DNA from: an uncultured Verrucomicrobiae bacterium | GTDB taxonomy: Bacteria > Verrucomicrobiota > Verrucomicrobiia > Chthoniobacterales > JAATET01 | Assembly (NCBI GenBank): GCA_963719495.1 | Contig: CAVRCI010000014.1 | Location: forward strand, 166,575 to 230,574 | Length of the DNA stretch: 64,000 bases | Reading direction: 5' to 3' | Part shown: piece by piece, positions 1-64,000 of the stretch | Position numbering within the stretch: position 1 is the stretch's first letter | How the letters are laid out: each line of letters opens with the position of its first letter | Notes under the pieces: model-generated | The model's input: only the letters and a program-made list of their open reading frames with translations | What the model was told of the DNA's origin: nothing | Database searches by the model: none | Program-made: the position numbers and the translations under genes

Positions 1-151
1 CGAGCTTGGCGATGGGTTCGGCGACCTGGTCGGCGGGACGCATTCCGTTGATGGCGACGTCGAAGCCGCTCTTGGCCAAGTGCTCGGCGCAGGCGAGGCC
101 GATTCCTCGGGAGCCTCCGGTGATTAACGCTACGGATTTATGATTTGCCAT
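1..151 (-). CDS. SDR family oxidoreductase (partial, runs off window start)
   Basis: Manual translation from ATG at 151: MANHKSVALITGGSRGIGLACAEHLAKSGFDVAING, containing the TGxxxGIG Rossmann motif. Confidence 0.85.
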   Translation of the reverse strand, partial: MANHKSVALITGGSRGIGLACAEHLAKSGFDVAINGMRPADQVAEPIAKL

Positions 152-254
152 TTATGATTTACGATTTGGTGGAGAGTGCGGCTTCGCCGGGTTGGGACGG
201 CTTCCGAGCTGGAAGCTCGAAAGTGCGAGCTGGAAGCTCGCGGTCCCCCGATTG

Positions 255-1403
<1,149 letters not shown>

Positions 1404-1443
1404 TGGAGTGAAATGTTGTTGGTTATTAGTTCTTGGTTATTGG

Positions 1444-1893
1444 TCATTCCGGCTTCGCCGTGCATTGGGGGGCGGCTCCGGCGGGGAGGGGTGGGGTGTC
1501 GCCGACTCCGGCGGGCGGGAGGGTGCCGTCGAGCTCCTGGCGCCAGTGGGCGACGTCGCCAGCGGGGCCGTAGCAGTAGATCATGCGAAGGGGCGTGTCG
1601 CCGACGTTGGTGAGCTGGTGGAAGACGCCGCTGGGGATGTAGACGGCTTGGCCGGTGCTTAGGGTTTGCTTTTCCTCGCCGAGACACATTTCGCCGGTGC
1701 CTTCGACGATGAAGTAAACTTCCTCCTGTTCCTGATTGTGCCACGGGACCTGGCCTCCGTTGGGGTCGAGGGTGACGTTGCCGAGGGCGAAGGCGGTGGC
1801 CTGGATCGGGGCGACGCCACCGACGAGGTTTTGGGTGGCGCGTTGGGCCGGGAAGCGGCGGCCGGTGATTTGGGAAAGGTCGGAAATGGTCAT
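1444..1893 (-). CDS. Cupin domain protein
   Basis: PWHNQEQEEVYFIVEG...GQAVYIPSGVFHQLTN cupin motifs. Confidence 0.85.
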   Translation of the reverse strand: MTISDLSQITGRRFPAQRATQNLVGGVAPIQATAFALGNVTLDPNGGQVPWHNQEQEEVYFIVEGTGEMCLGEEKQTLSTGQAVYIPSGVFHQLTNVGDTPLRMIYCYGPAGDVAHWRQELDGTLPPAGVGDTPPLPAGAAPQCTAKPE

Positions 1894-2037
1894 GGGTCGT
1901 GGGAGTTTTGTCCTAGGGGTTGGTCATTCTCTTTCTCTTAATCCTAATCGTTGTCTTACTCTGTTGTTCAGAAATGAGACCGTGAGTGGATTGGGGGGAT
2001 TGAGTAGGACTAGGATTAAGATTAAGAGAAAGAGGAG

Positions 2038-3420
2038 TTAATTGATGCCGGCGTAGTAGGTGTAGTAGGGGGCGTCGTTGGCTAAGCGGCCAAGGTAGAT
2101 TGCCAGCTCGCGGGCGTGGTAGTCGCCCCACATGCTGGATTCGCCGTTGGGGACTTTGCTGCCTTCGGGAATGTGATCCCAGCCGTTCGGTCGGTGATAG
2201 ATGCTGTGCAGGATGAGACCTTGGTGGCTGTCCTTTTCGCTTAGGTAGGGGGCGGAGAAGAGCGTGTTGGCGGCGGTGAGGCCGGCTTGGGTGTATTTGG
2301 CGGCCTTTTCCGCGTTGCCTTTGCCTTCGTGGTATTTGCCGAGGCGGAGGAGGCCCTGTGCGCCGATGGCGGCGGCGGAGCTGTCGACGGGTTCGTAGTC
2401 GTTGTCCGGCTCGGCGGGGCGGTCGAGGTAGTTGCCGAGCTTGTGGATGAGCGGGGCTCCGGTGTCCCAGTAGGGAATTCCGTCGGTCGGAGTGTTCTCG
2501 ATGTAGAAGTCACACGTGGCTTCGGCGGCTTTTAGCCAAAGCGATTCAATGGCTTCGCGTCCGCCGAATTCGTCGAGCGTGGCGTCGTCGAGGGTGGCGA
2601 GGAATTCGAGTTCTTCGGGGTAGCCGACCATGGCCCACGAGAGGCCGCGGGTCCAGGTGGTGAAGCCGGAGAAGCCTTGCTGGCTGTTTGGGCAGCGGAA
2701 GGCTCCGTCGTTGCGATTGAAAACGGCTTCGTGCGCGGTGCGGCCGCGGACGTCGTAGTGGTCGCGGCCTTCGCCATACCAGACGTTGAACTTCGCCGTT
2801 GCCGCCAGGTGTTGGATCGCGCGGTGCAGGAGGGAGATCGGCTTGTCGCCCTCGCCCATCAGGACGTGTCCGAGCTGGTGGCCCGCCATGAGGACACGGC
2901 AGGACCGGACCGTGTCGACGAAGAGCGAATGGGGTCCGTTGAACGAATAGATGTAACCTCCGTCGGGAATCGCCGACCAGCGGGCGGCCTGCACGGCGGC
3001 GGACGTCTTGATGGCTAATTTGTAAAACTCGGCTTCCCATTCGTTCGTTTCGATGCGGCCTTCGCGCATGAGGCGGAGGAGGTTGCCGTAGGTCGAGAGG
3101 TTGTTGAAACCGTGGTCGTGGACGCCGACGTGGCTGACGTGCGAGGCCATCCGGTCGACGGTGTTGCGGCGGGCAATTTCGAGGAATTGCTCGTCGCTGG
3201 TGGCGTCGAATTGCAGGACGGCCGACCCGTAGACGAAGCCCTCGGTCCATTCGGTCCAGCCGCGGGTCGAGTATTTCCCGGCGACGGTGTAGACGGGGGT
3301 GCCGTTGGATTTGTCGTAGTTGCGCTCGATGTCGAGGATTTTGCGACCGGAATGGTCCCAGAAATTGGCGAGCTTGGGGGCGAGCGACGCGGGGGTGAGG
3401 GTGGAGTTGTGGTGGATCAT
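2038..3420 (-). CDS. Glycoside hydrolase family 88 (unsaturated glucuronyl hydrolase-like)
   Basis: WTEGF, HDHGF, TWTRGLSWA, PYWD, DSSAAAI and WGDY motifs. Confidence 0.85.
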   Translation of the reverse strand: MIHHNSTLTPASLAPKLANFWDHSGRKILDIERNYDKSNGTPVYTVAGKYSTRGWTEWTEGFVYGSAVLQFDATSDEQFLEIARRNTVDRMASHVSHVGVHDHGFNNLSTYGNLLRLMREGRIETNEWEAEFYKLAIKTSAAVQAARWSAIPDGGYIYSFNGPHSLFVDTVRSCRVLMAGHQLGHVLMGEGDKPISLLHRAIQHLAATAKFNVWYGEGRDHYDVRGRTAHEAVFNRNDGAFRCPNSQQGFSGFTTWTRGLSWAMVGYPEELEFLATLDDATLDEFGGREAIESLWLKAAEATCDFYIENTPTDGIPYWDTGAPLIHKLGNYLDRPAEPDNDYEPVDSSAAAIGAQGLLRLGKYHEGKGNAEKAAKYTQAGLTAANTLFSAPYLSEKDSHQGLILHSIYHRPNGWDHIPEGSKVPNGESSMWGDYHARELAIYLGRLANDAPYYTYYAGIN

Positions 3421-3423
3421 TCG

Positions 3424-3541
3424 GGTCGGAAGGTCGGAAGGTCGGAAGGTCGGAAGGTCGGAAGGTCGGAAGGTCGGAAGGTCGGAAGGTCGGAAGGTCG
3501 GAAGGTCAGAAGGTCAGAAGGTCAGAAGGTCAGAAGGTCAG
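3424..3541. repeat. 8-bp tandem repeat (GGTCGGAA)10(GGTCAGAA)4 plus partial unit
   Basis: Read directly; ends 3 bp from the GH88 start codon. Confidence 0.95.
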
Positions 3542-3611
3542 GGCACCGGCGGCTGCATCGGCTTCCGGCAGTTGCCGGACCCGGAGGGCGGAGCGAGCGA
3601 GTCAACATGCC

Positions 3612-4175
3612 CTAATAGCGGTGGGGTTTGCGGAGATGGATGAGCAGGAACTCGGTGGCTTCGAGGGCCTCGTAGGTGTGCTCCTGGACGGCGTCGAATT
3701 GGAGCGCGTCCCCGGTCTCCAGCGTGTGCCGCTCGCGGGGGAGTTCGATTTTGAGACTGCCGCTGAGGACCCAGCAGATTTCGTGATCGTCGTGGTGGAC
3801 GTCGGGGCGGTGCAGCCGACTGCCGGCTTTCGCGCGGGCGTGGAAGCAGTGCGCGTTCGAGTAGTCGATGCGCTCGAAACTGAAATCCCCCGACTGGTAG
3901 GTGACGGCGCTGGTCTGGTGGGACGTGCGGGATTCCGCGAGGCCGAGGAGGTCGGAAGCGGTGAGCCCGAAGACGCGGGCCAGCCGGTGGAGGGTTTCGA
4001 GTTCCGCACTGGCGAGGTTGCGCTCGAGCTTGGAAATGACGGCTGTGGAAACGCGGGAGCGCTCGGAGACGTCGCCGATGGTGAGATCAGCCCGCTTGCG
4101 AAGGTCGCGGAGGACGGTGAAGTCGAATGGGGGGAGATGGTCTTCAGCTGGGGGCATTAAGTTCTTCGAAGACAT
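3612..4175 (-). CDS. XRE-family HTH plus cupin transcriptional regulator
   Basis: LRKRADLTIGDVSERSRVSTAVISKLER HTH; C-terminal cupin GDALQFDAVQEHTY. Confidence 0.85.
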   Translation of the reverse strand: MSSKNLMPPAEDHLPPFDFTVLRDLRKRADLTIGDVSERSRVSTAVISKLERNLASAELETLHRLARVFGLTASDLLGLAESRTSHQTSAVTYQSGDFSFERIDYSNAHCFHARAKAGSRLHRPDVHHDDHEICWVLSGSLKIELPRERHTLETGDALQFDAVQEHTYEALEATEFLLIHLRKPHRY

Positions 4176-4253
4176 ATAGGGCGTTGCTTTGTGCTGTCAA
4201 AGAAAATCAATTGGATTTGAATTCAGTTCGACCGTTCGCGCCGCTGCCGGTCT

Positions 4254-7462
<3,209 letters not shown>

Positions 7463-7466
<4 letters not shown>

Positions 7467-8113
7467 TGGGCCGACTGGGTTACGGTTATGTAGGCCTGCC
7501 GCTCGTGGGTCGGTGTTTTAGGGAAAGCGAGATTGAGCTTCCGTTCCCGAACCAGGCTGGTGAGGTATTGGTTGCGCAGGGTTTCGGGCTTCCGGTTTAC
7601 GAGTTCCGCAAGGCACCGCAAGGTGACAAATCGGCCCTCGCAGAGACTGAGAACGACTGAAATCAGAACTTCTCGGTCCACTTTGCCCTTGTCTCGCGGC
7701 TCTCGTGCGAGGGTTTCCAAAGTCGACCGAAACACCGGCGAAAGCAGGCTGAGATCGTCCACCATAGGCAGCCCCAGTTGCTCCGAGATCAGGCAGCCTT
7801 TTGAATCCCGGTTTTCGTTCAAATTCGAGGAGCTCCGGCTCAAATTCGAGGAGCTGCCCCCTGAATTCGGGGAGCTCGGAAGCGCAAATTGAGTGGGCGG
7901 ACCAAACACATCGTCTGGAGTCGGAATAGCCTCGCCTGGCAGGTGGTAAACAGCTCCGCGCCCACCTGTAGAATCCAGCATCCCTGCGTGGGTCAAGTGC
8001 TGGAGTGTTTTGGACAAATCGACCGGATGCTCGGTCGCATAGCCCAACTCCCCGAACCATTCGAGCGCGGTGTTTTCGACGATGGATTCGTTGAAGGTCA
8101 TAGTTCTAGCCAA
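7463..8113 (-). CDS. Chimeric ORF: HsdR N-terminal copy fused to wHTH C-terminal remnant (possible pseudogene)
   Basis: [21 protein letters not shown] matches the HsdR start; the rest has wHTH-like segments, a 7-aa S/N repeat and an [12 protein letters not shown] tail typical of AlbA/RecG-C/Fic-type C-termini. Confidence 0.6.
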
Positions 8114-8247
8114 TGTCGCGGCTTAACCGTTCTATGGCGTGAAATCTCCGAACCGCGACATCATGTCGCGATTCATGTCGCGATCCCGCTTTCGGCTGCC
8201 ATTCAGGCTGCCTATCGCGACATGCTGTCGTGATTCGTGTCGCGATC
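8113..8247. repeat. Palindromic direct repeats with 62-bp period
   Basis: 32-bp units at 8154-8185 and 8216-8247 (28/32 identical); truncated third copy ATGTCGCG at 8113-8120. Confidence 0.75.
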
Positions 8248-9721
8248 ATGGTTTGAGATATTCGGTTGCAGGGCCGCTGCCGACTCGGCGAACCAGTCCT
8301 AGTTCTACGAAATGTGTCAGATGGCGTTGGGCCGTCCGGGCAGTAACTCCAAGTTCCCTCGCGTATTCGCCCTGAGTGGTCCCGGTCCGCCCCGCCAAGA
8401 AAGTCCAACCCTTCTGTTTTGCACCAGACAATTGATCGAGAACGGAACGGTCCAAAGATTTTGTCGCACTGTCGGCACTCCGGTAAATCGTCAGCACGAG
8501 GGAATCGGCTTCCATCGAATAGTTTGGGAGTGGAAGTCCGAGTTCCTCTGCGTGTCGTTTCAGGCTGGTCAGACCAAATCCCTGTTCCTCAGCCATGCCC
8601 ATGCGGCCAAAAACATAATGCAGTAGGGGATTGCGGCTCTTGATTGGAGCTTCGAACGTCTTCATCTGCTCCAGAGTGATTGGCGGAATCGGCCCACCGG
8701 GACTCTTAATTGTGATCATGTCGTGATTCACGAGCACCTGGCACTTTTGTCCGGCCAGGTCGTAATCTCGGTGAATCAGGGCATTCACCACTGCTTCACG
8801 AATCATCTCGAACGGTAGATCTACTTGCTCGCGTCGTTCCATCCGGCTCCGGTCGAGCGTGCTTGGCAAAACCTTCTTCAACCACGTCTCAAGCTCATTG
8901 GGTATGAACACCAACGCTTGCCCGAACTCCATGCGAGAGGACTTGCCGCCCCCCAATTCTGCCCGGGCCAACAATCTCGCCTGAGGCATGGCAATGCTGG
9001 GGTCGTTGCCGAAGAGGGCCAACCCGAAACCCGAAGGAACAATCTCGTCTCCCACATCCACCAGGATTCCCTGCTGGAGCAAAAAGCGCTGGAAATCCGC
9101 CGACCCCGCTGCCACCGCGAACTTCGCCTTCGATTGGTAGCGTTTGAGCGCCTCTTCGGACAGGTCTCCAAATGTAACGGCTGGGATTGGATCTTCATAC
9201 TTCGACAGCTTGATGGGCTGTTCTTCCGGTTTTACCAATTGCTGTCTGGCCCATTCAAAGAAGTGCTTGTTCTCCTCAAGGATGATCTCCTGCAAATCTA
9301 GGTCGAACATGTGAACGGTCACTCCGTGACGACGCAAATGCTCAATGCCTTTTCCCTTTACCGCTGGGTTGTCATCCTCAATCCCCACCCAGACTTCTTT
9401 GATCCGGGCGCTGACGATTTGCCGGGCACACCCACGCTTCGGATGATTGCGGTTCAAGCAAGGTTCCAGGGTGCCGAAGAGAACGCTCCCATCCAGCTTC
9501 TCGCCGACACACTTCCGCTCCAGCAGGGTGAACTCGGCATGGTTGCCTTCGCGTAACTCGCCGCGGGCGGCTGTCTTGATGGAACCATCTGGCGTGACAA
9601 GCACGGCACCGACCAGCGGGTTTGGTTTTCCGTCGGTGCGCTTCTCAGCTACAGACGAACGCATCACCGCGATGGCCTTTTCCATCAGCTTGCGCGGGTC
9701 GAATTTCGTCTTCGTTGCCAT
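8246..9721 (-). CDS. Zn-dependent cytidine/RibD-like deaminase fused to HATPase_c_4 (RecG-C-like) and wHTH domains
   Basis: PNPLVGAVLV, HAE, TLEPC-x9-C; IREAVVNALIHRDY, SPGG, SRNP; C-terminal ELGVTARTAQRHL...GSGPATEY wHTH. Confidence 0.8.
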   Translation of the reverse strand: MATKTKFDPRKLMEKAIAVMRSSVAEKRTDGKPNPLVGAVLVTPDGSIKTAARGELREGNHAEFTLLERKCVGEKLDGSVLFGTLEPCLNRNHPKRGCARQIVSARIKEVWVGIEDDNPAVKGKGIEHLRRHGVTVHMFDLDLQEIILEENKHFFEWARQQLVKPEEQPIKLSKYEDPIPAVTFGDLSEEALKRYQSKAKFAVAAGSADFQRFLLQQGILVDVGDEIVPSGFGLALFGNDPSIAMPQARLLARAELGGGKSSRMEFGQALVFIPNELETWLKKVLPSTLDRSRMERREQVDLPFEMIREAVVNALIHRDYDLAGQKCQVLVNHDMITIKSPGGPIPPITLEQMKTFEAPIKSRNPLLHYVFGRMGMAEEQGFGLTSLKRHAEELGLPLPNYSMEADSLVLTIYRSADSATKSLDRSVLDQLSGAKQKGWTFLAGRTGTTQGEYARELGVTARTAQRHLTHFVELGLVRRVGSGPATEYLKP

Positions 9722-9813
9722 GGTGACTAGAGTTGGTGTTTGTGGGCGGAGGTGGTGGTGATCATCATCGTCGCGCTCGTCGTCTTGCTGCTCATGGTTC
9801 TGATGCTGCTACT

Positions 9814-9872
9814 TCCGCCACGCTCAGCCACTTCGGCAGCAGCGTGTCGCGCAGGATGGCGTGGGTGCGGGA
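9814..9872 (-). pseudogene. Duplicated hsdS 3'-end fragment
   Basis: Translates [21 protein letters not shown] versus HsdS C-terminus [25 protein letters not shown]. Confidence 0.8.
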
Positions 9873-9891
9873 CGGAATGGCCGGGCATCAA

Positions 9892-10086
9892 TCATGTGGC
9901 CTCGCGCAAGCGCCCCACCAGCACCACCTCGCCAAACGAATTGACTTCGTCTGTCTCCGCTGCGCTCCGGCTCCGCTCCGCCACCGGTTCACCGGGCGCG
10001 AGATGCGGCCCGTGCCCGACCGCATAGCCCAGCTCCCCGAACCATTCGAGGGCGGCGTCTTCGACGATGGATTCGTTGAGGCTCAT
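9892..10086 (-). pseudogene. Duplicated hsdR 5'-end fragment (64 aa)
   Basis: [34 protein letters not shown]...[10 protein letters not shown] is nearly identical to the HsdR N-terminus, then stops. Confidence 0.9.
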
Positions 10087-10095
10087 GGGTGGTAT

Positions 10096-11127
10096 CTATG
10101 CGATGTGCAACCACGCCGTCTGGTGCTTTTCGAGCGTCTGCTGGCGCTTCAACTGATATGAAGGAAGCGCGTTGATAAGTGAACCGAAGAGCGCGGGCCA
10201 GTTACCTGAAAGGATGGATGTCAGAACTGAGGTTCCCTTCGTCAAGGCCATGTCCCCTCCTTCAAGCTTCAGTATCTCCTGAAGATGGCGGAAATCATCA
10301 CGAATCTCTGCCGCGAATTCCTGTTCGATTTGCTCCACATCCGCAGGTGATTTTGCGTCCTTCTTGATTCGCTCAACATACCGGTCAACCGCTGATCGGT
10401 AGTTCCTGCGCAAGGGCGGAAGAAGTCCGTCTTCCTGTTCCCGCCGCCGCAACGCCACCAACTTACCAAGCGGAAATTTTCCCGCATCAACCGACTTCAA
10501 CGAAATCGACGCCAAACTGGTGTAGGCGCGTTGAACGTCGGGTTGGTAATCCTGAACCGCTCCGGTCTGCGTTGCCACAAGGCGACTGAACGCCTCGTGG
10601 GCGTCTTTATAGTTCGTCACCTTTCTGTGTGTTCCGCCGGCACAGATGTCCGCGATCATCCCCATCACAATAAGACCGAAGTCTCGTTGCAGGCCATAGT
10701 ATCCGTCGCTTCCATCGCTAACGACGCCTGCGCCATGAAGTAGATCCCAAATCTTCTGACTTAGCTTTTCAGGATACATGTTGTAGTTGTCCACCTGCAC
10801 CTTGAAACGAAGCGACTCCGGGACACCTCCAGCTATCAACTTCTCCAACTGCGCAAAGAGTTCGCCCTTCTCTGGGGCGGTCAACGATCTTGGCTTAACG
10901 ACCATTTCAAATGCTTCCCGAATGGCCCTTTCGTCTTCCCTTTGATTTTGACCAATCATCGGTGACGGCTGGAACTGCGGATCGGGAACGATAACCTCCA
11001 ATGAGTCCCACAACAGAACTGCGGTGGTAAGAAGTTTCAAGTCTGTTCGGTCGTAGTCTTGGCTTTGCCCAGCAAGGCGCGGAGCAACGATTGTGACGTT
11101 CGGATAATAGAGGGCTGCGGTGCTCAT
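10096..11127 (-). CDS. Hypothetical protein, possibly DUF6236-like; candidate defence cargo
   Basis: 343 aa with ALYYP...AVLLWDSLEVIVP start; overlaps the Abi gene stop (ATGA); lower GC than flanks by eye. Confidence 0.6.
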   Translation of the reverse strand: MSTAALYYPNVTIVAPRLAGQSQDYDRTDLKLLTTAVLLWDSLEVIVPDPQFQPSPMIGQNQREDERAIREAFEMVVKPRSLTAPEKGELFAQLEKLIAGGVPESLRFKVQVDNYNMYPEKLSQKIWDLLHGAGVVSDGSDGYYGLQRDFGLIVMGMIADICAGGTHRKVTNYKDAHEAFSRLVATQTGAVQDYQPDVQRAYTSLASISLKSVDAGKFPLGKLVALRRREQEDGLLPPLRRNYRSAVDRYVERIKKDAKSPADVEQIEQEFAAEIRDDFRHLQEILKLEGGDMALTKGTSVLTSILSGNWPALFGSLINALPSYQLKRQQTLEKHQTAWLHIA

Positions 11128-11924
11128 GTTTTGGTTTCCTTGTGGGTTTCAAAAAGAAAAACTGTCAGGGTCGCTGCGGCACCAACTGCCAGCTTCGCGT
11201 GCCGGGTGCTCAAGCCCGATGCGCTTCCGTGTTTGCCGTGGCCGGTGCCATAAAGCCCACGAAGTTCAGCGAGGCCGTTGCCGATAGTTCCTAGGTTGCT
11301 CAAGAGGCGCTTGATGACATCAGCACCGCGAGCGGCATCGGGAACCCCTTCCGGAACAAGCTTCAGTTCCTTGAGTGTCTCCTTCGTCAGCGTCGAAACG
11401 TCAGGAGTGCCTGACACGGGCTTGCCGCGCTCTGCAAGGATGGTTTTGCAGCAGGTCTCGATGAGTTCTTTCGCGGTTCCGATGGCAAGACTTGGGTCGG
11501 TCTCGACGGATGCCTCCATCCGCCGAATCTGTTCCGCGAGGTGGTTTACGTTGAGAACCTTTGCGTGTTCCTTGAGTGGGCCGAGGCTCGGGCCTCCAGC
11601 GAGAAGGCGCGTCGCAATCTGGCGGCACTTATCGGCGAGAGCTTTTGCTTCTGCATCTCGATCTGCGTTGAGTGACGCATCGTAGTCAATCAACGCGAGG
11701 ATGAGTTTGCCGACGGTATAGTCGGCTTCGAGTTTCCAGAGGGTGCGGAGTTTCTTTGCCTTCGACGTGCCTTCCGCCGTGAATTTCTCGTCGTGGATGT
11801 TGATGCCGACAGTTTCGAACACGAACTCTCCAAACGTGCGGTCGGAGAAGTTCAGAACGTAGCCGGACGACATCCCGAAAAACTTTTCGAGGTTGTGGCG
11901 CTCTGCCATCGAGAACGTGCTCAT
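11124..11924 (-). CDS. Abortive infection family protein (AbiJ-like N-terminus plus Abi_C)
   Basis: Start MSTFSMAER overlaps the hsdS stop; GMSSGYVLNFSDRTF; AIGTAKELIETCCKTIL and LAELRGLYGTGHG (HEPN-like Abi_C). Confidence 0.8.
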   Translation of the reverse strand: MSTFSMAERHNLEKFFGMSSGYVLNFSDRTFGEFVFETVGINIHDEKFTAEGTSKAKKLRTLWKLEADYTVGKLILALIDYDASLNADRDAEAKALADKCRQIATRLLAGGPSLGPLKEHAKVLNVNHLAEQIRRMEASVETDPSLAIGTAKELIETCCKTILAERGKPVSGTPDVSTLTKETLKELKLVPEGVPDAARGADVIKRLLSNLGTIGNGLAELRGLYGTGHGKHGSASGLSTRHAKLAVGAAATLTVFLFETHKETKT

Positions 11925-13387
11925 GCCGGAACCTCCTTTTCGACCTCTGCCACGCTCAACTCCCCGCTCAGCAGCTTCGGCAGCAGCGTGTCGCGCAGGG
12001 TGGCGAGGGTGCGGGATTGGTGGAGGTTTGCGGTGATTTGCGCGTAGAGCGGAGCGACTTTGGCGGTGAAGGCGGCCATGAGTTCCTTCGACGGCAGCAC
12101 GACGCGGATGGGGCGGAAGTTCTGTTTGCTGATTTCGGCGAAGGTCGTGCCAGTGGCGCGGCTTTCGATCTCGGCCATGTTCGTCTGGCACCAGTTCAGC
12201 ATGAAGAAGTTTGAGGCGCGTTCGTTGCACTTCAGCGCGATGAAGCCCTGATTGATGGCGACGGGCATGGCGGCGATGGCAAGGTAGCCGACGGGGGCGC
12301 GGGAGGAAAGCAGCAGCGTCCCAGCGGGAAGCAGGCCGGATGAAATCTTGGCGATGCCGGCGTCAGTGAGCTTGCGGTCGGTGTCGAGGAGGACGGGCGC
12401 TTGAAGCGACGAGAAGTCCTTCGGTGTCGTCCAGTGATGCGTGCCGCCTTCCCAATACTTCGGCTCGGCTGTGCTTGGGGTTCCGCCGCCGACGCATTCG
12501 ACGACTTCGCCGACGGGCTGGGTGGTCCAGCCTTTCGGGATGTGACCGGCCTCGGAGTCATGGAAGGAGTCGGAGAAGAGGGCGGCGGTGGCGGGGTCGA
12601 GGGCGGCGGGGGTGCGGTTGTCGAGTTTGGCGCGGACGGGGTCGAAATCCAAGCCGGAGGCACCCTCACCCTCCGCTGCGCTCCTCCCTCTCCCACTGGG
12701 AGAGGGCTGGGGTGAGGGTTGATTTCGATCCATGTTCTGCCGAACTGGATCGAAATCAATAAACCAGCTCTGGAAGAGCGCCCGCGCCATCGCCTCCAGC
12801 GTCGCGTTCATCCGCCGGTTCAACTCGATCTTGTCGTCCAGCGCCCCAAGCACCGCCGCGATGGCTTTTTGCTCGGTGAGGGGTGGGAGCGCGAACGGCA
12901 CCGCGCTCATAATCGACGTGTTCAGATTCGGCATCGTTGCGCCAACCGCGTGACGAACAATCCATTCCCTGATGGCGGGGTGACCGAGAAATAGTGAAGC
13001 AAACAGCGGGTCAACTACACCGCTCCCAAGTCGAACCTTTAAACAGCCAGTGCCGCAGAACCAACCTTCTTCGCGTCCCCTGATGAGCGCCCGTTTCTCA
13101 ACATCTCCACGTCGGCTGTAAATGATGTCGCCCGCCCTCAATCGGTGCTGGCCCAATCGATTGGCGTCCTCCTCGGTGATGCGGACGATTCCATCCTCGA
13201 CGATTCGGTTCTCGCCGATGTTCGTCGGCATGATGGATGGAACGCCGACCGGCACATAATCCGAAGCGTGAAGCTGGCTGCCGAACGGGCCAGTTTGAAT
13301 ATTGCCACCACCGCGTTGGCAAATTTCACCAAGCGTTGTGAACTCCCAATGGTCGGGAATTTCGCCGTTGATGAGGTCAACCGCCAT
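11921..13387 (-). CDS. hsdS: Type I R-M specificity subunit S
   Basis: Two TRDs; [23 protein letters not shown] and [14 protein letters not shown] conserved helices. Confidence 0.95.
12662..12719. repeat. REP-like hairpin inserted in frame in hsdS
   Basis: Differs from the hsdR copy at 7098-7155 at only 3 positions; flanked by a duplicated DFDPVR peptide. Confidence 0.85.
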
Positions 13388-14224
13388 AACCCAGCCCCCT
13401 CAGGTTTGCTTTGATGGCCTGCTCCAGTTTTGCGGACTCGGCGAACTGGGCGTGCAGTTCGGCGACGAGGCGCGGCATCTTTTCCTCGAAGGGGTCGCCG
13501 TCGTCTTCGATTTCCTCGGCGCCGACGTAGCGGCCGGGCGTTAAAGCCCAGCCGTGACTTGCGATTTCGGCGGTGGTGGCGGATTTGCAAAAGCCGGGGA
13601 TGTCCTGATAGATCCACGCCGGATCGGGATCGACTAATGCACTAATTCCATTGCCTCGGTCCACTTCCCCCATCTCAATATCCGCCCGCCAACTGTGGTA
13701 GGTGCGAACGATTTTCTCGATATCGAGGTCGGTCAGTTCGCGATGGACGCGGTCAATCAGAGTTCCCATTTTCCGCGCATCAATGAAGAGCGTCTCTCGC
13801 TGGCGGGCGCGTAGTTTATCCGGCCCTTCCTCTCCGCGCTGCTTCGGCAAGGTGCGTGCGGCTTTGCTCTTGGTGAGGAACCACAGGCAGACCGGGATCT
13901 GCGTGCTGTAGAAGAGCTGGCCGGGGAGGGCGACCATGCAGTCCACGAGGTCGGCGTCGATGATGGCTTTGCGAATTTCCCCTTCGCCGGACTGGTTGGA
14001 GGACATGCTGCCATTGGCGAGGACGAAGCCGGCCATGCCCTGCGGCGCGAGGTGGTGGATGAAGTGCTGCACCCAGGCGAAGTTCGCGTTGCCCTTGGGC
14101 GGAACGCCGAACTGCCAGCGCACGTCGTCGTCCTTGCGGTGCCAGTCGGAGTCGTTGAAGGGCGGGTTGGCGAGGACATAGTCGGCGCGAAGATCCGGAT
14201 GGGTGCAGGACAAAATTCTTCAAA

Positions 14225-15585
14225 TCATGCGGCGAGGGGGAGCGTGTCGTTCTCAGCGGCGCGTGAGTTGAGGCGGTATTTCCAGAACGAGTTCGTTCTG
14301 CGGCTGGCATGGATGCACCGGAAGGCGAGGACTTTGTCCGCGCCAGGCTCGCCCCAGAACATGCCCGATTGCTTGCATCGCTTTCCGATGAGTGAGCGGC
14401 AGCCGGCTTCGACGACTCCGGAGCCGATGAAGTATTTTCTGGCCCGGAAGGTTCCGTATTGCATGCGCGGGATGTTGTTCACGAAGTAGCCCAAAGTGGT
14501 TTCCACCTGTGCCACATTGCCGCGAAGGAGGGCTTCCTGGCGCGCCTGCTTGATGATGCGCTCGACCCCGTCGTGAGCGAGGAGTTTTTTCCAGTGATGT
14601 CTGCGGCGCTTGTTGCGGGCCTGCTCCGCTTTGCCCCAGAGGGTTTCGATCAGGGTCTGGAGGTGTTCCATGGCGTGGTAGAAGTCCACGATTTGGACGG
14701 CATCCGGAAAGTAATCGTGCCCGAGTTTTTCCAAGCCGGGGGCTCCGTCGATGAGCAGGACGGTTTCCGGGGCCGAGAACAAGCCGCGCCGAATGGCCTC
14801 GCGACGCAGGCTGATTCCAAAGTCCGAGGGGCTCTGGAAGGCGGAGAGGTAGGTGGTGGAGTCGTGGTCGCGCAGGGGGCGACCTTGGTCATCTTCTTTG
14901 GTCTGGGTGAAGACGCAACCGAGCGTGGCCATGCGGGTTTTGGCTTTTGCGTCGGGGGCTTTGCCTTTGCGGCCAGCGAGCTCTTCCCGGCGCATGGGCA
15001 CTCCGGTGGCGTCCGCGCTGACGTAGAGGATCCTGGCCTCGCAGGGGCCGGGGGCCGATTCTCGTTTTTGCCACGCCACGGCGCACTCGCCCGTGCGGCC
15101 AACCACACGCTGGATCTGGCGCTCGGAGACGGAGATGCCGCCAGTTTCCGCGAGGTGGAAGCAAGCCTGCTGGAAGCTGCTTTCATCCGCTCCCTCCAAG
15201 CAGATGAGCCGGGCCAGGGCGGGGGTGTAGGCCCCTTCCAGACCGAGGGCCGAATCGGCCGGGAAGTGGCCGCATTTTTTCCCGGGATGGTAGTAGTATT
15301 GGCGCAGCAGCGCGAAGGAGCCGAACATGCCCTGGACCATGAGAACCTCGCGCCCCTTGGCTTGTTCGCCGGGCTTGGGGAGGTAGGCCGCGTCAATGCG
15401 CTCGGCGGCTTGCTGCAGGAGCATGGCCACCAGTTCGTTGGCTGGTTTGAAGATGGCTGTGCGCACGAGGACTTCCAACTCGGCGACGGCAGTTCCGGCT
15501 GGCTCTTTGCTGCGGAACGCGGCGATCAGGTCTTGGATTTCCGCTTCCTGGGCGAGGCAGATGTTTGGGTCGGGCGTTTTTTTTT
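14225..15585 (-). CDS. ISKra4-like transposase, catalytic ORF (probably joined to upstream ORF by -1 frameshift)
   Basis: ADATG, IDGA, DFYHA, IGSGVVEA motifs; frame stays open up to the A9 run at 15577-15585. Confidence 0.85.
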
Positions 15586-15867
15586 AGCCCCGGCCTTGCG
15601 ATCCTGCCTGCTCTGCGCGGTGATCAAGTCCGCATACTCGCCGACAAGAGACTGGAAGCGATGATGGGCATCAATGTTCTCCTGGGCTTGGGCCACCTGA
15701 TCGGCCGGGACGTATTCGGTCACGTTTCGCCCACCCTCCCTACGCTGGAGATTGAAGTAAGATCCGCTCTGGCCTTGACGGATCACCGAGAGCTTTCCTC
15801 GCTCCATGCGGTCGATGGCCGCGATTTGATCAAGGATGGCACGAGGTGCGGTATTTGGGTTCATCAA
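15526..15867 (-). CDS. IS ORF A (transposase N-terminal part)
   Basis: 113 aa inside the TIRs; GCT AAA AAA AAA C slippery site overlaps ORF B. Confidence 0.75.
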   Translation of the reverse strand: MMNPNTAPRAILDQIAAIDRMERGKLSVIRQGQSGSYFNLQRREGGRNVTEYVPADQVAQAQENIDAHHRFQSLVGEYADLITAQSRQDRKAGAKKKRPTQTSASPRKRKSKT

Positions 15868-16323
15868 TCAAACGTATATGTAAACGCATATACTTTGGCA
15901 GTAAAAATACCTCGCTGAAATGCTTTTTCAGAGATTTTTGTCCTGCACCCGATCCGGATGGAGGTCGCGGCGGAAGGTGTCGGCGTGCTCCGGGCCGAAG
16001 TCGGCCTCGATGCCGCGCAGGGCGAGATTCATCACGGCGAGGCGGCGGGTGGTGGCGTTGCTCTCCTGGCCGTAGATGCTGATGTCGCCGAGCTTGCCGC
16101 CGTGGGATTCGACGAATTTTTCCGACTGGACGAACATTCCGCCGGAGCCGCAGGCGGGGTCGTAGATGCGGCCCTGGTAGGGGGCAAGCATCTCGACGAG
16201 GCAGCGCACGACGCAGGACGGGGTGTAGAACTGGCCGCCGTTCTTTCCTTCAGCACTCGCAAAGCGGGTGAGGAAATACTCATAGACGCGGCCGAGCAGA
16301 TCTACCGATCTGTGGGTCGGTCT

Positions 16324-16414
16324 ACCCTCACCCCCGGCCCCTCTCCCAGAGGTAGAGGGGAGACCGGTTTCTTCGCTCCCTTCTCCCGCTGGGAGAAGGG
16401 TTGGGGATGAGGGT
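16324..16414. repeat. REP-like double hairpin inserted in frame in hsdM
   Basis: ACCCTCACCCCCGGCCCCTCTCCC...CCCTTCTCCC-GCT-GGGAGAAGGG...GATGAGGGT; encodes [12 protein letters not shown]...SGRGAGGEG. Confidence 0.8.
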
Positions 16415-16992
16415 TGATTTGACGCGATGAGTTCAATCGTCGCGATCAAATCAATAAGTTCGCCGAGGCGCTGTTTGTCGAGGCCGGGGCGGGCGTAGTC
16501 CTTGGGGAGGACGCCTTTGAGGCGCGGGTTGTCGCGCTCGATGGCGACCATGGCGTCGTCCACGGTCTTGCCGATGGTGGGAAGTTTGGCCGACCCCTGA
16601 AGGTGGGACCAGCGGGCATCGGCGGGCACCCAGAAGACGTTCTCGGCTTTGTATTCGTCGGGATCTTCCGGGTTCGCTCCTTGGTAGTCCCCTTCGCCGG
16701 CGAGGAGCTTGGCGCGGTGCTCCTCGAAGGTGTCGGAGATGTATTTGAGGAAGATGAGGCCGAGGACGACGTGCTTGTATTCCGCCGCGTCCATGTTGTT
16801 GCGCAGCTTATCGGCAGTGAGCCAGAGCTTCTGTTCGAAGCCGAGGTTGGCGGTGGAGTCTTTGGGGGAGCGGGTCTTCCGGGTTGCTGGCATCGCAAAT
16901 CGGGAATGGTATCGAGGCGTCCGAGGCGGGAGAAGTCATTTGGTGGCAATTCATACCGACGTCCCGAAGGAATCAGACTCTGGGCGAATTGA

Positions 16993-17048
16993 GTGGAATC
17001 GGCTTCCGGTCGATTTATGCTTGGAGATCGGCTGGAAGCCGATGTCAC
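16993..17048. repeat. 56-bp REP-like hairpin, copy 1
   Basis: GTGGAATCGGCTTCC...ATCGGCTGGAAGCCGATGTCAC; second copy at 17580-17635. Confidence 0.8.
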
Positions 17049-17189
17049 AAACGTCGGGATTCGTCTGATTTCTGGGGGACGTTGCCGATGGCGGCGGTGT
17101 TGTCTTTCGCTCGCCGCGTTAGGGCGGTGAGGCCGTTCACACAGGTCATCTTGAGAGGCGTGGATCAAAGGGGGAAATCCAGTCGAAAA

Positions 17190-17435
17190 TCATGGTGTCG
17201 CCCGAAGATCACGGGGCGGCGCGTCCAAGCTCTGGGCTTCGTCCATCTCGTCCGGCTCCGCTTCCGTGAAAGAGGGGCCGTGCTTCTCCAAATACGCGAG
17301 GAGTTCTTGACCGGTGATGCCGCGAGTCGGGAGCTCGGCGCGCCGGACGACGGCGGTGAAGGATTCGCCGGGGCGTTTGGCGCTGCGGAGCTTTTCGTAG
17401 GCGTCGAGTTCCAACGTGATCGTCTTGGTGGCCAT
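17190..17435 (-). CDS. VapB-type (RHH) antitoxin
   Basis: MATKTITLELDAYEKLRSAKRPGESFTAVVRR, typical of the VapB antitoxin family. Confidence 0.8.
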   Translation of the reverse strand: MATKTITLELDAYEKLRSAKRPGESFTAVVRRAELPTRGITGQELLAYLEKHGPSFTEAEPDEMDEAQSLDAPPRDLRATP

Positions 17436-17579
17436 GCACGAATCGTGCACGAAATGGGGTGATTTCGCAATCGACGGTGTGGTGGGCGGCTTTGCGTGGC
17501 TGGTGATTGAAAGGGGTCCAAAGCGTATTGGGCCAGCTTATGCCACCATCTCCAACAAAGTTGACTTTGCTCGGATCAA

Positions 17580-17635
17580 GTAGAATCGGCTTCCAGCCGA
17601 TTGAGGTTGGTTTATCGGCTGGAAGCCGATGTCAC
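17580..17635. repeat. 56-bp REP-like hairpin, copy 2
   Basis: GTAGAATCGGCTTCCAGCCGAT...ATCGGCTGGAAGCCGATGTCAC. Confidence 0.8.
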
Positions 17636-19666
17636 GAACTTCGGAATTTGTTTAATTTCACACGCGTCAATGGGTTCGGCGGTTCCACTCAGAATCGACT
17701 TTGATGGAGCGCGGGTGAGGAAGCCAGAGATGCTTCGCTTCGCTCAGCATGACAGGGTGGGGATTTTGGACGACGCGTCCGGCCTTGCCGGTCGAGCGAT
17801 TGAAAGCTCGGACGCCGTTCGTTGTGGCGGCTCCGCCTTCACCCATAATCTAAACTCAGGAGCTTTGGGCTCTCTGCCTCAGCGGGGATATTCTCATTTG
17901 CAGCGGGATGGAAAGTGGCTCGCTTCGCTCGGTTTTGGAACGGGCACCGGGCTGGAAGCCCGGCGCGACAGGCAGGATGCCTGTTTTCCCCATCCCCTCC
18001 TTTATGGGAGGGGGTAGTATTTTTCCCAGAAGCCTTCGCGGGTTAGCTTGGGGAACTTGGCGGCGGTTTCTTCGGGGACTTGGAGCGGGACGCCGATGAT
18101 GAGGTCGGGGTAGACGTTGCCGAGCGGGCCGACGAAGGGGCCGGTCGCACTGAGGCGTTGGGCCAGGTCGGTGCCGGGGAGGACGGTGCCGACGAGGTCG
18201 GCGGGGGGGACGACGGTGCCGTCGGGGAGGGCGTTGCGGACGGCGTGGGCCTGGAGGGCGGCTTCGAGGGTGCGGAGTTCTTCGAGGGTGGCGTCGGCTT
18301 TGCCTCGTTCGAGGGCTTGGTTGATGGCGGGGACGGCGGTGCCGGCCAGGAGGGCGGTGGGGATGAGCGCGAGGGTGGCCACGACTTGCTCGGTGCCTTG
18401 GCTGGAGTAGGTGACGGCGTGGAGGCCGTCGGCTTTGAGCCGGGTGACGGAATAGAGGAATTTCTGCGAGTAGACGTCGGTGAATTCGGTCAGGAGATCG
18501 CGGGTGGCGGGTGCTTCCGCCGGGTCGCCGGGGGCGGAGATCATTTGGATCTCGCGGAGGATGTCGGCTCCTCGCTCGGAGAGGTAGGTGAAGGCGTTGC
18601 CTTCCGGCGGCTCCATTTTGCTGAATCGCTGGAAGGTGGGGTCGTCGCGGAGGAGGGGTGGGGGATTTTCGCCGACTCGGGCGAGGTTGCGGACGAGGTC
18701 GGGGGTGGTGGCGATGACGAGATACTCGCCGAATCGGGCGACGGTGGGGGCGAGTCCGAGGCCGAAGTCGGGGGTGGCGATGGTGGTCATTCGGAGGCCG
18801 TCGGCGTCGGTCTTCGTGAAGGGCATGGTGGCCGCGAGGAAGGGTTCGGCGCGGGCGATGAGGGCGTCGTGGAGGCGGTCGTCGGTGACGTGGATGAGGA
18901 TGGCGGCGGCGGACGCGGGAATTTCCTTGGTCAGGCCGGGGAGAGGGAGGGTCATCGTGGCGGTGGGGTCGGCGGTGATGACGACACCGAATTCGTTGCC
19001 GAGGGCGGCCAGGAATTCTTTGACGCTCATGCCGAGGGCGGCTCCGGCGGTGGCGGGAAGGAGCTGGGCCTGGGCGCGCATTTGGGCGCTGGGAAGTCCT
19101 TCGATGAGTTCGTTGATGAAGGTCCAGATGGTGTCGGGTTCGAAGTCGGTGAAGCTGGCGTAGGCGGTGGTGGCGGTGAGGAAGTCGAGGGCGGTGAAGG
19201 GGTGCGGGGCGGGTTGGCCGCCGAGACGCCAGAGGAGGCCGCGGTCGGGCGCGTCGCCGCTGTAGAAGATGAACTTCGAGCGGACGAGGCCGGGTTCGAG
19301 GGTGAGGATGCTCCAACCGATGGCGCGGAGGTCGGTGACGCCGCTTTCGAGGACGGTCTTTTTTACGAGGCCGAACCAGGCGTCGAAGTCTTCGGGGGTG
19401 ATCTCGACGGAATTTTCCTGGAGAGCGGCCAGGAGGGTGGGCTCGAGGCGGTCGAGTTCGGCGGGGAGGCGGCCGAGGATTTGTTCGGTGCGGAGGTAGG
19501 CGTAGAAGTCGCCGCCTGGGTCGAGGGAAGCGGCGACGGCTTCGAAGGTGGCGGCGGAGGCGGGGTTGGGTGGGGTGGTGGTGGTTTTTGCCGCTGGCTG
19601 GTTGGTTTCCGGCGGGGGTGTCGAGGTGGGTTGTTTTTGGTCGCAGGCGGTTAGGGTGATGAGGGC

Positions 19667-20929
19667 CAGGGCCGACGCATCAAAAAAGATCGCGATGGAG
19701 GAAGTTTGGGCTGGTACTATATTTTCCCGTGCGTAGATGGAGGAGATGCCCGAAACGCATCCCATCCAAAAAAGCCTGATCGAAGAGTTCAAACGCATAG
19801 AAGATCCGCGAGTATCGCGCACTCGCTACCATGAGTTGAGCGACATTCTAGTGATCGCGATCTCGACGCTTTTGTGCGCGGGCACGTCTTTCTACGACAT
19901 GGAAGAGTTCGGTCGGGCCAAGGAAAAATGGTTCCGAACGTTTCTGAAGTTGCCCAACGGCATCCCCAGCCACGACACGTTCAATCGCGTGTTTTCGCTG
20001 ATCAATCCGGCGAGTTTTCACGAGTGCTTCATGAGGTGGACGCAGAGCGTGCGCGAACACATCGACCGGGAAATCGTCGCCGTCGACGGCAAAGCCCTCC
20101 GCGCAGCCTGCCAGGACGGCGGGAATGTGCGCTTCATCGTCAATGCTTGGGCAACCAGCAATCGACTTGTCCTGGGGCAGCTCGAAGTGCCCGACAAAAC
20201 CAACGAAATCACGGCGGTTCCCACGCTGCTGCGAGCGTTGGAACTGCGTGGCTGCATCGTGAGCACCGACGCGATGGGGTGCCAGAAAGAGATCGCCCGA
20301 GAAATCATCGAGGCCGACGCCGATTACGTTCTCGCTCTCAAAGGCAATCACCAAACCGTCCATGAGGAAGTCAAAAGCTTCCTCGATGCCGAATTTGATC
20401 GCGAGCTCCAGAGCCCTCCAGTGCCCAAACCATCCACGAAGAAACCACCAAGCGCTCCCACTTTCGCATTCCTGGAAACCGTCGACAAAGGCCACGGGCG
20501 CTTGGAAATCCGGCGCTATTTCCAAAGCGTCGCCATCGACTGGTTCGCAGACATCAGCCAATGGGAAGGGCTGCAGAGCGTCGGAATGGTCGAATCCAGC
20601 CGCGAAATCAAAGGTCAAATCAGCGTGGAAAGACGCTACTTCCTGAGCAGCCTGCCCCTCGACGTCGGACTTTTCGCTCAAGCCGTCCGTGGACATTGGG
20701 GCGTGGAAAACTCCTGCCACTGGGTCTTGGACGTCATCCTGCGCGAAGATGGTTCCCGCGCCCGAACCGCTCACGCCGCCGAGAATCTCGCCACCCTGCG
20801 CCGCCTCGCCCTAAACCTGCTCTCTCGCGAAAAGTCCAAAAAACGCAGCATCAAGACCAAACAACTCGTCGCAGCCTGGGATCACGACTTCCTCCTGCAC
20901 CTCCTCAATTTTTAGATGCGTCGGCCCTG
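19667..20929 (+). mobile_element. ISAs1 family insertion sequence (1263 bp)
   Basis: TIR CAGGGCCGACGCATC at both ends; 10-bp TSD TGATGAGGGC at 19657-19666 and 20930-20939. Confidence 0.95.
19737..20915 (+). CDS. ISAs1 family transposase
   Basis: GIPSHDTF, AVDGK, DAMGCQ, LKGNH, HWGVENSCHWVLDV motifs. Confidence 0.95.
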   Translation: MEEMPETHPIQKSLIEEFKRIEDPRVSRTRYHELSDILVIAISTLLCAGTSFYDMEEFGRAKEKWFRTFLKLPNGIPSHDTFNRVFSLINPASFHECFMRWTQSVREHIDREIVAVDGKALRAACQDGGNVRFIVNAWATSNRLVLGQLEVPDKTNEITAVPTLLRALELRGCIVSTDAMGCQKEIAREIIEADADYVLALKGNHQTVHEEVKSFLDAEFDRELQSPPVPKPSTKKPPSAPTFAFLETVDKGHGRLEIRRYFQSVAIDWFADISQWEGLQSVGMVESSREIKGQISVERRYFLSSLPLDVGLFAQAVRGHWGVENSCHWVLDVILREDGSRARTAHAAENLATLRRLALNLLSREKSKKRSIKTKQLVAAWDHDFLLHLLNF

Positions 20930-21189
20930 TGATGAGGGCTGTTGCCAGGAGGAGGGTTTGGGGTTTCATGGGCTTGCTGGTGAGATGAAGGTTTGAGGCT
21001 TTGCCTTCGAGTTGGTGCGGCGATTGGAAATCGCCGCTCCTTGAAGTTCGGCTCCTCGGCTTCGCCGAGGTTGCCGGACTTCGGCAACTGGAAGGTGCCG
21101 CTCCTTGGTTGCTTCGGCTCGCTTCGCATTGCCGGGCTTGATGCGGCGGGACGCCGCATCTCGCACGCGGGACGCGTGCGTTCCCCGGC

Positions 21190-22995
21190 TTAGCGGGTTT
21201 TTTCTGTCAGGTAGGTTGGGAGGTCTTCGATTTTGATGCGTTCCTGGGCCATGGTGTCGCGGTGGCGGAGGGTGACGGTGCCTTCGTGCTCCGGCCCGTT
21301 TTCGCCGATGGTGTCGAAGTCGATGGTGACGCCGAAGGGGGTGCCGGCTTCGTCCTGGCGGCGGTAACGGCGGCCGATGGCGCCGGTTTCGTCGTAGAAG
21401 ATGTTCATGATGGGGCGCAGGAGGGCGGCGACTTCTTTGGCTTTGGCCACGAGGTCGGGCTTGTTCTTGAGCAGCGGGAAGACGCCGCATTTGATGGGGG
21501 CGACGCGGGGGTGGAATCGGAGGACGGTGCGGGTCTCGGATTTGCCTTTGTCGTCGGTGATGGTCTCTTCGTCGTAGGCGGTGGCAAGTATGGCGAGGGC
21601 GAGGCGGTCGAGTCCGGCGGAGGGTTCGATGACGTGGGGGAGGTAGTTGCCGGCGAAGAGTTGCTGGCAGGCGGCTGTGATTTCTTCGCGGGTGGTGTCG
21701 GAGTTCGACCGGTCTTCGAAGAGGTCGTCGATGAATTCGGACTTTTGGTCTTCGGTGAGGGCGGCGCAGGCGATTTTGAGATCTTCGTCGAAGATGGTGA
21801 GGGGCTTGCCGCTGTGGTGTTGGTGCTGGCGGAGGTCGAAGTCGCCGCGGGCGGCGATCCCTTCGAGTTCGTCGGTGCCGAACGGAAATTTGAAGAGGAT
21901 GTCGACGGTGGCGCGGGCGTAGTGGGCGAGCTCGTCGGGGGTCTGCCAGGCGTAGTCGAGGACGTCGGCGCCGAGGCCGATGGACTCGTAGTAGGCGGTG
22001 CGCTGGGCGACCCAGTAGCGGTGCCACATGTCCCAGCCCCAGGTGGGTTTCGGCTCGGAGAGGTCAGCTCCTTCGCGCCAGGTGTCGACGGTGCCGTGCA
22101 GGAGTCGGGTGGCTTCGTCGGGCTTGATGAAGAACTCGAGCTCCATCTGCTCGAATTCGCGGGAACGGAACGTGAAGTTGCGGGGGGTGATCTCGTTGCG
22201 GAAGGCTTTGCCGATCTGGGCGATGCCGAAGGGGACGCGGACTCGCGAGGAGTCGTAGACGTTTTTGAATTGGACGAAGATGGCCTGGGCGGTCTCCGGG
22301 CGGAGGTAGGCCGCGTTGTCGTCCGAGGCGACGGCTCCGTAGTTCGTCTTGAACATGAGGTTGAACGGGCGGGGTTCGGTGAGTTCTCCGCCGCAGAAGG
22401 GGCAGGGCGTGATGAGGCCGGTGGCGGCGAGTTGCTCGGTGGCGAGGTGGAGGTAGAATTCGCGGGCGTCGGCGGGGCGGTTGCCTCGCTCGGCTTCCTG
22501 GACGAGCCAGGCGATCGTGACTTCGGGGTTGCGGACGAGGGCGAGGTTCGGGGCGAGCTGTTTGCCTTTGCCTTTGGCCCATTTGAGGAGGTCGCCGGTG
22601 TGGAATTCGTGACTGCCGGGCGTGACGATCTCGGCGAGGGATTGCGCCCACGGTTGTTCGGCCAGGAGGGACCACCATTGATCGGAACGGGTGAGCTTTT
22701 TGCAATATTTGCAGGTGCTCATGGGGTCGCTGAAGGTGTCGACGTGCCCGCTGGCCTTCCAGACGTCGGGGTGCATGATGATGGTGGCGTCGAGGGGGAG
22801 GACGTCGTCGCGTTCGCGCATCATGGCGTGCCACCAGGTGTCGCGGAGGTTGCGTTTGAGTTCGGCGCCGAGGGGGCCGTAGTCCCAGAAGCCGTTGATG
22901 CCGCCGTAGATCTCGGAGGATTGGAAGATGAAGCCGCGGCGCTTGGCGAGGCTGACGATTTTCTCCATGCGGTCGGGTTGGGTGGCTTTGGACAT
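21190..22995 (-). CDS. glyQS: Glycine--tRNA ligase (homodimeric class II)
   Basis: YLRPETAQ, FRNEITP, REFEQME, VIEPSAG, IGRRYRRQDEAGTP. Confidence 0.95.
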   Translation of the reverse strand: MSKATQPDRMEKIVSLAKRRGFIFQSSEIYGGINGFWDYGPLGAELKRNLRDTWWHAMMRERDDVLPLDATIIMHPDVWKASGHVDTFSDPMSTCKYCKKLTRSDQWWSLLAEQPWAQSLAEIVTPGSHEFHTGDLLKWAKGKGKQLAPNLALVRNPEVTIAWLVQEAERGNRPADAREFYLHLATEQLAATGLITPCPFCGGELTEPRPFNLMFKTNYGAVASDDNAAYLRPETAQAIFVQFKNVYDSSRVRVPFGIAQIGKAFRNEITPRNFTFRSREFEQMELEFFIKPDEATRLLHGTVDTWREGADLSEPKPTWGWDMWHRYWVAQRTAYYESIGLGADVLDYAWQTPDELAHYARATVDILFKFPFGTDELEGIAARGDFDLRQHQHHSGKPLTIFDEDLKIACAALTEDQKSEFIDDLFEDRSNSDTTREEITAACQQLFAGNYLPHVIEPSAGLDRLALAILATAYDEETITDDKGKSETRTVLRFHPRVAPIKCGVFPLLKNKPDLVAKAKEVAALLRPIMNIFYDETGAIGRRYRRQDEAGTPFGVTIDFDTIGENGPEHEGTVTLRHRDTMAQERIKIEDLPTYLTEKTR

Positions 22996-23194
22996 CGGTT
23001 CGTTTTAAATGAGAAATTGGAAATGCGGAATGCGGAATGCGGTGACTTCGACCGCGGGTTTTTTTTCGCGGGGTATCGGGGGTCTTTTTGTTGGGGGGCG
23101 TCAGTTCTTACCAAAAATGGGCGCCCGGCGGCGCGGTTGACCTACCCTTTTTTTGGATGCGCGCTTTGCGCGGGGTGGGTGGTAGGTCTTGACG

Positions 23195-24586
23195 ATGCCT
23201 CTTCACCAGAAACATCCCGCGCCCGCCGATGAGAACGATGACGTCTACGGTTCGACCGATCAGGGTCTGACCGTTCCGAAGGCGAAATTTCCGTTGGAGG
23301 AGCGGGATCCGCGGCACGCTTACCAGGTGGTGCACGATGAGCTGATGCTGGACGGGAACGCGCGGCAGAATCTGGCGACCTTCTGCCAGACGTGGGAGGA
23401 GCCGGAGGTGCATCGGCTGATGGACGAGTGCCTGGACAAGAACATGGTCGACAAGGACGAGTATCCGCAGACGGCGGAGATCGAGGCGCGGTGCGTGCGG
23501 ATGCTGGCGGATCTGTGGAACTCGCCGGCGGCGGTGACGGGGGTGGGGTGCTCGACGACGGGGTCGAGCGAGGCGGCGATGCTGGGTGGCATGGCGATGA
23601 AGCGGCGGTGGGAGGCGAAGCGGAAGGCGGCGGGGCAACCGATCGAGCGGCCAAATCTGGTGACCGGGCCGGTGCAGGTGTGCTGGCACAAATTTGCCCG
23701 GTATTGGGACATCGAGCTGCGGGAGATCCCGATGGAGGAGGGGCGGCTGATCATGACGGCGGAGGAGGCGGTGAAGCGGTGCGACGAGAATACGATTGGC
23801 GTGGTGCCGACGCTGGGCGTGACGTTTACGTGCCAATATGAGCCGGTGGCGGAGGTGGCGGCGGCGCTGGATCGGCTGGAGGCGGAGACGGGGTTGGACG
23901 TGCCGATCCACGTCGACGGGGCGAGCGGGGGATTTTTGGCACCGTTCTGCGCTCCGGAGGTGGTGTGGGATTTTCGGCTGCCGCGGGTGAAGTCGATCAA
24001 CGCGTCGGGTCACAAGTTCGGCCTGTCGCCGCTGGGGGTGGGCTGGATCGTGTGGCGGGAGGAGGCGGATCTGCCGGAGGAGCTGATCTTCTGGGTGAAT
24101 TACCTCGGTGGGAACATGCGGGACATCGCGCTGAATTTCTCGCGGCCGGGCGGGCAGGTGGTGGCTCAGTATTACAACTTCCTGCGGCTGGGCGTGGAGG
24201 GGTATCGGAAGATTCACTCGGCGTGCTACGAGACGGCGCAATTCCTGGCGGTGGAGATCGGGAAGCTGGGGCCGTTCGAGATCATTTACGACGGGCGGAT
24301 GGACGCGGGCATTCCGGCGCTGTGCTGGCATTTGAAGGGCGATCCGGGATTCACGCTTTACGACGTGGCGGATCGGCTGCGATGCCGGGGTTGGCAGGTG
24401 CCGGCCTACACGCTGCCGGCGAATTGCGCGGATCGGACGATTCAGCGGATCCTCGTGCGGCACGGGGTGAGTCGGGATCTGGGCGCGCTGTTGCTCGGTG
24501 ATCTGCGGGATGCTCTGGAGCATCTCGCGAAGCATCCGGTGCGGACGTCGGTCGGGCCGAAGGATGGCGGGGGATTTCACCACTGA
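23195..24586 (+). CDS. gadB: Glutamate decarboxylase
   Basis: [31 protein letters not shown] (PLP lysine), GWQVPAY. Confidence 0.93.
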
Positions 24587-24650
24587 TTTTGGGTTGCGTC
24601 CCGAGGCGTAGAGGAATGCCCGATGTTTCCGGTTAGGGGTTGACTCCCTC

Positions 24651-26675
24651 GTGGGCGTGGCTTTGATGGCGCGCGGAATGGGGGGTGCATTGGTGAGGTG
24701 CAAAATTTGGGGGTTGACGGCGTTGCTGCTGTCGGGCGTGGCGTCGGCTTCGTTGACGGCGGCGACTTTGAAATTTCGTGACGGCAGCGTGATGAAGGAC
24801 GTCGAGATCGTGACGCGGACGGAGGATGGGATCACGGTGAAGGTCAACGCGGGGATCATCCGTTTTCCGCTGACGGCGCTCGAGGCGATCGACGGGAGAC
24901 GGGCGGAGCCTCGGGCGGAGGTCGCCGCGAGCGAGGAAATGGTCGCGGCGGTGCCGGAGCCTGAGCCCGCGGCGGAACCGGATCTGTCGATGGTGGCGGC
25001 GGATTCCGAGCCGACTCCCGATCCGTGGGTGGTCGAGCCGGATCTCCCGACGTCGGACGGCGCGGATGACGGCGGGGCCGGGGATGCGACGACGATGATC
25101 GATGCGGGGGATTCGGGTCGCTCCGTGGCCGCTGGCCGGTGGAGCTTTGCCCTCGTGCTGCTGGGAATCCTCGTGGGTGGCGGGTTGTGGATGCGGTGCG
25201 TGCAGGCGGTGCAGAAGAACGTGTGGAAACGGGCCGGCGACGGACGCGGGTGGGCGTTGGTCGCGTTGGTTCTGCCGCTGGTCGGGGCGGGGATTTATTT
25301 TGCGTGGCGGGGGCTCGTCGCGATCTTCCCGGGGTCGAAGAAGCGGAAAAAAAAGAGCGCGCCGCCCGCGGAGGATCCGGCGCAGGGAATGCGCCTGAGC
25401 GGCACCGGATTGTCGTGGAAGGATCGGAAGGTTCCGCCGCTCGAAACCGTGGTGCCGGCTGCGAGCGCGGAGGGCGGGTTGGAATTTTTGGGCATCGAAA
25501 CGGCGGGCGCGGCAACGAGCGGGGCGCTGGTGTCCGGCCTGGACACGGCGAAGGAAGTGCTCGAGGAGGCGCTGCGGGAGCGGGCGAGCGACGTGCACAT
25601 CGAGCCGTCGGACGGGAATTACCGCGTGCGGCATCGGCTGGACGGCGTGCTGCAGGAGAAGCGGACGCTGGAGACCGTGGACGGCAAGCGGTTGGTGACG
25701 TCGATCAAGACGTTGGCGGAGATCGACGTGTCGGAGAAACGACGGGCGCAGGATGGGAAATTCCGCGTGCGGATGGATGGGCGTCGGGTGGATTTCCGGG
25801 TCGCGACGGCGAATTCGATTTACGGCGAGAAGGTCGTCATTCGGGTGCTCGACCACGCGAGTGGGATTCTCGATCTCAAGGCGCTCGGGATGGGGGACGC
25901 GATGCTGGACGTTTTCAAGGCGACGGTGCAGGCGAAGAATGGAATGATCCTCGCGACCGGGCCGACCGGGTCGGGGAAAACGTCGACGCTCTACGCGACG
26001 CTGCGCGAGCTCGACGCGAATCGGCTCAACATCATGACCATCGAGGATCCGGCGGAATACGAGTTGCCGGGCGCGACCCAGATCGCGGTGAATCCGAAGG
26101 CGGGCATCACCTACGAAAGCGGTTTGCGGTCGATTCTGCGGCAGGATCCGGACGTCATTCTGGTGGGGGAAATGCGGGACGCGGAGGCTTCGGTGGTGGC
26201 GCTGCGGGCGGCGCTCACGGGGCATCTGGTGCTGAGTTCGCTGCACACGAAGGACGCGATTGGGACGATCTCGCGACTGCAGGACATGGGGATCGAGCGG
26301 TATCAGGTGGCCTCGGCGCTGTTGATGATCGTGGCGCAGCGTCTGGTGCGGATGTTGTGCGAGGAGTGCCGGAAGCCTTACGAGGCGACGGGGGACGAGT
26401 TGGACGCGATCGGGTTTTCGTTCGATTCGGGATCGACGCTTTACTCGGCGGGTGGGTGCGCGGCTTGTCGGGACACGGGGTATCGGGGGCGGACGGGATT
26501 GTTCGAGTTGCTGGTGCTCGACGACGAGGTGCGGAAGGCGATCGGAGACGGGATCGGCGAGACGGCGTTGCTGGAAATGGTGAAGGCGAAGGATTTTCGA
26601 AGCTATCGGCACGACGGTGCCGAGAAGGTGCTGATGGGGCTGACGACGGTCGAAGAGGTGCTCGAAGCAAGCTGA
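24651..26675 (+). CDS. GspE/PilB-family secretion ATPase with N-terminal membrane segments
   Basis: ASDVHIEP, GPTGSGKT, TIEDPAE, LRQDPDVILVGEMRD, CxxC...CxxC; start uncertain. Confidence 0.9.
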   Translation: MGVALMARGMGGALVRCKIWGLTALLLSGVASASLTAATLKFRDGSVMKDVEIVTRTEDGITVKVNAGIIRFPLTALEAIDGRRAEPRAEVAASEEMVAAVPEPEPAAEPDLSMVAADSEPTPDPWVVEPDLPTSDGADDGGAGDATTMIDAGDSGRSVAAGRWSFALVLLGILVGGGLWMRCVQAVQKNVWKRAGDGRGWALVALVLPLVGAGIYFAWRGLVAIFPGSKKRKKKSAPPAEDPAQGMRLSGTGLSWKDRKVPPLETVVPAASAEGGLEFLGIETAGAATSGALVSGLDTAKEVLEEALRERASDVHIEPSDGNYRVRHRLDGVLQEKRTLETVDGKRLVTSIKTLAEIDVSEKRRAQDGKFRVRMDGRRVDFRVATANSIYGEKVVIRVLDHASGILDLKALGMGDAMLDVFKATVQAKNGMILATGPTGSGKTSTLYATLRELDANRLNIMTIEDPAEYELPGATQIAVNPKAGITYESGLRSILRQDPDVILVGEMRDAEASVVALRAALTGHLVLSSLHTKDAIGTISRLQDMGIERYQVASALLMIVAQRLVRMLCEECRKPYEATGDELDAIGFSFDSGSTLYSAGGCAACRDTGYRGRTGLFELLVLDDEVRKAIGDGIGETALLEMVKAKDFRSYRHDGAEKVLMGLTTVEEVLEAS

Positions 26676-27298
26676 TGATCTGGACGATTCTGGCGATTGT
26701 GGCCCTCGCGGGGCCGACCCTCTACCGGGCGTGGCTGGGATGGCGCGACGGGGCGGCGACCGAGATGCGCATCGTGATCGTGGCGTTGTTCGCGGTGTTG
26801 CTGGCGCTGCATTTCTGGAAGCCGGCGACGGATTTTCTGGTGGGCGCTCTCCCGACGAATCCGCGATTTTTGGCCCTGGCCGCGTTCACGGGATTGACCG
26901 CGATCGGAGTCGCGGCCGCGGGGTTCGCGGTGCGGCTGAAGGGGTATTCGTTCTTTGAAAAGAAGTCGAACCGGGTCGATCAGCTGTTGGGAGTCGCCGC
27001 GGGTCTGGTGAGTGGCGCGCTCATCGGCAGCACGTTTGCGCTGGTGCTGGTGATCGCGCTGCCGGTGTATTTCGCCGATCCGGAGAAGCCGGATATGGCG
27101 CAGAAGATCGGAGTGTGGCCGATGCGGTTGTGTCGGGAGGTCGAGCGGCTGGTGGGGGTGCCGACGGGGAGTGCGGCGCGCACGAAATTCCCGGCGATCC
27201 AATTCGAGCAACGCGAAATCGAGCCGGACGACGATGCCCCGGAGGCCGAGGCGGGGATGCGAATGGTGGTGCGGGAGCCGGTGGTGGTGTGGCGGTAG
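26675..27298 (+). CDS. CvpA-like membrane protein
   Basis: ATG overlaps the upstream stop; four TM segments; GWRDG...DQLLGVAAGLVSG pattern. Confidence 0.6.
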   Translation: MIWTILAIVALAGPTLYRAWLGWRDGAATEMRIVIVALFAVLLALHFWKPATDFLVGALPTNPRFLALAAFTGLTAIGVAAAGFAVRLKGYSFFEKKSNRVDQLLGVAAGLVSGALIGSTFALVLVIALPVYFADPEKPDMAQKIGVWPMRLCREVERLVGVPTGSAARTKFPAIQFEQREIEPDDDAPEAEAGMRMVVREPVVVWR

Positions 27299-27328
27299 GT
27301 TGGCGGTAGGTTGGCGGTAGGTTGGCGG
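27290..27328. repeat. 11-bp tandem repeat TGGCGGTAGGT (about 3.5 copies)
   Basis: Read directly across the CvpA-like stop codon. Confidence 0.8.
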
Positions 27329-27501
27329 GCGGGGCTGCGATCCCTTCTGGATCGAAATTCTTGGTTTCGAGGTTTCCGGGGGTTTTCAACCCCCGGCTAC
27401 CGGGGCTTTGATCCCTTCGGGATCGTGGCGGTGAGGGTTGCAAATCCTTGGACTCGCGGGTAGACATTGCCGCCCGGCGACGGAGCCGGGACCTTATTTT
27501 T

Positions 27502-27921
27502 ATGGAAACGACACTGATTCTTCTCAAGCCCGACTGCGTGACCAAGGGTCATTGTGGTGAAGTCATCAAGCGATTCGAGGCCGCTGGCTTCAAGATCCGG
27601 GGCTGCAAGATGATGGCGCTGGGTGCGCCGGTGCTGCGGGAGCATTACGCGCACATCGCGGACAAGCCGTTCTTTCCGGAGGTCGAGCAGTTCATGCGGT
27701 CGAGTCCGGTGATCGCGCTGGCGCTGGCGGGGGACCGGGCGATCGAGCGGGTGCGGGATCTTCTGGGCCCGACGGATTCGCAGGCGGCGGCTCCGGGGAC
27801 GATCCGGGGCGACCTGGGCGTGGACAAGATGGTGAACGTCTGCCACGCGTCGGATTCGTCCGAGGCGGCGGACGTGGAACTGAAGCGCTTCTTCAACGAA
27901 GGCGAGTTGCTCGACTGGTAG
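27502..27921 (+). CDS. ndk: Nucleoside diphosphate kinase
   Basis: TLILLKPD, PGTIRGD, NVCHASDS. Confidence 0.97.
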   Translation: METTLILLKPDCVTKGHCGEVIKRFEAAGFKIRGCKMMALGAPVLREHYAHIADKPFFPEVEQFMRSSPVIALALAGDRAIERVRDLLGPTDSQAAAPGTIRGDLGVDKMVNVCHASDSSEAADVELKRFFNEGELLDW

Positions 27922-27931
27922 GGCGTCTTCC

Positions 27932-28885
27932 ATGAGCGGGGACCACCACGATCACGGCCCGGCGAATTACAATCGCGCTTTCGCGATCGGGGTGGGGCTC
28001 AACACGGCCTACATCGTGGTGGAGGTGGTGGTCGGTCTGCGGATCGACTCGGTGGCGTTGCTGGCGGACGCGGGACACAACGCGAGCGACGTTCTGAGCC
28101 TGCTGCTCGCGTGGGGGGCGGCGGCTTTGGCTGGGAGCGCTCCGACGAAACGGCGGACTTATGGTTTACGGCGGACGTCGATCCTGGCGGCGTTGGCGAA
28201 TGCGATTTTGTTGCTGCTGGCGATCGGGGCGATCGCTTGGGAGGCGGTGCGGCGGTTCGGCGAGGACGTGGCGGTGCAGGGGGGGACGATGGCGGTGGTC
28301 GCGGGAATCGGGATCTTTGTGAACGCGGGGACGGCGATGCTTTTTGCGAAGGGTCGGGAGAAGGACATCAACATTCGCGGGGCGTATCTCCACATGGCGG
28401 CGGACGCGGCGGTGTCGGCTGGGGTGATGGCCGCGGGGGTGGCGATCGCGCTCACGGGATTGGATTGGATCGATCCGTTGGTGAGTCTGGCGATCGTGGC
28501 GGTGATCGCGGTGGGCACCTGGGGGTTGCTGCGGGACTCGGTGAATCTGGCGATCGACGCGGTGCCGGAGGGGATCGAGCCGGACGAAGTGCGGGCGTTT
28601 CTGGAGGGGCAGGACGGGGTGGAGGACGTGCACGATCTGCACATCTGGGCGATGAGCACGACTGAGACGGCGCTCACGGCGCACGTGGTGCGGTCGGCTG
28701 CGGGCGTAGACCCCCCCTACAAAACTTTGGTGCGGCCGCACCAAAGTTTTGTAGGGGGGGCGGGCGATGATTTTGCGACGCGGATGGGGCGGGAATTGCA
28801 CGACCGATTTGAGATCGCGCACGTGACGATTCAGGTGGAGGGGCCGGGGGAGGATTGCGGGGGGTGTGGGGTGGGAAATGCGTGA
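27932..28885 (+). CDS. Cation diffusion facilitator (CzcD/ZitB-like)
   Basis: ADAGHNASD, AYLHMAAD, VHDLHIW, HVTIQVE. Confidence 0.92.
   Translation: MSGDHHDHGPANYNRAFAIGVGLNTAYIVVEVVVGLRIDSVALLADAGHNASDVLSLLLAWGAAALAGSAPTKRRTYGLRRTSILAALANAILLLLAIGAIAWEAVRRFGEDVAVQGGTMAVVAGIGIFVNAGTAMLFAKGREKDINIRGAYLHMAADAAVSAGVMAAGVAIALTGLDWIDPLVSLAIVAVIAVGTWGLLRDSVNLAIDAVPEGIEPDEVRAFLEGQDGVEDVHDLHIWAMSTTETALTAHVVRSAAGVDPPYKTLVRPHQSFVGGAGDDFATRMGRELHDRFEIAHVTIQVEGPGEDCGGCGVGNA
28711..28760. repeat. Perfect 50-bp loop-less palindrome inside the CDF gene
   Basis: CCCCCCCTACAAAACTTTGGTGCGG|CCGCACCAAAGTTTTGTAGGGGGGG. Confidence 0.95.
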
Positions 28886-29060
28886 TCTCACGCGTGATCT
28901 GATTGCGGCGGCGCCAGCCGCCACGTCGTCCCAAATGGTGGGGCAGCCGCGCCGCGGGTGCCGTGGCTTTCACGCTCGCGCGTCCGTCGTGACGGGGATG
29001 CGTGGTCCTGCGGGCGGATTGGTGACGTATCGGGGACTGGTTCGTGAATGGGTTGCAACG

Positions 29061-29103
29061 GGTGACCAGAAGTGGGAACCCGGCGGCGCGGCTTCCCTAC
29101 CTT
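29061..29103. repeat. 43-bp dispersed GTAG-type REP-like repeat
   Basis: Identical copy at 54305-54347; diverged copies near 23108-23149 and (inverted) 28938-28962. Confidence 0.85.
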
Positions 29104-29193
29104 GGGGGGGGATTCTGTGAAAGCCGGGGCTTGGGTTGGGTTGTTGGCGCGGACGGACGTGGTGTATCCGGATTTGCTGGGGAGGGTGGGGTT

Positions 29194-30903
29194 GTGAGGT
29201 TTTCGTGGGGATCGAATTCAGGATCGAGGCGGCGGGCTGGCGAGTCGCCGGGCGTCGCGAGCCGGGTGGGGACTTCGTTTTTCTTCTCGATCTTTCTGGC
29301 GGTGGGGGTGGTGTTCTTGACCTTCATCGGGCTGGGGACGTGGCAGGCGGCGGAGACGTATTTCTGGAAGGCGGTGCCGGCGACCATCCTGTCGAGCGAG
29401 GTGACCGAGGATCTCGCGGAGGACGCGCCATTCGCGGTGGCGGTGCGATATTCCTACGATTGGGAGGGTCGGGAAATCACATCGGACCGCTACGCGCGGT
29501 CGGAGGAACGGGAGGGGGATTTCGCGACGGCGAGGGACCGGGTGGCGGCGATCCCGGCCGGGAGGGTGACGACGGCTTACGTGAATCCGGCCGCTCCGGA
29601 GGAGGCGGTGCTGCGGCGGAGCGACTTGTGGATCGGGCTGTTCGCGGTGATTCCGCTGGTCTTCGTCGGGGTCGGGGCGGTGGGGATTTACTCGCAGTGG
29701 AATCCGGCGGTGGCGGGTGGGGCGATGAGCGAGAGCCGCGTCGTTCCAAGGTCGGAGCACGTCGCGAAGGGCCGGCGGGCCGGGCTGCTGGGCGGCGGGA
29801 TTTTTTTCGCGGTCGGGTTCACGCTACTCGCCACGTTCATCGGCCCCAAGGTGCTCGGCGGCTGGGCTTCACGGGCCTGGGTGGAGGTGCCTTGCGAGGT
29901 GATTTCGAGCCGGGTGAAGTCCCATCGAGGGAGCGAAAGCACGACGTATAGCGTCGACGTTTTTTACCGCTACGCCTGGGAGGGTCGGGAGTATCAGTCG
30001 AACCGGTTCGACGTCTTCGGGGGTTCGTCCAGCGGATACGCGGCCAAGAAGGACATCGTGGCGGGATACCGGCCGGGGGAGGAGGCGGTGTGTTTCGTGA
30101 ATCCGGAGGCCCCGGCGGAGGCGGTGCTGCGACGGGGCGTGGGTTGGTCGGGTTGGGTGTTTGTCGCGATCCCGCTGATCTTCACGGTGGTGGGGGCGGC
30201 GGTGTTCGTGGGGAGCTGGCGGGCCGGACGGAGCGGTGGGAATGCGCGGGCGGCGCGGGTGATTCACGGGCAGACTTCGATGACGGAGGGGCCGGTGGTG
30301 CTGAAGGCTTCGAACGGACGGTGGGTGCGGCTGGCGTTGACGCTGGGGATCGCGTTGTTTTGGAACGGGATCGTGTCCGTTTTTGTCTGGCACGCGGTGG
30401 AGGATTTTCAGCGCGGGCGGCCGGATTGGTTTCTGACGATTTTCCTGGTGCCGTTCGTGGCGGTCGGGTCGTTGCTCGTTTCGGCGGTGGTCTCGGGCGT
30501 GGCGGGGTTGGCGAATCCGCGGTGCCGGTTGACGCTCGATCGGGCGCGGCCGCGGGTGGGTGGGCGGCTCGGGATCCGTTGGGAGATGCGCGGCGCGGTG
30601 CATCGGCTGGAGCGGCTGGTGATTATACTGGAGGGTGCGGAGGAGGCGACTTACACGCGGGGGACGACGACGAGCACGGACCGGCGGGTCTTCGCGCGGT
30701 TGCCGCTGGTGGAGCGGACGGCGCGGCTGGAGATGCACGAGGGATCGGGGGAGGTGCTGTTGCCGGCGGACGCGATGCCGACCTTCGCGACGGAGCACAA
30801 CAAGATCGAGTGGAAGATCCGGGTCTGGGGGAAGATCCCGTGGTGGCCGGATTTGAACGAGGAATACGGGGTCGAAGTGGCGCGGGCGGAGGAGCGGCGG
30901 TGA
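29194..30903 (+). CDS. Membrane protein with two DUF3592-like domains
   Basis: Repeated W..VP..I.SS.V...V.Y.Y.WEGRE...VNP.AP.EAVLRR modules between TM helices; start uncertain. Confidence 0.75.
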   Translation: MRFSWGSNSGSRRRAGESPGVASRVGTSFFFSIFLAVGVVFLTFIGLGTWQAAETYFWKAVPATILSSEVTEDLAEDAPFAVAVRYSYDWEGREITSDRYARSEEREGDFATARDRVAAIPAGRVTTAYVNPAAPEEAVLRRSDLWIGLFAVIPLVFVGVGAVGIYSQWNPAVAGGAMSESRVVPRSEHVAKGRRAGLLGGGIFFAVGFTLLATFIGPKVLGGWASRAWVEVPCEVISSRVKSHRGSESTTYSVDVFYRYAWEGREYQSNRFDVFGGSSSGYAAKKDIVAGYRPGEEAVCFVNPEAPAEAVLRRGVGWSGWVFVAIPLIFTVVGAAVFVGSWRAGRSGGNARAARVIHGQTSMTEGPVVLKASNGRWVRLALTLGIALFWNGIVSVFVWHAVEDFQRGRPDWFLTIFLVPFVAVGSLLVSAVVSGVAGLANPRCRLTLDRARPRVGGRLGIRWEMRGAVHRLERLVIILEGAEEATYTRGTTTSTDRRVFARLPLVERTARLEMHEGSGEVLLPADAMPTFATEHNKIEWKIRVWGKIPWWPDLNEEYGVEVARAEERR

Positions 30904-31340
30904 TGGCGGGCGGAACGGTCAGGATCGAGCTGGAGCGGGCGGACTACCAGCCCGGGGAGGAAATCCGCGGGCGGGTGGCGTGGTCGTCGGGCGAGCGGGT
31001 GATGCAGCTTTCGGTGCGGTTGTTTTGGCGGACGGAGGGGAAGGGGACAGGGGATCGCGGGACGGTCGAGGTATTGGATTTCGACGAGCCGGGTCCGGAT
31101 GGGGAACGGGGATTTTTGCTGCGGGCACCGGAGTGGCCGGTTAGTTTCTCCGGCGAACTGATTTCGCTGGTGTGGTCGGTCGAGGCGGTTTTGCGGCCCG
31201 GTGGGACGGCGCGGGCGGACGTGGTGGTTGCTCCGGCGGGGGTGGAACTCGATTTGCGGCGGCCCGAATGGCTGGTGACGGAGTCGACCGGAGGGTCGGT
31301 TTCGAAGTGGGTCGAGGCGTTGCGGATGCGCAAGCAATGA
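30903..31340 (+). CDS. Hypothetical protein (beta-sandwich, arrestin-like)
   Basis: Coupled ATG; YQPGEEIRGRV...PVSFSGELISLVWSVE. Confidence 0.65.
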   Translation: MAGGTVRIELERADYQPGEEIRGRVAWSSGERVMQLSVRLFWRTEGKGTGDRGTVEVLDFDEPGPDGERGFLLRAPEWPVSFSGELISLVWSVEAVLRPGGTARADVVVAPAGVELDLRRPEWLVTESTGGSVSKWVEALRMRKQ

Positions 31341-31966
31341 GGGCGCGGGAGAATCCGTTTCGCAGCGAGCGGGTCGAGGCGCTGGGGTTTCGCGGCGAGG
31401 GATTTTCGTGGGAGGTCGTGGAAGCGCGGCTGGAGGAAGTGGGCGGGCGGGGGGCCATAGTGGGCCCCTGTGGTCGGGGGAAGACGACGCTGCTGGGCGA
31501 GTGGTGCGCGCGGCGGCGGGAGCTGGACGGGGCTGCCCGAATGATTCGGATCCGCGAGGGGCAGCGGCGGCTGAAGCCCGAAGAGCGGGAGATCGCGCGG
31601 CGGACGGGCGGCGGGTGGGTGCTTCTGGATGGAGCGGAGCAGCTCGGGTGGCTCGGGTGGCGGGAATTTTTGCATCTGGTGAGGGGTTCGGGGCGGGTCG
31701 TGGTCTCGACCCACGAGGCGGGGCGGTTGCCGACGGTGTGGGAGTGTGCGAGCTCCGCGGGGTTGCTGCGCCGGTTGGTCGGTGAATTGGGTGGGGAAGC
31801 CGTTGACTGCGAGGCGATTTGGGGTCGGTGCCGGGGTGATCTGCGAATGGCCCTGCGGGACTTTTACGACCGGGCGGCGGCGAGCGGAGAAGGCGACGGA
31901 GGGGAGTGGAAAAGCGGTGCGATTTTCCGCGAAGTCCCACTTGCCATGACGGGGGGCGATGCCTAG
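31337..31966 (+). CDS. Small P-loop NTPase
   Basis: ENPF, GPCGRGKTT Walker A, VLLDGAEQ Walker B. Confidence 0.7.
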   Translation: MRARENPFRSERVEALGFRGEGFSWEVVEARLEEVGGRGAIVGPCGRGKTTLLGEWCARRRELDGAARMIRIREGQRRLKPEEREIARRTGGGWVLLDGAEQLGWLGWREFLHLVRGSGRVVVSTHEAGRLPTVWECASSAGLLRRLVGELGGEAVDCEAIWGRCRGDLRMALRDFYDRAAASGEGDGGEWKSGAIFREVPLAMTGGDA

Positions 31967-32110
31967 ATGTATAAGAAATTCTAATGCATCAGACTTTTCC
32001 GCCGATTGGACGGCTTTTTGGGGGGGCAATCCCTCTAAAAGCGTTGACGACGCCGGACTGGCGCAAGTAACACGCTAGTCCGCGATTTTTGGTCGCTGAC
32101 AGCTTCGGAA

Positions 32111-32800
32111 ATGCTCAAATATTTTTTCATCCTGTTCACTTTGGTCGTCGTGACGGTCGTCGCTGTGGCGGGTTTCCGTGGGCAGCACTCTTCGAAGCGG
32201 CCGATCGAGATCTTCCCGGACATGGATCACCAGCCCAAGGTGAAGGCTCAGAAGCCGAGTGATTTCTACGCGGATGGCGCGGGCACGCGGGTCCCGGTCG
32301 CCGGGACGGTGCCGATTGGATACTCGATGCCGCTCGAGGCGGGGGACCAATCGGAGGCTCAGGCTGCCGCGGGACCTTACAAATCGATTCGATTCGGGAA
32401 GGCTCCCGGCTACTTCGACACCGGGAAATTCGGCGATCAGTGGGGGACGGGCATTCCCTTCGAGGTCACCGCCGAGATCCTCGAGCGCGGCAAGCAACGC
32501 TACGAGATCAGCTGCGCGGTGTGCCACGGGGCAACCGGCGCGGGCAATGGCATCACCTCCCAGTACGGCATCGTGGGCATCGCGAATTTCCATCAGGAGA
32601 AGTTCCTCGAGATGGCGGACGGCGAAATCTACGACACGATCACGAACGGCAAGAATACGATGATGGGCTACGGCTACAACATCCAGGTCGCGGATCGTTG
32701 GGCAATCGTCGCCTACGTGCGGGCGCTTCAGCGGGCCCGACTTGGCACGATCGAAGACGTGCCGGAGGCCGACCGGGCAAAACTCGAATCTCAGGAATAA
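32111..32800 (+). CDS. Monoheme cytochrome c, alternative complex III ActE-like
   Basis: FPDMDHQPK, PVAGTVP, CAVCH, MMGY, DRWAIVAYVRALQ. Confidence 0.85.
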   Translation: MLKYFFILFTLVVVTVVAVAGFRGQHSSKRPIEIFPDMDHQPKVKAQKPSDFYADGAGTRVPVAGTVPIGYSMPLEAGDQSEAQAAAGPYKSIRFGKAPGYFDTGKFGDQWGTGIPFEVTAEILERGKQRYEISCAVCHGATGAGNGITSQYGIVGIANFHQEKFLEMADGEIYDTITNGKNTMMGYGYNIQVADRWAIVAYVRALQRARLGTIEDVPEADRAKLESQE

Positions 32801-32804
32801 CCGC

Positions 32805-34028
32805 ATGTCCGCTTCTCTGGAAAACGCCCACCACGCGCACTCGCACGCGACGATTCCGTCGGCCGAGACGTTCGATTACAAACACGTCGGCGGGAAATTC
32901 ATCATGCTCGGGCTCGTTGGCGGGCTCGCGCTGCTTGCCAGCTTCATCTGGGGCTTCTTCCAGCCCAAGCAGTTCGCGTTTTCCTACCTCTTCGGTTTCT
33001 ACTTTTTCTTCACCATTTGCATGGGCGGACTCTTTTGGACGCTTGTTCACCACGCGGTCGACGCCGAATGGTCGGTCACGGTGCGGCGCCAGATGGAAAA
33101 CATCGGGAGCCTCCTCCTCTTCGTCGGGATTCTTTTCATCCCACTGGTGTTCGTTAAGGATTACCTCTGGCACTGGATGACGCTCGATCCGGCGGACCAC
33201 CCGCTGCTGGCCTACAAACTACCTTACCTCACGGAGCCTTTCTTCTGGGCGCGCTGCGTTTTCTACTTCGGAGGTTTCGCCCTCGCCACTTACCTGCTCC
33301 GCCGTTTTTCGATCAAACAGGATGCCGATGGGAACCCGAAATACACCGTCTGGAATCGTAAGCTGACCTTCGCAACCCTGCCGTTCTTCGCGGTCGCCCT
33401 CACGTTCGCGGCCATCGATTACCTGATGGGCTTGAACTACGAATGGTTCTCCACGATGTGGGGTGTCTACGTCTTCGCCGGGAGCGCTCTCAGCTCCATG
33501 TGCGTGTTGGTTCTCATCATCACAGCGCTACGGAGCGCGGGCTACCTCAAGGAAGCGGTCACCATCGAGCATTACCACATCATGGGTAAGCTCATGTTCG
33601 CGTTCACCGTGTTCTGGGCCTACATCGGTTTCAGCCAATACATGCTCATCTGGTACGCGAACGTGCCGGAAGAAACCATCTGGTTCCTCCGCCGAAACAC
33701 CGAATCCTGGTGGTATCTGAGCCAGTTCATGGTCGTGGGCCACTTTTTCATTCCCTTCCTGATGCTGCTCCCGCAGCCGCTCAAGCGCAAGCCGGCCTAT
33801 CTGTGCGGGATGGCGGTCTGGATTCTGATCATGCACTTCATGGACGTCTACGTGATCATCCTGCCGGAGCTGCACCAGTCCGGCGTCTCGATTCACGTCC
33901 TCGATTTGCTCTGCCCACTCGGGATCGGCTGCCTCTTGGCGGCGATATTCCTCAAGCGGCTGGGTGATTCCTCGCTCTTCCCCGCGAAGGATCCGCGTCT
34001 GGCCCTCTCCATCAAACTCAAGAACTGA
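32805..34028 (+). CDS. Alternative complex III ActF-like membrane subunit
   Basis: About 10 TM; MGLNYEWFSTMWG, FWAYIGFSQYMLIWYANVPEE. Confidence 0.85.
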   Translation: MSASLENAHHAHSHATIPSAETFDYKHVGGKFIMLGLVGGLALLASFIWGFFQPKQFAFSYLFGFYFFFTICMGGLFWTLVHHAVDAEWSVTVRRQMENIGSLLLFVGILFIPLVFVKDYLWHWMTLDPADHPLLAYKLPYLTEPFFWARCVFYFGGFALATYLLRRFSIKQDADGNPKYTVWNRKLTFATLPFFAVALTFAAIDYLMGLNYEWFSTMWGVYVFAGSALSSMCVLVLIITALRSAGYLKEAVTIEHYHIMGKLMFAFTVFWAYIGFSQYMLIWYANVPEETIWFLRRNTESWWYLSQFMVVGHFFIPFLMLLPQPLKRKPAYLCGMAVWILIMHFMDVYVIILPELHQSGVSIHVLDLLCPLGIGCLLAAIFLKRLGDSSLFPAKDPRLALSIKLKN

Positions 34029-34636
34029 TGTCCTCCACCCACCATCCGGAATCCGCGGAGACGAAGTCCGCCTGGCCGATGTTTATCGGAGCGCTCGTGA
34101 TGATCGGCGCGTTCCTCGTGATCGCGCTGCTTCTCCGTGGCGTTGCTCCTTCCGGTGCGACCGATGACACCGAAAAGGCGGAAACCCGCCGCACAAATCT
34201 GGCCAGTCTCGAGGAAACGGATCATGAGGAACTGAACACCTACGGGTGGGTGGATCGGGAAAAAGGCTCCGTTCGACTTCCAATCGCGGAAGCGATGACC
34301 GCCGAAATCGCCCTGCTGAATCAACAGGAACCCCGTCCCGCGTATCCCGTCGCCACCCCGGCACCAGCCGTTGCGGCGGACGCGGCCCCGGCCGACGCCC
34401 CCGAGGGCGGCGCGGAAGCCGAAGCCAACCAGCCAGCCGAAGCCACCGCAGCGAAGCCGCCAGCCGGAGAATCATCCGAGACGACGTCGGCTCCCGAAGA
34501 GCCCGCCACCACTCCCGAGACGGCTGGCGGGCAATCAACGCCGACTTCGGAGGCCAAACCTTCCGCCACGCCGGGTGCGCCCGGTGCCGAACCAGCGGAG
34601 ACCGCAACCCCAGCACCGACCGTCGACCAGCCATGA
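34028..34636 (+). CDS. ActG-like single-TM protein with Ala/Pro/Glu-rich tail
   Basis: LNTYGWVDREKGSVRLPIAEAM motif; position after ActF. Confidence 0.6.
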   Translation: MSSTHHPESAETKSAWPMFIGALVMIGAFLVIALLLRGVAPSGATDDTEKAETRRTNLASLEETDHEELNTYGWVDREKGSVRLPIAEAMTAEIALLNQQEPRPAYPVATPAPAVAADAAPADAPEGGAEAEANQPAEATAAKPPAGESSETTSAPEEPATTPETAGGQSTPTSEAKPSATPGAPGAEPAETATPAPTVDQP

Positions 34637-36108
34637 CCGCAGGCCCCACCACCGTCCATCCCACGACCACGCCAGGTCCGCTCACCGCGACCGACAAGGC
34701 GCTGATCGACCGGTCCACCCGGCTTCCGGTGCTTCTCTTTCTCGGATTTGCCGCCAGTTGGTTGGTCGTCGGTTCGCTGCTCGCGACTCTGGCGGCGGTG
34801 GAATTGGTGCTTCCGACCTGGTTCGACTTCGCGGGCTTCCTCTCCTATGGGCGGGTGCAGCCTGCCGCCACGAACGCCTTGATCTACGGTTGGGCTTCCC
34901 AGGCGGGTATCGGCCTTGGAATTTGGCTGACGGCCCGTCTCTGCCAGGCTTCGCTGCGGCACCAGACGCTGCTAATTTGCAGCGTTCTGCTCTGGAATCT
35001 GGCCGTCATGATCGGCGTCCTCGGCATTTTGTCCGGAGCCGGAACCTCCCTCGCCGCTTTCGACTTCCCTGGGTTCGTGAATCCCATCCTGCTGCTCGCT
35101 TATGGTTTGATGGCCGCATGGGCAATCGTGATGTTTCGTTTCCGGCAGCCCGGAGCCGTTTACGTCTCGATGTGGTATCTGCTCGCGGCTTTCCTGATTT
35201 TTCCCTGGCTCTACGCCACGGCGAGCGTCCTGCTCGTTTGGTTGCCGGTCGCTGGATCCGCGACTGGCCCGATCCACGCGTGGTTCGCGAACGGCATCAC
35301 CTCACTGTGGCTCGCGCCATTGGCAATCGCGATGATCTACTACTTCATCCCGCGGGCTGCCGGGCGGCCCGTTCACAGCTACGGGCTGGCGACGTTTGGT
35401 TTCTGGAGTCTGATTCTGCTGGGCGGTTGGAGCGGAATGACACGTCTGATCGGCGGTCCCGTTCCGGTCTGGATGGTGAGCATCAGCGTCGTCGCGACCG
35501 TCCTTCTGCTGATTCCCATGGTCGCCGTCGCCGCGAATCTTCGACTCACCTTCGGAGACGCCGTTCCGGTCGCCGATGGCACGAACTCCCTGTCATTTTT
35601 CGTGGCCGCCTTCTCCGCCTACGGAACGGCGGTCATCCTCGAAGCCCTTACCGTTTTCCCTTCGGCCAGCAGCGCTTATCACTTCACGATGCTGACGCCC
35701 GCGCTCGACCAGTTGATGCTCGGCGGCTTGGTGACCCTGACTTTTCTGGGTGGGATTTTCGCGGTCGTTCCCGGAGTGATCGGGACGGCGCTTCCGTTTC
35801 CGATGTTCCGGTCGTTGGCCCTGTGGCTGACCGTCACGGCTCTCACGCTGATCATCACCGCCGGAGTCGTTGGTGGCTTGACTCAGGGGCTGGCTATGCG
35901 CGACGTCGAGGTGACGTTCATCTACAGCGTCAAGTTTGCCGATCCGTATCGCACGCTTGTCGCCGTGAGTGAATTGCTGATTCTGGCCGCGAACTCCCTC
36001 GTTTTCATCATTCTGCTTTGGACCGGGATTCGCGCCGTCGCCTTCCCGGATTCGGAATCCACGATCGTCCGAAACAACGTGGTCAAAAGGGAGGTCGTCA
36101 CCGTATGA
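34633..36108 (+). CDS. cbb3 oxidase subunit I (CcoN)-like protein lacking metal-ligand histidines
   Basis: LSYGRVQP, VYVSMWY, YYFIPRAAGRPVHSY.L...GFWS align to CcoN; the ligand His positions are substituted. Confidence 0.75.
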   Translation: MTAGPTTVHPTTTPGPLTATDKALIDRSTRLPVLLFLGFAASWLVVGSLLATLAAVELVLPTWFDFAGFLSYGRVQPAATNALIYGWASQAGIGLGIWLTARLCQASLRHQTLLICSVLLWNLAVMIGVLGILSGAGTSLAAFDFPGFVNPILLLAYGLMAAWAIVMFRFRQPGAVYVSMWYLLAAFLIFPWLYATASVLLVWLPVAGSATGPIHAWFANGITSLWLAPLAIAMIYYFIPRAAGRPVHSYGLATFGFWSLILLGGWSGMTRLIGGPVPVWMVSISVVATVLLLIPMVAVAANLRLTFGDAVPVADGTNSLSFFVAAFSAYGTAVILEALTVFPSASSAYHFTMLTPALDQLMLGGLVTLTFLGGIFAVVPGVIGTALPFPMFRSLALWLTVTALTLIITAGVVGGLTQGLAMRDVEVTFIYSVKFADPYRTLVAVSELLILAANSLVFIILLWTGIRAVAFPDSESTIVRNNVVKREVVTV

Positions 36109-36734
36109 GCACTCTGCCCCGTCTCTTCATTGGCATTCTCGTCGTCTTCGGATCCTCGTGGTTCGGCTTCGTTGCCTACGCCTACGTTTCGCTGGCCGAT
36201 CTCCAGCCGGAGACTTCCGAAGAAACCGGGGGACTCGTGCCGCCACCGTGGCCCGGGACCGCGACTTTGGGCCAACACGTTTACGCCGCGAACGGCTGCG
36301 TTTACTGTCACAGCCAGCAAGTGCGCCCGAGCCCGCAGTTCACCGACATCCAATCGAAGCTCGGTGTCCGCCAGACGGTGCCGCGTGATTATTTGCGCAC
36401 CACGATGCCCTTCCTCGGAGACAGCCGGATCGGCTCCGATCTTTCAAATGCGGGGCTGACGGAGAAGGATGCGGATTGGTTCTACCAGTTGCTCTACGAG
36501 CCGACCATCGTTCAAGCGGGATCCAACATGCCCGCCTATCCGGATCTATTCGAGGAGCGTGAGATCGCCGGTCAACGCAGCGACTTGGCCGTCAACGTGA
36601 CCGGGCCGCGGCAGCCGAAGCCGGGGTTTGAAATCGTTCCGACCTCCGAAGCCATCGACCTGGTCGGTTACCTCATGTCGCTCAAGCGGGACTACCCGCT
36701 GCCGGAGGCGCCGACGCCGCCCGAAGAAGAATAA
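36105..36734 (+). CDS. CcoO-like monoheme cytochrome c
   Basis: GCVYCHSQQVR, RIGSDLS, SNMPAY. Confidence 0.85.
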   Translation: MSTLPRLFIGILVVFGSSWFGFVAYAYVSLADLQPETSEETGGLVPPPWPGTATLGQHVYAANGCVYCHSQQVRPSPQFTDIQSKLGVRQTVPRDYLRTTMPFLGDSRIGSDLSNAGLTEKDADWFYQLLYEPTIVQAGSNMPAYPDLFEEREIAGQRSDLAVNVTGPRQPKPGFEIVPTSEAIDLVGYLMSLKRDYPLPEAPTPPEEE

Positions 36735-36756
36735 AATATTCACCAAACCTTTTCTC

Positions 36757-37515
36757 GTGACCGATCCCAATTCCAATCCGACCGACGAGCCTCGTTTCGC
36801 CCAAGGCGAAGCGCCAGCGGCAGGTGCCGCGCCGGTGCCATCCTGGTTGTGGATTCTGGCCGTCGTGCTGGTGGGTTGGTCCGCCCTCTATCTGGGAATG
36901 AACAGCGGCGGATTCGAGTCGAATATCTTCAACGCCGACCAGGTTTCTTGGGCTGGTGGTGGTGGCGGTCCCGTGGCACCGCCGGACCCGATGGTGATCG
37001 GAAAGCGGATCTACACCGCGAATTGCGTCGTCTGCCATCAGGCGACTGGCATGGGCGTGGCGGGACAGTTCCCACCGCTGGTCGGTAGTGAATGGGTGAT
37101 AACCGGCACCGACTGGCACGGGGACAACCATCTCGCGAAAATTCTCCTCAACGGAATGCAGGGGCCCGTGCAGGTGAAAGGTAACACCTACAACAACGCA
37201 ATGCCGGCCTGGAAGCAGTTGAAGGATTCCGACATCGCGTCCGTCTTGACCTACATTCGGAACGAGTGGGGCAACGAGGCACCCGCGATCACGGCGGATT
37301 ACATCGCGGCGACGCGCGAGGAAGTCGGCGACCGCAGCGAGCCTTGGACCCAGTCCGCTTTGCAGGCCATTCCCAAGACGATGATTTCGGACGCCGGAGC
37401 CTCCGCTCCCGCCGCCGACGGTGAGGGTGAGGGGGAGGGGGCCGAAGCCGGGGATGCCGCTCCGGAAGCCGAGGCCGCTCCAACCGAAGCGGGGGAGTCG
37501 AGCGATGCCGCCTAG
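36757..37515 (+). CDS. Membrane-anchored cytochrome c
   Basis: CVVCH, FPPLVGSEWV, MPAW, TYIRNEWGN; GTG start inferred. Confidence 0.85.
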   Translation: MTDPNSNPTDEPRFAQGEAPAAGAAPVPSWLWILAVVLVGWSALYLGMNSGGFESNIFNADQVSWAGGGGGPVAPPDPMVIGKRIYTANCVVCHQATGMGVAGQFPPLVGSEWVITGTDWHGDNHLAKILLNGMQGPVQVKGNTYNNAMPAWKQLKDSDIASVLTYIRNEWGNEAPAITADYIAATREEVGDRSEPWTQSALQAIPKTMISDAGASAPAADGEGEGEGAEAGDAAPEAEAAPTEAGESSDAA

Positions 37516-37582
37516 CCGGAGAAAGCCGAACAAAGTCCCTTTATTTGCAGAGTTCTCCAACCGCCTCTACTTTCCTGTCTCG

Positions 37583-38464
37583 ATGATCCGCCGTCCATTT
37601 CCCAAGTTATTCCCGTTGCTCGTTCTTGGGTTTCTCCTTTCGTGCTGGTTTGCGCCGGAAGCGATGGCCGAGGCCCGCACGAACAACCCTTACTGGACGG
37701 CCCCGGCGGCGACCGTCGACGCGCTGAAGACGGATCTGATCATCAACACGATTTTCTACCTCACGGTGGGAGTCTTCGTTCTGGTGCAGGCTTTCTACAT
37801 TTATTACCTCATCCGCTACCGCCGCCGTCCCGGGCACAAGGCGCACTACATTCACGGAAACAACAAGGCGGAGTTGATCTGGACAGCCGCACCGACGGTG
37901 ATCTTCCTGGCGCTCGCAATCTGGGGCGACAGCGTCTGGAAGGACATGACGTCGACACCCGCCCCGGTCGATGCGATCGAAGTCGAGGTGGTTGGTTACC
38001 AGTTTGCGTGGGATCTGCGCTACGCCGGTGCGGATGGCGTGCTCGACAAGGTTGCGATCGAGAAAATGGGTGGGGTCGAAAACAAGTTCGGCCTCCAGCG
38101 GGCGGATTGGGACGAGTCGGATGATTTTTCCTCCACCGAAATGGTGATTCCGGTTGGCAAGCCCGTCCACGTGTTCCTCCGGTCGCGCGACGTCATTCAT
38201 TCCTTCTACGTGCCGGAATTCCGCCTTTACCAGGATGCAGTTCCGGGGCGGACGATCGACTGGATGTGGTTCGTGACCACCCGCGAGGGGCAATTTGCGT
38301 TGGCCTGTAGCCAGCTCTGTGGCACGGGCCACTACAACATGCAGGCCCCGATCCGGGTCGTGAGCCAGGAGGAATACGACGAGTGGTCGGCTGGCAAAAT
38401 GAAGAGCCGGGCCGAGGAAGTCGCGGCAGCTCGCGGCGACGACAAGGTCGCGGCGGTGCGGTAG
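37583..38464 (+). CDS. coxB: Cytochrome c oxidase subunit II (CuA)
   Basis: DVIHSF, DAVPG, CSQLCGTGHYNM. Confidence 0.9.
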   Translation: MIRRPFPKLFPLLVLGFLLSCWFAPEAMAEARTNNPYWTAPAATVDALKTDLIINTIFYLTVGVFVLVQAFYIYYLIRYRRRPGHKAHYIHGNNKAELIWTAAPTVIFLALAIWGDSVWKDMTSTPAPVDAIEVEVVGYQFAWDLRYAGADGVLDKVAIEKMGGVENKFGLQRADWDESDDFSSTEMVIPVGKPVHVFLRSRDVIHSFYVPEFRLYQDAVPGRTIDWMWFVTTREGQFALACSQLCGTGHYNMQAPIRVVSQEEYDEWSAGKMKSRAEEVAAARGDDKVAAVR

Positions 38465-38576
38465 GACGGCGGTCGAGCGTCGGGCTGGACCGTTGCGTCG
38501 GCGATTAAATGCGGACACGGCTCGGCGGGAGCCTTGCTCTCCGAGGCTGGGTCATCACCTTCGGCGATGAGGTTTG

Positions 38577-38790
38577 TCACCCGGGATAGGCGCGGATCGG
38601 GATTTGCTCGATGAATTGTTCGATTCGGCGGTCCCAGTAGGCCCATTCGTGGGCACCGGGGCTTTTTTTGTAAACGAGCGGGAGGGATTGAAAGTGCGTC
38701 CAAGGCCGGGCCGGAGGGCGAAGTGAGGTGGGGATCGACGAACCCGCACGTGTCGAGCCGCAAGTCAGGCCCACGCACGGGTGGCCATGA
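38577..38790 (-). pseudogene. Degraded esterase C-terminal remnant
   Basis: PDLRLDTCG...ALDALSIP in one frame and PGAHEWAYWDRRIEQF in another. Confidence 0.55.
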
Positions 38791-38861
38791 CCGCCCACGC
38801 GGCGAATCAAACCTCCCGCGACCCTCGAATTTGACGGCAAAGCGCCCCGTCAACCCACTGA

Positions 38862-38895
38862 CCTGTAAAATGGGACGGCCGTCCCATTTTACAGG
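38862..38895. repeat. Perfect 34-bp palindrome
   Basis: CCTGTAAAATGGGACGG|CCGTCCCATTTTACAGG. Confidence 0.95.
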
Positions 38896-39027
38896 AAATG
38901 AGGTGGGCGGGGATAGGCTCGGGGGAGACTCGCTTCTTGCTCCCGCCAAGCGGGATTTTGCCCGTTGGAAGGCCGCAGGCCCGGGTTCCCCGGACGGAGA
39001 GCGGCGACCAAGCGGCTATATTCGCTC

Positions 39028-39061
39028 CCGATAAAACGTAACGGCCGTTACGTTTTATCGG
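39028..39061. repeat. Perfect 34-bp palindrome
   Basis: CCGATAAAACGTAACGG|CCGTTACGTTTTATCGG. Confidence 0.95.
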
Positions 39062-39372
39062 TCGACTTGGCGGGGACCCGGGATGGGAGGATGGGCCGGG
39101 GGGGGGCGCTTGGATGAGGTGGGGGTCCCGATGGCGCGGGCCTTTGGATCGCGTATGTGTCTGACGGATTCGTCGCCTGACTCCTGGCTTCTCCCCGGCC
39201 AGACGTTCTTGGCGTTCGCGAGAGTCTTCTTCCGATCGGGAGTCGCTCTCGATCACACCCGGGTGCCGGGGGGGGCTTTTCGATTTGATTGGCTTCGCCG
39301 AGTTTGCGCTGGTGATTGGCTGGAGCCGGAGCGAGGCGGAGTCGGACGAAGGCCGTCCGATGGGCACGCTCG

Positions 39373-39837
39373 TCAGGCGGTGGCGAGTTCGGCGGTGATC
39401 GCGACGCCGAGGGCCCGGGGTCCGTCGCCGCCGAGGGTTTCGTCGACGACTTCGAGGCGACGAATGAGGTCGAGGACTTCGGAGCGGGCGAACGGGCCGC
39501 CGGCGGCGGCGCAGAAGTGGGTGCGGCATCCGAAGGGGCGGGAGTCGTAGATGAGGCACTTGGCGGTGCGGGGATCGAGGAGCGGGCAGGCTCCGTCGGA
39601 TCGTTCGGGGAGGGATTTGCGGCCGGAGGCGCGGAGGGCCTGGGCGGCGACGCGGGCTTCGCCGCGGGTGAGTTGCGGGGTGCGCCCGGTGATTTTGAAG
39701 TGGCAGCATTCGGTGCGCAGAGTGCAGGCGCGGTCCACGGGGCGCTGGGTGAGATCGGCGTAGACGGCGCGGACTTCGGCGAGAGCGGTGGTCTCGGCGG
39801 GATGAAGTTCGCGGGATTGGGAGCGGCGGCGTTTCAT
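39373..39837 (-). CDS. YkgJ-like cysteine cluster protein
   Basis: CTLRTECC, ACPLL, CLIYDSRPFGCRTHFC. Confidence 0.8.
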   Translation of the reverse strand: MKRRRSQSRELHPAETTALAEVRAVYADLTQRPVDRACTLRTECCHFKITGRTPQLTRGEARVAAQALRASGRKSLPERSDGACPLLDPRTAKCLIYDSRPFGCRTHFCAAAGGPFARSEVLDLIRRLEVVDETLGGDGPRALGVAITAELATA

Positions 39838-41069
39838 GGTGTGGAGTCGAGGGGTTGGGCGAGCGAGCGGCCGGCGAGCCAGCCGGTGGTCCAGGCGGCT
39901 TGGAAGTTGAAGCCGCCGGTGATGCCGTCGACGTCGAGAAGTTCGCCGGCGAAGTGGAGGCCGGGTTGGATGCGGCTTTCCATCGTCTTGAAATCGACTT
40001 CCTTGCCGGGGATGCCGCCGCAGGTCACGAACTCGTCTTTGTTGAGGCTTTTGCCGGTGACGTCGACGGTGGTGGCGGTGAGCCGGGTGGCGAGGTCTTC
40101 GCGGTGGGGGCGGGTGAGGTTCGTCCAGCGGGTGTCGGGTGGGATCGCGGCGTTCGCGCAGAGCTGCTCCCAGAGTCGGGATGGGAGGTCGCCGATGGGA
40201 GAATTGAAGACCTTGCGGGTGGGATTGGATTGGCGCTGGGAACCGAGGACCTCATCGGCGGTCGCCGCGGTGGTGCCGGGGAGAAAATTCAGATTCAGGG
40301 AAAAGTGGTAGTCGAGCGATTCCAGTTCCCGGGCACCCCAGGCGGAGAGTTTGAGGATGGCGGGGCCGCTGACGCCCCGGTGGGTGAAGAGAAGCGGAGC
40401 GGTCTGGCGGAGGCGGGGGCCGGGGATGGAGGCCTCGGCCTCGAGCGAGACGCCGGCGAGTGCGTGAACCCAGCGGGCGTCGACGTCGAACGTGAAGAGG
40501 GAGGGAACGGGTGGGAGCGGGGAATGGCCGAAGGTGGCGGCGATGCGCGCGCCGACCGGGACGCGGCTGCCGCCGGTGGCGAGGAGGAGGCGGTGGCAGG
40601 GAAAGGGACCGTCGGCGGTCGTCACCTCGAAACCGCCCGGAGTGGTGCGGGCGTCGGAGATCCCGGAACGCGCGTGTCGGTGGACCCCGGCGGAATCGGC
40701 CGCTTCGAGGAGGCAATCGACGATGGTCTCGGAGCGGTTCGTGCGGGGGAAGATGCGACCGTCGGCTTCGGTGTGAAGGGCGACGCCGCGGGTCTCGAAC
40801 CAGGCGAGGGTGTCGGTGACGCCGAAGTGGTGGAGCGGGCCGATGAGCGGGCGTTCGCCGCGTGGGTAGCGGGTGGCGAGTTCCCGGGCTTCGAGGCAGG
40901 CGTGCGTCACGTTGCATCGGCCACCGCCGGAGCGGGCGACTTTGGTGAGAAAGTGGGCGGACTGCTCGAAGACGTGGACTTCGGCAGCCGGGTTGGCCTC
41001 GGCGCAGGTGATCGCGGCGAAGAATCCGGCGGCTCCCCCGCCGGCGATGGCGACGGTCGGCGGCCTCAC
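39834..41069 (-). CDS. HI0933/BaiN-family flavoprotein
   Basis: GGGAAG, SGGGRCNVT, ATGG, VTCGGI, GELLDVDGITGGFNFQAAW; GTG start inferred. Confidence 0.9.
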   Translation of the reverse strand: MRPPTVAIAGGGAAGFFAAITCAEANPAAEVHVFEQSAHFLTKVARSGGGRCNVTHACLEARELATRYPRGERPLIGPLHHFGVTDTLAWFETRGVALHTEADGRIFPRTNRSETIVDCLLEAADSAGVHRHARSGISDARTTPGGFEVTTADGPFPCHRLLLATGGSRVPVGARIAATFGHSPLPPVPSLFTFDVDARWVHALAGVSLEAEASIPGPRLRQTAPLLFTHRGVSGPAILKLSAWGARELESLDYHFSLNLNFLPGTTAATADEVLGSQRQSNPTRKVFNSPIGDLPSRLWEQLCANAAIPPDTRWTNLTRPHREDLATRLTATTVDVTGKSLNKDEFVTCGGIPGKEVDFKTMESRIQPGLHFAGELLDVDGITGGFNFQAAWTTGWLAGRSLAQPLDSTP

Positions 41070-41076
41070 CTGCGGG

Positions 41077-41427
41077 TCAATCCTCGCCGCGGAAGTGCGC
41101 GATGGCCGTCGGTCGATCGTGGAAGATCGGGTAGGCGGTGGCAAATCCAGCGAGGTCGAAGATGCGGCGTACTTCGCCCTGGATCGAGCAGACGGCGAGT
41201 TTGCCACCCTGGCGGCTCAGCTTCTTTCCGACCATGAAGAGCTCGCGAAAACCAGCTGAGGCCGTGTAATCGAGGCCCTTGAGGTCGACGAGCAGGTCCT
41301 TCATGCCCTCGACGTCGGTGATGGTCTGAAACTCGTTGTGGAGCTCCTGCCAATTGTCGGGCTCGATGCGTCCCGAGATCTCGAGGATGGTGACGTTGCC
41401 GTCTTGGGAGGTGAGGTATTCGGCCAT
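41077..41427 (-). CDS. STAS domain protein (anti-sigma factor antagonist)
   Basis: ISGRI, VDLKGLDYTASAGFR, VRRIFDLAGF. Confidence 0.85.
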   Translation of the reverse strand: MAEYLTSQDGNVTILEISGRIEPDNWQELHNEFQTITDVEGMKDLLVDLKGLDYTASAGFRELFMVGKKLSRQGGKLAVCSIQGEVRRIFDLAGFATAYPIFHDRPTAIAHFRGED

Positions 41428-41485
41428 ACTAGAGCCAAGGGAATTAGACGGTTGCGGCAGCATCGCCAAGCAAAAGATCCCTCAA

Positions 41486-42949
41486 TGTCGGCGACTGTTC
41501 AAAAGCGGAATTCTCGCCTGTTCAAAAGCGAACAGCGATTTTAGAGGCTGAAGTGGCCTAGAATGGGGGGCCAGACGGTTTTGGGAGGGTGTTCGACGAC
41601 CCAGAAACGGCTTCCGGGATGGTGGACGATGGTGACGCTCTTGCGCTGGGTGTTGGAGATCTCGTAGTTGGAGCCATCGAAGTCGATGGTGTGGTCATTG
41701 TTCACCCGGCGGGAGCAGCGGATTGAGAGGTGTAAGTCTAGGAGCGCGGAAGGCGGGATGGGGCGCATGCGCCCGCTGTCGCCAAGCGACTGCGCTTCCC
41801 ACAGATGGAGCGGGACCTTGCCGGTGGAGCGATTGACGGTACGGTTCTGCCTGGCAATCTCCATCTGAAGAATTTCGTCGGCCTGGGGCCAAGTTTTGGC
41901 GCTGGCATGGGCGAGTAGTGTGACGAGCCGTCTCTGGAAAGTCCCGAAACGGCGCTCGATCTTACCCTTAGCTTGTGGGGTCGGTGCCACTAAGTGAGCG
42001 ACGCCGAGTCCGCGGAGGGCGCGTTGGAATTCACTCTTAGGATCGCAGTGATCGCCGCTGGAACTTGGCCCGAAGAGGCTGAGGCCATCAGTGTAAACGA
42101 TCTGCGGCAGGCCCCAGGTCTCGAAGGATTCGCGGAAATGTCCGAAATGGTTCCAAGTGGTATCGGATTCCACGAAGCGACCTGCTAGATTCAGGCCCGA
42201 ATGGTCGTCGACGGTGAGCAGTAAAGTCTGTTTAGCGGCGGCGGGCCACCATTGGTGGATCGAACTGTCGTGCTGCCAAAGTTCGCCGATGCGAGCGCGA
42301 CGGAAGCGCCGATAAACGCGAGGCTTGCGGGTCGGCGAGGGCACCAGATGGGCGTAGCGCGCTTTGACGTGGGTCTCGACGACCGAGCGCGCCCGAACGA
42401 ATCCGCAGAGTCGCTCAAGTTCGTCGGCGACTAACTGGTAATTGGGTGGGTTCTGAAGCGGCAGAAACTCTTGGAGAAAGCGTTCAACTTCGGGCGGCCA
42501 GTCGGCGCGACGAGCGCCCCCGCTGGCAGCCGGGGCGTAGGAATTACGATTTGCGAGGTAGGCCGTGCGGAGTTCATAGAGCCTGGTTTTGCCGATGCCT
42601 AACTGGCTTGCGGCATTGCTGGCATCGAGAAGTCCTGCATTGAAATCTGCAAGTGTGCGACGGACAAAATCTGGCGGGAGACGGTGGGTAATCTGCTTCT
42701 TTTCAATCCGGGATAATCGACCAGGCGAGCGCGCAAGCCAGCGCGTTCCACAAACGCTTCACCCCAACGGCTGGTATCCTTGGGGCACTGGGGCCGGGGA
42801 GCAGGCGCGCACGCGGGAAGCGCCTCTCCGTCAGCCTCCGCTACGCTCCGGCCTCCTCCGAGGCGCTTCCCGCGTCTCCCAATACAACGCCCCAAAACCC
42901 CCAATCCACTTTTGAACAGTCTCCGTTCACTTTTGAACAGGCCCCGCCA
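41486..42949 (-). mobile_element. IS1202/IS481-like insertion sequence (1464 bp)
   Basis: Ends TGTCGGCGACTGTTCAAAAG / TGGCGGGGCCTGTTCAAAAG, each with a second internal TGTTCAAAAG; 17-bp flanking repeat AGCAAAAGATCCCTC(A/G)A at 41469-41485 and 42950-42966. Confidence 0.85.
41541..42707 (-). CDS. DDE (rve-type) transposase, probable ATT start
   Basis: GELWQHDSS, VDDHS, YTDG, PQAKGKIERRF; frame is open upstream through an HTH (AASQLGIGKTRLYELR). Confidence 0.8.
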   Translation of the reverse strand: MEKKQITHRLPPDFVRRTLADFNAGLLDASNAASQLGIGKTRLYELRTAYLANRNSYAPAASGGARRADWPPEVERFLQEFLPLQNPPNYQLVADELERLCGFVRARSVVETHVKARYAHLVPSPTRKPRVYRRFRRARIGELWQHDSSIHQWWPAAAKQTLLLTVDDHSGLNLAGRFVESDTTWNHFGHFRESFETWGLPQIVYTDGLSLFGPSSSGDHCDPKSEFQRALRGLGVAHLVAPTPQAKGKIERRFGTFQRRLVTLLAHASAKTWPQADEILQMEIARQNRTVNRSTGKVPLHLWEAQSLGDSGRMRPIPPSALLDLHLSIRCSRRVNNDHTIDFDGSNYEISNTQRKSVTIVHHPGSRFWVVEHPPKTVWPPILGHFSL

Positions 42950-43172
42950 AGCAAAAGATCCCTCGACAATGCGGAGGAGAAGCCAATCGATTCGGGATGC
43001 CCGATCAAACCTCGATGGGGCCGGTATCGCAGTTTTGTCGAGGGTTGCGAGTTGGCAGGCTCGACTGCGCCAGGCGGCATGGAGGTCATGGCGAGGGAGG
43101 GTTTGGCAGAAGATAGGGGAAACCCCGATGGCGTAAGCGGCAACCTTTCGTTACGGATAGAAGTTTGCACCA

Positions 43173-43871
43173 ATGCCGGTCACGCTCACCCGAGGAAGAT
43201 CCACGCCGCTTAGAGAAGTGCGGTACATCCTGCTTGCGGACGATCACCCGATCGTCCTCGCGGGATTGCGTGGTTTGCTGGAGCAGGAGCCGGACCTCTC
43301 GATCATTGGAACGGTGCGGACGAGCAAGGAATTATTCGTTACGCTGGAGGCGATCCGGCCGTCGTTGTTGATCCTGGATTTGAGTCTGGGCAAGGCGGAT
43401 GGGCTCGATGTGCTGAAGTCGGTGCGGGCGATTCACGAGCGGCTGGCGGTGCTGGTTTTTTCGATGCACGACGAGCGGGATTTTGCGCTGCGGGTGGTGA
43501 ACGCGGGGGCGATGGGCTACTTGATGAAGGACAACGCGGCCGAGCAGATGGTGGCGGCGGTGCGAGCGGTGCTCGGTGGCCAGGTTTATCTGAGCGAAGC
43601 GGTGCTGGCGGGGCGGCGGCTGGGCGAGGCGCTCGACGGGGAGGGCGGGGTCGACGGATTGACCGACCGGGAACTTTCGATCTTCCGGATGATCGGGAAG
43701 GGGATGTCCACGCGGGAGATTGCCGAGGATTTGCACCTGAGCGTGAAGACGGTCGAGAAGCACCGGGAGAACATCAAGCGCAAGCTGGGTATCGACGGCG
43801 GGTCGAAGCTGGCCGCCGAGGCCGCGGTCTACGTGTGGCGATCGGCGGGTGGTGAGACGTCGGGGGGCTGA
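43173..43871 (+). CDS. NarL/LuxR-family response regulator
   Basis: LADDH, LILDLSL, LTDRELSIF...IAEDLHLSVKTVEKHR; start may be GTG 43218. Confidence 0.92.
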   Translation: MPVTLTRGRSTPLREVRYILLADDHPIVLAGLRGLLEQEPDLSIIGTVRTSKELFVTLEAIRPSLLILDLSLGKADGLDVLKSVRAIHERLAVLVFSMHDERDFALRVVNAGAMGYLMKDNAAEQMVAAVRAVLGGQVYLSEAVLAGRRLGEALDGEGGVDGLTDRELSIFRMIGKGMSTREIAEDLHLSVKTVEKHRENIKRKLGIDGGSKLAAEAAVYVWRSAGGETSGG

Positions 43872-44024
43872 GACGTCGGGGGGTTGAGTCGGTTGGGGGG
43901 CGTTTCTTGGGGGGTTGCGGCTGGGAGCCGGTTTGGGTTGGTGATCGGCTGGAAGTCGATGGTCACTGGGCCGGTGGGCAATGGGAGGTTGGCTGGGGGT
44001 GGGCTGGTGATCTAAAACGGTGGG

Positions 44025-44990
44025 ATGGAAGACGCGAAAATTCCGCAGCATGATTTCGGATTCGACCCGACGCACGGGTATGATCTCGAGGCGCTGCTGC
44101 GGGTGCGGGCTCCGGAGACGCCGACTGGTTTCGAGGCGTTCTGGCGGGCGAAATACGAGCGTGCTCTGGCCGTGCGCCCGAAGCCGAGGCTCCGGGATAC
44201 CGGGGAAACGCGGGATGGCTGGCAGGTCTGGGAATTATCCCACACGTCGACCGGGCGGACGGAGATCCGGGGTTGGGTTCTGCTGCCGGCGAGCGGGATC
44301 GTGCGGCGGGGGTTTGTGATCGGGCATGGCTACGGCGGACGGGATGCGCCGGAATTCAATCTGCCGCTGGGCGACTCGGCGCTGTTTTTCCCGTGTGCGC
44401 GCGGATTGGGGCGGAGTCGGCATGCGAAGATCTCGGCGGACGCGGCCTGGCACGTGCTGCACAACATTCAGGACCGGGAAAAATACGTCATTGGCGGCTG
44501 CGTCGAGGACGTGTGGGTGGCGGTGACGGCGCTGCTGAGAGTGTGTCCGCGGGTGGCGGGTCGGATCGGCTACGTGGGCGGGAGTTTTGGCGGTGGGATC
44601 GGGGCGTTGGCGCTGGCTTGGGACGATCGGATTGCGCGGGCGCACCTGGGCGTGCCGACGTTTGGGAATCAGCCGCTGCGGGCGAAGTTGGGATCGGTGG
44701 GGAGCGCGGCGAGCGTGCAGGCTTTCTTAGAAAGGCATCCGGAGGCGATGGGGACGCTGGCGTATCACGACGCGGCGGTGGCGGCGCGGTTCGTGCGGCA
44801 GCCGGTGCATTGCGCGTGCGCGTTGTTCGACCCGGCGGTGGCTCCGGCGGGGCAGTTTGCGGTGCACAACGAATTGCCGGGCGAAAAATCGTTGTTCGTC
44901 AAGCGGACGGGTCACTTTCCGCACCCGGAGCAGGGCGAAGAGGAACGCCGATTGCTACGAGAAATTCACGAATTTTTCCGCGACTTGTAG
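44025..44990 (+). CDS. Acetylxylan esterase / cephalosporin-C deacetylase-like (CE7-like)
   Basis: HGYGG, GGSFGGG nucleophile elbow, C-terminal D and GH. Confidence 0.8.
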   Translation: MEDAKIPQHDFGFDPTHGYDLEALLRVRAPETPTGFEAFWRAKYERALAVRPKPRLRDTGETRDGWQVWELSHTSTGRTEIRGWVLLPASGIVRRGFVIGHGYGGRDAPEFNLPLGDSALFFPCARGLGRSRHAKISADAAWHVLHNIQDREKYVIGGCVEDVWVAVTALLRVCPRVAGRIGYVGGSFGGGIGALALAWDDRIARAHLGVPTFGNQPLRAKLGSVGSAASVQAFLERHPEAMGTLAYHDAAVAARFVRQPVHCACALFDPAVAPAGQFAVHNELPGEKSLFVKRTGHFPHPEQGEEERRLLREIHEFFRDL

Positions 44991-45031
44991 CGCCGACCGG
45001 GCGGAGATTTTCGTTTGACGAATGATCCGCA

Positions 45032-45760
45032 ATGAACCGGGAATATCACAAGTGGTTTAGCTGGCGACTGGGGCGCGACATGGAGCTGCTTGTCTTCGGC
45101 CACGCCGGTCCGAAGATGCTCGTTTTCCCGACGCGGGGCGGTCGGTTTTACGAATACGAGAATCTGCGGATGATCGAGGTGCTGCGGCCGAAGATCGAGG
45201 CGGGTGAGCTGCAGGTCTTCTGCCTGGATAGCGTGGACGCGGAGAGTTTCTACTGTTTCTGGGCGCATCCGACGGGGCGGATCGGGCGGCATTCGCAATA
45301 CGAGGATTACGTGATCAACGAGGTGTTTCCGCTGATGACGGCGCTGAATCCCGACCCGACGGTGATCGCGCACGGTTGCAGTCTGGGCGCCTTTCACGCG
45401 GCGAACATGGCCTTTCGGCATCCGCATTTGTTCCGGAAATTGAAGGCCTTCTCGGGGCGCTACGATCTCACGCTGAGCGTGGAGCATTTCCGCGATCTCT
45501 TCGATGGCTACTACGACGAGACGATCTACCTCAATACGCCGACGCATTTTCTGCCCTACCTCGGGCGGGAGGATCACCTGAAGTCCCTGCGCGAGATGGA
45601 GATCACGCTTACGGTGGGGCAGGAGGATCCCTTCCGCGGGAACAACGAGGATCTGAGCAACATTCTGTCCGGGAAGGATGTCGGGCACGAGATCCACTTC
45701 TGGGGCGACCGCGCGCACCGCGGCTACTACTGGCGGCGGATGGCGGAAATCTATTTGTAG
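45032..45760 (+). CDS. Alpha/beta hydrolase esterase
   Basis: FGHAG, GCSLGAFHA, H...YWRRM. Confidence 0.8.
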   Translation: MNREYHKWFSWRLGRDMELLVFGHAGPKMLVFPTRGGRFYEYENLRMIEVLRPKIEAGELQVFCLDSVDAESFYCFWAHPTGRIGRHSQYEDYVINEVFPLMTALNPDPTVIAHGCSLGAFHAANMAFRHPHLFRKLKAFSGRYDLTLSVEHFRDLFDGYYDETIYLNTPTHFLPYLGREDHLKSLREMEITLTVGQEDPFRGNNEDLSNILSGKDVGHEIHFWGDRAHRGYYWRRMAEIYL

Positions 45761-45828
45761 GGTGCGGCAGCGGATCGGGACAGCGGTTTTGCTTTGCCTT
45801 CCGGCGGAGGAATCCTAACTTACGCCGC

Positions 45829-46365
45829 ATGGAATATTTCTGGCAGGCCGTGGAGCAGCCCTTCGTGTGGGGACTCGTTGCGGGACTTTTGGTTGCGGTG
45901 TTTTTTTGGTGGAACGGGATGACGTCGAAGTCGGCGATCAAGCGGGATCTCAAGCGGGTGAAGTCCGAGCATCGCGAGCTGCAGGGGCACCTCAATACGA
46001 CGATGAAGATCAGCGCATCGGGCAACGAGCAACTGGCGCGTGATCTGACCGCCCTGAAGACGCAGAACGAAAACCTGCGGGTGTCGCTCTCGACGCTTCA
46101 GCAGAAGCCGGGCCGGGCGGAGATCCGGCACCTGCACATTCTCGAGGGAGCGGTGCGGCGGATGCGGGAGCAGGCTCCGGGATTTGCCTCGGTCTGGGAG
46201 CAGGCCGTGCGGCAGTCGACGGAAGACGAGGAAGCCGCGGAGAGCGGGTTCTCGAAGCTGGTGCGCAAGGTGCTGCCGCGCTCGGAGACGGCTTCGGTGC
46301 GCGTCGGCGATGCCAGTAATCGACTGACGGACAAGTCTGGCGAGAACGAACGCTCGGATTCGTAG
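45829..46365 (+). CDS. Hypothetical single-TM coiled-coil protein
   Basis: N-terminal TM followed by heptad-rich helix. Confidence 0.65.
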   Translation: MEYFWQAVEQPFVWGLVAGLLVAVFFWWNGMTSKSAIKRDLKRVKSEHRELQGHLNTTMKISASGNEQLARDLTALKTQNENLRVSLSTLQQKPGRAEIRHLHILEGAVRRMREQAPGFASVWEQAVRQSTEDEEAAESGFSKLVRKVLPRSETASVRVGDASNRLTDKSGENERSDS

Positions 46366-46595
46366 GTTCGCGTCTCTGGGGCGGTTCCACTCCTGCCAGG
46401 CGTCTCGGTCGGATCGGCCCGGAGCTGAGAGGGCGCGTTCTGCGAGAGGGCGCGGGAATGCGTGGCGCGCCTTCCCGACCTCGGGTGGGTCCAGCGCTCC
46501 GGGGTGGGGTGTGAATTTGTTTCCGAGGGTTGGTTGACAGGTGGGGGGACCGCTGACAGTGTGCGCGTCCTCGATTTTCCCGGGGGACTCTCGTT

Positions 46596-48410
46596 ATGGA
46601 TAAAATCAGAAATATCGCGATCATCGCGCACGTCGATCACGGCAAAACAACGTTGGTGGATCAGTTGCTCAAACAATCCGGCACCTTCCGGAGCAACCAG
46701 AAGGTCGACGAGCGCGTCATGGACTCGATGGATCTCGAGAAGGAAAAGGGGATCACGATTCGTTCGAAGAACGCGGCCTACCGCTGGCAGGACTACCACG
46801 TGAACATCGTGGACACGCCGGGGCACGCCGACTTCGGCGGCGAGGTCGAGCGCATCATGCAGATGGTCGACGGCGTCCTGCTCGTGGTCGACAGTTACGA
46901 CGGACCGCAGGCGCAGACGAAGTTCGTGTTGCGCAAGGCGCTCGACAATGGTCTCAAGCCCATCGTCGTGATCAACAAGATTGATCGTGAGAACGCCCGG
47001 CCGCACAAGGTGCTCGACATGGTCTTCGAACTCTTCCTCGAACTCGACGCCACCGACGAGCAGCTCGACTTCGCGCACATTTACGCGAGTGCGAAGGAGG
47101 GTTTCGCCAAGAACGAGATCGATGAGGAGAGCGACACGATGGAGCCGCTCTACGAGGCGATCGTGAAGCACATGCCGGCTCCGACGATCGAACCGGAAGA
47201 GCATTTTCAATTCCTGGTTTCGAACCTGGATTACAGCGACTACCTCGGCCGAATCGCTTATGGACGGATCCGCAGTGGCTCGGTGAAGCAGGGACAGCGC
47301 CTCACGTGCATTCACGTCGACGGCAAGCGTGAGCAGGGGAACATCACGGCGATCTTCAGTCACGAGGGACTCGAGAAAGTGCAGATCGAGGAAGCGTTCG
47401 CGGGCGACATCGTCGGGTTGTCGGGATTCGAGGACGTCTTCATCGGTGAGACGATCACGGGCAAGGAGGATCAGGAGGCGCTGCCTTTCAACAAGATCGA
47501 TCCGCCGACGATGACGATGGGCATCTGCGTGAACGACGGACCGCTGGCTGGTCGCGAGGGCAAATTGCTCACGGCGCGGCAGATCCGCGACCGACTGATC
47601 AAGGAGACCCGCACGAACGTGTCGTTCCTCGTGAAAGACACCGAACTCGCCGGTCAGTTCGAAGTGAGTGCGCGCGGCGAAATGCAGATCGCGATTCTCG
47701 TCGAGCAGATGCGTCGCGAGGGATTCGAGATTCTGGTTTCGCGACCGGAGGTGATTTACCAGCGCGACGAGGACGGGAAATTGCTCGAGCCGATGGAGAC
47801 GCTCTACGTCGATGTCCCGACGGACGATCTGGGTGGCGTGCTCCAATCGCTGGCCGGCCGGAAGGCGGAGATTTTGGACATGCAGCACAACCCGCACACG
47901 GTGTTGGTGCAGTCGCTGATCCCGACGCGTGGCTTGATCGGATTCGAGACGGATCTCATCAACGCAACGAAGGGCCACGGCACGATGAGTCATTTGTTCA
48001 AGGAATACGGTCCGCACAAGGGCGACATTCCGAGCCGGAACAACGGCGTGCTGGTCTCGATGGAGACCGGCGTGAGCACGGCGTATTCGCTCGAGACGAT
48101 CTCGCAGCGCGGGCGTTTGTTCATCGGGCCCCAGGCCGAGATCTACGTCGGAATGATTATCGGCGAGAACGCCCGCCCGGACGACATGCCGGTGAACCCG
48201 TGCAAGCCCAAAAAGCTGACGAACATGCGATCCAGCGGCGACGGCAAGGGCATCCAGCTGTCACCGCCGGTGCTGATGGGTCTCGAGCGGGCTCTGGAAT
48301 ACATCGCTCCCGATGAATACGTCGAGGCGACTCCGAAATCGCTTCGGCTGCGCAAGAAGATCCTCGACGCGACGGCACGGAAGCGCGCGGTGGCGAAGGT
48401 CACGGTGTAG
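46596..48410 (+). CDS. typA: Translational GTPase TypA/BipA
   Basis: [35 protein letters not shown]. Confidence 0.97.
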
Positions 48411-48573
48411 CGCATTTTCGCTTCGGCGATCCTCCGCTTGCCGCCTCCGGTGGAGCGGGCGCTCGGCGCCCGCTGACGCGCGGCTTCGTCGGCAGCTCCT
48501 GCTGAGGGTCAAAACCGGGCTCGGAAGGATGGGGTTGGCGCTTCCGGTCCAATCGGGTATCCTCTGACGCATC

Positions 48574-49590
48574 ATGCAAATCCCTTCAGGAAAATCTTGG
48601 AGACTCGGCGCAATTTCCGCACTTCTCTCGATCGCGGTCGGCGGCGAGAGCCGGGCGTGGGTGGCGATCGGCGACGTCTGGGGTGTGCCGGTGATCGAGA
48701 TCGAGACGGATCTCGGCACGCGGGAGGACGGCGGCGGGGCGGCGGGGCCGCTGCGAGATGGCTCGGCGGACTTCGACGTCGCGTTCGCTCAGGCCGCCGC
48801 CCGCTGGAACGTCGTGTTGGAAAAGCCGCGATTGGTCGTGACTGCCAACTCCGCGATGGTGCCGACGGACGGGGATGTCCGGAATCAGGTCTTCTTCAGC
48901 GACTCGGTCTACGGGGTCAGCTTCGGGGATGCGGTGGCGGTGACCGTCGGATTTACCTACGACCCGGTGCCGGGCGGGCCGGGGTTCCTCGAGACGGCGG
49001 AGAAGGACATCATCTTCAACAGCGCTTTCGAATGGGATTCCTATCGGGGCGAATTGGTTGCCGACTCGACGGATGAGCGGTTTTTACAGGATTTCCGGAG
49101 GATCGCGATTCACGAACTCGGGCACCTGCTCGGGCTGGATCATCCGAACAAAGCCACGCCCGTGCAGACCGTCGCGGCGATCATGAATTCGGGCGGGAGC
49201 CAGTTCGTCGAGGATCTCAAGGCGGACGACATCGAAGGGGCGAACGCCATCTACCGCGACGTGGTCTACGCGGGTCCGGAGATCGCCGAGACCGTCGAGG
49301 TCCCGTCGATTCGTCTCGCGGACGCCCGGCAATCCCGGGTGAGGACCCGGAAGCGGGCGATCGTTTTTCGGGGATTTCTCACCGGCGGAACGAAGGCGGC
49401 ACTGCAGAATCGCCGGACGGGAACCACGAAGTTTTTTCGGGCGGCGGCTGATGGTTCCTGGCGGGGGAGGATGAAATTGGAACCGGGGCGCAACAAATTC
49501 CTCATCGTCTCGGTGGACGAAGCCGGCTTCGCGATGGCTCTGACCAAGGCGGTGGTCGTCCGCAAGGTCCGCAAGGATCGGCGGCGCTAG
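48574..49590 (+). CDS. Secreted matrixin-like (M10) metalloprotease
   Basis: Signal peptide; HELGHLLGLDH; AIMNS Met-turn; DDIEG. Confidence 0.85.
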   Translation: MQIPSGKSWRLGAISALLSIAVGGESRAWVAIGDVWGVPVIEIETDLGTREDGGGAAGPLRDGSADFDVAFAQAAARWNVVLEKPRLVVTANSAMVPTDGDVRNQVFFSDSVYGVSFGDAVAVTVGFTYDPVPGGPGFLETAEKDIIFNSAFEWDSYRGELVADSTDERFLQDFRRIAIHELGHLLGLDHPNKATPVQTVAAIMNSGGSQFVEDLKADDIEGANAIYRDVVYAGPEIAETVEVPSIRLADARQSRVRTRKRAIVFRGFLTGGTKAALQNRRTGTTKFFRAAADGSWRGRMKLEPGRNKFLIVSVDEAGFAMALTKAVVVRKVRKDRRR

Positions 49591-49593
49591 CGG

Positions 49594-49977
49594 ATGGCTC
49601 GCCCCGGTAAAAAAATCCCCGTTGGCGACCGGGCGGGTCAGCTCACCGGGACGCCCTTCGGCGGTCTCGATCTCGGGGAGCTGCCCGCCGGTCCGGAGGA
49701 CGCGGCCGACGAAATGACGGTGGTACCACGCATCGGCGGAAGGGTGGTGCTCCGGCGGGAAAAATCCCAGCGGGGCGGCAAGGTCGTGATCGTCGCAGGT
49801 GGGTTCGACGAGGCGATTGCGGACCAGCGGTTGGAGGAACTGGCGCGGCGGGCGAGGCGGAGCTGCGGGTGCGGGGGGACCCTGAGGGGTCGGGAGGTCG
49901 AGCTGCAGGGTGATCACGCCGGGCGGGTGCGGGATTTTTTCGAAGGCGAGGGATTTCGGGTGGATGGCGAACGGTGA
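49594..49977 (+). CDS. Translation initiation factor SUI1 (YciH-like)
   Basis: RGGKVV, CGCGGT, VELQGDH. Confidence 0.85.
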   Translation: MARPGKKIPVGDRAGQLTGTPFGGLDLGELPAGPEDAADEMTVVPRIGGRVVLRREKSQRGGKVVIVAGGFDEAIADQRLEELARRARRSCGCGGTLRGREVELQGDHAGRVRDFFEGEGFRVDGER

Positions 49978-50063
49978 GGATCGTGGTCCCGTTTTGCGCG
50001 AGGAATCATCGGACACCGTAATCGTCGGTGGCGCTCCGGACCAAATTGCGTAGCTTGAACGGT

Positions 50064-50624
50064 ATGGGAACAAGAACGACAATTTTCGCGGTCGCGCTGG
50101 CCTGCGTTGGAACGGTGGGGGCGACCTCACTCGTTCCGATGAGCTTCGACGATCAAGTGCGCGAGGCGGAACAGATTTTTCTCGGAAAAACCGTCGTGGT
50201 CGAAGCCGAAAGACGTTCAACCGAGCAGGGCAATGCCATTTTCTCGAAGGTTACTTTCGAGGTGCTCGATCGCTACAAAGGCGAAGGTGAGGCGCGGGTC
50301 ACGCTTGAATTTCTCGGTGGGACCATCGGGGACGAGTCGATGATCGTCGAGGGGATCCCGACCTTCGATCTGGGCGAGGAAATGGTGTTGTTCGTTTCGG
50401 CGGACCGGACCCGGGTATGTCCGGTGGTGGGATGGTCGCGGGGCAAATTCGAAGTCGAGCGGGCCGCCGGGGGCGAGGGCGTCGTGATGTTACCGGTGGA
50501 GGCTCAGCGGGCGGCGAGCGGAGCGCGAGCCCGGGCGGTGCTGCGGTCGGATGATCGCATGACGCTCACGGATTTCGAAGGCCTGCTCGAATCGAAGGTG
50601 GGGGAGCTGGATTCCACCCGATGA
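50064..50624 (+). CDS. Secreted hypothetical protein (OB/NTR-like), coupled to protease
   Basis: Signal peptide; EAEQIFLGK...VTFEVLDRYKG...GEEMVLFV; ATGA overlap with the next gene. Confidence 0.65.
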   Translation: MGTRTTIFAVALACVGTVGATSLVPMSFDDQVREAEQIFLGKTVVVEAERRSTEQGNAIFSKVTFEVLDRYKGEGEARVTLEFLGGTIGDESMIVEGIPTFDLGEEMVLFVSADRTRVCPVVGWSRGKFEVERAAGGEGVVMLPVEAQRAASGARARAVLRSDDRMTLTDFEGLLESKVGELDSTR

Positions 50625-51556
50625 AGGGCTGGCTTCGATGGGTGGTGGCCGCTGTGGGAATCGGTGGGATCGCGGGACCGGCGGATGCCTTCCAGGTCTC
50701 GGGCGATTCCTGGCCCGGCCCCGAGATTGTGATGGAATTGCAGCTGGGGAGTTCGGGTGGCCCGCTCACGGATGGCAGCGTCAGTTGGGGACAGGCGGTT
50801 GAGGGAGCCTTGGCGAGTTGGAATCTGGTGCTCGCGACGACTCAATTTCGGGTTGTCCGCGATTCCACGGCTCCGATTTCGTTCCGCAACAGTTTCAACA
50901 ACGTCTACTTCGATACGAAAGTCGACGGAGGCTCTTTCGGTGGAGCGGTTGCGATCACGATCTTCCGGACGCGTGGCACGGAGATCACCGAAGGGGACGT
51001 GGTTTTCAATTCCAGCCTTCCCTACGATTCCTACCGCGGACCTTTGAAGCGGGGAGCTGATGGCAGCACGATCTACGACATCCGGCGGGTGGCCTTGCAC
51101 GAGTTCGGCCACGTGCTGGGCCTCGATCACCCCGATCAATTTGGCCAGAACGTCGTGGCGGTCATGAACAGCCGCGTCTCCAACACCGACGACCTCCAGA
51201 GTGACGATATCGCCGGGGGGCAGGCGATCTACGGGGCAAGGCCGGGCGGCGGCGGTGGGGTCGAGCCGCGTTCGGGTGTGGTGGGACAGGTGAGCAAGCC
51301 CGCGAAGCGAAAAGTTGCGACGAACAATCGACGCTTCACTCTCCGAGGATTCGCGAACCGGGCGGAAGGAGCCCGGCGGGTCGTTCTGGAGAATAATCGT
51401 TTCCGCGGCGAGACCTACCGGGCGCGCGGGGTGACGAACTGGCGGGCGAAGGTGGACCTCAAGCGCGGCAGGAATCGGGTGAAGGTTTTCGTCGAAGACC
51501 GCGAGGGCACGCGGACCCGGGTGCGCTCGGTGATCATTCTCCGGCAAGGTCGGTAG
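50621..51556 (+). CDS. Secreted matrixin-like (M10) metalloprotease, paralogue
   Basis: HEFGHVLGLDH; AVMNS; shares GPL.DGS and DSYRG motifs and a basic C-terminal domain with the 48574 gene. Confidence 0.85.
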   Translation: MKGWLRWVVAAVGIGGIAGPADAFQVSGDSWPGPEIVMELQLGSSGGPLTDGSVSWGQAVEGALASWNLVLATTQFRVVRDSTAPISFRNSFNNVYFDTKVDGGSFGGAVAITIFRTRGTEITEGDVVFNSSLPYDSYRGPLKRGADGSTIYDIRRVALHEFGHVLGLDHPDQFGQNVVAVMNSRVSNTDDLQSDDIAGGQAIYGARPGGGGGVEPRSGVVGQVSKPAKRKVATNNRRFTLRGFANRAEGARRVVLENNRFRGETYRARGVTNWRAKVDLKRGRNRVKVFVEDREGTRTRVRSVIILRQGR

Positions 51557-51569
51557 ATTTCGAGTCTGC

Positions 51570-52050
51570 GAGGAAAAGAGTCGGTGGTGGGGTCGGACCG
51601 GAGGTGGACTCCGTGACCCGGATCGACGTGAAGGACACCGAGGTCGTAAACGGCACGAACGTTTCCGAGTTCGAACGCGAAACGGAAGCATTCCTCCGCG
51701 GTCTCGACGTCGACGTTGACTCCGGATCCGTTGAGGCACGCCGTGCCGAGGCCCCCGATTGCCACGGCGTTGCCATTCGCGGCGGCGAGGGAATTCCATC
51801 GAAACGCGGCCTCGAAGTCCACGGCCACGCCCTGCCCGCGCTCGTAGCAAGAGCCCGGATTCGATCGGACTTCCGGGACGCTGGCTTCGGCGGCGGGTCG
51901 CATCCATTTGATCGCTTCGTCCGCGTCGCGCGGGAGGGTGCTGCCGTCGAGGTATAAGTAACCGAGTTCGCTCCACGCGCTGAAAAATCCCCCTTCGCCA
52001 GCCGAGCGGAGCTGGGACTATTTGTTTGCGCTCCCGGATTGGGGCAGACC
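51570..52050 (-). pseudogene. Sel1-repeat protein remnant
   Basis: ELGYLYLDG, CYERGQGVAVDFEAAFRW, NGSGVNVDVETA; apparent frameshift near 51980; boundaries approximate. Confidence 0.6.
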
Positions 52051-52214
52051 AAGCTTTCACGTCCAGGATCGATCGGGGTCCGGGAAAAACTTGGTGCGAA
52101 TCCCATGATTCACGAGGGAAATTCTCAGACTGATTGGAGGGTCCCGTCGCGTTCACGGACGACCAAGGGCGGCAGCTTGGGAAAATTTGGTATCGGATTT
52201 TGAAATTTGAAAGA

Positions 52215-54167
52215 ATGATGGGCGGGGTGAATTGGCGGGAAATGGGTTATCTGCGTTGCGCCGTCGTGACTCCGGAACTGCGGGTGGCGGACGTCGCGGC
52301 GAACTTGGAGGCGACGATCGGCGCGATGCGTGCGTTGGCGGACGAGGGAGTCGACTTGGCGGTTTTCCCCGAATTGGGGCTCACGGGTTACAGCTGCGCG
52401 GATCTCTTTTACCAACCGGGCCTGGTCGAGGCGGCGGTCGCGGCGCTGGATGAAATCGTGGCGGCGGTGGTCGAAACCGAGCTTGCGGTGGTGGTGGGTC
52501 TGCCGATGGTCGTCGAGTCGCGGCTCTACAATTGCGCGGCAATCGTGTCGGCGGATGGGGTGATCGGGATCGTGCCGAAGACGTGCCTGCCGACGACTGG
52601 CGAATTTTACGAAGAGCGTTGGTTCGCGCGGGCGGAGACGCTGACGACCGAAGACGTGTTGGTCGGCGACCGCCTGGTGCCCGTCGGGACGGATCTCATT
52701 TTTGCGAGTCCGACGGACCCACGGCTGCGGCTGGGCGTCGAGGTTTGCGAGGATTTGTGGGGCGTCGAGCCGCTGAGCGGGCCGCTGGCCACGGCGGGCG
52801 CGACGATTATCGCGAACCCTTCGGCAAGCAACGAGATCCTGGGGAAAGCTGAATACCGGCGTGAGCTCGTGCGGCAGCAGAGTGCGCGGTGCCTGGCGGG
52901 TTACCTCTACGCGAGCGCCGGGGCGGGGGAATCTTCGACGGACATCGTTTATTCGGGGCACGGATTGATCGCGGAGTGCGGGGCGGATCTGGCCGAAACG
53001 GAGCGGTTCAAATTCGAGACGACGTGGGCGATCTCGGACGTGGATCTGGACCGGGTGCGGGGCGACCGGCTGGTCAACGGGACCTTCGCCGCCTCGGCGG
53101 CGGGGGATGACTGGAGGTTTGTGCCCCTGCGGCTCGGGGCGAAATCTGAACCAATGAACGGACTGACCCCCCGGCGGGTGGTGGCGCGGACGCCGTTCAT
53201 TCCGGCGGATGGGGCGCGGCGGGCGGCGGATTGCCGGGAGATTTTTGCGATTCAGTCGACGGGGCTCGCGCGGCGGTTGCGGCACACGGGGGCGAAGGCG
53301 GCGGTGATCGGGGTGTCGGGCGGGTTGGATTCGACGCTCGCTTTGCTGGTGACGATTCGGGCGCTTGAGGTGGCGGGGCTGGACGCATCGGCGGTCGAGG
53401 CGGTCGTGATGCCGGGGCCGGGGAGCTCGGATCGCACGCAGGGGAACGCGCGGAAATTGGCCGAGGCTCTGAGAACGACGGTGCGGGTGATCCCGATCGG
53501 CGAGGCGGTCGATCAGCACCTGCGCGCCATCGGGCATCCCGACGGGCTGCACGATGCGACCTACGAAAACGTGCAGGCGCGGGAGCGGACGCAGTTGCTC
53601 ATGAGCGTGGCGAACCAGACGGGCGGCCTGGTCGTGGGGACGGGCGATTTGTCGGAGCTGGCGCTCGGGTGGTGCACCTACAACGGCGACCACATGTCGA
53701 TGTATCACGTGAACGCCGGGGTGCCCAAGACGCTGGTGCGGCATCTGATCGAGTGGTGCGCGGACGAGGAGTTCGAGGGCGCGGTCGTCGACTTGCTGCG
53801 GGACATCGTGGCCACGCCGATCTCGCCCGAGCTGGTGCCGACGGATGGCGGATTGCAGGATACGGAGGCGGCGATTGGGCCTTACGTGCTGCACGACTTT
53901 TTTCTGTATCACGTGGTGCGGCTGCGCGAGCGGCCGGCGAAGGTCTTTGCGCTGGCGCGCGGAGTCTTCGACGGGGAATTCGGCGAGGACGAGATTCGGG
54001 TGACTCTGCGGACGTTCTACCGGCGGTTTTTTGCGAATCAATTCAAGCGGTCGGCGATGCCGGACGGGCCGAAGGTCGGGACGGTGGCTCTGTCGCCGCG
54101 CGGGGATTGGCGGATGCCGAGCGACGCCTCGGCGGCTCTGTGGCTCGCGGAGGTGGACGCGTTGTGA
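52215..54167 (+). CDS. nadE: Glutamine-dependent NAD+ synthetase
   Basis: FPEL, VPKT, EVCEDLW nitrilase triad; SGGLDST; ENVQARERT; QFKRS. Confidence 0.95.
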   Translation: MMGGVNWREMGYLRCAVVTPELRVADVAANLEATIGAMRALADEGVDLAVFPELGLTGYSCADLFYQPGLVEAAVAALDEIVAAVVETELAVVVGLPMVVESRLYNCAAIVSADGVIGIVPKTCLPTTGEFYEERWFARAETLTTEDVLVGDRLVPVGTDLIFASPTDPRLRLGVEVCEDLWGVEPLSGPLATAGATIIANPSASNEILGKAEYRRELVRQQSARCLAGYLYASAGAGESSTDIVYSGHGLIAECGADLAETERFKFETTWAISDVDLDRVRGDRLVNGTFAASAAGDDWRFVPLRLGAKSEPMNGLTPRRVVARTPFIPADGARRAADCREIFAIQSTGLARRLRHTGAKAAVIGVSGGLDSTLALLVTIRALEVAGLDASAVEAVVMPGPGSSDRTQGNARKLAEALRTTVRVIPIGEAVDQHLRAIGHPDGLHDATYENVQARERTQLLMSVANQTGGLVVGTGDLSELALGWCTYNGDHMSMYHVNAGVPKTLVRHLIEWCADEEFEGAVVDLLRDIVATPISPELVPTDGGLQDTEAAIGPYVLHDFFLYHVVRLRERPAKVFALARGVFDGEFGEDEIRVTLRTFYRRFFANQFKRSAMPDGPKVGTVALSPRGDWRMPSDASAALWLAEVDAL

Positions 54168-54304
54168 TGGCTTCGTTCCGATTCGTAGCGAAGGCGCGCC
54201 GCGCGTTCCGTGGCTCGTTCTTGGGGCGCTCGAACGCGTTTGGTGCGGTGGTTTGCGGGCTTGTTTGCCGAGTATCGCGGATTTTTTGGTTGGTGATCTT
54301 CACC

Positions 54305-54347
54305 GGTGACCAGAAGTGGGAACCCGGCGGCGCGGCTTCCCTACCTT
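54305..54347. repeat. 43-bp dispersed REP-like repeat, second copy
   Basis: Identical to 29061-29103. Confidence 0.85.
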
Positions 54348-54408
54348 TTGGTTGGGACGAATTCGTTTTGGAGTTTTGGGCTGAAGGGCGTTACATGCGG
54401 GGAGTTGT

Positions 54409-55281
54409 ATGAGTCTGGAGAGTGGACACCACGTCGTGAGGACGTTTGGCGCGGAGAGCACGGTCTCGTCTCCGGCGAAGTTTTTCGGGGAGATGTGGAC
54501 GGACCTGCTCCAGAGCCGCCAGTTGGCCGGGATGCTGGCCTACCGGGATCTCAAGGCTCAGTTCCGACAATCGTTCCTGGGTTGGTTCTGGCTGATCATC
54601 CCGCCGCTGATGTGGACGATCGGGATGACGGTGCTTCGCCGCAACAACCTGGCGGATCTCGGGAAAACCGACATCTACTACCCGGCCTACGTGCTGATCA
54701 GTATGTCGATGTGGCAGATGTTTCAGGCGGCGTTGAAGGGGCCGATGATGGCAATGAACCTCAACAAGGGAATTCTCACCAAGGTGCGCTTTCCGCGGGA
54801 AGCGATCATCCTCGCGGACGTGATGAAGTTGGGGGTCGAGATCGTCGTTTACCTTCTGCTGATCATCGCGGCGTTCTTCGTTTACCACATCCCCCTAGGC
54901 TGGACGGTGCTGTTGTTTCCGTTTGCCTACCTGATGCTGGTGATGCTGGGGACGATGATCGGGCTGCTGCTCGCGCCCATCGGACTGCTCTACCGGGACA
55001 TTGGGGCCATGCTGCCCTACATGATGATGGCGGGTCTGGTGATCACTCCGGTGATCTTCCCCATGCCTTCGCCGGACAACGACGGGTGGTTCGCCACGGT
55101 GGTGCGCTGGAATCCGGTGACGCCGGTGCTGGTGACGGCGCGGGAACTGGCGACAAGCCAGCCACTGACGATGTTGCCGCAGTTTGCGGTGATGATCGTC
55201 GTGATCGTGGTGGGATTGGTTCTCGCGATGGCGCTGCTGCGAGCGGCGACGCCGCAGATCGTGGAACGGTGGAGTTCGTAG
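54409..55281 (+). CDS. wzm: Polysaccharide ABC transporter permease (Wzm-like)
   Basis: RDLKAQFRQSFLGWFW, YRDIG, TPVIFP, WNP. Confidence 0.85.
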   Translation: MSLESGHHVVRTFGAESTVSSPAKFFGEMWTDLLQSRQLAGMLAYRDLKAQFRQSFLGWFWLIIPPLMWTIGMTVLRRNNLADLGKTDIYYPAYVLISMSMWQMFQAALKGPMMAMNLNKGILTKVRFPREAIILADVMKLGVEIVVYLLLIIAAFFVYHIPLGWTVLLFPFAYLMLVMLGTMIGLLLAPIGLLYRDIGAMLPYMMMAGLVITPVIFPMPSPDNDGWFATVVRWNPVTPVLVTARELATSQPLTMLPQFAVMIVVIVVGLVLAMALLRAATPQIVERWSS

Positions 55282-55321
55282 GAATTTTGGATTTGAGAAT
55301 TTTGATTTTGGATCGAGTGGG

Positions 55322-56773
55322 ATGACGGACTTCGACGACAACGACTTCGACGACGACGACTGGGACGACGAGGATGCCCCGGCGAGGGCGTTGCCCGGCG
55401 GGCCGCCGTGCATCGAGGTCTCGGGGGTGTCGAAGCGGTTCTGCCGCGACTTGAAGCGGTCGCTTTACTACGGCGTTCAGGACATCGGGCGGGAAATTGT
55501 TGGAATGCCGCCGCGCATCGGGGAACTCAAGAAGAACGAGTTCTGGGCGCTGCAGGACATTGGCTTCGAGCTGCCTCGCGGGATGGCGATGGGGTTGGTG
55601 GGGACGAACGGGAGCGGGAAGACCACGCTCATGCGGATCATGGCCGGCATCATCAAGCCGACGACGGGTTCGGTGACGGTGCGGGGTCGGTTGGCTCCAC
55701 TGCTGGCCCTCGGAGCGGGGTTCAACTCGATCCTCACGGGCCGGGAGAACATTTACACCAACATGTCGATCCTTGGCCTGACCAAGGAGGAGATCGACGA
55801 GAAGTTCGACGAGGTGGTCGAATACTCCGAGATCGGCTACGCGCTCGACGCTCCGGTGCAGACCTACAGTTCGGGGATGACGGCGCGGCTGGGGTTCGCC
55901 TGCGCGATCCACACGCAGCCCGACATCCTGCTCATGGACGAGGTGCTCGCGGTGGGCGACATGCAATTCCGCGAGAAGTGCATCAAGACACTGCAGGATC
56001 TGCGGAATGGAGGGACGTCCTTCATCATCGTCCACCACTTTCCGGACATCCTGCTGGCGGTGTGCGACCTGGCGTTTTACGTGTCCGAGGGGAAGGCCGT
56101 CCAGTTCGGGAAAGCCACCGAAGTCCTCGAATGCTACGAAGAGGACCTGCACTCCAAGCGGAAGGGCAGCACGCAGCGGCAGTCCTCGGACCAACTCGGC
56201 GTGACGGCCGAGCCGGTGATCGAGAGCGAGAAGGCGAACGTCGCCTCGGTCGACTTCTTCAACGACGACGCGCCCGAGGGTGCGGACGAGATCGAGCCTC
56301 GCATCTACAACGAAAAATCTTCGGAACTGCTCGTCGTGGTCAAAGTCGAGGACCGCGTGGATCTCATGAATCTGGCCGTGCAGGTGATGAAACTGCCGAC
56401 GCTCGAGACGATGGCGCAATCGATGACCGAGCAGCAGATTCTCAAAATGACGACCAAGAAAGATTGCTCGCGCATCGTCGAGGTCCGGAAGGGCGAATAC
56501 GAAGTGCGGTTGAAATTCCCCTGGCTCGGCCTGCTGCCCGGTCTTTACCAGACCCGGGTGTCGATTTATTCCCGCAAGACGCTGTTGGCGCGGCGGCGCG
56601 GGAAGCGGTTTCGGGTCGTCTCGGATCGGAAGGGCGGATTCGACGGGAAATTTTATCAGCCTCGCGAATGGGATCTGGGCATCGAGACTGGGACGAGGGA
56701 GCGCGGGGCGGCCAAGCGGCGGAAGAAGAAGCTCGAGGAGCAAGCCGTCGCGGAGAGCGAAAATCCTTCATGA
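55322..56773 (+). CDS. wzt: Polysaccharide ABC transporter ATPase with C-terminal domain (Wzt-like)
   Basis: GTNGSGKTT, YSSGM, DEVLAVGD, C-terminal extension. Confidence 0.9.
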   Translation: MTDFDDNDFDDDDWDDEDAPARALPGGPPCIEVSGVSKRFCRDLKRSLYYGVQDIGREIVGMPPRIGELKKNEFWALQDIGFELPRGMAMGLVGTNGSGKTTLMRIMAGIIKPTTGSVTVRGRLAPLLALGAGFNSILTGRENIYTNMSILGLTKEEIDEKFDEVVEYSEIGYALDAPVQTYSSGMTARLGFACAIHTQPDILLMDEVLAVGDMQFREKCIKTLQDLRNGGTSFIIVHHFPDILLAVCDLAFYVSEGKAVQFGKATEVLECYEEDLHSKRKGSTQRQSSDQLGVTAEPVIESEKANVASVDFFNDDAPEGADEIEPRIYNEKSSELLVVVKVEDRVDLMNLAVQVMKLPTLETMAQSMTEQQILKMTTKKDCSRIVEVRKGEYEVRLKFPWLGLLPGLYQTRVSIYSRKTLLARRRGKRFRVVSDRKGGFDGKFYQPREWDLGIETGTRERGAAKRRKKKLEEQAVAESENPS

Positions 56774-57768
56774 CCGGGACGCCGAGCAAGCCGGAACCCG
56801 GCGCGCCACCGCCGCTTGGTCTGATGCGGCGGGCGAACAAGTGGGCGAACACCCGGTTCGATTGGACGTGTCAGAATTGCCTGAACCAATTCCCGCGCCG
56901 GATGGGAAATCTTCGGCAATACCCCGCTCAGCCGATCGTGCAGGAGCCGCTCGATCTCACCGAATCGACCGGGCGCTACCCGTCGATCTCGATCGTGACG
57001 CCGACGTTCAATCAGGCGAATTTCATCGAGCGGACCATTCGCAGCGTGATGGATCAAGCCTACCCGCGGCTGCGTTACGCGGTTTACGACGGCGCCTCGA
57101 CCGACGAGACCGTCGGGGTGATCAGGCCTTTGGCCGAAGAATATCGGTTCCAGTGGAAATCCGAGAAGGACAGCGGACAGGCCGACGCGATCAACAAAGC
57201 CTTCTCGATGGTCGACGGCGAGATCATGGCCTGGCTCAACTCCGACGATTTGTTCATGCCGCGGGCTTTGCTTTACGTGGGGAGTTACTTCGACCGGCAT
57301 CCGGACGTCGACGTGATCTATGGGCACCGGATTCTGGTGAACGAGCACGACGAGGAGATCGGGCGGTGGGTGACTCCGCCCTACCGCGAGGAGGCGCTCA
57401 CGTATTTCGATTACGTGCCGCAGGAGACCTTGTTCTGGCGGCGGCGGATCTGGGACAAGGTCGGCGGCGAGCTGAACGTGAATTTCCACTTCGCGCTCGA
57501 CTGGGATTTGCTCCAGCGATTCCGCGACGCCGGGGCCAACATCGTGCGGGTGCCGCGTTTTCTCGGATGCTTCCGGGTGCACGCCGAGCAGAAGACCTCG
57601 GCAAAAATGGCGGACGTGGGTAAGACGGAGATGAGCTGGTTGCGCCCGGATTTCGCGGCTGAGCCCGAGCGTCGGCGGCGGATGACGCGCCTGTATTACG
57701 CCGAGCAGTTTCGCTCGCAGTTGAGCCGATTCCTGATGATGGGCGGCGTGCGAAAGGAGTGGCTGTGA
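56770..57768 (+). CDS. Glycosyltransferase family 2
   Basis: SIVTPTFNQ, DGASTD, WLNSDD. Confidence 0.9.
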   Translation: MTGTPSKPEPGAPPPLGLMRRANKWANTRFDWTCQNCLNQFPRRMGNLRQYPAQPIVQEPLDLTESTGRYPSISIVTPTFNQANFIERTIRSVMDQAYPRLRYAVYDGASTDETVGVIRPLAEEYRFQWKSEKDSGQADAINKAFSMVDGEIMAWLNSDDLFMPRALLYVGSYFDRHPDVDVIYGHRILVNEHDEEIGRWVTPPYREEALTYFDYVPQETLFWRRRIWDKVGGELNVNFHFALDWDLLQRFRDAGANIVRVPRFLGCFRVHAEQKTSAKMADVGKTEMSWLRPDFAAEPERRRRMTRLYYAEQFRSQLSRFLMMGGVRKEWL

Positions 57769-58526
57769 GCGGTGGGGCAACGAAAGGAGCGCGGGTGGTC
57801 GCCGAGCCGGCGTTCGTGTTTCATCAGCTGCCGGGGTGCGGTTCGAAGGAAATGGTCGAGTTCATCTACTCGAATTTCGCGGTCGTCCACGACGAGCCGG
57901 ACGCGACCGGCGGGGCTCCGGAGGCGGGTGAGCCCGTGCGACCGGTCGATCCGGCCTGGTTGTCGGCGGCGAAGCTCTTCCTCTTTCGGTCGCACTTCCG
58001 GCCCGGCGGAGTGTTCATCGAGAAGCTGTATCCCGAATTCTTCGCGGACGACCGCTTCGAGACGATCCTGTTCGTCGACGAGCCACTGCGGTTGGCGGCG
58101 GTCACGTATCTGCACGTCTCGCGCCGGGGCGATCCGGCCTGCCCGGCGACGTTCGGGAAATTTCTGCGCACGCGCCGCAACCCGATGGCCTGGTATCTCG
58201 GAGTGACGGCGCAGACGTTCGAAGCCGCGCTGGATCGCTACTCGTTCGTCGGCGTGAACGAGCGGAAAGCCGAGAGCATGCGGGGACTTTTTCGCGTCCT
58301 GCGCGAGGCGATCGACGGCGCGAACGAGACTCCGAACGTGCGACGAACCGGGTATCAGCTCCGCCGCTGGAGCGCCGCGCCACCCGAGCCGGATCGCGAG
58401 GTCGAGATCGAGAAATTGATGAAGTCGGCCGGCTTCCTGGATCGGTTTTTGTTCAATCGGCGGAACTCACTGGACGCGCGGATCCACCACGCGGCGTCGA
58501 AACGGTTGGAGGCATGGGCGGTATGA
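57765..58526 (+). CDS. Sulfotransferase-like protein, degenerate PAPS loop
   Basis: VFHQLPGCGS, HF, FVDEPL, NPMA, N.LD pattern shared with neighbours. Confidence 0.55.
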   Translation: MSGGATKGARVVAEPAFVFHQLPGCGSKEMVEFIYSNFAVVHDEPDATGGAPEAGEPVRPVDPAWLSAAKLFLFRSHFRPGGVFIEKLYPEFFADDRFETILFVDEPLRLAAVTYLHVSRRGDPACPATFGKFLRTRRNPMAWYLGVTAQTFEAALDRYSFVGVNERKAESMRGLFRVLREAIDGANETPNVRRTGYQLRRWSAAPPEPDREVEIEKLMKSAGFLDRFLFNRRNSLDARIHHAASKRLEAWAV

Positions 58527-59299
58527 GCGATCCGAGCGAAATGGAGCCGGTGATCGTCTTCAACCACATCCCGAAATGCTACGGCACGAGCATGCGGAAG
58601 TATTTTCGGCAGTTCACGACGCCGCATCCGGACTACGTCGCAACGTTCGACAGCAACGAGAATTTCGACGACCTCCCCTACGATCCACGCACGCTGTGCG
58701 CGGAGGATTTCCTGCTCGGGCACTTCAACAGCCCGGGTAAACATCTGGTCGACCGTTATCCGGAGACGCTGAGCAATCCGCGGTTCCGGCTGTTTACGTT
58801 TCTGCGCGAGCCGCTCGAGATGCAGACGTCGCTCTTCTATTACACGCTCCGCAAGAAGCCGCACGTGGCGGAGAAGAACCCGGATCGCTTCGAGTCGTTG
58901 GACGCTTACCTGCGGAAAACTTACAACTCGATGGCGGCGAGCTTTCCGTGCACGACGGAGAATTACCTCGAGGTGCTGGGAAGGTATTTCTTCGTGGGCG
59001 TCGCGGATCAGGTTGAATTGTCGATGCAGATTCTGGTCGACCGGGTCGTGACGATTTTCGACGAGGCGGCCCCGAGTCGGAGCGTCGAACGGGTCCGGAT
59101 GGGACTGGCGGCCGTGCGTGAGCAGGGATTGCCGCACGAGAACAAGTCGGCGCGCGACCAGCAGCAGCAGGCGCTGTCGGAGGAGACGCTGGCGATTTTT
59201 CGCGAGCGGAATCAGCTGGATTACGCGCTCTACGATCACGCGGTGAGCGCGTTGGAGGCGGCGGGGGTGAAATCAAAAGCAGTATCGCCAAACGCGTGA
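58523..59299 (+). CDS. Sulfotransferase family protein
   Basis: FNHIPKCYGTS, GHF, TFLREPL, NQLDYALY. Confidence 0.75.
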   Translation: MSDPSEMEPVIVFNHIPKCYGTSMRKYFRQFTTPHPDYVATFDSNENFDDLPYDPRTLCAEDFLLGHFNSPGKHLVDRYPETLSNPRFRLFTFLREPLEMQTSLFYYTLRKKPHVAEKNPDRFESLDAYLRKTYNSMAASFPCTTENYLEVLGRYFFVGVADQVELSMQILVDRVVTIFDEAAPSRSVERVRMGLAAVREQGLPHENKSARDQQQQALSEETLAIFRERNQLDYALYDHAVSALEAAGVKSKAVSPNA

Positions 59300-59310
59300 G
59301 CGGCCCACTT

Positions 59311-59455
59311 TGTCATTCTGAGCGGAGCGAGGAGCCACCGACCGCCTTTCATTTCTTTATGGAGTCTGAAAGGCAATCTCTGGCTTCTGTATTCTCAGCG
59401 TCGCTTGTTGGTCGGGGTGAGGAGCCAGAGATTCTTCGCTTCGCTCAGAATGACA
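59311..59455. repeat. 145-bp inverted-repeat element (TGTCATTCTGAGCG...CGCTCAGAATGACA)
   Basis: Terminal inverted repeats of about 23 bp; half copy at 17713-17755. Confidence 0.8.
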
Positions 59456-59510
59456 GATCTTGGATGGGGCGCTGATGCGCCGGTCGGTGCGTGAGCCACA
59501 TTTTAATTTT

Positions 59511-60200
59511 ATGGAAAAGACATCCTACATCTACCAGCACGTGCCGAAGTGCGCGGGGCAGTCATTTCGTGAGGTTTTTCGGGGGCTTGGGCTCGAGTTG
59601 ATTTTGGAGAAGCCGCCGGGGAAGGCGAACGAGGCGAAGTGGGAAGCCTTCCGGACGAACAAGATCGACCTTGCTTCGAAGCCGACGGACACGATGGTCT
59701 GCGGCCACTTGATCCACGATGGGATCCGGCCGCGGGAGCGTTACGCGGAGGAGATCGCGCGGGGGAACGTCCGGATCGTGACTCTGCTGCGGGATCCGAT
59801 GGAGCGGGCGATTTCGGCTTACTTTTACCGTCAGCGCCAGGGCAAGGAAGTCGTTCCGACCGTCGAGGATCATCTGCGAAAGATGAAGAACCCGATGTCC
59901 CATCACCTGGGATTCTACGAGTTCGACGGCGAGATGCGCGGGTTTCTGGAGACGTATTTCTTCGTCGCGGTCTCCGAGTATTTGCAGGCCTCGGTGAACT
60001 TGGTCGCGAAGTTGATGGAGCGCGAGCCGGTCGAGGTGCCGCGGATCAACGCGACGGCGCGCAAGCCCTACGAGGTGTCCGACGAGGTGCGCGGGATCTT
60101 CCGCGCTCAGAACGAACTGGACTACGAAATGTATCACGACGCGATCGCGCTGCTCGGCGAACGGCATCAGGCCGTGTTGGGCGAGCCCTTGGTGAAGTAG
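59511..60200 (+). CDS. Sulfotransferase family protein
   Basis: HVPKCAGQS, GH, TLLRDPMERAISAY, NELDYEMY. Confidence 0.8.
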   Translation: MEKTSYIYQHVPKCAGQSFREVFRGLGLELILEKPPGKANEAKWEAFRTNKIDLASKPTDTMVCGHLIHDGIRPRERYAEEIARGNVRIVTLLRDPMERAISAYFYRQRQGKEVVPTVEDHLRKMKNPMSHHLGFYEFDGEMRGFLETYFFVAVSEYLQASVNLVAKLMEREPVEVPRINATARKPYEVSDEVRGIFRAQNELDYEMYHDAIALLGERHQAVLGEPLVK

Positions 60201-60202
60201 GT

Positions 60203-61723
60203 TTGGATGGCTATCTCCGTCGTTCCGACCAGGTGAAAGACCGGGAATCGGCGGGAACGGTCTTCGTTCGAGTGCCGGGGGTGCCAGCGTTGGCGCTGGG
60301 TCACCTCCTGCGGGCGGTTTTCCGCTGCCGCGAGGATCTGCCGGGGGATCTGGCGGGGAAGGATCCGGTGACTGTGCCGGAGGGATTGATCGATTCCGAG
60401 ACCGCGCTCTGCGGGTATTTTGGTGGGAAGCGGGCTGAGTCCTACCGACGCCTGGTTCGCAATCGGGCGGCATTTCGGGTGACGGCGATCGCTGAGCCGC
60501 TTGCCGTGCAGTGCGTGGTGTATCGCCATCTGGTGGCGGCGCAACCCGGTCTGATGGAACGGCGACCGGGTGTGTTCGGGTCGCTCGATGCGTTCCTGAA
60601 TTCGCGGCGCGACGAGGTGACGCGTGAGTTGGCGCGGGTGCTGGGTAAGCGGCGGGTCGGGGTCGAGGATTTCGACGTGGTCGTGGTCGAAGAGCGGATG
60701 GAGGAGTCGCTGCGGGCCTTCGCGTTGGCGGCGAGACATTGGGCCTCGTCCGAGCGGGTGAAAGCCCTGCTGCGGGCGGCGACCCGGTTCGGGGGCTCGC
60801 TGGTCGAGGAGTTCGGCGGATGCCCTCGCGCGGATTCGCCGAGCCCGACGGTGGCGGAGACTTTTCGACGGCAGAACCGGGAGGACTACGCGTTTTATGA
60901 TCGGGCGATTGCCAACCTGGCGGGTCCGAGAGCGGGGCGGCGGGCGGACCGCGGGCTGATTCTGCGACGGTGGCGGGTCGCCGCGCCGGACCGGGGGCCG
61001 GTGTTTGTTTTCAATCATTTGCCAAAGTCCTACGGCACGAGCCTCCGGCAATTCTTCGGGCGGGTCTTCGGGATGGCCGAGGACCACACGGAGTTTTTGG
61101 GGGAGGCCGGTGTCGTCGATGATCTCCCGTTCGCGACCGAGCGGCTGACGGCGGACTCGCTGCTCTGCGGGCATTTCACGCACGGGGCGTTTTTATTGCC
61201 GCGGCGGTATCCGGGCGTTTGGGCCGACGCGGAGCGGTTTCAGCTCTTCACGTTCGTGCGGGATCCGCTGGCGACGGCGGTTTCGAATTTTCACCACGTC
61301 CGGCGACACGACGCGGCGGCGGTGGCGCGGGAGCCGGGCCTTTACGGGTCGGTCGGGAGTTACCTCGCAGCGCTGCAAAACCCGATTGCGAAGCGGCTCG
61401 GGTGCGACGCCGGGTCGGTGGATGCGGTCCTCGGGCGCTACTTTTTCGTCGGCTCCGCGGAGGATCACGTGGCGGGGTTGCCGATCCTGCTGAATCGGAT
61501 GCGGGGCGTGCTGGACGGAGCGGCGCCGAGCGCTTCGGTGGCCCGGGCGCGAGCGGCCATCGAGTGGTTGGCGGGCCAGCCGCTGGAGCGGACGAACGCC
61601 CGGTCGGCGAGCGACGGAGACGAGGTGCCGGGGGTGGTCGCGGCGGAATTCCAGCGGGTGAACGCGCTCGATTACGAGATTTATCGCCGGGCCCGCGGGG
61701 CGGCGGAAGAGGCAAGTGCTTGA
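60203..61723 (+). CDS. Tandem sulfotransferase-like domain protein
   Basis: Degenerate N-domain (FVRVPG...AEPL...NREDYAFY) plus intact domain (FNHLPKSYGTS, TFVRDPL, NALDYEIY); TTG start inferred. Confidence 0.7.
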   Translation: MDGYLRRSDQVKDRESAGTVFVRVPGVPALALGHLLRAVFRCREDLPGDLAGKDPVTVPEGLIDSETALCGYFGGKRAESYRRLVRNRAAFRVTAIAEPLAVQCVVYRHLVAAQPGLMERRPGVFGSLDAFLNSRRDEVTRELARVLGKRRVGVEDFDVVVVEERMEESLRAFALAARHWASSERVKALLRAATRFGGSLVEEFGGCPRADSPSPTVAETFRRQNREDYAFYDRAIANLAGPRAGRRADRGLILRRWRVAAPDRGPVFVFNHLPKSYGTSLRQFFGRVFGMAEDHTEFLGEAGVVDDLPFATERLTADSLLCGHFTHGAFLLPRRYPGVWADAERFQLFTFVRDPLATAVSNFHHVRRHDAAAVAREPGLYGSVGSYLAALQNPIAKRLGCDAGSVDAVLGRYFFVGSAEDHVAGLPILLNRMRGVLDGAAPSASVARARAAIEWLAGQPLERTNARSASDGDEVPGVVAAEFQRVNALDYEIYRRARGAAEEASA

Positions 61724-61760
61724 AAAACGGATGGGGGTTTCGCATTAAAGGCGGCCCGCG

Positions 61761-63734
61761 GTGGAATATATGAGTTATCTGGAGACCCTCAACGAACGGG
61801 CGGCGAAGCTGCGCGTGCAGCTCAACGACCTCGTCAAGGCCGACAAGCCGGAGCCTCGCTACGACGCGGCGGCGGGTCTGCCGGACTGGGAATTCGAGCG
61901 GGCGAAGCTGCTCACGTCCCTCGAAGTCGACCTGATGGTGACGCACGTGGAGGTGAACGACCTGCACGGGACGGGCATTCTCATCAAGCGGATGTTCCCG
62001 GATTGGCGGCGGATCATGCACGTCTGGACGTGCAAGGCGTATCCGGTGAACGATTTCGGCATCGTCCAAATGTTCATCAGCGGGTGGAAGGCGAGCCGCT
62101 ACCGGATGTATTCGACCGGGCTGGAGGGTCTGCGGCCCTACCAGATTCGGCGGGTGATGTGCGTGCCGTTCAGCGTCGAGGACGTCTATCTGGCGATGGC
62201 GGCGGCGGACACGCGCGGCGTGCCCTTGATGATCTACATCATGGACGACCAGAATCTGACAAATCACCGGATTCCGGATTCGGTGATGCGCGAGGCGCTC
62301 GAGAAGGCGGACGTGGTGTTCGTGATTTCGCCCGAGATGCGGGACGCCTACGAGACGAAGTTTGGGATCAAGACCTTCGTCCTGCCGCCGGTGGTGCGGG
62401 CGGGGGATCTGCGGGCGGAGCCGGTCGCGGAGGCGGGCGTGGAGTTCAAAAACACGGGCGTCCTGCTGGGGAACATCTGGAACAAGACGTGGCTGGACGA
62501 GATCCGGCACGTGATCCGGGATTCGGGAAAAAAAATTCATTGGTATGGGAATGCCGGGAAGTTCGTCGACTTCGACGAGGCCGATCTGGAGCGCGACGGG
62601 ATCGTTTACAAGGGAGCGTTGCCGGAGCGGGAGATCTGCTCCGAGATTCGCAAATACGCGTTCGGCGTGTTGCCGTCGTCGCCGGACGACCAGGAAGATT
62701 GGCTGGCCAAATACAGCATCCCGACGCGGCTTGTCACGAGCGTGGCGGCGGGGAACCTGCCAATGATCGTGATCGGCAGCGAGCAGTCGGCCTCGAGTCA
62801 GTTCGTGAAGCGTTTCGGCGTCGGGTCGATTTGCCCCTACGATTCTGCGGCCTTTGCGGCGGCCGTGGACGCGATCAATCTCCCGGAGCGTCAGCTCGAA
62901 GTGCGAAAGATCGCGGCGGATTGCGCGGGGTTGTTCTCGGATGCGGGGTTGGACGAGTGGTTGTGGGCGAGTCTGGCGAAGGGCTCTCCGGAAGACGACC
63001 GGTTCGAGGCGGCCTTTGCGCCGACGAGCGGCGACACGAGCGTGTGGATGGAGCAGGCCGCGCCGAGCGACATCTACCACGGACTGCACGAGTCGTATTT
63101 CCCCTACCGGCGGCTGGCGCGGCTGGGTTACCAACCGGACTTCTTCCTGGACGTTGGCGCTTCGAACGGAGTGTTTTCGGATCTGATTTCGCGCGTTTTC
63201 CCGCAGACCCGGCAGATTCTCGTCGAGCCACTGGCCGACATTTACCGCGAGAAGAGCTCGTATTTCTTCGACAAACACCCGGAGTTCGAGTTGCTCCAAG
63301 TGGCGATGAGCGACGAGCCCGGCGAGGCGACGTTCCACGTGTCGGAGGATCTTTTCAACAGCAGTCTCATCGCGGAAAGCCTCCCGGAAGCCGGGCGTCC
63401 GGTGACGGTGCCGATCAAGACGTTGGACGGCATCGCCGGGGAGCTGGCGATCGAGGGGCGCGGCCTGATCAAGGTCGACGTCCAGTGCGCGGAGCACAAG
63501 GTGCTGGCGGGCGGCGCGAAATTTCTCGAGCAGGTCGACGGCGTTCTGCTGGAGCTCACCCTCAAGCGACTGGCTCCGGAGGCGAAAGTGTTCAGCGAAA
63601 TGCTGGAGTTGCTCGATTCTCTGGGCTTCCGTTACTTTGACGAGTGCGGTGGTTGGCGGTCACCGCGGGACGGACGGCTCGAGCAGAAGGACGTGTTGTT
63701 CCTGCGCAAGGGACTGCTGGAACCCAAGGAATAG
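61761..63734 (+). CDS. GT-B glycosyltransferase fused to FkbM-family methyltransferase
   Basis: GT-B-like N-terminal part (YSIPTRL); C-terminal LDVGASNG, VEP, LIKVDVQCAE. Confidence 0.8.
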   Translation: MEYMSYLETLNERAAKLRVQLNDLVKADKPEPRYDAAAGLPDWEFERAKLLTSLEVDLMVTHVEVNDLHGTGILIKRMFPDWRRIMHVWTCKAYPVNDFGIVQMFISGWKASRYRMYSTGLEGLRPYQIRRVMCVPFSVEDVYLAMAAADTRGVPLMIYIMDDQNLTNHRIPDSVMREALEKADVVFVISPEMRDAYETKFGIKTFVLPPVVRAGDLRAEPVAEAGVEFKNTGVLLGNIWNKTWLDEIRHVIRDSGKKIHWYGNAGKFVDFDEADLERDGIVYKGALPEREICSEIRKYAFGVLPSSPDDQEDWLAKYSIPTRLVTSVAAGNLPMIVIGSEQSASSQFVKRFGVGSICPYDSAAFAAAVDAINLPERQLEVRKIAADCAGLFSDAGLDEWLWASLAKGSPEDDRFEAAFAPTSGDTSVWMEQAAPSDIYHGLHESYFPYRRLARLGYQPDFFLDVGASNGVFSDLISRVFPQTRQILVEPLADIYREKSSYFFDKHPEFELLQVAMSDEPGEATFHVSEDLFNSSLIAESLPEAGRPVTVPIKTLDGIAGELAIEGRGLIKVDVQCAEHKVLAGGAKFLEQVDGVLLELTLKRLAPEAKVFSEMLELLDSLGFRYFDECGGWRSPRDGRLEQKDVLFLRKGLLEPKE

Positions 63735-63742
63735 GACGAACG

Positions 63743-64000
63743 ATGTTGGAAATGATCACGAGGCCGATGGGCCGTCTTCGGAAGCTGGCGGATTACGCGG
63801 CGGACTTGCTGGAAAAAATCCGCAAGATCAACGCGCTGGAGCTGCACTTCGAAAACCAGAACGCGACGCTCTTCGGGACGACGGAAATCATTCGCCGACT
63901 CAACGAATTCGAGAAGCTGCGCGTCGAGTTGCAAAAAGCGAATCAGCTGATGAACGCTACGGCGGCGGAGTTGGCGGCGTTCAGCGACAAGAACGACAAA
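63743..64000 (+). CDS. Coiled-coil protein (partial)
   Basis: Open frame MLEMITRPMGRLRKLADY... continuing to the window end. Confidence 0.6.
   Translation, partial: MLEMITRPMGRLRKLADYAADLLEKIRKINALELHFENQNATLFGTTEIIRRLNEFEKLRVELQKANQLMNATAAELAAFSDKNDK

Follow-up and report, generated by a model that had tools for sequence, protein, structure and literature searches.

The window (the whole 64,000-nucleotide stretch of DNA analysed here) encodes a 491-residue protein in which a Zn deaminase of RibD-like type is joined, in a genuine fusion, to a GHKL ATPase and to a domain with the winged helix-turn-helix fold (wHTH); it is the Schlafen-GHKL-wHTH scaffold with the effector replaced by a deaminase. 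Behind the stop codon is an array of 9-bp boxes, and across the family the letters of the boxes change with residues of the wHTH recognition helix. This covariation points to a protein that docks at its own locus, which may serve it as an off switch; the gene is probably a bacterial defence gene. The gene and its array are laid out as follows.

8246..9721, minus strand: deaminase-GHKL-wHTH gene, 491 amino acids, an open reading frame without internal stop
9236..9706, minus strand: RibD-like Zn deaminase domain, residues 6–162, with H61, E63, C88 and C98
8480..9220, minus strand: Schlafen-type linker subdomain and GHKL (PF13749) ATPase, residues 168–414
8255..8449, minus strand: winged helix-turn-helix, the swappable module, residues 425–489
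8303..8341, minus strand: recognition helix, residues 461–473, of which 461, 462, 465 and 466 co-vary with the boxes
8214..8246, minus strand: triad 1, direct boxes at 8238–8246 and 8226–8234, inverted box at 8214–8222
8152..8184, minus strand: triad 2, direct boxes at 8176–8184 and 8164–8172, inverted box at 8152–8160, 62 bp after triad 1
8114..8122, minus strand: a lone degenerate seventh box

The protein carries the motifs H61-A62-E63, P87-C88-x9-C98, REAVVNALIHRDY (308–320), SPGG (340) and SRNP (362). In Pfam, dCMP_cyt_deam_1 matches residues 14–113 (E 4.8e-11) and HATPase_c_4 residues 324–412 (E 1.6e-16), both above cut-off; a RibD_C reductase domain and a nucleotide-kinase family are absent, and the SLFN/AlbA_2 nuclease domain (PF04326) has no match at E ≤ 0.1, the N-terminus being the deaminase. 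The AlphaFold model of the whole protein has a pLDDT of 83.8. Residues 6–162 of the model are best matched by the deaminase domains of RibD/RibG (Z 18–20), above TadA, the cytosine deaminases and the dCMP deaminases (Z about 15), and residues 168–448 match DIP2311 (PDB 3lmm) with Z 21.9. The last 72 residues form a winged helix (pLDDT 87.3) whose best Foldseek rows are of the MarR, IclR and ArsR types (E about 1e-3, none below 0.001); the support for this domain is at the level of the fold, the Pfam HTH families at residues 441–482 being below cut-off.

The first-pass annotation had described an intact HAE and PC-x9-C deaminase signature with no reductase, joined to REAVVNALIHRDY, SPGG, SRNP and a wHTH, and had proposed an effector swap on a Schlafen scaffold. 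The motifs and folds bear out both points, and the HMM and structure search that it suggested recovered the deaminase, HATPase_c_4 and the winged helix. A name already given to the architecture would, it held, speak against its proposal; PADLOC has no model for the whole protein, its dCTPase model giving a weak 38-residue match (E 2.5e-4), and PHROGs and the Atlas have domain-level or automatic names only. Four family members (P0127, P0155, P0168 and P0254) have an extra N-terminal domain of 130–185 residues without a Pfam match, in two cases with Cys pairs.

In the family search, the 120 best matches cover 89–100% of the query at 67–92% identity. The alignment used for conservation holds the query and 70 full-length relatives from among the 150 best representatives (71 rows, identity 27–64%). 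E63 is kept in 71 of 71 rows and H61, C88 and C98 in 70 each, and the GHKL centre, E309 and N313, is invariant in the 71 full-length rows. By motif, these two residues correspond to E314/N318 of RzAgo, which bind ATP-Mg in a protein whose GHKL domain drives tetramer formation, according to the accessible part of its description (10.64898/2026.05.29.728809). Also kept are D116 (70 of 71 rows), a D or N at position 118 (58 of 71), and R53, R91 and K95 (70, 67 and about 64 of 71). D116/N118 align with a residue pair of B. subtilis RibG, Asp101/Asn103, that binds the hydroxyls of the ribose; the substrate of RibD is a ring-opened GTP derivative (both from the available text of PMC8256712). Retention of D116, position 118, R53, R91 and K95 points, if weakly as regards the ribose, to a substrate that would bear ribose and phosphate. 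Since RibD works on a ring-opened GTP derivative, our first guess is G to X, with a guanine-like ribonucleotide as the possible substrate in place of dCTP; we lean towards it without granting it half the weight. A tRNA is possible but rather unlikely, and we place a dNTP or DNA at the same level.

The array consists of two triads of 33 bp, each made, in order, of two direct boxes of 9 bp and an inverted one, with 3 nt between neighbours. From the start of one triad to the start of the next is 62 bp, and the array spans 8152–8246, within a repeat region at 8149–8254. Triad 1 begins on the last base of the stop codon. The 4.54-Mb host genome contains two triads in total, both behind the deaminase-GHKL-wHTH gene. 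The array test covered the 78 family loci with a complete 3′ end, leaving out L021, which has a broken wHTH, at a threshold of 42/54. A double triad scoring at least 42/54 is found in 58 of the 78 loci; of 642 control windows taken at these loci, 4 reach that score (0.6%). Nine further loci carry one triad. Inspection by eye of the 11 loci without an automatic call gave seven that fit the rule, two that contradict it, one with another kind of repeat and one that is ambiguous. Triad spacing is 62 in 51 of the 58 loci and 61 or 63 in the other seven. The triads are inverted in L046 and L083, which is easier to square with a site in DNA than with an RNA element. Scans for promoters and terminators did not rise above chance.

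The strict degenerate triad pattern, which misses the window's own array, matched 2 of 401 genomes, in one case behind a family gene and in the other (L130) without such a gene within 1.5 kb. A search of plasmids with the array DNA gave three short matches at E 0.9, that is, chance. Orphan triad clusters of several specificities, with no cognate gene directly upstream, occur at L031:8254-8470, L049:4860-4960, L019:400-500 and L130, and the 62-bp unit is expanded to three or more triads in L140, L141, L142 and L043.

The relation between helix and box was tabulated for 65 dereplicated loci, the 65th of which, L026, was misassigned through a one-base gap in its first triad. Across the other 64, residue 466 goes with box letters 7–8: R with AC (39/39), N with CC (23/23) and L with CA (2/2). 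The exceptions, found by eye, are L046 and L083, which have R466 with CC boxes. Residue 465 goes with letter 5, R or K with G in 14 of 14 loci, Q with C in 27 of 32 and L with C in 12 of 13, and residue 462 tracks letters 2–3. Within the R..QR class, E461 is accompanied by C4 in 6/6 loci, and where E461 is lacking letter 4 is a base other than C in 20/20. The rules for 465 and 466 combine freely (RR, RN, RL, QR, QN, LN, KN, MN and TL). In the modelled helix 461–473, the co-varying residues occupy positions 1, 2, 5 and 6, which in HTH proteins usually read the bases.

On a tree of the catalytic part (54 rows), residue 466 and the box have each undergone 14 changes, with agreement in 8 of 8 independent pairs (p 0.008). 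On a tree of the wHTH with the reading residues removed (64 rows), there are six changes of each and one well-supported independent pair, so that physical linkage of helix and boxes alone could still explain the covariation. Among 11 held-out loci, arrays are clear in 10 and decayed in one. Letter 5 obeys the simple rule in every clear locus but L145, a member of the K462 class seen before; letter 7 fits nine clear loci and misses L151; letter 8 fails twice, with CA beside N466 (L143 and L146). The code is real at its core but context-dependent. That the boxes follow the wHTH, and not the downstream gene, bears on the proposal that the protein is a transcription factor acting on the gene downstream, in most cases hsdR, and that its deaminase serves to sense a ligand. 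At many loci the array is indeed upstream of hsdR or of a fragment of it; however, many others have different downstream genes, the catalytic residues are fully kept, and a promoter-like site is not above chance, so we regard that proposal as very improbable.

Pairs of loci separate the wHTH from the rest of the protein. The cores of L002 and L007 are 92–93% identical and their wHTHs 38%; for the window and L022 the values are 82–90% and 47%, and for the window and L024 they are 40–66% and 70%. By these sequence comparisons, wHTH identity is uncoupled from core identity, and catalytic cores that are almost identical have had helix and boxes replaced as a pair. We infer that helix and array are exchanged as one cassette, which would yield many non-cross-reacting specificities. 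At 14 of 48 loci there are trailing triads with a different specificity (7 of 17 scoring 25–27), and 9 of 20 trailing-triad gaps measure 58–64 bp, as if the second triad of a new cassette had replaced the first triad of the old one. The trailing triads may be replacement scars or spare immunity sites.

Trailing non-cognate triads are also what a selfish addiction or exclusion module might leave, one in which the array is the antitoxin, loss of the locus kills, specificities diversify by competition between cassettes, and defence is incidental. Arrays that outlive truncated genes (L018 and L085) agree with such a module, as does the patchy presence of the family, which is absent from the five congeners searched and occurs in 9/401 and 6/401 genomes of two other phyla. 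Against it, no full-length family copy was found among the 117 plasmid records, 27 phage records and 17 viral contigs matched, and gaps of 58–64 bp in 9 of 20 cases are the expectation for scars of serial replacement. We consider this module unlikely.

Repeats extend beyond the deaminase versions. Among 15 non-deaminase relatives, most of them Schlafen proteins, six score 22–24/24 in the search for a repeat of 11 or 12 bp at the wHTH, as do 5 of 400 control windows; L093, L101, L110 and L118 have background scores for the wHTH-adjacent repeat. Three of five annotated non-deaminase records have repeats and two do not (L134 and L135). L108, a Schlafen version, combines L465 with R466, which no member of the deaminase set does, and its box is the one that the deaminase rules predict. 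The repeats at Schlafen versions and the L108 box indicate that the array belongs to the scaffold and not to the deaminase, and since some Schlafen-GHKL-wHTH genes have no evident array, the scaffold can exist without one. In the Schlafen versions L124, L125, L016, L136 and L137, the repeats are inside the gene, before the wHTH. Two Schlafen genes with a common repeat have it in the same reading frame, and the in-gene 12-bp repeats could be slippage products in a linker.

The presence of repeats beside Schlafen RNases also bears on the idea of a tethered mutator that diversifies neighbouring DNA. The Inv-AAD (AID/APOBEC-like) Pfam model does pass its cut-off on the protein, and there is a DNA-binding domain in cis. 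Nevertheless, departures from the box consensus are balanced over 53 loci (C>T 65 vs A>G 57), so local hypermutation was rejected for want of a signature there, and the ribose-binding Asp is kept; we give the mutator hardly any credence.

The gene is placed between hsdS and hsdR, in agreement with its first-pass assignment to a type I restriction-modification (R-M) locus. The surrounding features are these.

4254..7466, minus strand: hsdR, type I restriction subunit
8028..8101, minus strand: second truncated copy of the hsdR 5′ end, right cassette scar
9818..9872, minus strand: copy of the hsdS 3′ end, left cassette scar, 91% to 11962–12016
9897..10089, minus strand: truncated copy of the hsdR 5′ end
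10096..12230, minus strand: further cargo between hsdS and hsdR, namely an AbiJ-like gene (Abi_C) and an ORF of 343 aa
11921..13387, minus strand: hsdS, type I specificity subunit
13377..16893, minus strand: hsdM in two pieces (15928–16893 and 13377–14213), split by an IS at 14201–15950

The IS, which has terminal inverted repeats of 19 bp and is flanked by a target duplication of 9 bp, disrupts hsdM; therefore the R-M system is probably dead, while the deaminase gene and its array are intact. Both this split and the array lay outside the first-pass observations. The copy of the hsdS 3′ end and the truncated hsdR 5′ copies read as the traces of a cassette that would have been imported when one hsd locus recombined with another.

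Several other elements of the locus were recorded. Inside the IS are a 417-aa transposase-like ORF (weak UPF0236) and a 113-aa ORF (DUF6788 at cut-off). The 343-aa cargo ORF (10096–11127, minus strand) has no match in Pfam, NCBIfam, PADLOC or PHROGs. The ORF at 7463–8113 (minus strand) starts as an hsdR 5′ copy, continues into an unassigned C-terminal piece with 21-bp repeats at about 7830–7890, and has no match in Pfam, PADLOC or PHROGs; it looks like the remnant of another repeat-bearing cargo gene. A palindromic element is inserted in frame in hsdR (7098–7156), hsdS (12662–12720) and hsdM (16324–16420), a 34-bp repeat at about 9941–9974, within the hsdR 5′ copy, has many copies in the host genome and congeners, and a tandem 20-bp repeat tract lies between two genes at about 3420–3560. 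The second PF13749-type gene of the genome, L133 (G000:C13:557687-559579), lies beside a methylase and a helicase and has 21-bp repeats between two C-terminal helical domains.

Of 94 family loci, the 40 with at least 2 kb upstream and 1 kb downstream were used for neighbourhood counts, with Pfam run on 114 of the 189 ORFs called around them; the genome scan was seeded with words of the query and is thereby biased to close relatives. R-M-type operons account for 26 of the 40 (a raw count, without a background rate): 21 loci match the window's hsd proteins, three of them through hsdR only, and Pfam on the neighbours adds five, of type I, IIG, II, III and DUF1156. Three further loci are beside other defence-type genes (SMODS-SLATT, AAA_15 and Uma2). 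At 11 of the 40, three of them broken genes and two duplicates, no defence neighbour is found among the 114 scanned ORFs, and no conserved partner family appears among the neighbours scanned. A RadC/UPF0758 gene is located 3′ of the array in several unrelated loci (L035, L048, L049, L056, L059 and L085). The counter-case named at first pass, a riboflavin context of the homologues, is not seen, as no riboflavin family occurs among the 114 neighbour ORFs. A riboflavin enzyme was rejected on this ground together with a score of 74.7 bits against the TIGR00326 (RibD) cut-off of 156, the lack of RibD_C, and a separate two-domain RibD encoded in the host genome.

The slot between hsdS/M and hsdR, occupied by the gene in 11 of the 40 flanked loci, is reminiscent of PrrC, which is held inactive by its own R-M system (PMC3710099, from the portion available). 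A PrrC-like guard would be kept silent by the type I R-M complex until anti-restriction proteins set it free, and the first-pass annotation had likewise offered that the protein guards the R-M complex. This is disfavoured: here the gene and array are intact despite the split hsdM, relatives are in type IIG, II, III and DUF1156 systems or alone, and the hsdS-hsdR slot takes any cargo, such as Abi_C in the window. DarTG2 is another cargo of the type I R-M slot in the accessible text of PMC12255303. We rate such a guard as quite improbable, close to the transcription factor.

The best explanation, to which we give nearly but not quite even weight, is that a single gene encodes a conflict effector which is anchored to its own DNA and restrained by it. 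Sequence and model show that the polypeptide combines the deaminase effector, the GHKL ATPase and the wHTH. With high probability, the wHTH would read the 9-bp boxes that follow the stop codon of its gene, and an oligomer would span the two triads about six helical turns apart; binding of wHTH to array is the only step for which the indirect support is strong. The array would then be the off switch, in that binding would limit the output of its own gene and keep the few protomers docked, until a phage destroys the host DNA, the protomers are displaced from the array or the locus is lost; active deaminase would then be set free and stop the cell. This last step we hold tentatively, as a proposition that falls a little short of an even chance. 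The off switch is favoured because the six-box site is unique, phased, kept with intact genes and diversified as a matched pair, which is antitoxin-like, and because, in PANGU, coming off degraded DNA is able to set off defence. Against the off switch, one array docks only about six protomers. Against a defence role, two Schlafen-HisKinase (pSlfn1) fusions gave no phage protection in E. coli, according to the available part of PMC13056530.

Under autoregulation only, the protein bound at the array would block RNA polymerase at the end of its own gene, and the enzyme would be switched on otherwise, for example, by a phage protein or a nucleotide signal acting on the GHKL domain. LacI at O3 blocks RNA polymerase at a gene end, with tmRNA tagging. 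In 12 of the 58 double-triad loci, including the window, triad 1 starts on the stop codon, and at the in-gene repeats of the five Schlafen versions a roadblock would truncate the message. However, array offsets from the stop run from −35 to +68 over the 58 loci, and most arrays start further out, up to 68 bp past the stop, where the reading frame is complete. Moreover, many specificities and their frequent exchange are unexplained by simple feedback. We take autoregulation alone to be the strongest of the competing accounts, though still an unlikely one.

It is tempting to extend the anchored-effector reading to a class of one-gene immune or addiction systems in which a DNA array in cis is the antitoxin. 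The effector would read a private six-box site through a simple residue-to-base code, be silent when docked, and fire upon destruction of the chromosome or loss of the site; helix and array cassettes would be swapped for new specificities. This generalisation is speculative, and we think it less likely than the reading for the window itself. If true, it would also apply to part of the Schlafen-GHKL-HTH family, which is very large.

The scaffold is known, and the unreported cis element could be a new kind of control. The array is a testable regulatory element for a scaffold present in about 60,000 Schlafen proteins (the figure is from the accessible text of 10.64898/2026.05.29.728809). In the available portions of the published accounts, the scaffold's HTH has no assigned function. 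The array is the best clue to regulation. It is predicted that cloning such genes without the 3′ flank changes their behaviour; the published Schlafen-HisKinase test describes its constructs by upstream sequence only, in the part of PMC13056530 at hand. The family would also add a candidate RibD-derived deaminase to the conflict effectors, and it offers a natural set of orthogonal pairs of wHTH and putative operator with a readable code.

Our literature search found no paper on the deaminase fusion, the array geometry, the code or the swapping, and published supplements could list the architecture. The accessible parts of the papers on RptR (PMC12255303) and PrrC (PMC3710099) and of a modularity screen (10.1101/2025.09.30.679545) do not cover the fusion or the arrays. 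The closest relative is the Schlafen-GHKL-(w)HTH protein ('Schlatpase', pSlfn1/2; DIP2311, 3lmm), which has the C-terminal two thirds in common with the window protein (Z 21.9) and carries a tRNase where the latter has the Zn deaminase. The GHKL Glu/Asn pair is common to the window protein (E309/N313) and RzAgo (E314/N318), and ATP-driven oligomerisation has been shown for RzAgo only (10.64898/2026.05.29.728809, accessible text). The scaffold is described, in the part of PMC12839542 available, as a backup effector beside R-M and BREX, a context like the R-M context of the deaminase family. A cognate DNA array and a helix code are not mentioned in the accessible portions of the published Schlatpase accounts.

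RibD/RibG is nearest to the deaminase domain in fold (Z about 20) and in sequence, and shares the HxE, PCxnC and Asp101/Asn103 equivalents; unlike RibD, the window protein lacks the reductase domain, scores below the TIGR00326 cut-off, and does not keep the His after PC. The deaminase classification, in the available text of PMC3239186, places RibD-like enzymes only in riboflavin synthesis. As in the AvcID/dCTP-deaminase defence systems, a Zn deaminase is the presumed toxic output. AvcD is held by an RNA antitoxin, as far as the accessible account goes. Unlike AvcD, the window protein has no kinase domain, is RibD-like rather than dCMP-deaminase-like, and has the weak 38-residue dCTPase match.

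PrrC likewise lies between hsdS and hsdR and joins an NTPase to an effector, in the accessible text of PMC3710099, but its domains, an ABC-ATPase and HEPN, are absent from the window protein and unrelated to it. Unlike PrrC, the window protein shows no sign of dependence on R-M, given the split hsdM and relatives in other contexts. The DNA boxes of RptR are tied to type I R-M loci, as here; RptR, in the available part of PMC12255303, is a small repressor with upstream promoter repeats and a fixed 6-bp site, whereas the window boxes are 3′ of the gene and variable. The logic of PANGU, in which release from degraded host DNA triggers the effector (10.64898/2026.04.06.716658, accessible portion), resembles the release trigger proposed for the window protein. 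PANGU, however, uses a separate nucleoid-associated sensor, and the system in the window is one polypeptide with a private, sequence-specific site that changes with the helix.
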